NCBI GenBank assembly: GCA_019118725.1
Contig: DWYO01000326.1
Location: 1 to 35,506 of the forward strand
Reading direction: 5' to 3'
From: Candidatus Parabacteroides intestinavium
Lineage (GTDB): Bacteria > Bacteroidota > Bacteroidia > Bacteroidales > Tannerellaceae
DNA: 35,506 nt
Shown here: positions 1 to 35,506 of the stretch, piece by piece
How positions within the stretch are numbered: position 1 is the first letter of the stretch
Layout of the letters: each line of letters starts with the position of its first letter
Program-made: the position numbers and the translations under genes
Notes under the pieces: generated by a model
Databases searched by the model: none
Told to the model about the DNA's origin: nothing
What the model saw: the letters and a program-made list of their open reading frames with translations, nothing else

Positions 1-84
1 CGAAGAAGCAATATATGGCATTATATGCAATATCAGGCAGACATTGCCGTTTATTTCGTAGAAACCCATAAAAGAGTATAAGCA

Positions 85-555
85 ATGAAAGTGAATCTTA
101 TTATTATTATCAGCCTGTTTATGGCAACGGCAATGTCTGCCCAAAAAGGAAATATTGAACTGGAACCGCGAGTTGGATATATCCATTCCGATATCCCCGA
201 GTATCAATCCGGATTCCAAGTAGGAGCGAGGTCCTCGTTCGGCTTGTCAGAACGCTTTTCAATCACCCCGGGACTCTCATTTGCCTCATTCGGGAAAATG
301 GACAAAGTCTATTTCTTGGTGCCGGTTTATGCCTCTTACCAAATTCCCTTACAGGAATGCCGGTTACATCTGAACGCAGGTCCTTATGGACAATTTGGCT
401 CAGATCAGGATTTCGGGGTATCGGCCGAAGTAAGCGCGGAATACAAAAGATGGCAATTGGGCGCACATTATTACCAAAATCTGATAGGAGGTGAATCGTA
501 TGCCCCCGATCGGTTTGCCGGTTTATCCGTAGGATATAGGTTCAGGGTGAGATAA
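85..555 (+). CDS. Small outer-membrane beta-barrel protein (porin/PorT-like family)
   Basis: 156-aa ORF with a signal peptide (..ATAMSA-Q), alternating beta-strand pattern and C-terminal GLSVGYRF beta-signal. Confidence 0.7.
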   Translation: MKVNLIIIISLFMATAMSAQKGNIELEPRVGYIHSDIPEYQSGFQVGARSSFGLSERFSITPGLSFASFGKMDKVYFLVPVYASYQIPLQECRLHLNAGPYGQFGSDQDFGVSAEVSAEYKRWQLGAHYYQNLIGGESYAPDRFAGLSVGYRFRVR

Positions 556-610
556 GTCTTAATGGACTCGTGTCGGTTGGAATTTGGAAGTTTGGGTTTA
601 AAAGTTGGAA

Positions 611-645
611 GAAGGTGTGTCAAAATAAGATATTGGCACACCTTC
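611..645. terminator. Palindrome (GGTGTGTCAA family) between convergent genes; likely bidirectional terminator
   Basis: GAAGGTGTGTCAA (611-623) / TTGGCACACCTTC (633-645), 13-bp arms with one G-T pair. Confidence 0.65.
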
Positions 646-687
646 ACATTTTTACGAATTAGTCGATTCACGGAATCTCGTGGCTAT

Positions 688-1164
688 TTACTTCTCCATC
701 TCTTGCGCTATCTGGCGAATATCCTGCAGGGTGAAATCGCCGGTAAGGCGCATGACGATATAATCCTCCTTGGAGTCTGTGAGCATAATCAGCTCGCTGA
801 TCTTTTCCCCCTTTTGCTTGACGAAAAAAGAGGCGCGGGTATCGTCAGACTTTACCTTCATCAGCAATTCATGCTCTTTGCCGACCACGGTGTTGAAGTC
901 CGCTTTCATCTGCTCCTTGACCTCCTGCTTTTCGGAAGTCAGGATTTGCAGATTATTGATTTTTCCTTTCAGATTCCCCAAATCCAGACCTCCTGTCCGC
1001 ATATCATCAGGCATCATTTGGAACATGGACTTGGAAATATATACCGATGTGACATTATCCTGATCGGCATACTTCTCGAACAACCGGTCTTGTGCAAAGC
1101 ACAACGAGCAGCACAAGAGAAACAATACCAGTAAACTATTTCGTGTTTTCATTCGGTTCATCAT
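688..1164 (-). CDS. DUF4252-domain exported protein
   Basis: Signal peptide, then AQDRLFEKY..VTSVYISKSMF, ELLMKVK and IVMRLTGDFTLQDI, typical of DUF4252. Confidence 0.8.
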   Translation of the reverse strand: MMNRMKTRNSLLVLFLLCCSLCFAQDRLFEKYADQDNVTSVYISKSMFQMMPDDMRTGGLDLGNLKGKINNLQILTSEKQEVKEQMKADFNTVVGKEHELLMKVKSDDTRASFFVKQKGEKISELIMLTDSKEDYIVMRLTGDFTLQDIRQIAQEMEK

Positions 1165-1556
1165 TGTATTTGTTTGTGAATTACTTGATTAACTTTTGTT
1201 ATTTCCGTTCCGGCCTGCTGCATGCTATCAAAGCCTTTGTTCAGATTTTCCGACATCACCAGCAAGGCCTGTCCTGCCACGCGGGCTGCCTCTTCCGGGT
1301 CTTTGAAGGTATCTTCCGGTTGACTTTCCGCGAAATACACTCCGGCTCCTATGCCGATAGCCAATAGGACAGAGGCCGCTATCCGGAGTCCCGCCCAACG
1401 TCTCCTTATCGGAACCCGCCGCGCCTCCTTCCGGTCCGGTTCACTGATCCGGTCGATATGCCGTTCCAGGCGTGCTTCCAGTCCCTCCGGCAATCGGGCT
1501 TCGTCCCGTAACGCTTGAGCAATCAGCTCGTCTATATTTTTTTCATTCATTTCCAT
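1161..1556 (-). CDS. Putative single-TM anti-sigma factor
   Basis: Overlaps the ECF sigma stop; short helical cytoplasmic N-terminus, one TM segment (IAASVLLAIGIGAGVYFA), then DTFKDPEEA and a helical C-terminus. Confidence 0.6.
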   Translation of the reverse strand: MEMNEKNIDELIAQALRDEARLPEGLEARLERHIDRISEPDRKEARRVPIRRRWAGLRIAASVLLAIGIGAGVYFAESQPEDTFKDPEEAARVAGQALLVMSENLNKGFDSMQQAGTEITKVNQVIHKQIQ

Positions 1557-2055
1557 ACCATTTATAAAATTGTTCCTTTAACGTCTTTCGTGCCCGGGAA
1601 AGCAAGGTGCGGATATTTCCGGCATTCAGACCGGTAATCTCGGCGATTTCCTCCATCGAGCAATCCTCGAAACTTTGTAATCTCAACACCTGTTGTTGTT
1701 TTTCCGGGAGCCGTTGCATCCACTTTTGGATATTCCGGATTTTCTCTTTCTCCTCGGCATTCCTTTCCGGGGAAGAGTCCGCGCGCAACGCGTAAGCCTC
1801 GGTGATGTCCTCCTCATGCCGGTTTGCCCGTGGAGAGCGCAGATAATCCAGGCAGCAGTTCTTGACCCACGTGACGCAAAAGGCCTCCGGATTCCGGACC
1901 GCCTCCAGCTCTTCCCGTTTCATCCAAAGTTTGGAATAAGTTTCTTGTAAGATATCCTCCGCATCGTCTGCATTGCCCACCAGAGCGAATGCGATACGAT
2001 ACAGCTTGGGATGAAGCGGGAGGAACCGGCATTTGAAATCTTCAGCGGTCATCAT
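1543..2055 (-). CDS. ECF (sigma-70 family) RNA polymerase sigma factor
   Basis: Region 2 DAEDILQETYSKLW..KNCCLDYLR; region 4 LPEKQQQVLRL..SMEEIAEITG..IRTLLSRARKTLK. Confidence 0.93.
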   Translation of the reverse strand: MMTAEDFKCRFLPLHPKLYRIAFALVGNADDAEDILQETYSKLWMKREELEAVRNPEAFCVTWVKNCCLDYLRSPRANRHEEDITEAYALRADSSPERNAEEKEKIRNIQKWMQRLPEKQQQVLRLQSFEDCSMEEIAEITGLNAGNIRTLLSRARKTLKEQFYKWYGNE

Positions 2056-2497
2056 CGTGCTTATTCACCACTTGTGCCACATCTTCGGGTTTGATGTTCC
2101 CTTTCAGCTGGACTACCATTAAATCATCTTTGGTCAGGAAAATGACCATCTCCCGGATGGCGTTCTCTTTTATTTTGGTAAAGACCTTTATTTGCTCGTT
2201 TTCTTCATTAATCGTCGCAAAAGGTTCGAACTCGGAATCTTTCAGTTGGCGGATATCCTTACGGTATTTGTCCAAAGTCTCTGAAGAACAGTCCTCCAGG
2301 CAAAGAACATTTATACTATTCACGCCCATCGTTTCGGTAAAAAGGCTGGCAATCTTCATGACCACCGGTCCCATGGTTATATGTGTCAAGTCCTTTTTGT
2401 GTTGTAAATCCTTCAAGAATTCATTCATATTCTTCGCCTGCATTCCCATACTTGATAAAGCGAGCAGGCTCGCCATCCATACATATTTTGCTTTCAT
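2042..2497 (-). CDS. DUF4252-domain exported protein
   Basis: Signal peptide; same pattern as 688-1164 (IREMVIF..VVQLKGNIKPEDV); stop overlaps the ECF sigma start. Confidence 0.75.
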   Translation of the reverse strand: MKAKYVWMASLLALSSMGMQAKNMNEFLKDLQHKKDLTHITMGPVVMKIASLFTETMGVNSINVLCLEDCSSETLDKYRKDIRQLKDSEFEPFATINEENEQIKVFTKIKENAIREMVIFLTKDDLMVVQLKGNIKPEDVAQVVNKHDDDR

Positions 2498-2531
2498 GTT
2501 GTATAAGTTTTAATTGGTTTTCTATAATTAA

Positions 2532-2558
2532 GACGAGATGCAGGAAGGTTTTGTTACA
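2532..2558 (-). promoter_or_regulatory. Putative ECF-type promoter of the DUF4252-sigma operon
   Basis: Minus strand TGTAAC-N17-CGTC, 35 bp upstream of the first start codon; matches the general ECF AAC...CGT pattern. Confidence 0.6.
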
Positions 2559-2570
2559 AAAAAAGTGAAG

Positions 2571-2667
2571 AAAGGGGCTGTGTCAAAATGAATGTTTTGA
2601 TGCAGCCCCTTTAAGGTGTGTCAGAATTAGCAAAAAATAACGCAGCAGTTTGCAATTATGACACACC
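2571..2667. repeat. Two tandem palindromes of the TGTGTCA family; the first is probably the nigD terminator
   Basis: AAAGGGGCTGTGTCAAAA / TTTTGATGCAGCCCCTTT (2571-2612) and GGTGTGTCAGAATT / AATTATGACACACC (2615-2667). Confidence 0.75.
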
Positions 2668-2684
2668 GTCCGTCCAACTTCCGA

Positions 2685-3431
2685 CTATTCCATCATTAAC
2701 GTGCTCCGCTCGGCGGCTATAGCTGAGCTGACGGGAGAGGATTTGCGTGTGCAATAATCAAACTCCGTTGATTTCTCGCCACTATACGAGTGCCAGGCCA
2801 GTTTCAGTTTTACGGTTTTCCCTTGCGTGTCCGGAAGGCTGTCCAGGTTGAATGCGACTAATCCATCAGCCATAGGCCCGCCCGTATTGCCGAACGCATT
2901 GTGGCGGAATTCCACTTCGTAGGGATTCTCCGGATTCTGGTTCAGCAAAAGATTGACGAAATGCTTCGCTCCGGAGCTTCCCACCTCCGTACGGAAGCGT
3001 AACGTCAGATAGCCGTCCTCGGCGATGGTTACCCAGTCGTTTACCATCTCTACCGGATCGGTTCCATAGACCGAATCATTCTTCAGACCCAAATCAGGAG
3101 CGGGTTGCTTGGTCAGGATACTATCTATCCAGTTCACCTGCACGGCATGCGTATAGCCCTCGCTCGGACGGTCTACAAACTCGAAGTTGGTCAAGGCACG
3201 CACCTCTTTCTTTCCGAAAGGTGAGGCGTTGAGGTTGACCGGAAGCAGGGTTGTCGTATCATCCAATTGCAGATAAAAGGAATCGTTTTCCGTTGTTTTT
3301 ACGGTAACAATAGCATTCGGTACACTCATATAATAGTAATTATTGTCATCATCATCCAGGCAGGACTGAGAACCCAACGCAACGAGCAAAGCCATCGCTG
3401 ACATGTACCATTTCTTCATACGTTTTTTCAT
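2685..3431 (-). CDS. NigD-like surface lipoprotein
   Basis: Lipobox GSQS-C followed by acidic LDDDD; AIVTVK..FYLQLDD..LLPVN N-terminal motif; GYLTLRF..HFVNLL..EFRHNA C-terminal motif. Confidence 0.8.
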   Translation of the reverse strand: MKKRMKKWYMSAMALLVALGSQSCLDDDDNNYYYMSVPNAIVTVKTTENDSFYLQLDDTTTLLPVNLNASPFGKKEVRALTNFEFVDRPSEGYTHAVQVNWIDSILTKQPAPDLGLKNDSVYGTDPVEMVNDWVTIAEDGYLTLRFRTEVGSSGAKHFVNLLLNQNPENPYEVEFRHNAFGNTGGPMADGLVAFNLDSLPDTQGKTVKLKLAWHSYSGEKSTEFDYCTRKSSPVSSAIAAERSTLMME

Positions 3432-3528
3432 ATCGTTCGTTTTTTACATTAAGACTACATACACTATGAAGCAATTCGAGGGGAAAATGCTGCATGACCG
3501 GGAGGAAAAAAGTGGAAGTACCCGACCG

Positions 3529-3626
3529 AAAAATCGTCTAACGGATGTGCAACTTTCGTCTAACAACTGTGTACGTTGCTTCTAACAGCTGTTAGACGAA
3601 AGTTGCACGACTGTCAGACGATTTTT
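3529..3626. repeat. 98-bp palindromic element with internal 22-bp periodicity
   Basis: 42-bp arms (3529-3570 / 3585-3626) with 5 mismatches; TCTAAC recurs at 3537, 3559, 3581; perfect 16-bp palindrome TCTAACAGCTGTTAGA at 3581-3596. Confidence 0.85.
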
Positions 3627-3737
3627 TTATCGTTATCTTTCTGGAAAAAGATAGGATATGGGGATGAAAAAACGATATTTTGTGTATCTTCGCAAGAAAA
3701 AGCAGGATTTGGCGTTATATATAAAAACTCAGATAGT

Positions 3738-5282
3738 ATGAAGAAAGACAGAGTACTTTGGGCAGACGATGAAATCGATTTGTTGAAACCGCATATTCTT
3801 TTCTTGCAGGAGAAAGGGTACGAGGTCGTTCCGGTAATCAGCGGGCAGGATGCCATCGATTGTTGTCGGGAGGAGAGTTTTGACATTATCTTTTTGGATG
3901 AGAATATGCCTGGACTTACCGGCCTGGAGACGTTGTCGCACATCAAGGAGATCGCCCCGAACGTGCCGGTGGTTATGGTGACCAAGAGTGAGGAAGAGAG
4001 CATCATGAACCAGGCTATCGGGAACAAGATAGCCGATTACCTGATCAAGCCGGTCAATCCCCACCAGCTCCTCCTTTCCATCAAGAAGAATGTCCATAAG
4101 AATGTCATCATCTCGCAGACTACGACCGAGAGTTACCAGCAGGAGTTCGGACGGATCGGAATGCAGATCAATGACTCGCTGACCACCCGCGACTGGATGG
4201 AGGTGTACAAGAAACTTATCTATTGGGAACTGGAACTGGAGAGCAGTCAGGTGCCCATGACCGATATGCTCCTGATGCAAAAAGAGGAGGCAAACAATGC
4301 CTTCGGGAAATTTGTCCGGAAGAATTACGAGAGCTGGATAAACAATTCGGCGGAAAGGCCTTTGATGAGTCCCGACCTGTTCAAGAAGCGTATCTTCCCG
4401 ATGCTTGAGGAGGGCGAGAAGGTGTTCTTCATCCTGATTGATAATTTCCGGATGGACCAGTGGCGCGTGGTAAAAGATCTGTTGGCGGAATTTTATACGT
4501 TTGACGAGGATATGTACTACAGCATTCTCCCGACCGCTACGCAATATGCCCGCAACGCGATTTTCTCGGGGCTGATGCCTTTGCAAATCGAGCAACTTTT
4601 CCCGGAGCTGTGGGTAGACGAGGAAAGCGAGGAGGGGAAGAACCTGAACGAGGCGCCGCTCATTCAGACACAGATCAAGCGTTTCCGGAAGGATTATACC
4701 TTTTCATACAACAAGGTGCATGACTCGCAATATGGCGAGAAGCTTTTGGGAATGATTCCCTCTCTGTTGAAGAACCAGCTGAATGTCGTGGTACTCAACT
4801 TTGTGGATATGCTCTCGCACGCCCGTACGGAAAGCAAGATGATCCGCGAACTGGCCCAAAGCGAAGCGGCTTACCGAAGCCTGACCCGCTCGTGGTTCCA
4901 GCATTCCACGACCTTGGAACTGTTCCGGCGTATCGCCCGGACAGGGTATAAGGTGATTGTCACCACCGACCACGGGACAATCCGCGTCAATTCGCCGGTA
5001 AAGGTCATCGGAGACCGGAACACGAATACCAACCTCCGGTATAAGCTGGGCAAGAATCTCAATTATAACCCGAAAGAGGTCTACGAGATACGCAATCCGG
5101 AAAAAGTAGGCTTGCCTTCGCCCAACCTGAGCACAAAATATATCTTTGCCCTCGGAGAGAGCTTTTTTGCTTATCCGAACAACTATAATTATTACGTTTC
5201 TTACTATAAGAATACTTTCCAGCATGGGGGGATTTCGATGGAGGAAATGCTGATTCCGTTCATCACCTTGATGCCTAAATGA
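3738..5282 (+). CDS. porX: PorX-type response regulator (receiver plus PglZ/alkaline-phosphatase-like domain)
   Basis: VLWADDEIDLLKPH receiver, FLDENMPG phospho-site, IDNFRMDQW, ILPTATQYARNAIF, TTDHG, TFQHGGISMEEM. Start reassigned from 3576 to ATG 3738 because the upstream extension runs through a repeat. Confidence 0.92.
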   Translation: MKKDRVLWADDEIDLLKPHILFLQEKGYEVVPVISGQDAIDCCREESFDIIFLDENMPGLTGLETLSHIKEIAPNVPVVMVTKSEEESIMNQAIGNKIADYLIKPVNPHQLLLSIKKNVHKNVIISQTTTESYQQEFGRIGMQINDSLTTRDWMEVYKKLIYWELELESSQVPMTDMLLMQKEEANNAFGKFVRKNYESWINNSAERPLMSPDLFKKRIFPMLEEGEKVFFILIDNFRMDQWRVVKDLLAEFYTFDEDMYYSILPTATQYARNAIFSGLMPLQIEQLFPELWVDEESEEGKNLNEAPLIQTQIKRFRKDYTFSYNKVHDSQYGEKLLGMIPSLLKNQLNVVVLNFVDMLSHARTESKMIRELAQSEAAYRSLTRSWFQHSTTLELFRRIARTGYKVIVTTDHGTIRVNSPVKVIGDRNTNTNLRYKLGKNLNYNPKEVYEIRNPEKVGLPSPNLSTKYIFALGESFFAYPNNYNYYVSYYKNTFQHGGISMEEMLIPFITLMPK

Positions 5283-5295
5283 AAGAAAATGGGGA

Positions 5296-5354
5296 TTGTA
5301 AGAAAAATGTAATCTGATACACATACAATCGTAACCTAAAAAGCATTATCTTTG
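5296..5354 (+). promoter_or_regulatory. Bacteroidetes -7 box with upstream 11-bp-spaced direct repeats (PhoB/OmpR-like box)
   Basis: TATCTTTG at 5347-5354; GTAA at 5298, 5309, 5331; no TTTG at the -33 position. Confidence 0.55.
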
Positions 5355-5376
5355 GGTCAAATATAGAAAAAACTCC

Positions 5377-6177
5377 ATGTATCTACGAAAACATTACCGC
5401 ACAATCGTCCTTTCGGACATTCATTTAGGAACGACCCACTCGAAAGTTGAGGAAGTGAGCAACTTCTTGCGTGCCGTCAATTGCGACCGCTTGATTCTGA
5501 ACGGAGATATTATCGACGGATGGCATATCAAAAAGAACGGCACACGGAAGTGGCAGGCCTCGCATACGCAATTCTTCAAAATCATCATGAAGATGATGGA
5601 AAAATGCGGGACTGAGGTGATTTATGTCCGGGGGAATCACGATGATTTCCTGGACAATCTCGCTCCTATACGCTTCGCGAATATCCAAATCGTGAAAGAG
5701 TATGAGCTGGATTGCGGAGAGAAACGCTATTTCGTGACACACGGAGATATATTTGACCGGGTCACCACGCAGATGAAATGGCTGGCGCATTTGGGCGATG
5801 CCGGTTATACTTTCCTGCTTTGGTTCAACGGCTGGTACAACCGCTATCGGGCATGGCGGGGAATGCCCTACGACTCGCTTTCGCAACGCATCAAGCAAAA
5901 GGTGAAGAGCGCTGTGTCTTATATCTCCGATTTCGAACAGACCTTGGCCGATTTTGCCTCGGCGCGCAAGTGCGATGGCATTATCTGCGGACATATCCAC
6001 CACCCGGAGAACCGGTATTACGGGAATGTGCATTACCTGAATTCGGGGGATTGGGTCGAGACGCTGTCTGCCTTGGTGGAAAATGAGAATGGCGAATGGA
6101 ATATCGTCTATTATTCGGAAATTGCCAGTGAGGAATTACAGGCTAAACTAACATCTAACATATTATCCGCATCATGA
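5377..6177 (+). CDS. Metallophosphoesterase, LpxH-like / PlcP (phospholipase C)-like
   Basis: SDIHLG, GDIIDGW, GNHD, HGDIFD, CGHIHH and YLNSGDWVE motifs. Confidence 0.85.
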   Translation: MYLRKHYRTIVLSDIHLGTTHSKVEEVSNFLRAVNCDRLILNGDIIDGWHIKKNGTRKWQASHTQFFKIIMKMMEKCGTEVIYVRGNHDDFLDNLAPIRFANIQIVKEYELDCGEKRYFVTHGDIFDRVTTQMKWLAHLGDAGYTFLLWFNGWYNRYRAWRGMPYDSLSQRIKQKVKSAVSYISDFEQTLADFASARKCDGIICGHIHHPENRYYGNVHYLNSGDWVETLSALVENENGEWNIVYYSEIASEELQAKLTSNILSAS

Positions 6178-7340
6178 AATATTTGTTTATTGTACAAGGT
6201 GAAGGGCGCGGACATCTGACACAATGCATCGCGCTGGAAGAGATGCTGAGACGGAACGGGCACGAGGTGGTCGAGGTGCTGGTCGGGAAGAGCGCGGCCC
6301 GCGAATTGCCTGCCTTTTTCCAGCAAAAGATAAAAGCTCCGGTCTACCGGTTCGAGAGTCCGAACTTCTTGCCCTCTGCGGCCAACAAACGCAATAATTT
6401 GTGGCGGAGCGTAACCTATAACTTGTGCAAAATCCCGACTTACCTGAAGAGCATTCGTTTCATCAAGCAACATATCCAAGAGAGCCGGGCCGATGTCGTC
6501 ATCAACTTTTATGAATTGCTGACGGGCTTTTGCTATGCGTTCTATTATATCGGTGTCCCACAGATATGCATCGGGCACCAATACTTGTTCCTGCATAAGG
6601 ATTTTGAATTGCCGGAGATACACCGGGCCAAGATCGGAACACTTAATTTCTTCTCCCGTCTGACCAGTATCGGCGCGGAGCAACGGCTGGCGCTTTCTTT
6701 CCACGAGATGCCCGAAGATACGAGACACCGGATCCGTGTGGTGCCTCCCTTGCTCCGGAAAGAGGTCTTTTCCCTGGAACCGAAAACAGGGGATTATATA
6801 CATGGCTACATGCTGAATTCAGGCTTTGCCGAAAATGTCCTGGAATGGCATAAGAAGCGTCCCGAAACGCCTTTGTGCTTCTTTTGGGATCGCAAAGGGG
6901 AACATACGGTAAAGCAAGTGGACGAGACGTTGAGCTTCCATCCGCTGGACGATAAGAAATTCCTGGAGATGATGAGCGGATGCCGGGCGTATGCCAGTAC
7001 CGCGGGATTCGAATCCATTTGTGAGGCGATGTATCTGGGTAAGCCTATCCTGATGGTTCCGGCGCATATCGAACAGGATTGCAATGCCTATGATGCGGCA
7101 CGCAACGGAGCGGGCATCGTCTCGAAGGATTTCAATCTGGATGGCTTGTTGAATTTCGCTCAGACCTACCGGACTAACGTGACGTTCCGTCCGTGGGTGA
7201 ATAGTGCGCCTTATAAAATCTTGCATGAACTGGCGCAAGAGGCACATGCCACCTGCCTGCGGAGGTCCTTGCAAAGCTATTACTATTATTTTCTGATGAA
7301 AAAAGTTTATCTCAAAAACCTGTTGGTGGGAAGACATTGA
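6174..7340 (+). CDS. GT-B glycosyltransferase (MJ1255/VC2487-like, GT28/GT1-related)
   Basis: VQGEGRGH N-terminal motif; TAGFESICEAMYLGKPILMVP..EQ..NA C-terminal motif; ATGA overlap with the upstream gene. Confidence 0.85.
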   Translation: MKYLFIVQGEGRGHLTQCIALEEMLRRNGHEVVEVLVGKSAARELPAFFQQKIKAPVYRFESPNFLPSAANKRNNLWRSVTYNLCKIPTYLKSIRFIKQHIQESRADVVINFYELLTGFCYAFYYIGVPQICIGHQYLFLHKDFELPEIHRAKIGTLNFFSRLTSIGAEQRLALSFHEMPEDTRHRIRVVPPLLRKEVFSLEPKTGDYIHGYMLNSGFAENVLEWHKKRPETPLCFFWDRKGEHTVKQVDETLSFHPLDDKKFLEMMSGCRAYASTAGFESICEAMYLGKPILMVPAHIEQDCNAYDAARNGAGIVSKDFNLDGLLNFAQTYRTNVTFRPWVNSAPYKILHELAQEAHATCLRRSLQSYYYYFLMKKVYLKNLLVGRH

Positions 7341-7408
7341 CAGGGAAAAAAGGCGGAAATGGCGCTTTTGATTCTTAGCTTTTAATTTTTAATTCAGATG
7401 AGGTGCTT

Positions 7409-9472
7409 ATGAAAATAAAAAACAACAAAACTTATTTGCCAAGAGACATCAGTTGGATGTATTTCAATCGGCGGATCTTACAAGAAGCCTGCAAAGAAAA
7501 TGTGCCTTTGTTGGAACGGTTCAGCTTCCTGGGCATTTACTCGAATAACCTGGATGAGTTTTTCCGGGTGCGTGTGGCTACGCAGAACCGTATAGCCGAA
7601 TGTGAAGATAAAGAGGCGCGTAGAAACAGAGCCGAGGCCCTGGAAATATTGAAAGAGATAAACAAGCTCAATTCGCAATACGCCAGGGATTTCGAACAGG
7701 CTATCCGGGAAATAACGGTCAAATTGCGTGAAAACAATATTTTCTTGCTGAAAGATGATGAGGTGGATGAAGAGCAGTTCCAGTTCATCCGCGAGTTTTA
7801 CCGGCAACATCTGAACGGGCGGGTAATACCGGTATGGTATTCCGCCGTAAAACAATTGGATGTAGAGAATGACGAGAATATTTATCTGGCGGTACGTATG
7901 CGGAAGCAAAACACCAAGAAATCGGTGTATGAGTATGCTTTCCTGGAGCTTCCGGTGGACATCTGCGGGCGTTTTGTGCGCCTTCCGGATAAGGGTGACC
8001 AGCGGTTCCTGATGTATATGGACGATGTAATCCGGTGCTGCCTGCCTTTGATTTTCCAAGGTCAGCCCTATACGGATTTCGAGGCTTATTCCTTCAAGTT
8101 CACCCGCGATGCGGAGATGGAGATTGATAATGACTTGCGTAATGGCATGTTACAGAAGATCTCGAAAGGGGTAAAGAGCCGCCGGAGGGGAGAGCCTTTG
8201 CGGGTCCTTTATGATGCCATGATGCCCAAAGCGCTTTTGAAGCAGGTCCTTTCTACCTTGTATTTGGATAAGCTGGATACGGTTTTGGCCGGAGGTAGGT
8301 ATCATAACCACAAAGACTTGATGAAATTCCCGGATTGCGGGCGTAGTGATTTGAAATATCCGAAATGGGAGCCGATCATGAAGAAAGAGCTTTCCGGTGA
8401 AGAAAGCATTCTCCAGCTGATTCGGAATAAGGACCGCTTTATCCATGTGCCTTATCATAGCTTCGATTCGTACATCCGTGTTCTGCAGGAGGCGGCCGTA
8501 AGCAAAGAGGTGAAAGCTATCAAGACCACGCTCTACCGGCTGGCCAAAGATTCGAAGGTGGTGAAGGCCCTGATCGGGGCCGCGAGAAATGGCAAGAAGG
8601 TGACGGTGGTCATCGAACTCCTGGCTCGTTTTGACGAGGCGTCTAACATCAACTGGTCTAAAAAGATGCAGGATGCCGGAATCCATGTCATCTTCGGGGT
8701 GGAAGGCCTGAAGGTACATTCCAAGATTACCCATATTTCCATGAAAGGAGGAAATGATATCGTATGTGTCAGTACCGGGAATTTCCACGAAGGGAACGCG
8801 AAGGCGTATACGGATTATATGTTGATGACGGCATCACGCCCGATCGTGCGGGATGTCAATGCGGTATTCGACTTTATCGAACGGCCCTATTCGTTGACCC
8901 GGTTCAAGGAATTGCTGGTTTCACCGAATGAGATGAAGAACCGTTTCCTGCGCCTGATCAATGAGGAGATAAAAAATAAGGAGGCTGGAAAGCCGGCCTA
9001 TATTAAGGCAAAAATCAATCATATCACCGACCCGGATATGGTGAAGAAATTGTATGAAGCGGCCAGCCGGGGGGTGCCTGTCGATTTGCTGGTGCGCGGG
9101 AATTGTTCGCTTTACACCGACCTGCCGGAATTGAACGGCAACATGCGTATCGTGGGGATTATCGACCGGTATCTGGAGCACTCCCGTATCTTTATCTTTG
9201 CGGCCGGGGGAGAAGAGAAGGTGTTTATCGGTTCGGCGGATTGGATGCCTCGTAATCTGGATAACCGGATAGAGGTGGTTACGCCGGTATATGACCCTGA
9301 CATCAAAGAGGATTTGAAGCGTGTGGTGGAATATGGTTTGAAAGATACCTCGCAGGGACGGATTGTGGACGGAAGTGGAAAGAATGAATTGCCTCTGGCT
9401 GGTGATGAGGGCTTTTTCCGCTCGCAAGAAGAGCTGTATAAGTATTATAAAGGGGTAGAGGATAGGAGCTAA
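7409..9472 (+). CDS. ppk1: Polyphosphate kinase 1
   Basis: RDISWMYFNRRILQEA, SNNLDEFFRVRVA, TLYRLA, ELLARFDE, LKVHSK, RYLEHSRI, SADWMPRNLDNRIE. Confidence 0.97.
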   Translation: MKIKNNKTYLPRDISWMYFNRRILQEACKENVPLLERFSFLGIYSNNLDEFFRVRVATQNRIAECEDKEARRNRAEALEILKEINKLNSQYARDFEQAIREITVKLRENNIFLLKDDEVDEEQFQFIREFYRQHLNGRVIPVWYSAVKQLDVENDENIYLAVRMRKQNTKKSVYEYAFLELPVDICGRFVRLPDKGDQRFLMYMDDVIRCCLPLIFQGQPYTDFEAYSFKFTRDAEMEIDNDLRNGMLQKISKGVKSRRRGEPLRVLYDAMMPKALLKQVLSTLYLDKLDTVLAGGRYHNHKDLMKFPDCGRSDLKYPKWEPIMKKELSGEESILQLIRNKDRFIHVPYHSFDSYIRVLQEAAVSKEVKAIKTTLYRLAKDSKVVKALIGAARNGKKVTVVIELLARFDEASNINWSKKMQDAGIHVIFGVEGLKVHSKITHISMKGGNDIVCVSTGNFHEGNAKAYTDYMLMTASRPIVRDVNAVFDFIERPYSLTRFKELLVSPNEMKNRFLRLINEEIKNKEAGKPAYIKAKINHITDPDMVKKLYEAASRGVPVDLLVRGNCSLYTDLPELNGNMRIVGIIDRYLEHSRIFIFAAGGEEKVFIGSADWMPRNLDNRIEVVTPVYDPDIKEDLKRVVEYGLKDTSQGRIVDGSGKNELPLAGDEGFFRSQEELYKYYKGVEDRS

Positions 9473-9496
9473 TTGTATAAAAAACACGAAAAGAAT

Positions 9497-10399
9497 ATGA
9501 GTTCAAAGAATTATGCCGCTATCGATATCGGTTCGAATGCCGTTCGGTTATTGATAAAGAAAGTGACCCGTAATGATAGTACGGGGGAAGATAAGTTCTC
9601 GAAGGTCCTTTTGTTGCGGGTTCCGCTTCGCTTGGGTTTCGATGTGTTTGAACAGGGGGAGATTTCTCCGGTTAAGGAGGAGAGAATGCGCCGGTTGATG
9701 AAGGCGTATCGTCACCTGATGAAGATTTATGAGGTGGAGTCGTTCCGGGCATGTGCGACTTCCGCCATGCGGGATGCTAAAAACGGAAAGAACATTATTA
9801 AGAAAATCAAGAAAAGTACCGGAATCAATATCGAAATCATAGACGGACAGGAGGAAGCGCAAATGATTTATAACAATCATTTGGAATGCAAGGAGGACCA
9901 GAACGGAAACTACATGTATGTGGATGTGGGAGGTGGTAGCACCGAAGTCAACCTTATGGTGGATGGCAAATTGGTCTATTCCAAGTCGTTTAATATCGGT
10001 ACGGTGCGTATCCTGACGGGGGGCGTCACCGAAGCGGCCTGGCAACAATTGCGTGATGAGATAACCGCCCGGACAAAAGATATCCCGAAAATCAATATTA
10101 TCGGTTCGGGCGGGAACATCAATAAATTGTATCGGCTGATCGATAAAAAGGACAAGAAACGGAAGCGCATCCCGATCCTTTCTTTACAACAGATTTATGA
10201 CAAGTTGAAGGTGCTTACTCCGGAAGCGCGTATGGATGCGTTCAATCTGAAACCCGACCGGGCCGATGTAATCGTGCCGGCCTCCGAAATATTCCTGTGT
10301 ATTGCCGAGGTAATACATGCCGATTATATCTATGTTCCCGAAATAGGCCTTTCGGATGGTATCATCGATAATCTGGTGGCAGAAGACCGGAAGTTTTAA
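9497..10399 (+). CDS. ppx: Exopolyphosphatase, Ppx/GppA family
   Basis: AAIDIGSNAVRL, ATSAMRDAKN, IIDGQEEA, DVGGGSTE, DRADVIVPA; ATG 9497 preferred. Confidence 0.93.
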   Translation: MSSKNYAAIDIGSNAVRLLIKKVTRNDSTGEDKFSKVLLLRVPLRLGFDVFEQGEISPVKEERMRRLMKAYRHLMKIYEVESFRACATSAMRDAKNGKNIIKKIKKSTGINIEIIDGQEEAQMIYNNHLECKEDQNGNYMYVDVGGGSTEVNLMVDGKLVYSKSFNIGTVRILTGGVTEAAWQQLRDEITARTKDIPKINIIGSGGNINKLYRLIDKKDKKRKRIPILSLQQIYDKLKVLTPEARMDAFNLKPDRADVIVPASEIFLCIAEVIHADYIYVPEIGLSDGIIDNLVAEDRKF

Positions 10400-10438
10400 C
10401 CCAAAGTCTAATGACCGATTTGGGTTTAAGGCTGGGTA
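10397..10438. repeat. Short copy of the MITE-like end found at 35368-35401
   Basis: 10399-10432 matches the reverse complement of 35368-35401 at 33/34 nt; bounded by TAACCCA...TGGGTA. Confidence 0.8.
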
Positions 10439-10465
10439 AAGGAACGTCATAAAAGGGCAAAATAG

Positions 10466-10531
10466 CACATAGAGACACAGCGGTACGGAGAATTTATAAT
10501 GAAAACTCCGTGGGGTTTGTGTCTCTGTGTG
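10466..10531. repeat. CACAGAGACACA-type REP-like hairpin between convergent ppx and Na/Pi genes; possible bidirectional terminator
   Basis: CACATAGAGACACA / TGTGTCTCTGTGTG outer arms, ACGGAG / CTCCGT inner arms. Confidence 0.7.
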
Positions 10532-10539
10532 TAAGTATC

Positions 10540-12225
10540 TTAGATTTTCTTCTCAATCATAGCCTGTACTACATTGATGATATAGTCGCCCAGTTTTTCA
10601 CTTTCGCTTACCATATCCATGTAATAAACGCCATCTTGGTATTGATAACATTTGGAATTGATATCCTCGATATTCCGTGATTTTAATTGGTTGCGGTAAT
10701 TATTGATTTCGTTTTCGATATTATATGATTCGTTGATGTCGTTATGTTCCAACGAATCCTTATGCAGGATGAGGTTCATGCGGTTCAAGGCCTGAGTGAC
10801 CAATTCAAACATGTGTTCGATATGCATGTTCTGTTCGGGGGTAAATGCCGATTTGAACTCATTCCTCCGCTTGATGGTACGAGCCAGATTGTTGCACGAA
10901 TCGGCTATACTCTCAATCTCACTTACCGCACGGAGCATGACCCGTATCTCCTCTTTGCTTTCCGAGCTCAAGCGGCCTTCAGATACTTGGGTCAGGTAAT
11001 TGGCTATCTCCACCTCCATCCGGTCACTGATGTTCTCATATTTTTCTATCCGGTTGTAAGTCTTCAGGAAGGTATCTTCGTTCTTCTCATAGAGCAAAGT
11101 CTTTACCATATTGAACATGCGCGCTGTGCGTTCGGAAAACAGGACAATCTCCTTTTGGGCTTGTAGGATGGAAAGTTCGGCGGTAGACAACATACCGCTG
11201 GTGATGTATTGCAACCGGTATTCTTCATCCTCTTGTTTCGTCCGGATCATGGCGCATACCGTTTTTTCGATAAAGGGCACGAAGCAAATCATGATGCAGG
11301 TGTTGCTGATGTTGAATGCCGTATGGAATGCGGCCAGTTTGAAGGAAACGGCAACCGCAGGGTCTGAAACGTGCATGACGTCTGTAACGAACCAGGAAAC
11401 GCCGGCGGTAAAAGGATAGAACAGAACCAGTACCCAGCATACACCGAACACGTTAAACATCAGATGCGCCAGTGCTGCGCGTCGGGCTTGGGTGTTCCCC
11501 GTAAGTGCGGCCAGGTTGGCCGTAATCGTCGTACCGATATTCTCGCCCAAGACTAAGGCGACTCCCAGATGATAATCAATCCAGCCATTCGCGCACATAA
11601 TAAGTGTAATAGCCATAGTGGCCGCCGAGGCCTGAACCACCATCGTTAATACCGTTCCGATAAACAGGAACAGCAGGATGGAGAAGAATCCCATATCGGT
11701 ATAGTTCTGCACGAAGGCCAGCATATCGGGATTCGCGCTTAGATCCGGCGCATTGCCCTTCAGCCCTTCGAGGCCCATGAATAGGAAAGAGAACCCGAAA
11801 ATAAATTCACCGATTGACTTGCGCGAACTCTTGCCTGAGAAGAGCAGGGGAAGCCCGAATGCAAGGAGGGGTAACGCAAAGGCGGAGATATCGACCTTAA
11901 ATCCCAATGCCGAAATGATCCAGGCCGTAACGGTCGTTCCGATGTTGGCTCCCATGATTACCCCTATCGACTGGGTTAATGTCAATAATCCGGCATTGAC
12001 AAAACTTACTACCATAACCGTAGTGGCCGATGAGGATTGGATTAATGCCGTTATCAACATACCGGTCAGAACGCCCGTTATGCGATTCGTAGTCATGGCG
12101 GTCAAAATCTTGCGCAAGCTATCTCCCGCGAACTTCTGTAGACCTTCGCTCATGATTTTCATCCCGTACAGGAACAGCGCAAGTGATCCTAACAGACGGA
12201 GAAGGTCAAAAAATGAATAGTCCAT
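10540..12225 (-). CDS. Na+/Pi cotransporter (NptA/YjbB family) with PhoU-like C-terminal helices
   Basis: QSSSAT and QASAAT repeats, GANIGTT / GENIGTT, multiple TM segments, C-terminal ESIADSCNN and EKLGDYIIN. Confidence 0.93.
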   Translation of the reverse strand: MDYSFFDLLRLLGSLALFLYGMKIMSEGLQKFAGDSLRKILTAMTTNRITGVLTGMLITALIQSSSATTVMVVSFVNAGLLTLTQSIGVIMGANIGTTVTAWIISALGFKVDISAFALPLLAFGLPLLFSGKSSRKSIGEFIFGFSFLFMGLEGLKGNAPDLSANPDMLAFVQNYTDMGFFSILLFLFIGTVLTMVVQASAATMAITLIMCANGWIDYHLGVALVLGENIGTTITANLAALTGNTQARRAALAHLMFNVFGVCWVLVLFYPFTAGVSWFVTDVMHVSDPAVAVSFKLAAFHTAFNISNTCIMICFVPFIEKTVCAMIRTKQEDEEYRLQYITSGMLSTAELSILQAQKEIVLFSERTARMFNMVKTLLYEKNEDTFLKTYNRIEKYENISDRMEVEIANYLTQVSEGRLSSESKEEIRVMLRAVSEIESIADSCNNLARTIKRRNEFKSAFTPEQNMHIEHMFELVTQALNRMNLILHKDSLEHNDINESYNIENEINNYRNQLKSRNIEDINSKCYQYQDGVYYMDMVSESEKLGDYIINVVQAMIEKKI

Positions 12226-12278
12226 CTAAAATAAGTTTAAGTAGATTGGTTTATCCGATTAATATTTCTATCTTGTTG

Positions 12279-12286
12279 CAAAAATA
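12279..12286 (-). promoter_or_regulatory. Bacteroidetes -7 box for the Na/Pi cotransporter
   Basis: Minus strand TATTTTTG(CA), ~55 bp upstream of the start. Confidence 0.55.
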
Positions 12287-12300
12287 AAGAAAAGTATCGA

Positions 12301-13974
12301 ATGTATATGATGGATGCGATTACTATTTATTGCAAGAATACGAAGAAGTATTATGATGTGCCGCGCGGTTCCACGCTTTTAGACATTTATAAGACCGTGG
12401 GTGAGCCGTTGCCTTACAGGCCCATGAACGCGCAAGTGAATAACAAAACAGAAGATCTGACCTTCGTATGTTGGCAACCTAAGGACATTGAATTTGTGGA
12501 TTATACCAATGCGTCGGGGGTGCGTACCTATGTGCGTTCCCTGTGTTTTATCCTCTCCAAAGCGGTGCATGATGTGTATCCGGAGGCTACGTTGAACCTG
12601 GAGCATTCTATCTCGAAGGGGTATTATTGCACGATTCATAATGGCGCACCGGCCGATGCGGAGATGTTGCTCCGGATCAAACAACGTATGCACGAATTGG
12701 TGGATGCCGATTTGCCTTTCCGGCTTCATACCCTACAGACCGAAAAGGCTATCGAGCTGTTCTGTTCGGTCGGGATGGAGGATAAGGCTAACCTGGTTAA
12801 ATCGTCCGGGATGCTTTATACCTCTTACTATGAATTGGATGGTTATATCAACTATTTCTACGGAGGACTGGTTCCCTCGACCGGATATATCGAACTGTTC
12901 GATCTGGAGCCTTATATGGATGGCGCCTTACTGCGGGTGCCTATGCAGAATGATCCGAAACAACTGGCTCCGAAGGTATGGCAGAAGAAGATGTATGAGG
13001 TCTATAAAGAGCATTTGACCTTGCAACATGCGTTGGGACTGAACAATGTGGGGGATTTGAATCTGGCTCTGAAAAAAGGATTCGCTTCTGATGTGATCAT
13101 GATATCGGAGGCCATGCAGGAAAAACAGATTGCCCGGATTGCCGACCAGATAGCGGAACAATATGAAAAGGGCGTGCGGATTGTCCTGATATCCGGTCCT
13201 TCTTCTTCCGGAAAGACGACTACGTGCAAACGTCTGGAGGTGCAATTGGCTACCAACCTGCTGCATCCGGTAGGCATTTCTCTGGATGATTATTTTGTGA
13301 ATCGGGAAGATACTCCGAAAGATGAGGACGGAGAGTATGATTTCGAGTCGCTTTATGCCTTGGATTTGCCTTATTTTAACGCGGATTTGCAACGCCTGAT
13401 TGCCGGTGAGGAAATCAATATGCCTACGTTCGACTTTGAGAGTGGCAAGCGTGTTTACCGGGGAAAGAAGATGAAGCTACGCGACCATTCGGTCATCGTT
13501 ATCGAGGGGATTCATGCGTTGAACCCGGAATTGACGGCTTACTTGGACGATAGCCTGAAATACCGGATTTATGTATCGGCGTTGACCTCTATCTCCCTGG
13601 ATAACCACAATTGGATTCCTACGACCGACAACCGTTTGCTGCGGCGTATCATACGTGATTACCGTTTCCGGGGCTACTCTGCCGAAGAGACGATTCTTCG
13701 TTGGCCCAGTGTGCGCCGGGGAGAGGACAGATGGATCTTCCCTTACCAGGAATATGCCGATGCGATGTTCAATAGTGCCATGCTCTATGAACTGGCGGCT
13801 TTGCGTGTCTATGCCGAACCGATCCTGGCCAATGTGCCGGAATCTTCTCCGGCTAATGCGGAGGCTTATCGCCTGCTCCGGTTCTTGCGCTATTTCAATT
13901 ATCTTCCTCAAGAGGACCTCCCCAAAACATCGTTGTTACGAGAGTTCCTGGGCGGAGGAAGCTTCAAGTATTAA
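12301..13974 (+). CDS. Nucleoside (uridine) kinase-like P-loop protein with ThrRS-like N-terminal region
   Basis: Walker A GPSSSGKTT, ISLDDYF, IEGIHALN, RLLRRIIRD..RG; TGS-like N-terminus; start could be 12301, 12307 or 12310. Confidence 0.85.
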   Translation: MYMMDAITIYCKNTKKYYDVPRGSTLLDIYKTVGEPLPYRPMNAQVNNKTEDLTFVCWQPKDIEFVDYTNASGVRTYVRSLCFILSKAVHDVYPEATLNLEHSISKGYYCTIHNGAPADAEMLLRIKQRMHELVDADLPFRLHTLQTEKAIELFCSVGMEDKANLVKSSGMLYTSYYELDGYINYFYGGLVPSTGYIELFDLEPYMDGALLRVPMQNDPKQLAPKVWQKKMYEVYKEHLTLQHALGLNNVGDLNLALKKGFASDVIMISEAMQEKQIARIADQIAEQYEKGVRIVLISGPSSSGKTTTCKRLEVQLATNLLHPVGISLDDYFVNREDTPKDEDGEYDFESLYALDLPYFNADLQRLIAGEEINMPTFDFESGKRVYRGKKMKLRDHSVIVIEGIHALNPELTAYLDDSLKYRIYVSALTSISLDNHNWIPTTDNRLLRRIIRDYRFRGYSAEETILRWPSVRRGEDRWIFPYQEYADAMFNSAMLYELAALRVYAEPILANVPESSPANAEAYRLLRFLRYFNYLPQEDLPKTSLLREFLGGGSFKY

Positions 13975-14003
13975 GAAGCTGTTTCGGTTATTTGATAAGA
14001 CAA

Positions 14004-14042
14004 GAAGCCTCGCAGGCATTGCGCCCGCGAGGCTTCCTTTTT
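14004..14042. terminator. Bidirectional intrinsic terminator
   Basis: GAAGCCTCGC (14004-14013) / GCGAGGCTTC (14027-14036), T-rich tails on both strands, between convergent genes. Confidence 0.85.
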
Positions 14043-14185
14043 AGATTCTTGCTTTCGCTCTTCACAAAGCTACTCGCAAGTAGAACTTTTTTGTTACTCT
14101 ATTTTATTTACTAACTAATTCCCTTTCACTTATCACAAGTTACTTCTGCGGGATAATTGTTCATTAAATAATTAATTATGAACAA

Positions 14186-14305
14186 GCCCCCCTCAACTCC
14201 CCCGGTGGGGGGAGCTTTTGAGAGCCTATATCTTGACCTCTATCTGACCCTCTCCAGACGGAAAGGGACTATAAGCCTCCCCTCGAGGGGAGGCTTGGAG
14301 GGGCC
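14186..14305. repeat. Cluster of three C/G-rich REP-like palindromes
   Basis: CTCCCCC-GGT-GGGGGGAG (14197-14214), degenerate CCCTCTCC..GGAAAGGG (14248-14267), perfect 24-bp palindrome AAGCCTCCCCTCGAGGGGAGGCTT (14273-14296). Confidence 0.8.
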
Positions 14306-14309
14306 GTTT

Positions 14310-17300
14310 TTACTTCACTGCAACCTTGAAGCTTTCGCCATCAACCGATACCACTACGATACCAGCCGGAGCAGCGATAGTCTCATTGTCAGAGTTCAGT
14401 ACTTCGTTAGCTACAACCTTACCTAAGATCGTGCTTACTACTACGTTCTTGCCTTCTGCACCCTTAACGATTACAGCACCGTCAGTTGCTACCACTGAAA
14501 CAGCTGTGTTAGCAGAGATTTCTTCGTTTGCGGTAGGTACATAGTTGGTATCTACGTTGTAAACGTCAGCTTGAGAAGCGTATTCGAAATCATCAGCTAC
14601 GATTACCGGAACGCCATTCTGGACTTTCAGCCAGCCGCCTTTAACCATCGGACGTTCGCCACCGGCAAATGCATCGTTATTCTTCCAAGATTCAGATTCA
14701 ATCAAGAAGTTCTGAGCCGGATCATCGTTGATTAAGCGGAATTCGAACTTAGCCGGATTGTGCTTGTTCTCATCGAATGCTACGGTGTCTTCACCGATAA
14801 TCAAGGTCGTATACTGGCCTTCACCCGGCATAGTTCCTTCCGGTTTAACGGCAAAGCCTTTCAAGAATGCCAAACGTGTGTACTTGTTTTCCCACAAGTT
14901 GTTTTCGTTCAGCTTATCATCGATCTTCAAGTTAACCAAGAATTCACCTACCAAAGTATCCGGAATAACTGTAGTATGCGGGCAAGCCAACGAATCAGCC
15001 AATGCTTCGTGTTCTTCACCACACCAGTCAACAGAACCAGCTTTTTCAGTTACATTGCGTGCAATGAAGTACTGTGGCATCAATACACCTTCTTCAGTTG
15101 TCGGAATAACTGTCAATTCAGCTGCTGTACCTGCATTATCACCCTTGCCTTCAACAGCCAAGAAGGTCATGCCTTTCTCTGCCGCACCGGCATACAAGTA
15201 TTCTTTCTCAGTAGAAGAAGTACGATAGAACTTCATATTGTAGTTCTCGCCCAGTTCTTCAGCTGTGAACTCACGATAGTAACGAGTTGTATCAGCAATC
15301 AGAGCAAATGCAGATGTACGGGTTTCGGCTGTGATATCTTCAGCCTTAATCAAACCTGTTGCGTCAACTACACCGGCTTTCTTGTCGCCCTGAACATAAA
15401 CATCTACATATTTGCCATCAACCAATTTTACTTGTTGATCTACTTCTATCAATGCATAGTAGTGTGCATCGTTTGCGTCATTTACTTCTTTCAGATAGAA
15501 GAGAGATGCTGTTTGCGGTTCTGCAACTACCATCATTTCTGTACCACCAACATTGGATACTTGTACAAACTTATTCTTCAATGCAAGTTTATTCGGATCG
15601 TTTACGTTGATAGTATAGATACCACGTTTCAATGTATCTGTACCGTAAGGCAAACCATATTTCTCAATAGCAACACGATTCAGCTCGAACTTAACTGCAT
15701 CACCATTGGTTACTGCTAATACGGTATCGTTAGCAATAGTATTGTCACCAACTGTTACATTCAAATTGCCGCCTACATTCAGGTAGTTCAGTGTAAACAA
15801 TTCACGTACATCTGGTTCAACTGCATAATACCCTAATGTGGTAGATGGTGCAGGTGTTAATGTGTAGTTTTCGAGGATATTTGCTCCTTGATAGTTAAAC
15901 GATACACGAATAACAGTTTCTCCAGCTTCATTTGTAGTTACGGTATAATTGCCGTTATTCAAACGATTACCGGTTTCCTGATTGTAAATATTAGGAATAC
16001 CTCCAAATTCTGTCGGTTTTGTATCAACAACCCACTTAGCTGCTGGCATGTGAGCAAATGCCATTTTAGCAGTGTCGGCCGGAGCAATCAATGTCAAGTC
16101 ACCATCCAGGTCAACCATTAAGCGAGCATTGTTGCGCTGAGAATCTTTCGATGCTTCAACATCCATATAATACAATCCGCTTTCTGCATATTGCGGAGCT
16201 TTATAGGTAATGTTGAATCCGATACGATCGTTGATTGTGTAAAGGTTTGTCCCTTTCAGATTTTCTGAATTACCGATAGTTACATCCCGTTGATTACCTA
16301 AAACGTCTACCTTAACTAAATTGCGCTCGTAACCTGGAACATAAGAAGAACGCCAAGAAATTTCACTATCTGTACGATCTGCCCACCATTTTGTTGTTAC
16401 GTTTTTACGATTGAAACCATCAGCTTCAATGCGCAATGAGTCTTGAGTCGGATAATACAAGAAGCGGAAGTTGAAACGTCCGTTGATATCACGAGCATTC
16501 ATCGGATTGGCTGCATCTTCGAAGTCTTTATCATGTTTAGCCAAAGCGAATGCCAAATTCTGATCTCCTGCATTATCAGTTACATAAGCTGTATCAACCA
16601 TCAAATAGCGTCCGTCTTCTGCTTGCAATGATAACCAATGTGGAGTTTTTTCTTTCTCCAGCTTGTTGCAGAAACGATACCAATTATCATAAATATTGAA
16701 TGTCCAAGCTTCATAACTTCTTGCACGGAGCATTGCATAATAAGCTCTTGTGTTTGCAACTTCTGAGTCAGCTATAGAAACATTAATATCCTCTAATTGG
16801 CCATATAATTCAAGATTTTTATTGGTCAAATCTACAACTTTTGCCAAGTTCTCGTCTTTAACCGCTTCAGCTTTTGCTAATTCTCCTTCCCAATATTCTC
16901 TTTGTTTCTGCAATTCTGCTAAATCAGCAGAATGAGAAGTTTGAACTTTTTGGGCTTCTTTTATTTGGTAATAAATTTGATGAGCCTCATTTAAGAATTC
17001 ATTTGCTTTATTACCGGCATCTTGGGCCTCTGCATCCTTTTCTGTAATAAGATCTGTTTGAGCCTTTATTTCTGCATTGGCGGCAGTTTCAGCATTTTTT
17101 GCTTCTGTTATTTCGTTATATAATGTAGTAATTGCAATGTTGGATGTTGCACCACCATCAAATGAAATAGTTTCAGAACCATGATTTGCTGCACTTAATT
17201 CTTTTAAAAAGTCAATAAGTTTTTGTACATCTTCGTCTGTATAACCCGCAAAAAGAACGTCCATTGAGGCTGCATTTGCGTCATTTTCGAACCATGTAAT

Positions 17301-18638
17301 GAAAGCGTCAACAGAATTGCTGGTTGTTCCATTCCACATCGTTGACATTGCAGATTGAACATCCTTGTCTGTAATCATAGAACGAATGAATCGTTTCTCT
17401 TCCTTAATAGCATTCTGTTTGTCAGCTTCAGTGTTGAGTTCTTTTATTTTCTGCTCGGCCTCTCCTATTTCAATAAACAAATCTTCCATCATTTGCGCAT
17501 AGTGCATATACAGAGCATTTTTCCCCGCATAGTCTTTTTGCAAATTTTCGATTTTTTCCTTATCTTCATCTGAAATGTCAGAATAAGAATTAATCTGTTC
17601 TGTCAAACTTTGAATATGCTGATTATGAGCTGGAATTACTTCAAAAATACTCCAAGAATATTCACTCTTGGCTTCAACTAAATTGGCTTGATTGTCTACG
17701 ATGGCTTGCTCTACCTTGTTTTTTTCTTTGTAGAAATTTCCCACAATTTCATTCTGCGTGTAGAATGCATCTGTTGCAGCAACTTTTCTTTCTTGAGCTT
17801 TATTCCAAGCAGCTTTTGCTTCATCTCTTTGAGCTACTGCATCGTTGTATTCTCCATAAGACAATGTATTCTTACCAACTGGATTAACAGCTCTATATGG
17901 AGTTTCATCCCATAAGTTTGCAGATGTTGTACCTTGTTCGAAAGTCAATTCAAACTTATCGCGCAACTCATCGTTGGTCTGCAACATGCTGTTCAAATCG
18001 TGTCTGTTCAGCCATACCGGACCGGCAACAACCGGTTTAATACGCAAGTCGCTGACTTTGGACTGAACGTCTTTTGTTGCATACTTAACAGCAGCAACTG
18101 AACCGTCAGCCAGCGGTATCATTGTCATAACGGAGTCTGTTGTGATATAGGCTTCCGGAGTTCTTGCGATAGCTAAATTAGAGCCACTCTCACTACGCAT
18201 CCAAGACCAAGCTGCGGCATTACCACCTAAAAGTGAACCGGTGAAATTACCTTTTAAATAATCTTGTGCCTTAGCCGGATCAAAAGACAAAGGCAAATTG
18301 TAAGCTAAGTTTACAAATTTGAACGCTACACCGTTTTCGTTGTTTGACTTAACTTGTTCAACAAACCACAATGATTCGCCTAAATCTGCTTGATAATAAG
18401 GAACTAATTTTAGACGATAATTAGTTACACCTTCGCCAGTCCGGAATTTTTCCATTACCAATACATGGCGACCATCAGACAGCTGATAAGCACGACCATC
18501 AGTTACTTTGTCTACTGTTTCCCAAAAAGCAGGAGCAGATGCTTTACTGACATCTTCAGCCCAAGTCTGAGCAGAAACAGTATTCAATGAACCTGCGAGC
18601 AGGAAGCCCGCACAAAGCGTAAGTACTTTTTTGTTCAT
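14310..18638 (-). CDS. Large DUF6383-type surface (S-layer-like) glycoprotein with coiled-coil insert
   Basis: MNKK signal peptide; C-terminal PTANEEI..VSVVATDGAVIVKGAEGKNVVVSTILG..PAGIVVVSVDGESFKVAVK domain; NLWENKYTRLAF and WLKVQNGVPV family motifs; ten D(S/T)(A/L/V/T) sequons. Confidence 0.85.
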   Translation of the reverse strand: MNKKVLTLCAGFLLAGSLNTVSAQTWAEDVSKASAPAFWETVDKVTDGRAYQLSDGRHVLVMEKFRTGEGVTNYRLKLVPYYQADLGESLWFVEQVKSNNENGVAFKFVNLAYNLPLSFDPAKAQDYLKGNFTGSLLGGNAAAWSWMRSESGSNLAIARTPEAYITTDSVMTMIPLADGSVAAVKYATKDVQSKVSDLRIKPVVAGPVWLNRHDLNSMLQTNDELRDKFELTFEQGTTSANLWDETPYRAVNPVGKNTLSYGEYNDAVAQRDEAKAAWNKAQERKVAATDAFYTQNEIVGNFYKEKNKVEQAIVDNQANLVEAKSEYSWSIFEVIPAHNQHIQSLTEQINSYSDISDEDKEKIENLQKDYAGKNALYMHYAQMMEDLFIEIGEAEQKIKELNTEADKQNAIKEEKRFIRSMITDKDVQSAMSTMWNGTTSNSVDAFITWFENDANAASMDVLFAGYTDEDVQKLIDFLKELSAANHGSETISFDGGATSNIAITTLYNEITEAKNAETAANAEIKAQTDLITEKDAEAQDAGNKANEFLNEAHQIYYQIKEAQKVQTSHSADLAELQKQREYWEGELAKAEAVKDENLAKVVDLTNKNLELYGQLEDINVSIADSEVANTRAYYAMLRARSYEAWTFNIYDNWYRFCNKLEKEKTPHWLSLQAEDGRYLMVDTAYVTDNAGDQNLAFALAKHDKDFEDAANPMNARDINGRFNFRFLYYPTQDSLRIEADGFNRKNVTTKWWADRTDSEISWRSSYVPGYERNLVKVDVLGNQRDVTIGNSENLKGTNLYTINDRIGFNITYKAPQYAESGLYYMDVEASKDSQRNNARLMVDLDGDLTLIAPADTAKMAFAHMPAAKWVVDTKPTEFGGIPNIYNQETGNRLNNGNYTVTTNEAGETVIRVSFNYQGANILENYTLTPAPSTTLGYYAVEPDVRELFTLNYLNVGGNLNVTVGDNTIANDTVLAVTNGDAVKFELNRVAIEKYGLPYGTDTLKRGIYTINVNDPNKLALKNKFVQVSNVGGTEMMVVAEPQTASLFYLKEVNDANDAHYYALIEVDQQVKLVDGKYVDVYVQGDKKAGVVDATGLIKAEDITAETRTSAFALIADTTRYYREFTAEELGENYNMKFYRTSSTEKEYLYAGAAEKGMTFLAVEGKGDNAGTAAELTVIPTTEEGVLMPQYFIARNVTEKAGSVDWCGEEHEALADSLACPHTTVIPDTLVGEFLVNLKIDDKLNENNLWENKYTRLAFLKGFAVKPEGTMPGEGQYTTLIIGEDTVAFDENKHNPAKFEFRLINDDPAQNFLIESESWKNNDAFAGGERPMVKGGWLKVQNGVPVIVADDFEYASQADVYNVDTNYVPTANEEISANTAVSVVATDGAVIVKGAEGKNVVVSTILGKVVANEVLNSDNETIAAPAGIVVVSVDGESFKVAVK

Positions 18639-19022
18639 AACTTGAAAATTTAATTGTTAATAAAATGATAAATAGTTAACTTCTACTTCTACAATCAATT
18701 TCACGAAGAGTTGAAACAACTCCCCGCGCAGTTATGAACAAGCATAAAAAAAACGCGGGCTCATTGTCTATTACTTAACCGGAGGTTCTGGAAAAACCCG
18801 TCAAACAATAATAGAACAAAGCCCGCGCTTGTACGGTATAACACAGTTCACCTATATTTCTATAGGCAACCTCACATAGTCCATACCAAGCGCAAGCATT
18901 TACTGTCCATTATTCCGTTTGACTAAAAATTTTCCAGATTTCCGATCAGGAATAATCTTCGTAAAATGCTTACAATAAATATATAGATTCCCAAAACACG
19001 AAACGCTATTCGTTGCGGAATC
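18631..19022 (-). promoter_or_regulatory. Long structured 5' leader; putative attenuator / translational switch
   Basis: Hairpins at 18986-19022, 18894-18971, 18825-18893 and 18754-18827 plus U8 (18746-18753); complementary loops; 12-bp inverted repeat covering the start codon. Confidence 0.75.
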
Positions 19023-19026
19023 ACTG

Positions 19027-19057
19027 CAAAGGTAAGGAGGAAAAATGAATATGCAAG
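19027..19057 (-). promoter_or_regulatory. Bacteroidetes primary-sigma promoter of the surface-protein gene
   Basis: Minus strand CTTG-N19-TACCTTTG(CA). Confidence 0.75.
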
Positions 19058-19100
19058 AAAAAAGGGATAATTTTTTCCAAATATAGGGGTTTTCTATACG

Positions 19101-19136
19101 AAAGGCATAGATTTGTGGGTCGAAATCTATGCCTTT
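19101..19136 (-). terminator. Intrinsic terminator after the glycosidase gene
   Basis: Perfect 14-bp arms AAAGGCATAGATTT / AAATCTATGCCTTT, 31 bp past the stop. Confidence 0.75.
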
Positions 19137-19167
19137 GCTTTAGGTAAAGAACCGAAACGTATATCCT

Positions 19168-20799
19168 CTATTTTTGGAAGATTTCCGGATAACGCTGGAT
19201 AAAATAGATTGGCGTGCAGCTCCATGCATGGCAATAGCTGTTTATGGGCGCAAAGTTGTAAGGGGAAAGGAAATCGTCCTTCGGATCATAAGCTTCCCAG
19301 AAAGTATCGGCCCCTTTCTTGACCATACCTCCCCAATAGTCGATAAGAAGTTGACGCGCTTCCGCTTTCATCTCGCATTGAATCATCGCCTCTACCAGAT
19401 AATGATAGGCGTAGGGAGTACCGGGATAGACCGCATCGGGCATTGCCATCACCTGCTTCAGGGCTTTCTGGCCCTCTGCCGGAGAAATCACGCTCCCTAA
19501 AATCATCCAGATTTGGGACATATATGAAACCTGTTTGTCGGGACCGCTCACAAAATAGCCCTTCTTCTGGTCATAGAGCTGTTTTCGGGCCGCTTTCTTG
19601 ATCTGCTTGGCAAGAGCCGGCCACTCTTTCGCTTCATCCTCTTTGCCTAAAAGTTGCGCCAGTTCGTAGCTTTTGTTTAGGGCGAAGACAAATAATCCCT
19701 GCATCGGGGCGTAGGTGTTTAACCCGGCACGCCAATCGAAGAAGAGCCACAGGGGTGTTTTCTTTTGTGGATTATACAGGTGAGTCTCATCGATATAGTT
19801 GGCTGCCAGCTTGATTTGGTTCACAACGACCGGCCAGAGATCCAGAGCAGTCTCCTTATCTCCCGTAGATTTCAAGTATTCCAGCAGGGCTACATTATAC
19901 AATAAGCTATAATCCTGGCAGATCGTCCCATATTGAGGATGAGGGGTCGGCTTCTCGAATACATTCGCATGCAGTTGCCCGTCTTCTGCGGCTAATGCGG
20001 CCAACAGGTACAAGCACCGCTTGGTCAAATCGAACTGCTTAAAAGATTGGGCATTCGCGATAGACTCCAGATATAAGTCTCCGATCCATAGGCGCTGATC
20101 CCGTTTCGGGCCGTCCTCATATACCGTTTGCATACATTCCCGCAACGTCTCGATGCTTACCCGGTTTATATCCCGGATAATGGCCGGGGTTGTTTCCGCC
20201 AGTTCTATTTGTACTTCCGGAGCCGACGAGAGAGCCGTAAAATAGGTGTCAGACATTGCGAACTGGAATCCCGGCGAGTCTCCCAACACTTCGATTTTCA
20301 CATACCGGCAGGCCAGACGCCGTTCGATGGTTACGGGTTTGTCTATGTAGGGCAAGGTGATGATTTCATCCTGCAACCAGGCTCTTCCCAAACCACCCGG
20401 GTAGGGGTCGAATGGGGTATTCAACTCGACCGGCATTTCCGCGAAGGTGAATTTGATACGCACCGGCGCATCTTGTGCCCGTTCCAGGGTAGAGAGCGTA
20501 AACGTATAATAACCGGTTATATGTTTGCCGAAATCGAGGATGTAAGAATCACCTCGTTTTAGAGGTGTTTTGTAAAAAGCATCCAGTCCGGGGATGTTTT
20601 CCATACGCCAGTCCTGGTAGGCATTCGGATCGGCTACCGATTTAACCAGACTTACAGGGCGTATTATCGTTTCATGCAACTGGGGCGTTGCCGCTTCGGC
20701 CTTTTTCAGCCATTCTTGGCGTTGGGTCTGATAAACATCCGCCCACACCAGGCTGCTTGCGCATAAAAGTCCGACAAGGAGAAGAGCTATCTTTTTCAT
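19168..20799 (-). CDS. Exported GH78-like (alpha-L-rhamnosidase-related) six-hairpin glycosidase
   Basis: Signal peptide; ILDFG, DGPKRDQRLWIGD, FFDW, GADTFWE and SYCHAWS motifs. Confidence 0.85.
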   Translation of the reverse strand: MKKIALLLVGLLCASSLVWADVYQTQRQEWLKKAEAATPQLHETIIRPVSLVKSVADPNAYQDWRMENIPGLDAFYKTPLKRGDSYILDFGKHITGYYTFTLSTLERAQDAPVRIKFTFAEMPVELNTPFDPYPGGLGRAWLQDEIITLPYIDKPVTIERRLACRYVKIEVLGDSPGFQFAMSDTYFTALSSAPEVQIELAETTPAIIRDINRVSIETLRECMQTVYEDGPKRDQRLWIGDLYLESIANAQSFKQFDLTKRCLYLLAALAAEDGQLHANVFEKPTPHPQYGTICQDYSLLYNVALLEYLKSTGDKETALDLWPVVVNQIKLAANYIDETHLYNPQKKTPLWLFFDWRAGLNTYAPMQGLFVFALNKSYELAQLLGKEDEAKEWPALAKQIKKAARKQLYDQKKGYFVSGPDKQVSYMSQIWMILGSVISPAEGQKALKQVMAMPDAVYPGTPYAYHYLVEAMIQCEMKAEARQLLIDYWGGMVKKGADTFWEAYDPKDDFLSPYNFAPINSYCHAWSCTPIYFIQRYPEIFQK

Positions 20800-20817
20800 G
20801 GGATGATTTTTAGGAGA

Positions 20818-20865
20818 AGTTAGTAGTTGGTAGTTAGTAGAATCCTAACTACCAACACCTAACTA
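20818..20865. repeat. Inverted 7-bp tandem repeats
   Basis: AGTTAGT-AGTTGGT-AGTTAGT-AG facing CTAACT-ACCAAC-ACCTAACTA. Confidence 0.65.
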
Positions 20866-20870
20866 TTCAT

Positions 20871-21602
20871 TTACAACACTTGTACACCTTCTTCACGATT
20901 CTGGTCATCAGCCGAAGGAGTGATCAGCTTATAACCTTTACCATGGATATTGATGATTTCGATACCCGGATCGTCCTTCAATAATTTACGCAATTTGGTG
21001 ATGTACACATCCATGCTGCGTGCGTTGAAGTAATTATCGTCTACCCAGATAGTTTTCAAGGCGTAATTGCGTTCCAGGATCTCGTTGGCATGAGCGCACA
21101 AGAGGCTCAGCAATTCACACTCTTTGGTGGTCAGCTTCGTCACCTTCTCGCCAATAGTCAACGTCTGTTTCTGTGTATCGAAAAAGAAATTTCCTAACTT
21201 GTAGAAAGGAATATCTTTCATCTTCTTACCCTTTACACGGCGTAAGATAGCCTCGATGCGGAGTAATAATTCCTCCATGCTGAAAGGCTTGGTCAGATAA
21301 TCGTCTGCACCGATCTTGAATCCTTCCAGAATGTCCTCCTTCATGGTCTTAGCCGTAAGGAAGATGATAGGGATATCCGGGTTAATCGAGCGGATTTCTT
21401 GAGCCAATGTGAAACCGTCTTTCTTCGGCATCATCACATCCAGAACGCACAGGTCATATTTGGTCTTTGTAAAACCCTTGTAACCAGCTTCTCCATCAGC
21501 GAACAAGTCGGTAATATACCCTTTTGCCTGTAAGTATTCCCTTAAAAGCATTCCTAAATTCTCATCGTCTTCACAAAAGAAGATTTTAATTTTTTCTTCC
21601 AT
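20871..21602 (-). CDS. rprY: OmpR-family response regulator RprY
   Basis: CEDDENLGMLLREYL, LDVMMPKKDG, GADDYLTKPF, NYFNARSMDVYITKLRK, HGKGYKL. Confidence 0.92.
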   Translation of the reverse strand: MEEKIKIFFCEDDENLGMLLREYLQAKGYITDLFADGEAGYKGFTKTKYDLCVLDVMMPKKDGFTLAQEIRSINPDIPIIFLTAKTMKEDILEGFKIGADDYLTKPFSMEELLLRIEAILRRVKGKKMKDIPFYKLGNFFFDTQKQTLTIGEKVTKLTTKECELLSLLCAHANEILERNYALKTIWVDDNYFNARSMDVYITKLRKLLKDDPGIEIINIHGKGYKLITPSADDQNREEGVQVL

Positions 21603-21604
21603 AA

Positions 21605-23110
21605 CTAACTTTTTATAAGAGGTAAAGTAATAATAAATTTCGTTCCTATGTTGTTTGAGTTCTGTTCTGCGCGAATCGAGCCTTTGTGGTCTTCTATAAT
21701 CTTACGCACATAGGCCAGGCCCAGTCCGAACCCTTTCACATCATGCTTGTTGCCCGTCGGCACCCGGAAGAAGCGGTCGAACACCTTCTTCAGGTATTCC
21801 TTCTTGATACCGATACCGTTGTCTTCTACCGAGATTTGCAATTTCCCGTTCTCGTTCCACGTGCGCACCATCAACGCCAAAGGCACTTCAGGGCGCCGGT
21901 ATTTCACCGCATTGTCCAGCAGATTGAACAAGACATTGGTAATGTGCATTTCATCTACATAAATGGTAGAATCCAGAGCTCCTAAATCAATATCTAACGT
22001 ACCGCCATATTTCTCGACCTTCAGGGCGAAGGTGTTGGCCACCGAGATGACCAAATCGTTCGCGTCCAGCTCCTTTAGCTTCAAGGTCGCTTTCTGGCGT
22101 TCGAACAAAGACATCTGCAATACCTTTTCTACCAGGAATCCCAGGCGTTTGGTCTCGTCATTGATTACCCCTGAGATATGCTTGAACACATCCGGGCTTT
22201 TGGTAATGTCTGAATCCTTCAGCATCTGGGCGGCCAGGGATATGGTAGAGACCGGCGTCTTCAGTTCGTGTGTCATGTTATTGATAAAATCATTTTTCAT
22301 CTCCGACAGACGCTTCTGGCGGAACACAATGTAGATGGTGAAGATGAATGTCACCAACAAAATGAATGAAAAGATGACCGATGGCGCGATAAACGTGACA
22401 GAATCCGAAATATAATCACCCTTTGTCGGGAAATATACCTTCAGATAGTTCTGCTTTGAGGGCGGGTCGTTCGGAAATAACACCTGCGTGATGATGTCTG
22501 AAGCCAAAGGCTCACCCTCAATCTTGCCACTCCGGTACACCTCGTTCCCGTCTTTGTTTATGACGGAGAAAACGTACGGGAGGTTTAGCCCGCTATTTAT
22601 AAATTCATTCTTCAAATAGCCATTCAATTTCTTGAAATCAATTCTCTCTTGAATCGGCTTCAAGTTGGCGGTATATAATATATTGTATATGACCTCGTCG
22701 ATCAGCCCCCCTTGGTATTGATAGCGTTGCCTGAGCGTTTTCTGTAAATCCCGCGAGGTGTTGGCGATCGAGTTGGTCTGCCGGTTGCTCAATGCAGACC
22801 GGGGCTGGAACTTCTGGCTGCTAAAGCTCTGTAATTCGATTTGCTGCACGCCTCCGTTCGAATCGGTGATAATCACGTTCTGGTACAGGAAGCTGTTCTG
22901 GTCCCGGTTTATATCGTCTTCCAGATATTGCCGGGTCTCATCCAGTTCCAGGGTCTTTGAAACCTGATGCAAACATTGTTTTACCGTCTCGTCAAATTGC
23001 TCGCTACGTGTTTTTAAGATGATGTTTACATAATTAATCTGTAAATACAGAAGTCCTGTAAACGCAAATGCCATCACTACCGCAAGCAACCAAATAGTCG
23101 ATTTCTTCAT
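21605..23110 (-). CDS. rprX: Sensor histidine kinase RprX
   Basis: Two TM segments, H-box FINNMTHELKTP, N-box NLLDNAVKY, DNGIGI, GFGLGL; immediately upstream of rprY. Confidence 0.9.
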   Translation of the reverse strand: MKKSTIWLLAVVMAFAFTGLLYLQINYVNIILKTRSEQFDETVKQCLHQVSKTLELDETRQYLEDDINRDQNSFLYQNVIITDSNGGVQQIELQSFSSQKFQPRSALSNRQTNSIANTSRDLQKTLRQRYQYQGGLIDEVIYNILYTANLKPIQERIDFKKLNGYLKNEFINSGLNLPYVFSVINKDGNEVYRSGKIEGEPLASDIITQVLFPNDPPSKQNYLKVYFPTKGDYISDSVTFIAPSVIFSFILLVTFIFTIYIVFRQKRLSEMKNDFINNMTHELKTPVSTISLAAQMLKDSDITKSPDVFKHISGVINDETKRLGFLVEKVLQMSLFERQKATLKLKELDANDLVISVANTFALKVEKYGGTLDIDLGALDSTIYVDEMHITNVLFNLLDNAVKYRRPEVPLALMVRTWNENGKLQISVEDNGIGIKKEYLKKVFDRFFRVPTGNKHDVKGFGLGLAYVRKIIEDHKGSIRAEQNSNNIGTKFIITLPLIKS

Positions 23111-23339
23111 CTTCTTTTTTCTCCCCTATTACTAAACAACAAATAACGTGTGTTTTGTATAAATAATCGCACAAAAAATGTAAAAACAACGCGTTTTAAT
23201 TGTTAATAATACTTGGCAACTTCGCATTTTGTTTTCATTTCTCTTTATTTTCGACAAATGATTCAATTTTTAAGATAAACAAATCCCCGGACGGGATTGT
23301 TCACGGGCAAACAGGTTTTATTTTACCTTTTCAAAAAAG

Positions 23340-23416
23340 ATAGGCATAAACACCGGCGAACATAGGCATGAACGCGAACGAACATAGGCATAAACGGAAA
23401 CGAATATAGGCATGAA
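23340..23416. repeat. 3.5 tandem copies of a 22-bp unit
   Basis: ATAGGCATRAAC-N5-CGAAY starting at 23340, 23362, 23384, 23406. Confidence 0.9.
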
Positions 23417-23421
23417 TTTTT

Positions 23422-23455
23422 AGAAGCTGTTTGGAATAAATTTCAAACAGCTTCT
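23422..23455 (-). terminator. Hairpin after the TPR gene, likely terminator
   Basis: AGAAGCTGTTTGGAA / TTTCAAACAGCTTCT arms, 15 bp past the stop. Confidence 0.65.
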
Positions 23456-23470
23456 TAGCGATGTGACTTC

Positions 23471-23734
23471 TTATTGATTATACATTTCCTTATAATAAAA
23501 ATCCAGGATATCCATCAACATGTCGTAAGCCTTTTGGGCGGGGCTTTCCGGGTTCCGGTGAATCGCTTCCAGGTAATTATTCAACGCCAGACGGTTGTCC
23601 CCTTTCTTGCGCCAGGCGTTTCCCAGCAGGTAATAGGCCTCATCCGATTCGGGGTTCTCTTGCAGGTACTCCGTGAGCTGGCAGATCGCCTTGTCTACTT
23701 CGCCTTGGTATAATAACTTTTTGATTTCGTCCAT
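23471..23734 (-). CDS. Small tetratricopeptide-repeat protein
   Basis: EAYYLLGNAWRKKGDNRLALNNYLEAIHRNPESPA TPR consensus. Confidence 0.85.
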   Translation of the reverse strand: MDEIKKLLYQGEVDKAICQLTEYLQENPESDEAYYLLGNAWRKKGDNRLALNNYLEAIHRNPESPAQKAYDMLMDILDFYYKEMYNQ

Positions 23735-23749
23735 AATTCATGTATTTAT

Positions 23750-23814
23750 GTACAAATGTACGAAAAGAAAAGATTCGATTTGGATATTTTGAAGATATTC
23801 TCGTACATTTGCAC
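23750..23814. promoter_or_regulatory. Divergent promoters for the TPR gene and topA
   Basis: TACATTTG on both strands (23753-23760 minus, 23804-23811 plus); plus-strand TTTG at 23779-23782 with a 21-bp spacer. Confidence 0.7.
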
Positions 23815-23841
23815 CCGATTTCTAATTTGGAAGGAGCAAAT

Positions 23842-26181
23842 ATGCAAAAAAATCTGGTAATAGTGGAATCTCCGGCGAAGGCGAAGACCATCGAGAAGTT
23901 TTTAGGCAAGGACTTTCATGTCTTGTCCAGTTATGGACATATCCGCGATTTGAATGCGAAAACGCTGAGTGTGGATGTCGAGCATGGGTATGCGCCGCAA
24001 TATGTGGTTCCGGCGGATAAAGAGAAGGTGGTTGAAACCCTGCAAGCCGAGGCCAAGTCTGCCGAGGTGATATGGCTCGCGTCCGATGAAGACCGCGAAG
24101 GAGAGGCCATATCGTGGCATTTGTATGAGGTGCTGGGGCTGAAGCCCGAAAACACGCGCCGTATCGTTTTCCACGAAATTACCAAGACGGCTATTTTGCA
24201 TGCTATCGAGACGCCTCGCGCGATAGATATGAATCTGGTGAACGCCCAACAAGCCCGCCGGGTGCTGGACCGCATCGTGGGGTTTGAGCTTTCGCCTATC
24301 CTTTGGAAAAAAGTGAGGCCTTCTTTGTCCGCCGGGCGTGTGCAATCGGTTGCGGTACGCCTGATTGTAGATCGGGAGCGCGCCATAAACGAGTTCGTGC
24401 CGGAGCCCTCGTTCCGGGTAATCGCCAATTTCATCTTGCCCGATGGAACCACAATACTGAAGGCCGAATTGGACCGGCGCTTGAAAAATAAGGAAGAGGT
24501 GTATGCGTTCTTGAAAGCGTGCCAATCGGCCACCTTCACCATCGAGAATATCACACGCAAGCCGACGCGGAGATCTCCGGCTCCTCCTTTTACCACTTCT
24601 ACCTTGCAACAGGAAGCCGCACTCAAGTTGGGGTATTCCGTTTCGCAGACCATGCGAATCGCGCAAATGCTTTATGAATCGGGATTGATAACCTATATGC
24701 GTACCGACTCGTTCAATTTGAGTGATTTGGCGTTGGGTACGGCCAAGGAAACCATTCTGAATACGTATGGCGAGAAGTATTACAAGTTCCGCCAATACCA
24801 TACCAAGAACAAGGGGGCGCAAGAGGCACATGAAGCCATCCGCCCGACCTATATCGCCAATGCGGAAATCAAGGGCACGGAGCAGGAAAAACGCTTGTAT
24901 AATCTGATCCGCAAGCGTACCATCGCTTGCCAGATGGCGGATGCAGAGCTGGAACGCACCACGATCTCGGTTTCTATCGGAGGAATGACCGAGAGGTTCG
25001 TAGCTTCGGGTGAGGTGGTCGTGTTTGATGGATTTCTGCAAGTGTACAAAGAGAGTACAGATGATGAAAACGAGAATGAAACGGAAAACAAGCTCCTTCC
25101 GCGTGTCAATCTGCATGAAGAACTACGGATGCAGGGGATCGTGGCTACCGAGCGCTTTACGCAACGTCCGGCCAGATACACAGAGGCCAGCTTGGTGCGC
25201 CAGCTGGAAAATTTGGGTATAGGCCGCCCTTCTACCTATGCGCCTACTATCCAGACCGTGTTGAACCGCGGGTATGTCGTAAAAGGGGATAAAGAGGGTA
25301 AAGAACGTACTTACGCCATCATCTCTTTATCTGGAGATACCATTCAGGAGAGTAGCAAGACGGAGATAATCGGGGCAGACCGCAATAAGTTGATGCCTAC
25401 GGATATAGGTATCGTGGTCAATGATTTCCTGATGGAGTATTTCCAATTGGTGATGGATTACAACTTTACGGCTAATGTGGAAAAGGAACTGGACGCGATA
25501 GCCGAGGGAGAAGAGGACTGGACTAAAGTCATCGATGGTTTTTACAAGATATTCCATCCGACGGTCGAGGAGGCGATAGCCATCCATAAGGATCATAGGA
25601 TAGGCGAACGTATGCTGGGTAACGATCCTAAGAGCGGGAAGCCGGTGTTCGTGAAGATCGGGCGTTTCGGACCGATGGCGCAAATTGGTGATTCGAAGAC
25701 CGATAAGGAGGAGAAGCCTCAATTCGCGACCTTGATGAAAGGACAATCTATCGAGACCATAACTTTGGACGAGGCCTTGAAACTCTTCGAGTTACCCCGC
25801 ACTTTGGGCGAATTTGAGGGAAAGACGGTGGTGGTTGGCGTTGGTCGTTTCGGGCCATTTATCCGTCATGATGGCAAGTTCGTTTCCATTCCCAAGACCT
25901 TGAATCCGCTTTCTATTTCTTTGGACGAGGCCGTCACGCTGATTCAGGAAAAGCGTACCCAAGAGGAACAACGGCATATCAAGACTTTTGAAGAAGAACC
26001 GGAATTGGAAATCCTGAATGGACGCTTCGGGCCTTATATCGCGTATAAAGGCAAAAACTACAAAATACCGAAGAGTGGGTATACTCCGACCGAAATGACC
26101 TTGGAGGAATGCCTGGCATTGGTCAAGGAGGCAGAGGGTAAACCGGCCACGAAAAGGCGGGTCGTAAGGAAGAAGAAATAG
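23842..26181 (+). CDS. topA: DNA topoisomerase I (type IA) with C-terminal repeats
   Basis: NLVIVESPAKAKTI, ASDEDREGEAI, SAGRVQS, ITYMRTDS, GIGRPSTYA, GRFGP repeats; ATG 23842 preferred. Confidence 0.97.
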   Translation: MQKNLVIVESPAKAKTIEKFLGKDFHVLSSYGHIRDLNAKTLSVDVEHGYAPQYVVPADKEKVVETLQAEAKSAEVIWLASDEDREGEAISWHLYEVLGLKPENTRRIVFHEITKTAILHAIETPRAIDMNLVNAQQARRVLDRIVGFELSPILWKKVRPSLSAGRVQSVAVRLIVDRERAINEFVPEPSFRVIANFILPDGTTILKAELDRRLKNKEEVYAFLKACQSATFTIENITRKPTRRSPAPPFTTSTLQQEAALKLGYSVSQTMRIAQMLYESGLITYMRTDSFNLSDLALGTAKETILNTYGEKYYKFRQYHTKNKGAQEAHEAIRPTYIANAEIKGTEQEKRLYNLIRKRTIACQMADAELERTTISVSIGGMTERFVASGEVVVFDGFLQVYKESTDDENENETENKLLPRVNLHEELRMQGIVATERFTQRPARYTEASLVRQLENLGIGRPSTYAPTIQTVLNRGYVVKGDKEGKERTYAIISLSGDTIQESSKTEIIGADRNKLMPTDIGIVVNDFLMEYFQLVMDYNFTANVEKELDAIAEGEEDWTKVIDGFYKIFHPTVEEAIAIHKDHRIGERMLGNDPKSGKPVFVKIGRFGPMAQIGDSKTDKEEKPQFATLMKGQSIETITLDEALKLFELPRTLGEFEGKTVVVGVGRFGPFIRHDGKFVSIPKTLNPLSISLDEAVTLIQEKRTQEEQRHIKTFEEEPELEILNGRFGPYIAYKGKNYKIPKSGYTPTEMTLEECLALVKEAEGKPATKRRVVRKKK

Positions 26182-26239
26182 GTCCGTTCCCGGCTATTCG
26201 CTCCTGTTGATAACTTTTTCTTACTTTTTACCTATAAAT

Positions 26240-26272
26240 TTTGGATGGTAAAAAAGTAAATATGTAATTTTA
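26240..26272 (+). promoter_or_regulatory. Candidate dcw promoter
   Basis: TTTG (26240-26243)-N21-TAATTTTA, one mismatch from TAnnTTTG. Confidence 0.45.
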
Positions 26273-26353
26273 CAATCTCAAAGAGCAGAGCTTTGCGAAT
26301 CAAAGCAGTACGCCGTTTAGAGAAAGTAATGGTTTAAAACAAATAGGAGTAAA

Positions 26354-27271
26354 ATGGAACAACAGGAGCTATCTTATCACGTGCCGGTCTTATTACACGA
26401 ATGTATCGAAGGAATGCAGGTCTGCCCGGATGGGATTTATGTGGATGTTACCTTTGGAGGGGGTGGACATTCACGTGAGATTCTGCGCAGATTGGGAGCG
26501 GGTGGCCGGTTGTTCGGATTCGATCAGGATGCCGATGCGGAACGGAATATTCCCGAGGATCCCCATTTTACTTTCGTAAGAAGCAATTTCCGTTATCTTT
26601 ATAACTTCATGCGCTATCACCATGTGGATGGCATGGTGGATGGCTTGTTGGCCGATTTAGGCGTATCTTCCCATCATTTTGACGATAAAGAACGCGGCTT
26701 TTCTTTCCGTTTTGAGGGCATGCTGGATATGCGCATGAACACCCGTGCCGGAATGACCGCGGCTGATGTACTAAACACCTACTCGGAAGAGGCTTTGGCG
26801 GATGTCTTTTATTTGTATGGCGAATTGAAAACGGCCCGAAGACTGGCCGCAGAGATTGGCAAGAAGCGTGCGGAGAAGCCGTTTGAACGTATTGCGGATT
26901 TGCTGGAGACCGTGAAGCCTTTCATCGGGAAAGATAAGGAGAAAAAAGTGCTGGCTCAGGCATTCCAAGCGTTGCGTATTGAAGTGAATGATGAAATGCG
27001 CGCGTTGAGAGAGATGTTGCAGGGAGCCTTGCGCGTATTGAAGCCCGGAGGACGCCTCGTGGTGATAACTTACCATTCTTTAGAAGACCGTTTGGTGAAG
27101 AATTTCTTGAAAACAGGCAATTTTGAGGGAAAGGCGGAACAGGACTTTTTCGGAAATGTGCAATCGCCTTTCCGTTTGGTCAATAATAAGGTGATTGTCC
27201 CTTCGGACGAGGAAATTGAACGGAATCCACGCTCGCGGAGTGCCAAGTTGAGAATCGCAGAAAAAAGATAG
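26354..27271 (+). CDS. rsmH: 16S rRNA m4C1402 methyltransferase
   Basis: HVPVLL, DVTFGGGGHS, DLGVSS, FQALRIEVN, YHSLEDR, NPRSRSAKLR. Confidence 0.97.
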   Translation: MEQQELSYHVPVLLHECIEGMQVCPDGIYVDVTFGGGGHSREILRRLGAGGRLFGFDQDADAERNIPEDPHFTFVRSNFRYLYNFMRYHHVDGMVDGLLADLGVSSHHFDDKERGFSFRFEGMLDMRMNTRAGMTAADVLNTYSEEALADVFYLYGELKTARRLAAEIGKKRAEKPFERIADLLETVKPFIGKDKEKKVLAQAFQALRIEVNDEMRALREMLQGALRVLKPGGRLVVITYHSLEDRLVKNFLKTGNFEGKAEQDFFGNVQSPFRLVNNKVIVPSDEEIERNPRSRSAKLRIAEKR

Positions 27272-27274
27272 GAT

Positions 27275-27631
27275 ATGGAAGAGCAAGAACGGCAAAATAA
27301 CCAGTCCGGAAAGAAGAAAAGACATTTCTCCTTTCTGTATGTGTTGGGCGGAGGAATCCTGAAAGAGGATTTTATCGTCCGGCATACGCGTATGATTGTG
27401 CTGGTAGTTATCTTGATATTCTTTTTTATCGGGAACCGCTATACCTGTTTGCAGAAATTGCGTGAGATAGATCGGTTACAACAACAATTGCGTGATGTCC
27501 GCTTTGAGGCATTGTCTATTTCTTCGGAATTGACCGGACATAGCCGTCAATCGCAGATAGAAATGCTGATAGAAGAGCAAGGAATTGATCTGGAAGGAGC
27601 CAAGACTCCTCCCTACGAATTGGAGAAATGA
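27275..27631 (+). CDS. ftsL: FtsL-like cell division protein
   Basis: Single TM segment plus leucine-zipper-like helix, located between rsmH and ftsI. Confidence 0.8.
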   Translation: MEEQERQNNQSGKKKRHFSFLYVLGGGILKEDFIVRHTRMIVLVVILIFFFIGNRYTCLQKLREIDRLQQQLRDVRFEALSISSELTGHSRQSQIEMLIEEQGIDLEGAKTPPYELEK

Positions 27632-27632
27632 A

Positions 27633-29804
27633 ATGGCAACAGAGAATAATAACATAGAGAACAATGAGGTGAAAAACGGGCACATCTTCATGTGTTACCT
27701 GTTAATCGTGCTCCTATTATCGATTCTGGCGGCCTTGATCGTAGTCAAAGCCTGCACAATTGCCTTTGTTGAGAAAGATAAGTGGGAGAAACTGGCTGGT
27801 ACTTTAGAGCGGCCGGATCATCGTATCTTGCCCAGCCGGGGAAATATCTATTCGTATGACATGAAACTGATGGCTACGAGTGTGCCGCGTTATTATACAT
27901 ACATGGATTTCAAGGCGGATGGATTTATGCTGGATACGTTCCTCTATTCCAAGCGGAACGGAGTAGACTCGCTGTCCATTTATTTGTCCCGTAAGTTCCG
28001 TGACCGTACACCGGCGGGGTATAAGGCCCATTTATTGAGAGGACTGAAGTCGAAGAGCCGTCAGTATCCGGTTTGTGAGGGGCGTGTCTCTTATTCCGAT
28101 TTGAAGGACATGAAGAAATTCTCTTTCTTGAGATTGAATCGTTTTAAAAGCGGGTTCTATACCAAGCAGATGGTACAACGTGAAAAGCCTTTCGGTTCAT
28201 TGGCTTCCCGAACAATCGGAGATATTTATGGTGAAATCGATACCTCGGGCGTGACGAAAGGAAAGAACGGATTGGAGTTGCAATATGACTCTTTGCTCCG
28301 AGGTGAACCCGGAATCAGTTCGGTACGTCGTATAGGAGGGCGTTGGACGAATGTGACGGAGAAAGAACCGGTAGAGGGTATGGATATTCGTTCTACTATT
28401 GATATTGATATCCAAGACATCACGGAGAAATCCTTATTGGATATGTTGAAGAAGATAGATGCCGCGTCGGGAACGGCTATTGTGATGGAAGTGGCTACCG
28501 GTGAAGTGAAGGCAATAACCAATTTAGGCCGAATCCGGGAGGGGGTCTATGGGGAAACCATGAATCATGCGGTAGCCGATGAGATAGAACCCGGTTCAAC
28601 GTTTAAAGTCGCTTCTATCATGGTCGCTTTGGAGGATGGCGTTTGCCAACCGACCGATACGGTGGATGTGGGGAACGGTATATATATGTATAAAGGTTCG
28701 CGTATGACCGACCATAATATGAATAAGGGGGGCTACGGGAAAATATCCGTAGAGCAGGCAATCTGGTACTCTTCGAACATCGGTGTGGCAAAAACGATCT
28801 TGAAAGGGTATGAGAACAACCCGACCAAGTTTGTGGAAGGTTTGTATCGGATCGGAATGAACGCCGATTTGCATATAGAGATTCCCGGTGCCGGAAGAGC
28901 TAAGATACGCCGGCCGGATGATACGACCCGGTATTGGTCCAAGACGACTTTGCCCTGGATGTCATTTGGATATGAAACGCAGATTCCTCCTATCTCAACG
29001 TTGGCGTTCTATAATGCCATCGCCAATAAGGGAAAAATGGTGCGTCCTTATTTCGTCAAGGAGATTTTGCATCGGGGAAAAACAATACGGACGTTCTCAC
29101 CGGAGGTCTTGAAACCGGCTATTTGTTCGGAACAGACGTTGCATATCATCCAAGATATGCTATTGGGAGTGGTTGAGCAAGGAACCGGTAAGGCGGTCCA
29201 TTCGGATATTATCCGGATAGCTGGAAAGACCGGTACGGCACAGATCGCTTCCGGTGGTGTCTATCGGCGGGCCGGACATCAAGTCGCTTTTGCGGGATAT
29301 TTTCCGGCTGATAATCCTATGTACAGTTGTATTGTCGTTATCCGCCAGCCCAGAATTGGCTATCCTTCGGGGGGAACCATGTCGGGAGGTGTAGTAAAGG
29401 CTATTGCCGAGAAGATTTATTCGAGCCATATTGCGATTCCGGTAGACGAAATGCTTCCGGACTCGACCGCGGTTTATTTGCCGATGGCCAAGGCCGGTGA
29501 AAAACAGGCGGTAGAGCATGTGTTGGATAAACTGGATATTCCGTTGGATGCCGATAGCGCGAAAACGCAATGGGTCCGGGTTAATCGGGAATTGGAAAAG
29601 AATAAGATTGAATTACAAGATATACGAATCATACAAGGACTGGTTCCTTCTGTGTATGGGATGGGAGCCAAAGATGCCGTTTACCTGCTGGAAAGCGCGG
29701 GATTGCGGGTCACCTTGTCGGGGGCAGGTCGCGTAACGGCTCAAAGCATTAAACCCGGTACTCGTGTATCCAAAGGACAAACTATATTATTAACGTTGAA
29801 ATGA
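27633..29804 (+). CDS. ftsI: Class B penicillin-binding protein with C-terminal PASTA domain
   Basis: RGNIY, GLE, EPGSTFK (SxxK), SSN, KTGTAQ; ATG 27633 preferred. Confidence 0.93.
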
Positions 29805-31288
29805 AGATGAATTTACAGCAACTAATTCAGGTGTTGGATAAGCCGGAAATTAAGGGGAGCACCGTAATGGATATTTCCGGTATTCAGTCTGATTCCCGTA
29901 AGGTAGAGGCGGGATTTCTATTTGTTGCGGTTCGCGGGACGATTGTAGATGGCCACTCTTTTATGGCAAATGCTATAGAGAAAGGGGCTGTAGCGATTGT
30001 TTGTGAGGAGATACCGGAAGGCTTCGAAGGCCAATGTACATTTGTACGGGTCAAAGATTCGGCTTGGGCTTTGGGTAAGCTTATCTCACAATGGTATGAC
30101 AATCCGTCGGACAAACTGGTATTGGTCGGTGTTACGGGAACAAACGGCAAGACCACAATTGCTACATTATTATATAATATGTTCCGGAAGATGGGACATA
30201 AAGTGGGATTGATTTCAACGGTATGCAATTATATTGATGACGAGGCGGTTCCTACCGAACATACTACTCCAGATCCGTTGACGCTTCATTCGTTAATGGC
30301 CCGGATGGTGGAGGCGGGTTGTGAATATGCCTTTATGGAAGTGAGTTCGCATTCCATAGACCAAAAACGTATCAGCGGGCTCTCTTTCAACGGGGGGATT
30401 TTTACCAATCTGACACGCGACCATTTGGATTATCATAAAACCGTAGAGAATTACTTAAAAGCGAAGAAGAAATTTTTTGACGACCTGCCTGCTTCAGCCT
30501 TTGCTTTGACCAACCTGGATGATAAATCCGGCATGGTGATGCTCCAAAATACGAAGGCCAAGAAACTGACTTACTCGTTACGGACGTTGGCGGATTTCAA
30601 AGGAAAGATATTGGAATCTCATTTTGACGGGACCGAAATGTTGATAAATAATAGAGAGGTGTCAGTCCGGTTTGTCGGACGTTTTAATGCTTATAACCTG
30701 TTGGCGGTTTACGGTGCGGCGGTAACTTTAGGCAAAGATCCGGAAGAGGTGTTGGTTATATTGAGTACCTTGCATCCGGTGGCGGGACGTTTCGAGACAA
30801 TCCGTTCACCTAAGGGCTTTACGGTTATTGTCGATTATGCACATACTCCGGATGCCTTGACGAATGTATTGAATGGAATACATGAGGTGCTGGACGGAAA
30901 TGGAAGAGTCATCACGGTAGTAGGGTGCGGAGGAAACCGGGATAAGGGGAAACGTCCTATGATGGCCAAAGAGGCGGTAAGGTTGAGCGATCAAGTCATC
31001 CTGACTTCTGATAATCCGCGTTTCGAGGAACCGGAGGCCATTATAGAAGATATGGTAGCCGGGCTTTCAACGGCAGATAAGGAGACTGCCTTATGCATTA
31101 CAGATCGGAAACAAGCTATCAAGACTGCTATAGCCTTGGCTCAAAAAGGAGATGTCATCTTAGTAGCCGGGAAAGGGCATGAAGACTATCAAGAAATAAA
31201 AGGCGTAAAGCATCATTTCGATGATAGAGAAATCGTAAGGCAATTGATAGGGAATAAAGAAACAGGCCGGCAAGAGAACTTGGTATAA
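29801..31288 (+). CDS. murE: UDP-MurNAc-Ala-Glu:meso-DAP ligase
   Basis: [38 protein letters not shown] (DAP-specific), AGKGHE. Confidence 0.97.
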
Positions 31289-31349
31289 GCGCATCAAAGA
31301 TCAAATAGGTTGATTGGTCAACTGGTAATTCAAAAACTTAAAAACGCAA

Positions 31350-32609
31350 ATGTTATATTATCTATTTAATTATTTGGATCAATTGGATTTCCCGGGAGCC
31401 GGTATGTTCAAATATGTGTCATTCCGTTCCGGATTAGCTTTGATATTGTCCTTGTTTATTTCAACGGCAATAGGGCGGCGGATTATTGATCGCTTGCAAT
31501 ATTTGCAGATTGGTGAGACCGTCCGGAATCTGGGCTTGGAAGGACAGATGAGCAAGAAAGGTACACCGACAATGGGGGGAATTATTATTATCATTGCCAT
31601 TTTGATTCCGACTTTATTGTGTGCCCGATTGGACAACATTTATCTGATCTTGATGATTATAACCACGGTCTGGCTCGGAGCATTGGGATTTGCTGATGAT
31701 TATATCAAGGTATTCCGAAAGAATAAGGAAGGTATGCATGGCAAATTCAAGATCATAGGACAGGTCGGTTTGGGGCTGATTGTCGGGTTGGTTTTGTTTT
31801 TGAGCCCTGACGTGGTAATTAGGGAGAATATGGAGGTCCGTCATGATAATGTAATCGAGGATGTCCGGTTCCACTCGGTTGAGCAGAAATCGACGAAAAC
31901 AACCATCCCTTTTGTCAAGAACAATAATTTTGATTATGCCAAATTGGTAGAATGGACCGGTGAGTATAAACAGGAAGCCGCATGGATCGTTTTTGTACTT
32001 ATGGTTATCTTCGTGGTTACTGCGGTTTCTAATGGCGCTAACCTGACCGATGGCCTGGACGGCTTGGCGGCAGGGTCATCTGCCATTATCGGTGTGGCGT
32101 TAGGCATTTTGGCGTATATGTCATCACACTTTGAATTTGCTTCATTCCTGAACATCATGTTTATTCCGGGAGCAGAAGAGTTGGTTGTGTTTGCTGCAGC
32201 CTTTATCGGAGCAACGGTTGGCTTTTTGTGGTATAATGCTTATCCGGCACAAGTGTTCATGGGCGATACCGGAAGTCTGACCTTGGGAGGTATCATTGCG
32301 GTATTCGCGATTATTATCCGTAAGGAATTGTTGATACCGATACTTTGCGGTATCTTTTTGGCCGAGAGTTTGTCGGTCATATTGCAGACCTGCTATTTTA
32401 AATATACCAAAAAGAAATATGGTGAGGGTAGACGGATATTTAAGATGGCTCCGTTGCATCATCATTTTCAGAAAGCAGGAAATGCGGGTATTCAGGCAGT
32501 AATCCAGAAGCCGCTCAATGTTGTGCCTGAATCGAAAATTGTAGTCCGTTTCTGGCTGATTGGTATCATATTGGCAGTTATAACGATTGTTACATTAAAG
32601 ATGAGATAA
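31350..32609 (+). CDS. mraY: Phospho-MurNAc-pentapeptide transferase
   Basis: [37 protein letters not shown]. Confidence 0.97.
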
Positions 32610-32610
32610 A

Positions 32611-33948
32611 ATGAGCAAAAGAATGGTTATATTAGGTGCCGGAGAAAGTGGCACAGGTGCAGCTGTCTTGGCCAAGAAAGTAGGATTCGATGTGTTCGTA
32701 TCGGATCTTTCGCAGATAAAGCCTAAATATAAAGATATGTTGAATGCTCGCGGAATCCGTTGGGAAGAGGGACATCATACGGAGACCGAGATCTTGAATG
32801 CGGATGAAGTGGTGAAGAGTCCGGGAATCCCGGATAAAGCTCCGATCATCCAAGAACTGAAGAAAAAAGGTATTCCCATTATTTCAGAGATAGAATTGGC
32901 TGGACGTTATACCGATGCCAAGATGATTTGTGTCACGGGGAGCAACGGGAAAACAACTACCACGTTGCTGACTCATCATATTCTGACCGAATCCGGCGTA
33001 GATGCAGGTTTGGCGGGGAATGTGGGAAATAGCCTGGCTTTGCAGGTCGCTGAGTCGCCTCATCCGGTTTATGTCATTGAACTCAGTAGTTTCCAGTTGG
33101 ATAATATGTATGATTTCAAGGCGGATATTGCCATTTTGTTGAATATCACCCCAGACCATTTGGATCGGTATAATTATGAAATGCAGAATTATGTGGATGC
33201 GAAATTCCGCATTATTCAGAACCAGACTTCGGAAGATGCCTTTATTTTCTGGAATGACGATCCTATCATTTCCCGCGAGATGGCTAAACGGCATCCGGGG
33301 GCAACTCTTTACCCTTTCGCTGAAGATCAGAAGGAGGGCATAAAGGCATATACAACAAACAAACAGATAGTGGTAAAATCAGATAACGGAACATTTACGA
33401 TGGATCAAGAATTATTAGCACTCACAGGGAAACATAATTTGTATAACTCTTTGGCTGCTACCATAGCGGCCAAGATCATGGACTTGCGCGATGAGAAGAT
33501 TCGTGCTTCCTTAATGAATTTCTCTGGGGTTGAGCACCGGTTGGAGAAGGTTGCTCGGGTTCGTGGTGTTGAGTATATTAATGATTCGAAAGCGACCAAT
33601 GTAAACTCATGCTGGTATGCGTTGCAATCGATGACTACACCGGTCGTTCTGATTTTGGGAGGGACCGATAAGGGAAATGATTACCGCGAAATAGAGGATT
33701 TGGTAAGGGAAAAAGTACATGCGTTGATTTTCCTGGGGGTGGACAACACGAAGTTGCATACTTTCTTTGATGGAAAAGTTCCTCAGATCAGCGATGCGCG
33801 TTCTATGGAAGAAGCCGTTAATCAGGCGTATAAGGTGGCCCATAAAGGGGATACGGTGTTGCTTTCGCCTTGTTGCGCCAGCTTCGACTTGTTCAAGTGT
33901 TATGAGGACCGGGGCGAACAGTTTAAGATTTGTGTACGTAATTTATAA
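32611..33948 (+). CDS. murD: UDP-MurNAc-Ala:D-Glu ligase
   Basis: GAGESG, SPGI, TGSNGKTTT, ELSSFQL, NDSKATN, LLSPCCASFD. Confidence 0.97.
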   Translation: MSKRMVILGAGESGTGAAVLAKKVGFDVFVSDLSQIKPKYKDMLNARGIRWEEGHHTETEILNADEVVKSPGIPDKAPIIQELKKKGIPIISEIELAGRYTDAKMICVTGSNGKTTTTLLTHHILTESGVDAGLAGNVGNSLALQVAESPHPVYVIELSSFQLDNMYDFKADIAILLNITPDHLDRYNYEMQNYVDAKFRIIQNQTSEDAFIFWNDDPIISREMAKRHPGATLYPFAEDQKEGIKAYTTNKQIVVKSDNGTFTMDQELLALTGKHNLYNSLAATIAAKIMDLRDEKIRASLMNFSGVEHRLEKVARVRGVEYINDSKATNVNSCWYALQSMTTPVVLILGGTDKGNDYREIEDLVREKVHALIFLGVDNTKLHTFFDGKVPQISDARSMEEAVNQAYKVAHKGDTVLLSPCCASFDLFKCYEDRGEQFKICVRNL

Positions 33949-33969
33949 ATAGCAGAAAGGAAAACGATT

Positions 33970-35247
33970 ATGGATTTGGCGAGTAAATTGTTTAAAGGCG
34001 ACCGCGTGATTTGGATCATCTTTATGTTCCTGTGCTTGATATCGGTGGTCGAGGTTTTTAGTGCTACAAGTACTATCGCTTATAAGAATGCGAATTATTG
34101 GGCGCCGATCATTCGCCATGCCACGTTCCTGGTAGTAGGCTTTTTCTTTGTCCTGATTATCCATAATTTGCCTATACGCTTTTCCGTCATATTGGGATTG
34201 TTGCTCCCGGTTGCCATATTTCTTTTGCTCATCACGCCCTTTATCGGGGTGGAGATTAATGGAGAGCGCCGCTGGTTGAATATATTGGGAATTACTTTCC
34301 AACCTTCCGAAATAGCCAAGCTTTGTTCGGTATGTTACATGGCATTGGTGCTGAGCCGGCGTAATGTGCTGACCAGTAAGCAGATGTTTTGGTATATATT
34401 GATAGGCGTCGGAATAACGTGCACTTGTATTTTGTATAATAATGGTTCGACGGCCATCTTGTTAGGCATGATCATGCTGATGATGATGTTTATTGGACAG
34501 GTGGGTGCCAAACGAATCTTGATAGTAATAGGTATAGGAATCTCGGCCATTCTTCTCGTTTGGAGTGTCTATAAGCTTGCTCCCGATACGGTTTCGAAAT
34601 TCCTTCCGCGTATCTATACATGGATTGCCCGGTTTGACCGGCATTCGGATAACGAACGTTTTGCAGAGGGAACGGAAGAAAAGACTTGGGTCTTGGATAT
34701 GGACGAGCATTATCAGGAGGATTTGGCGAAGATTGCCATTGCGCAAGGCGGAATTCTCGGGAAATTGCCCGGACATGGGCAGCAACGCGACTTCCTTCCT
34801 CAGGCCTATTCCGATTTTATTTATGCCATTATTATTGAAGAGACGGGACTGGCCGGAGGGTTCTTCGTATTGCTTCTCTATCTGACGCTCTTGATTCGTG
34901 TCGCCATGATAGCCCGAAGGTGCGAGAAGTTATTCCCTAAGTTCCTCATTCTGGGGTGCGGATTGATGCTGGTTACGCAGGCCTTGATTAATATGGCTGT
35001 AGCGGTTGGGGTATTCCCTGTGACAGGTCAGCCTTTACCTCTTATCAGCCGAGGTGGAACTTCTACGGTAATTAGTTGTTTCTATATCGGCATTATCTTA
35101 AGTGTGAGTCGTTTTGGAGCGAATATCGGAAATGAAGACGATTTGCTTCCGGAGGAGAAAGCAGAACCGAACGCAGGTGTTATAGGAGAAACTCCTTTGC
35201 AATCGGCTAATCTGGATCCGGCTCTTCAAGAATCTAAACCGATTTAA
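33970..35247 (+). CDS. ftsW: SEDS-family peptidoglycan glycosyltransferase FtsW
   Basis: RRWL, FQPSEIAK, LPQAYSDFIYAII.EE.G, PVTGQPLPLISRGGTS; follows murD. Confidence 0.95.
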   Translation: MDLASKLFKGDRVIWIIFMFLCLISVVEVFSATSTIAYKNANYWAPIIRHATFLVVGFFFVLIIHNLPIRFSVILGLLLPVAIFLLLITPFIGVEINGERRWLNILGITFQPSEIAKLCSVCYMALVLSRRNVLTSKQMFWYILIGVGITCTCILYNNGSTAILLGMIMLMMMFIGQVGAKRILIVIGIGISAILLVWSVYKLAPDTVSKFLPRIYTWIARFDRHSDNERFAEGTEEKTWVLDMDEHYQEDLAKIAIAQGGILGKLPGHGQQRDFLPQAYSDFIYAIIIEETGLAGGFFVLLLYLTLLIRVAMIARRCEKLFPKFLILGCGLMLVTQALINMAVAVGVFPVTGQPLPLISRGGTSTVISCFYIGIILSVSRFGANIGNEDDLLPEEKAEPNAGVIGETPLQSANLDPALQESKPI

Positions 35248-35506
35248 CCAGAGAATCTGTAAATTCGCGGAAAAAGAGTCCGATGCTTTGTTTGCATCAC
35301 AGCGGTGATAAAGGCTTTACTCGAGTGATGCAAACAAAACAAGCCATTGAATAAGTTGCTCTCGCATGCCTTAAGCCCAAATCGGTCATTAGACTTTGGG
35401 TAGATTGCCCCCTTATGTCTTGCGGATTGCTTTTCGGCTTGCAGAAGGCGTAGCGGGCTACGTCGAGGCAAGTCGGGAAGCAAGATGCTGGCAGAAGGGG
35501 CAAAAT
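35245..35506. mobile_element. Non-autonomous MITE/REP-like composite insert after ftsW (may run past the window end)
   Basis: Perfect 14-bp IR 35287-35300 / 35325-35338; 34-bp segment shared with 10399-10432; second long hairpin 35405-35503; no credible ORF. Confidence 0.6.

Follow-up and report, generated by a model that had tools for sequence, protein, structure and literature searches.

A conserved leader RNA of Parabacteroides DUF6383 genes with a predicted two-state attenuator and a likely second lock on the start codon

In a leader of about 390 nt that is conserved and multi-copy across Parabacteroides, a strand complementary to the start codon (the anti-start) is likely a second lock, on translation, under the control of a transcription attenuator predicted to have two states. 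This reading comes from comparison of homologous sequences and from constrained folding. We regard the anti-start and its relay, taken alone, as quite probable; the whole package, in which the attenuator, the anti-start as second lock and a co-transcriptional race in cis as trigger would work together, we regard as only a shade better than even.

The leader family and its anti-start strand

The window analysed here is the whole 35,506-nt stretch of contig DWYO01000326.1 (GCA_019118725.1) of Candidatus Parabacteroides intestinavium. Its leader precedes a gene whose protein has a C-terminal DUF6383 as sole Pfam match and an N-terminus that is signal-peptide-like as judged by eye; the product is likely a surface protein. 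Named relatives come nearly throughout from Parabacteroides, where they form a paralogue family. In P. distasonis, a DUF6383 protein of unknown function has been linked to survival in alcohol-associated hepatitis (PMC13733255), and S-layer glycoproteins are controlled by DNA inversion, that is, by phase variation of invertible promoters (PMC8400631). DUF6383 proteins may be these S-layer glycoproteins. Gene, anti-start and promoter lie as follows:

14310..18638, minus strand: gene, ATG at 18638-18636, product of 1442 aa
18631..18642, minus strand: start-codon region, target of the anti-start
18730..18741, minus strand: anti-start, conserved core 18739-18732
18986..19022, minus strand: P1 hairpin with a conserved AG-N-G loop
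19027..19057, minus strand: putative Bacteroidetes-type promoter, TAnnTTTG box 19034-19027, TTG box about 20 nt upstream

TAnnTTTG with an upstream TTG is the consensus of Bacteroidetes-type promoters, and transcription is predicted to start near 19023. Just beyond this promoter, at 19094-19143, lies a 21-nt inverted repeat; it probably terminates transcription of the upstream GH78 rhamnosidase-like gene (19168-20799) and shields the leader's promoter. The AG-N-G loop of P1 is kept across the leader family, has no clear partner and is possibly a protein-binding site.

Of 61 genomes searched at the DNA level, 29 matched the leader, each at most 14 times, and full-length matches came from the same genus only. 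From 80 fetched loci we kept 60 with a full leader and an MNK/MDK-type start, setting aside 8 without such a start and 12 that matched near the ATG only. Together with the window this gave a comparison set of 61 leaders from 15 genomes, delimited by the TAnnTTTG box, which lies 371-510 nt before the ATG and has an upstream TTG in all 61. Leader counts include kin, and related copies are not independent. Alignment A1 holds 51 of the 61 leaders, the long variants being left out; the loop, bar2, outer relay and H4 pairings (defined below) were counted motif-anchored, since MAFFT misaligned these registers. A second leader copy in the genome of the window, cut by a contig end, has by eye a different matched code and the anti-start core. 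By these comparisons the leader is a real, conserved RNA element.

The original prediction started from an exact inverted repeat, and 18631-18642 and 18730-18741 are indeed perfect reverse complements, with 87 nt between the arms and, as claimed, the ATG of this minus-strand gene (18638-18636) within one of them. Because the gene lies on the minus strand, it is the transcript segment UUGUUCAUAACU (18741-18730) that pairs with AGUUAUGAACAA (18642-18631). A perfect complement of at least 12 nt over the ATG was found for 2 of 1259 ORFs of this genome, one of at least 10 nt for 6 and one of at least 8 nt for 23 (ORFs of at least 250 aa, first Met as start, complement within 150 nt upstream). The 12-nt repeat is not due to chance.

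Close homologues keep the anti-start, whose absence from them would have counted against the prediction: an 8-nt core, GUUCAUAA, occurs at no more than one mismatch in 50 of the 61 leaders from 15 genomes (missing at this threshold in 11), and the core was present in 17 of 18 further leaders fetched later, many of them from one clade. Among the 50 core-bearing leaders, the pairs from +6 to -2 form in 47-50, position -3 is paired in 43 (UA 33, CG 4, AU 4, GU/UG 2) and position -4 in 38 (CG 26, UA 4, GC 2, GU/UG 6). Since +7 and +8 are paired in only 15 and 13 of the 50, the perfect 12 bp are a property of this copy; the conserved unit, as far as the aligned sequences tell, is the 8-bp core with its 5′ flank.

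Cognate anti-start duplexes averaged -11.1 kcal/mol against -9.3 kcal/mol when permuted, a difference matched by 0 of 10000 global permutations and by 107 of 10000 within genomes. On A1, 95% of the anti-start helix cells are paired, with 17 double changes against 4.2 after shuffling (0/500), and slid registers pair at 25-48%. The bias towards G-U over A-C in the helix (+6 to -4) is weak, at 12 vs 8. As to co-variation with the first codons of paralogues, the flank does track positions -3 and -4, but the tree-based test counts only 3-6 independent pairs (sign test p 0.25-1). Selection of loci by the C-terminus of the protein yielded 67, of which 48 had gene and leader and some repeated earlier loci. 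Where the module was present (38 genes), the mean start duplex was -12.2 kcal/mol, with the exact core in 16 and the core at no more than one mismatch in only 22; where it was absent (10 DUF6383 genes), the mean was -4.5 kcal/mol and the core was found in 0 of 10.

The module made of hairpins H2 and H3 was also sought more widely. A sequence-only model of the H2-H3 core matched 77 of 151 genomes of the taxonomic family and 28 of 151 of the order, the matches outside the genus being weak; a strict pattern found the module in 2 of 401 genomes and was too strict, judging from the profile search. Modules also stand ahead of dynamin-family, leucine-rich-repeat and other genes, where a relay helix is often visible and a strong anti-start mostly absent. 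The anti-start is, on this comparison, a feature of the DUF6383 subfamily and not of the whole module family.

Several module copies are arranged differently. The genome of the window has three more distant modules (L172, L173 and L174, on contigs C302, C275 and C16), the first with a 9-bp match to the start of the following 195-aa gene. Tandem H2-H3 modules with different codes and a promoter-like box each occur at L181 (850-1570, minus strand), L182 (620-1330) and L183; those at L181 precede a dynamin-family gene, and a divergent WYL-domain gene is present. In genome G018 (L180 / L089), two tandem modules have no surface-protein gene behind them, and the next gene, about 400 nt on, is that for DNA polymerase III alpha.

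Two exclusive folds and the relay to the AUG

Judging by the paired changes that keep each of them, the leader can form two exclusive sets of helices. Their parts in this copy are:

18892..18973, minus strand: H2 hairpin of the OFF fold, loop CUGGAAA 18937-18931, bar2 18948-18941, bar1 18923-18917
18825..18893, minus strand: middle hairpin between H2 and H3, its base competing with the H3 5′ arm
18745..18828, minus strand: H3, predicted intrinsic terminator, U8 tract 18752-18745, loop UUUCCAG 18794-18788, bar1 partner 18806-18800, bar2 partner 18783-18776
18723..18759, minus strand: predicted relay hairpin of the ON state, masking the anti-start, 18759-18754 with 18728-18723 and inner stem 18747-18743 with 18736-18732
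18702..18727, minus strand: H4 hairpin of the OFF fold, holding CGCGGG and leaving the anti-start free
18698..18709, minus strand: 3′ strand of the closing helix of the ON state, pairing with 18967-18956
18650..18698, minus strand: H6, an AU-rich hairpin that shortens the distance from anti-start to start codon

The code segments (apical loop, bar1 and bar2) could be parsed in 60 of the 61 leaders. The 7-nt apical loops of H2 and H3 are Watson-Crick complementary at 415 of 420 positions, and the interior-loop segments bar1 and bar2 of the two hairpins are complementary at 411/420 and 468/480; the code segments hold 31 G-U and 2 A-C, and the H2 stem 22 G-U and 0 A-C. Non-cognate bar1/bar2 segments of the same genome are paired at about 60%. 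Double changes occur in all 7 bar1 columns, and the apical loops vary, with 9 types in 60 leaders. The RNAalifold consensus of 36 modules is a four-way junction in which both apical hairpins are kept, much as in the extended kissing complex that the antisense RNA of plasmid R1 forms. A simple terminator scan did not list H3.

Computed energies at the U tract differ little between the terminator fold (OFF) and the antiterminator fold (ON): the pair of values is -88.7 and -88.8 kcal/mol for this copy, and over 47 leaders ON minus OFF was -3.3 ± 5.2 kcal/mol (-0.7 for the window). The computed folds are exclusive, as in pT181-type attenuators. Read-contig depths from 8 runs mix paralogues and strains, and DNA runs have the same shape.

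The elements named for the relay are present on the transcript strand, CCCGCG (18759-18754) facing CGCGGG (18728-18723) and UUAUG (18747-18743) facing CAUAA (18736-18732). The inner stem has 222 Watson-Crick, 14 GU and 0 AC pairs in 255 cells. For the outer helix, 21 of the 61 leaders have CCCGCG/CGCGGG without any change; at the best nearby sites 334 of 366 cells are paired, a count that the choice of sites biases upward, and there are few double changes. A third ON helix had been missed: the released H2 5′ arm (18967-18956) pairs with 18709-18698 and removes H4. This closing helix is 94.5% paired, with double changes in 4 of 11 pairs.

Under constrained folding, 46 of 47 leaders behaved as predicted, opening of the start region costing more in OFF than in ON; the mean cost over the 47 was 7.9 kcal/mol OFF vs 3.0 kcal/mol ON, and that of the window 10.2 vs 4.4 kcal/mol. 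The claim of a direct relay fared less well in this copy, where equilibrium in ON still favours the anti-start helix (-127.6 vs -124.2 kcal/mol for the relay; P(anti-start:AUG) 0.99). Until the AUG is transcribed, the relay is the most favourable fold; leaving it means crossing an estimated barrier of 16.2 kcal/mol, against 5.4 kcal/mol in OFF. Because the anti-start helix is the more stable and the barrier is about 16 kcal/mol, the relay would be a kinetic window in this copy, and the open-AUG fold is, in these models, metastable only. The predicted relay has good support from comparison and folding models: anti-start, relay helix and inner stem are kept in homologues with G-U or compensatory changes. 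The original prediction lacked the closing helix, and the anti-start appears to be a second lock behind the intrinsic terminator rather than the main switch.

The anti-start could also act in both states, independently of the attenuator, so that a brief period of translation would end when the AUG is buried. Such behaviour would suit the minimum-energy fold of this copy, which is ON plus anti-start, and the 16 of 47 leaders in which P(anti-start:AUG) exceeds 0.5 in the ON fold. However, the ON fold keeps P below 0.5 at equilibrium in 31 of the 47, conservation with G-U changes is seen in the masking stems, the barrier out of the relay fold is about 16 vs about 5 kcal/mol in OFF, and a second anti-start likewise lies on a strand masked in ON. 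We give independent action of the anti-start a slim chance.

The second anti-start, of up to 13-14 bp, occurs in one clade at the closing-helix site (equivalent to 18698..18709), where the H2 5′ arm masks it, a mask that differs from that of the first. Of 26 hand-picked leaders, 19 scored below -9 kcal/mol for a second anti-start, although one or more of these pattern matches were to the first site; in the first set the count was 0 of 49. In L209 and L227 the H2 5′ arm changes along with it. L078 has an extra terminator and then a relocated anti-start; L079, L080, L083, L086 and L090 have a second terminator-like hairpin and no relocated anti-start, and L097, with a different gene, has its own 11-bp start match.

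Could CAUAA be kept merely to pair with UUAUG at the end of the U tract, its resemblance to the start context being chance? UUAUG does occur at both sites, conservation of the inner stem is high, and modules in front of other genes commonly have a relay helix but no clear anti-start. Against this, the GUU that lies beyond the inner stem is conserved, matching +4 to +6; the flank changes with -3/-4; and relocated and second anti-starts arose elsewhere. An origin as by-product is very improbable.

We favour the anti-start as a second lock behind the attenuator, working in the following way. H2 would fold first, and its apical loop would kiss the loop of the growing H3. If pairing spreads to both interior-loop segments before the H3 stem closes, no terminator would form (ON); the freed H3 3′ arm would then pair with CGCGGG, a stem with the U tract would hide CAUAA, and the freed H2 5′ arm would close the fold, leaving the AUG open as it emerges. 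Should the H3 stem close before that (OFF), transcription would mostly end at the U tract, and in any RNA that reads through the AUG would soon be buried. Structure in the start region lowers translation in Bacteroidetes (PMC3155529, PMC6847099). The choice would most likely be a co-transcriptional race run anew by each transcript and set by elongation speed and the near-equal energies, and the share of transcripts that express a given paralogue would be small and tuned separately for each.

Trigger of the switch and DNA inversion

With the same folds and the same relay, the choice might instead be set by a trans factor: an RNA of the leader's own code (e.g. a terminated leader), a protein at the P1 loop or an elongation factor. 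The layout of apical and interior loops matches that of plasmid antisense/target pairs (PMC10724649), and the P1 loop is conserved without an evident partner. Between same-genome paralogues (57 pairs), bar1/bar2 differ at about 0.5 of positions over a background of 0.09, which exceeds the divergence of every unpaired region (0.13-0.28). The H2-H3 duplex is worth -26.7 kcal/mol when cognate vs -11.2 kcal/mol with a same-genome non-cognate partner, and no two paralogues of one genome have the same combined code.

Against a trans factor, the pairing loop is variable, unlike a ligand pocket. An antisense TAnnTTTG box, the one promoter type scanned for, was found opposite none of the 61 leaders; it was absent from 57 of the 61 loci, and the matches in the other 4 all lie in the coding region. 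The within-genome spread of codes was not above that of clade-matched permutations (P 0.76 and 0.94), which leaves selection for orthogonal codes unsupported. Gene conversion that evens the flanks, together with purging of one-sided conversion of a long-range helix, would also yield high code divergence; chimeric copies with mismatched halves exist, and shielding from gene conversion explains this divergence equally well as trans action. We hold a trans factor to be possible but distinctly less probable than the race in cis.

One form of it, in which three-part codes are private and terminated leaders or their cut fragments act in trans only on transcripts being made from their own locus, is doubtful. 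If true, a private trans code joined to the terminator and the anti-AUG lock would switch surface proteins ON and OFF heritably, locus by locus, with neither DNA inversion nor a protein regulator, and so match by RNA alone what invertible promoters do at sister loci.

The 12-bp repeat could also be a DNA inversion site that flips 18643-18729. It is perfectly inverted, other DUF6383 paralogues of the genus have reversed promoter boxes between inverted repeats, and inversion is the means by which P. distasonis S-layer glycoproteins are controlled (PMC8400631). Yet the repeat does not enclose the promoter box, the segment has one orientation throughout the 61 leaders (these having been found by similarity to that orientation), most homologues have only 8-10 matched bases, and the leader helices show G-U and almost no A-C. 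A scan of reads for the inversion had been proposed; in the contigs of 8 runs, where rare inversions would be missed, no strand-change joint was found, and two skip joints with 27-nt sides are probably paralogues. Inversion of 18643-18729 is unlikely, indeed so improbable that we give it next to no weight against a lock formed in the RNA.

Sister loci differ in this respect. L103, L105, L106, L107 and L109 have a reversed TAnnTTTG box between inverted repeats (repeats seen by eye), about 190-260 nt upstream of the ATG, and are likely invertible promoters in the OFF orientation. With reversed boxes between inverted repeats at these other DUF6383 loci, both systems appear to be in use in the genus. 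Paralogues of the DUF6383 family that lack the module were seen at L099, L108 and L110 and on contig C7 of the window's own genome; the first three have short leaders with the promoter box 130-160 nt upstream. The short-leader paralogues are a third regulatory class.

In genome G534, extra leader copies without a gene lie about 700-760 nt upstream of the gene-linked leader (L176-L179); the non-coding stretch of about 400-500 nt that comes after them is shared. By eye, three of the upstream copies have an altered promoter box, and two of these have mismatched H2/H3 halves; the halves are matched in 4/4 gene-linked copies and in the single upstream copy with an intact promoter. This pattern fits selection on the transcript together with recombination between paralogues.

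Meaning and comparison with known systems

If the preferred reading is true, the leader would be a natural dual transcription/translation switch that acts directly on the AUG in a phylum without Shine-Dalgarno pairing. In gut Parabacteroides it stands ahead of the genes for a large, likely surface-exposed protein, as many as about 14 paralogues in one genome, and offers a possible answer to how species that use it vary or ration DUF6383 proteins without promoter inversion. Its dozens of natural, mutually non-matching hairpin pairs are potential regulatory parts for Bacteroidales.

Rfam gave no match at the gathering score in the window and none at E 0.05 in 20 related loci. EGFOA-assoc-1 RNA (RF02970) was rejected: it scored 19.8 bits vs a gathering threshold of 224.5 and on the opposite strand, five true members had no match to model R1 at E 1, and no H2 partner was seen in L198. 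The FopS paralogous sRNAs of Bacteroides, which have a single-stranded seed and one terminator hairpin (PMC11697453), differ in architecture, and there was no Rfam match. Membership of the guanidine-IV class was set aside for want of an Rfam match and because the loops are variable. An inverton was dismissed on the promoter outside the repeat, the single orientation in 61 leaders and the lack of a joint in 8 contig sets. A leader-peptide attenuator was likewise rejected: the ORF from a conserved upstream ATG runs for 4-200 aa with scattered stops, and no conserved short ORF is placed to control the terminator. The literature searched gave no description of the leader, and a term search in text passages of PMC5737381, whose supplement describes 224 motifs, gave no matches.

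Among known systems, the pT181 attenuator is similar in that kissing starts the choice between terminator and antiterminator and that OFF also blocks translation of read-through RNA (PMC5435934). In pT181 (PMC5435934), however, a separate antisense RNA turns expression off, whereas here the partner hairpin is in cis and its pairing is predicted to be ON; the pT181 terminator hides the Shine-Dalgarno sequence, whereas here a separate anti-AUG strand would be reached through relay helices. The guanidine-IV riboswitch (GGAM-1) is likewise an ON switch whose first hairpin is proposed to kiss the terminator loop in cis, but it needs guanidine and highly conserved loop nucleotides and precedes sugE-type genes (PMC7736828). 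Unlike it, the leader described here has variable loops, pairs in two further segments and is about 390 nt long.

Control of rep in I-complex plasmids uses leader-peptide coupling. The leader differs in having no conserved leader peptide or antisense promoter among the sequences compared. The I-complex systems share with it apical kissing followed by interior-loop pairing, with specificity coded in the sequence, and in them (stem-loop I, pseudoknot, RNAI/Inc) intramolecular loop pairing turns translation on (PMC10724649). They serve plasmid copy control with a separate antisense gene (PMC10724649), whereas the leader is chromosomal and multi-copy. The invertible promoters of the P. distasonis S-layer also provide locus-specific control of large surface-protein paralogues (PMC8400631), but that system flips DNA, which is unlikely for the leader. 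From its conserved pairings and computed folds, the leader would work like a dual-control attenuator that stands outside the pT181, guanidine-IV and leader-peptide families.

What the first reader, a model, noticed from the sequence alone, without database searches (positions are those of the whole stretch)
18746..18971. Two-state RNA switch in the leader of the surface-protein gene: twin hairpins with complementary loops
Seen: the promoter (19027-19057) lies ~385 nt upstream of the ATG. On the transcript strand, hairpin H1 (stems 18961-18971/18894-18903 and 18949-18956/18909-18916) has a 32-nt loop UGAUCGGA-aa-UCUGGAAAA-uuuuua-GUCAAAC. Hairpin H3 (CGCGGGCU/AGCCCGCG, 18820-18827/18754-18761, followed by U8) has a 31-nt loop GUUUGAC-gggu-UUUUCCAGA-acc-UCCGGUUA. 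The two loops pair in three blocks of 8, 9 and 7 bp, and both non-Watson-Crick pairs are G-U on this strand only. A middle helix (GCGCUUG/CAAGCGC, 18887-18893/18825-18831) overlaps the 5' arm of H3. Inference: the RNA has two mutually exclusive folds, terminator-like H3 versus a loop-loop antiterminator, i.e. an attenuator with an unknown trigger (antisense RNA, protein or ligand). Established: P. distasonis S-layer glycoprotein genes phase-vary by promoter DNA inversion. No recombinase gene or promoter-flanking repeat is visible here, so this may be an RNA-level alternative. I do not recognise it as a named riboswitch.
Basis: partly seen in the sequence, partly recalled or inferred. Interest (0 to 1): 0.88.

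Follow-up and report, generated by a model that had tools for sequence, protein, structure and literature searches.

The report
Self-antisense twin-hairpin RNA switch, Bacteroidales
In front of a gut bacterium's large surface-protein gene lies one copy of a widespread leader sequence, unlisted in the RNA family catalogue, whose second hairpin is a built-in antisense copy of the first; it is predicted to fold either into a transcription stop signal or into one long rod that lets transcription continue, and it likely does for these genes what flip-able promoters do for their sister genes.

Summary
Observation confirmed. The leader belongs to a multicopy family found in 41 of 47 Parabacteroides-genus genomes and across Bacteroidales, with no Rfam match. 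Each 'loop' is really an internal loop (strands X, Y) capped by a small apical hairpin (Z). Across 186 parsed copies X and Y vary freely (134 and 147 distinct 7-mers), yet both pair with their own partner in 162 copies, against 1.8% of cross pairs. Mismatches are G-U 114, A-C 10, so the pairing is at RNA level. All 191 copies keep 1:2 / 2:3 / 3:4 attenuator logic. Here the terminator and rod folds are predicted isoenergetic (-76.4 / -76.1 kcal/mol). Added here: DUF6383 paralogues lacking this leader mostly carry inverted-repeat-flanked promoters instead (15 of 19 read), and a covarying helix masks the start codon. Best reading: a cis attenuator with a built-in antisense hairpin, decided by a co-transcriptional folding race. 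The trigger is not identified; no transcript data were obtainable. No support for diversifying 'barcodes', a leader peptide, T-box or DNA inversion. The scan noted this family twice before on other DNA (e1-2978093, e1-9598657).

The parts
19027..19057 (-). Bacteroidetes-type promoter: -33 element near 19057-19054, -7 box 19034-19027; start site predicted near 19022
   Evidence: sequence; a -7-like box lies upstream of 98 of 98 close and 82 of 93 distant copies by a loose pattern without chance control; start site not mapped
18986..19022 (-). H0, 5' hairpin with an AG(C/U/A)G-containing loop
   Evidence: predicted fold; loop motif in 86 of 98 close and 21 of 82 distant copies; role unknown
18961..18971 (-). 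strand 1 (anti-antiterminator), 5' arm of the H1 base
18949..18956 (-). H1 lower stem 5' arm (pairs 18916-18909); shares its core sequence with the H3 lower-stem 5' arm, which would allow four-way branch migration
   Evidence: sequence; covariation; branch migration is inference
18941..18948 (-). X, variable internal-loop strand, complementary to X' (18783-18776)
18926..18941 (-). H1 apical hairpin with 7-nt loop Z (18937-18931), complementary to Z'
18917..18923 (-). Y, variable internal-loop strand, complementary to Y' (18806-18800)
18887..18916 (-). H1 3' arm and strand 2 (antiterminator; its tail 18893-18887 is the toehold for strand 3)
18825..18893 (-). H2, middle helix closed by 2:3 pairing; its interior varies in length (H1-to-H3 spacer about 0-126 nt across the family)
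18754..18831 (-). H3: strand 3, lower stem 18819-18807/18775-18764, Y', apical hairpin 18799-18783 with Z', X', strand 4 (18761-18754); a near-antisense copy of H1 that doubles as terminator hairpin
18746..18753 (-). U8 tract of the predicted intrinsic terminator
   Evidence: 6 or more U in 8 nt in 178 of 191 copies
18730..18741 (-). anti-start-codon strand, 12-bp complement of 18642-18631
   Evidence: -13.2 kcal/mol; better than shuffled in 86 of 96 close copies, with compensating changes
18723..18728 (-). strand 5, complement of terminator strand 4; predicted to lock the read-through fold and hide the anti-start strand
   Evidence: (90 of 97 close, 68 of 91 distant copies better than shuffled)
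14310..18638 (-).

Best explanation
The leader likely acts as a cis transcription attenuator whose 3' hairpin is a built-in antisense copy of its 5' hairpin, and the ON/OFF outcome is predicted to be settled by a folding race during transcription. Shown by sequence and covariation: strands pair 1:2 (H1 base), 2:3 (antiterminator) and 3:4 (terminator plus U tract); H1 and H3 are complementary at X, Z and Y; both apical hairpins are conserved although they are unpaired in the rod. Inferred: H1 folds first. As strand 3 emerges it can invade H1 from the 2:3 toehold. Alternatively a folded upper H3 kisses H1 (Z:Z'), forms X:X' and Y:Y', and branch-migrates through the matching lower stems, as in CopA/CopT-type pairing. 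Either route gives the rod (ON). If H1 persists until strand 4 is made, H3 closes and transcription stops near 18746-18750 (OFF). After read-through, strand 5 captures strand 4 and hides the anti-start strand, which would open a temporary window for translation; leaky transcripts that keep H3 would have the start codon masked. The input most likely acts globally on timing or on H1 stability (polymerase pausing, an RNA chaperone or helicase, ions), not through a pathway metabolite. The likely purpose is low, variable or conditional expression of costly or phage-exposed surface genes, in the slot that sister genes fill with an invertible promoter.
For: Own X:X' and Y:Y' both reach at least 6 of 7 pairs in 162 of 186 parsed copies, against 1.8% of 34,410 cross pairs; 134 and 147 distinct 7-mers; G-U 114 vs A-C 10 in own pairs, against 38,783 vs 32,801 in cross pairs. 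1:2, 2:3 and 3:4 duplexes all reach -4 kcal/mol or better in 191 of 191 copies. All H1 and H3 helices covary, apical stems included (alignments fitted to the model). The folds are near-isoenergetic here (-76.4 / -76.1) and in the close set (mean -1.5, sd 4.8). The path estimate gives a low barrier for toehold invasion (1.9 kcal/mol here; 1.5-9.4 in six copies) and a higher one from folded twin hairpins (12.5-36), so timing matters. Downstream genes share no pathway: of 68 scanned, 7 BspA-LRR, 5 ECF sigma, 3 TonB-plug (SusC-like), 2 GLUG, 2 T9SS tail, 2 dynamin-like, 36 without a family. In genome G062, 7 DUF6383 genes carry the leader and 7 of 7 sampled others carry IR-flanked promoters; overall 15 of 19 read (14 by script, 1 by eye), seen in both orientations. 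Only 1 of 95 leader-bearing promoters has an 11-bp flanking IR. Interior loops are required for kissing-to-four-way-junction pairing in plasmid antisense systems (PMC4878617, passages).
Against: No start site, 3' end or expression data: the only RNA run was relatives' contigs. Before strand 4 emerges the rod is 16-28 kcal/mol more stable than the twin hairpins in the six copies tested, and in distant copies the rod stays more stable even with the terminator available (mean +7.7). Naked RNA would then mostly read through, so OFF needs slow refolding or a stabilising factor that I did not identify. At equilibrium the start codon is masked (paired probability 0.99), so the translation window is only a kinetic inference. 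Energy models ignore kissing loops. 9 H1-like hits had no H3 partner. Sharing a slot with invertible promoters is a correlation among selected genes, not proof of phase variation; 4 of 19 had neither device.
Confidence: 0.6

Rival explanations
1. A specific protein or small ligand binds H1, the H0 loop or the docked H1/H3 junction and holds the terminator fold: a riboswitch-like or protein-controlled attenuator.
For: Predicted default is read-through, so OFF needs H1 stabilised. The Z loops fall into a few classes, and the H0 loop motif is kept in 86 of 98 close copies.
Against: Sequence conservation collapses in distant copies, where geometry persists (H0 motif 21 of 82). Regulated genes share no pathway. 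No Rfam match.
Confidence: 0.15
2. Terminated leader RNA acts in trans on nascent leaders of the same gene: its exposed H3 pairs with the new H1 and strand 2, which frees the terminator. OFF would then reinforce OFF, giving gene-specific, heritable ON/OFF states without DNA change.
For: H3 is a ready-made antisense hairpin with interior loops like those of plasmid antisense RNAs. Own duplexes average -29 kcal/mol against -12 for paralogues. The leader alternates with IR-flanked promoters in one gene family.
Against: No selection for orthogonality within genomes (22 of 456 pairs match at both X and Y; permutation mean 21.3, P = 0.61; low power). Intramolecular pairing should outcompete trans pairing. 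Orphan copies in G061 carry damaged Z loops and match no leader seen in that assembly.
Confidence: 0.12
3. Read-through is constitutive and the rod is a processing or stability element (for example a long double-stranded nuclease substrate), or the terminated leader is itself a functional small RNA.
For: The rod is favoured before strand 4 appears and in most distant copies. Strand 5 stabilises the rod after the terminator has been passed.
Against: The terminator base and U tract are conserved and covary. The apical stems matter only in the twin-hairpin state. X and Y are unconstrained, unlike sRNA seeds.
Confidence: 0.08
4. tRNA sensing (T-box-like) or leader-peptide attenuation.
For: Common Z loops resemble anticodon loops (resemblance recalled). 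This copy has a 12-codon uORF starting in the H1 3' arm.
Against: Z varies beyond anticodon-like classes and always covaries with Z'. That uORF start is present in 67 of 98 close but 6 of 93 distant copies. No T-box match. Downstream genes are unrelated to amino-acid supply.
Confidence: 0.03
5. H1 and H3 are DNA inverted repeats for inversion or a single-stranded DNA structure.
For: They form a long imperfect inverted repeat, and an integrative element uses the H1 apex as attachment site.
Against: G-U to A-C bias of 114:10 on the transcribed strand. The apical stems of H1 and H3 are not complementary. The middle segment keeps one orientation in the 57 aligned copies. The promoter lies outside the repeat. 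No recombinase among the 19 window proteins scanned.
Confidence: 0.02

Closest known systems
Antisense-controlled attenuators and kissing pairs of plasmids (pT181 attenuator; R1 CopA/CopT)
   Same: A 5' sensing hairpin with interior loops and the antiterminator at its base; complementary apical loops; kissing that can extend to a four-way junction (PMC4878617, PMC10798244; passages).
   Different: The antisense hairpin lies in the same transcript and is itself the terminator. Pairing is predicted to give ON rather than OFF. The two apical stems are not complementary. It is chromosomal and multicopy, with free X/Y sequences. No separate antisense gene was found.
Classical 1:2 / 2:3 / 3:4 attenuators (trp-type leaders, riboswitch expression platforms, T-box; recalled)
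   Same: Alternative anti-antiterminator, antiterminator and terminator helices before a U tract.
   Different: No conserved leader peptide, aptamer or T-box. It has a whole-hairpin complementarity layer, plus a 4:5 lock and an anti-start helix.
Invertible promoters of Bacteroidales surface genes (P. distasonis S-layer glycoproteins; B. thetaiotaomicron BT1927)
   Same: Same slot upstream of DUF6383 paralogues; likely the same aim of variable surface display (PMC4611039, PMC12632263; passages).
   Different: No flanking repeats or DNA rearrangement; control would be at RNA level and is not shown to be heritable.
UpxY/UpxZ antitermination in Bacteroides capsule loci
   Same: Leader-based antitermination of paralogous surface loci (PMC12632263, passages).
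   Different: That system relies on dedicated NusG-family proteins encoded in the locus; none among the window proteins scanned. Here the specificity is written in RNA pairing.
FopS multicopy sRNAs of Bacteroides
   Same: Multicopy non-coding RNA in Bacteroidales (PMC11697453, passages).
   Different: FopS is a single-stranded conserved seed plus terminator that acts in trans. This element has three hairpins, sits in 5' leaders and has unconstrained recognition strands.

Membership tests
Any Rfam 15 family | covariance-model score at gathering threshold | tested here: not met
   0 hits in the window and in 16 homologous loci; at E<=10, 7 matches far below gathering, best EGFOA-assoc-1 on the opposite strand, 19.8 vs 224.5 bits
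Terminator/antiterminator attenuator | mutually exclusive 1:2, 2:3, 3:4 helices with U tract | tested here: met
   191 of 191 copies; 6 or more U in 178; covariation
Terminator/antiterminator attenuator | regulated premature 3' end in vivo | not testable with these tools
   only contigs of relatives were available
pT181/CopA-type antisense systems | complementary hairpins with interior loops and kissing apical loops | tested here: met
pT181/CopA-type antisense systems | separate antisense RNA transcribed from the opposite strand | tested here: inconclusive
   no opposite-strand -7 box seen by eye between terminator and ATG; the complement lies on the same strand; no strand-specific reads
Leader-peptide attenuator | conserved uORF overlapping strand 1 or 2 | tested here: not met
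   uORF start in 67 of 98 close and 6 of 93 distant copies
T-box leader | T-box model match and amino-acid-related genes | tested here: not met
Metabolite riboswitch | conserved aptamer core and pathway-coherent regulon | tested here: not met
   sequence diverges while geometry persists; unrelated downstream genes
Metabolite riboswitch | direct ligand binding | not testable with these tools
   needs probing
Invertible promoter | inverted repeats flanking the promoter | tested here: not met
   1 of 95 leader-bearing promoters has an 11-bp flanking IR, against 15 of 19 in leader-less paralogues
FopS sRNAs | single-stranded conserved seed plus terminator | tested here: not met
   architecture differs; no Rfam hit

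The most novel reading that the evidence does not exclude
An RNA-only phase-variation device. Each surface gene carries its own sense/antisense hairpin pair, which runs a toehold-driven four-way strand exchange as a molecular timer, and its terminated leader feeds back in trans on new copies of itself. This would give heritable, gene-specific ON/OFF states with no recombinase and no protein, interchangeable with promoter inversion.
Probability: 0.15. Interest if true: 0.95.

Novelty: new variant of a known kind. Interest (0 to 1): 0.78.

Why it matters
It is a large, order-wide regulatory RNA family of gut Bacteroidales with no Rfam entry (up to 29 matches per genome). It sits in front of surface, secreted, ECF-sigma and defence-type genes. 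Its design, an antisense/target pair folded into one transcript with freely exchangeable recognition strands, is one I found no natural precedent for in the searches run. It offers a second route to surface variation beside DNA inversion, testable in one gene family where both devices coexist. It is also a natural library of over 130 near-orthogonal hairpin pairs for RNA switch design.

Tried and rejected
Rfam: nothing. RNA-seq: one RNA metatranscriptome held 0.13 of the words, only contigs of relatives; uninformative. Phage collection BLAST: 2 records with a 24-nt chance match. Diversifying selection on X/Y within genomes: not detected. Orphan copies as trans regulators: in G061, five sit about 0.6-0.8 kb upstream of a leader; several have damaged Z or unmatched halves, and none matched another leader seen, so they are read as decaying duplicates. 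H0-loop pseudoknot with strand 2: no covariation seen by eye. Temperature: predicted fold balance is flat from 20 to 42 C. Leader peptide, T-box and DNA inversion rejected as above. Phylum-wide search: only one weak non-own hit, in the same order and without H3. Literature: ten searches listed no description of this element. Six family motifs were absent from 9 supplementary files of PMC7366714 (one file unreadable; the files may hold no sequences). The 2007 P. distasonis S-layer paper is not held. Supplements of two 2026 bioRxiv ncRNA surveys and of other preprints were not seen and could list this family.

Full report
Observation. The two loops pair in 8, 9 and 7 bp with two G-U pairs, -27.6 kcal/mol; none of 5000 shuffles reaches this. 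The region folds at z = -5.73. The downstream ORF (18638-14310) is 1442 aa with a C-terminal DUF6383; none of the 19 larger window proteins scanned is a recombinase or NusG paralogue. Rfam gives nothing at gathering level in the window or in 16 homologous loci.

Family. BLAST found the leader in 19 of 61 genomes, own included. A pattern scan gave 72 loci, 70 of them titled Parabacteroides. Nearly all close copies with sequence downstream precede proteins with the same N- and C-terminal motifs as this one. An H1 covariance model hit 41 of 47 genomes of the genus and 19 of 103 others of the family, 22 of 150 genomes across the order, and 22 of 101 in the family of a record titled Bacteroides. 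In 150 genomes drawn from the phylum it gave only one weak hit, in the same order. In 100 mostly distant loci, 93 of 113 H1 hits had an independent H3-model hit just downstream; 11 of the rest were opposite-strand echoes and 9 had no partner. After removing duplicates and 2 unparsed copies, 191 elements remained, 98 close and 93 distant. The element also occurs on records filed as plasmids of P. distasonis and B. finegoldii and on 20 IMG/VR contigs.

Anatomy. Each 'loop' is an internal loop with strands X and Y under an apical hairpin with loop Z. Five elements were dropped because the H3 apex was not found. Of the 186 left, 162 pair at 6 or more of 7 positions at both X:X' and Y:Y', against 1.8% of 34,410 cross pairs; some of the 24 misses are parsing slips. 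X' and Y' take 134 and 147 different sequences. Over 185 elements (one chimeric orphan left out), pairs were 2356 Watson-Crick, 114 G-U, 10 A-C and 110 other, while cross pairs show no such bias. The constraint is therefore on the transcribed strand as RNA. All helices of H1 and H3, apical stems included, show two-sided changes above shuffled and slid controls; these alignments were fitted to the models and include opposite-strand rows. The apical stems of H1 and H3 do not pair with each other, so their conservation points to a role for the twin-hairpin state. The lower stems share their core sequence, the condition for four-way branch migration once X:X' and Y:Y' form (sequence; mechanism inferred).

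Switch logic. Duplexes 1:2, 2:3 and 3:4 all reach -4 kcal/mol or better in 191 of 191 copies, and 178 have 6 or more U after the stem. Terminator and rod folds are -76.4 and -76.1 here; the difference averages -1.5 in close copies and +7.7 (rod favoured) in distant ones. Before strand 4 appears the rod is 16-28 kcal/mol better in the six copies tested. The estimated barrier is small for toehold invasion and large from folded twin hairpins. Naked RNA would tend to read through unless refolding is slow or H1 is held. Downstream of the U tract, strand 5 pairs with strand 4 better than shuffled in 90 of 97 close and 68 of 91 distant copies. A strand complementary to the start-codon region does so in 86 of 96 close copies, with compensating changes. 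The nascent ON transcript is predicted to hide that strand in the 4:5 hairpin, while at equilibrium the AUG is masked (0.99), the 4:5 state lying 3.4 kcal/mol higher.

Function. I scanned 68 of 89 downstream ORFs of distant copies (repeats and doubtful ORFs left out). They gave BspA-LRR (7), ECF sigma (5), TonB-plug (3), GLUG (2), T9SS tail (2), dynamin-like (2), scattered others and 36 without a family: no shared pathway. In five genomes only some DUF6383 genes have the leader. I fetched 20 upstream regions of large leader-less paralogues; 19 were read. Fifteen have a promoter flanked by inverted repeats (14 by script, 1 by eye), 2 facing the gene and 13 away, and 4 have neither device. G062 has 7 leader-bearing genes, and 7 of 7 sampled others are IR-flanked. 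Only 1 of 95 leader-bearing promoters has such a repeat. Inversion itself was not observed. That P. distasonis S-layer glycoproteins phase-vary I saw only as cited in PMC4611039 (passage); the original is not held.

Trigger. Not identified. There is no conserved uORF, no T-box or aptamer match, and no predicted temperature shift. X/Y show no avoidance of cross-pairing within genomes (22 of 456; P = 0.61), which fits drift under cis pairing and counts mildly against a trans network. I commit to a co-transcriptional race tuned by global factors (0.6), ahead of a specific binder (0.15), self-feedback in trans (0.12), a processing or sRNA role (0.08), tRNA or peptide sensing (0.03) and DNA inversion (0.02). 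No usable transcript data were found.

Comparison. It works like the pT181 and CopA/CopT sensing hairpins, where interior loops let a kiss progress to a four-way junction (PMC4878617 and PMC10798244, passages), but both partners are in one transcript and the antisense half is the terminator. It is not FopS (PMC11697453, passages) and not UpxY-type (PMC12632263, passages). PMC7366714 (passages and supplement search), 10.1101/2024.11.17.624012 (passages), PMC13733255 (term search with no hits) and two 2026 preprints (passages) did not describe it in what I saw. Ten searches listed no description; unseen supplements may. The scan noted the same family twice on other DNA (e1-2978093, e1-9598657). 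My reading was recorded before I saw those notes, and they are not independent support.

Verdict. A real, order-wide, uncatalogued leader RNA; a new variant of the attenuator kind with an unusual built-in antisense design. Structure is well supported, function is inferred, and the trigger is open. Interest 0.78.

Noticed in passing
G063:C10 (L360 start, L361 end) and G063:C92 (L362): About 89 kb carrying tyrosine-integrase, TraG-like, Mob and Abi genes near its ends is inserted in the H1 apical hairpin of an S-layer-type leader, with the apex duplicated at both ends. An 825-bp contig holds an uninterrupted copy with the same X and Y (excised form or a duplicate). The conserved apex serves as an attachment site.
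   Followed up: partly
L055, L056 (G018:C43, G018:C1 contig ends): Two different leaders are cut at the same base just after Z' by the same foreign sequence, which suggests a second element targeting the H3 apex.
   Followed up: no
G061:C55, C76, C51, C8, C25 (L145, L160, L163, L171, L150): Orphan leader copies with their own promoter and no ORF lie about 0.6-0.8 kb upstream of S-layer-type leaders; some are chimeric, one is H3-only. In the two read in full a palindromic repeat follows the orphan.
   Followed up: partly
L320-L337: Two or three related families of IR-flanked promoters (about 160-210 bp apart) precede leader-less DUF6383 genes; 13 of 15 point away from the gene.
   Followed up: partly
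L340, L345, L349, L351, L245: On mobile or viral contigs near-identical leaders precede different cargo genes, like a swappable expression slot.
   Followed up: no
L144, L244, L202: Tandem leaders with different X/Y/Z in front of one gene; in L202 no second promoter was seen, so possibly two attenuators in series.
   Followed up: no
G000:C171, C302, C16, C275, C69, C190: Other copies in the own genome: one close copy, one before an ECF sigma gene, one before a SusC-like start, one at a contig end, an H3-only remnant sharing X' with the C302 copy, and a promoter-side fragment.
   Followed up: partly
window 19101-19136: Strong hairpin after the upstream GH78 rhamnosidase gene, likely its terminator, which isolates the leader's promoter.
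   Followed up: no
window 19060-19100: AT-rich block upstream of the promoter is conserved among close copies, a possible activator site.
   Followed up: no
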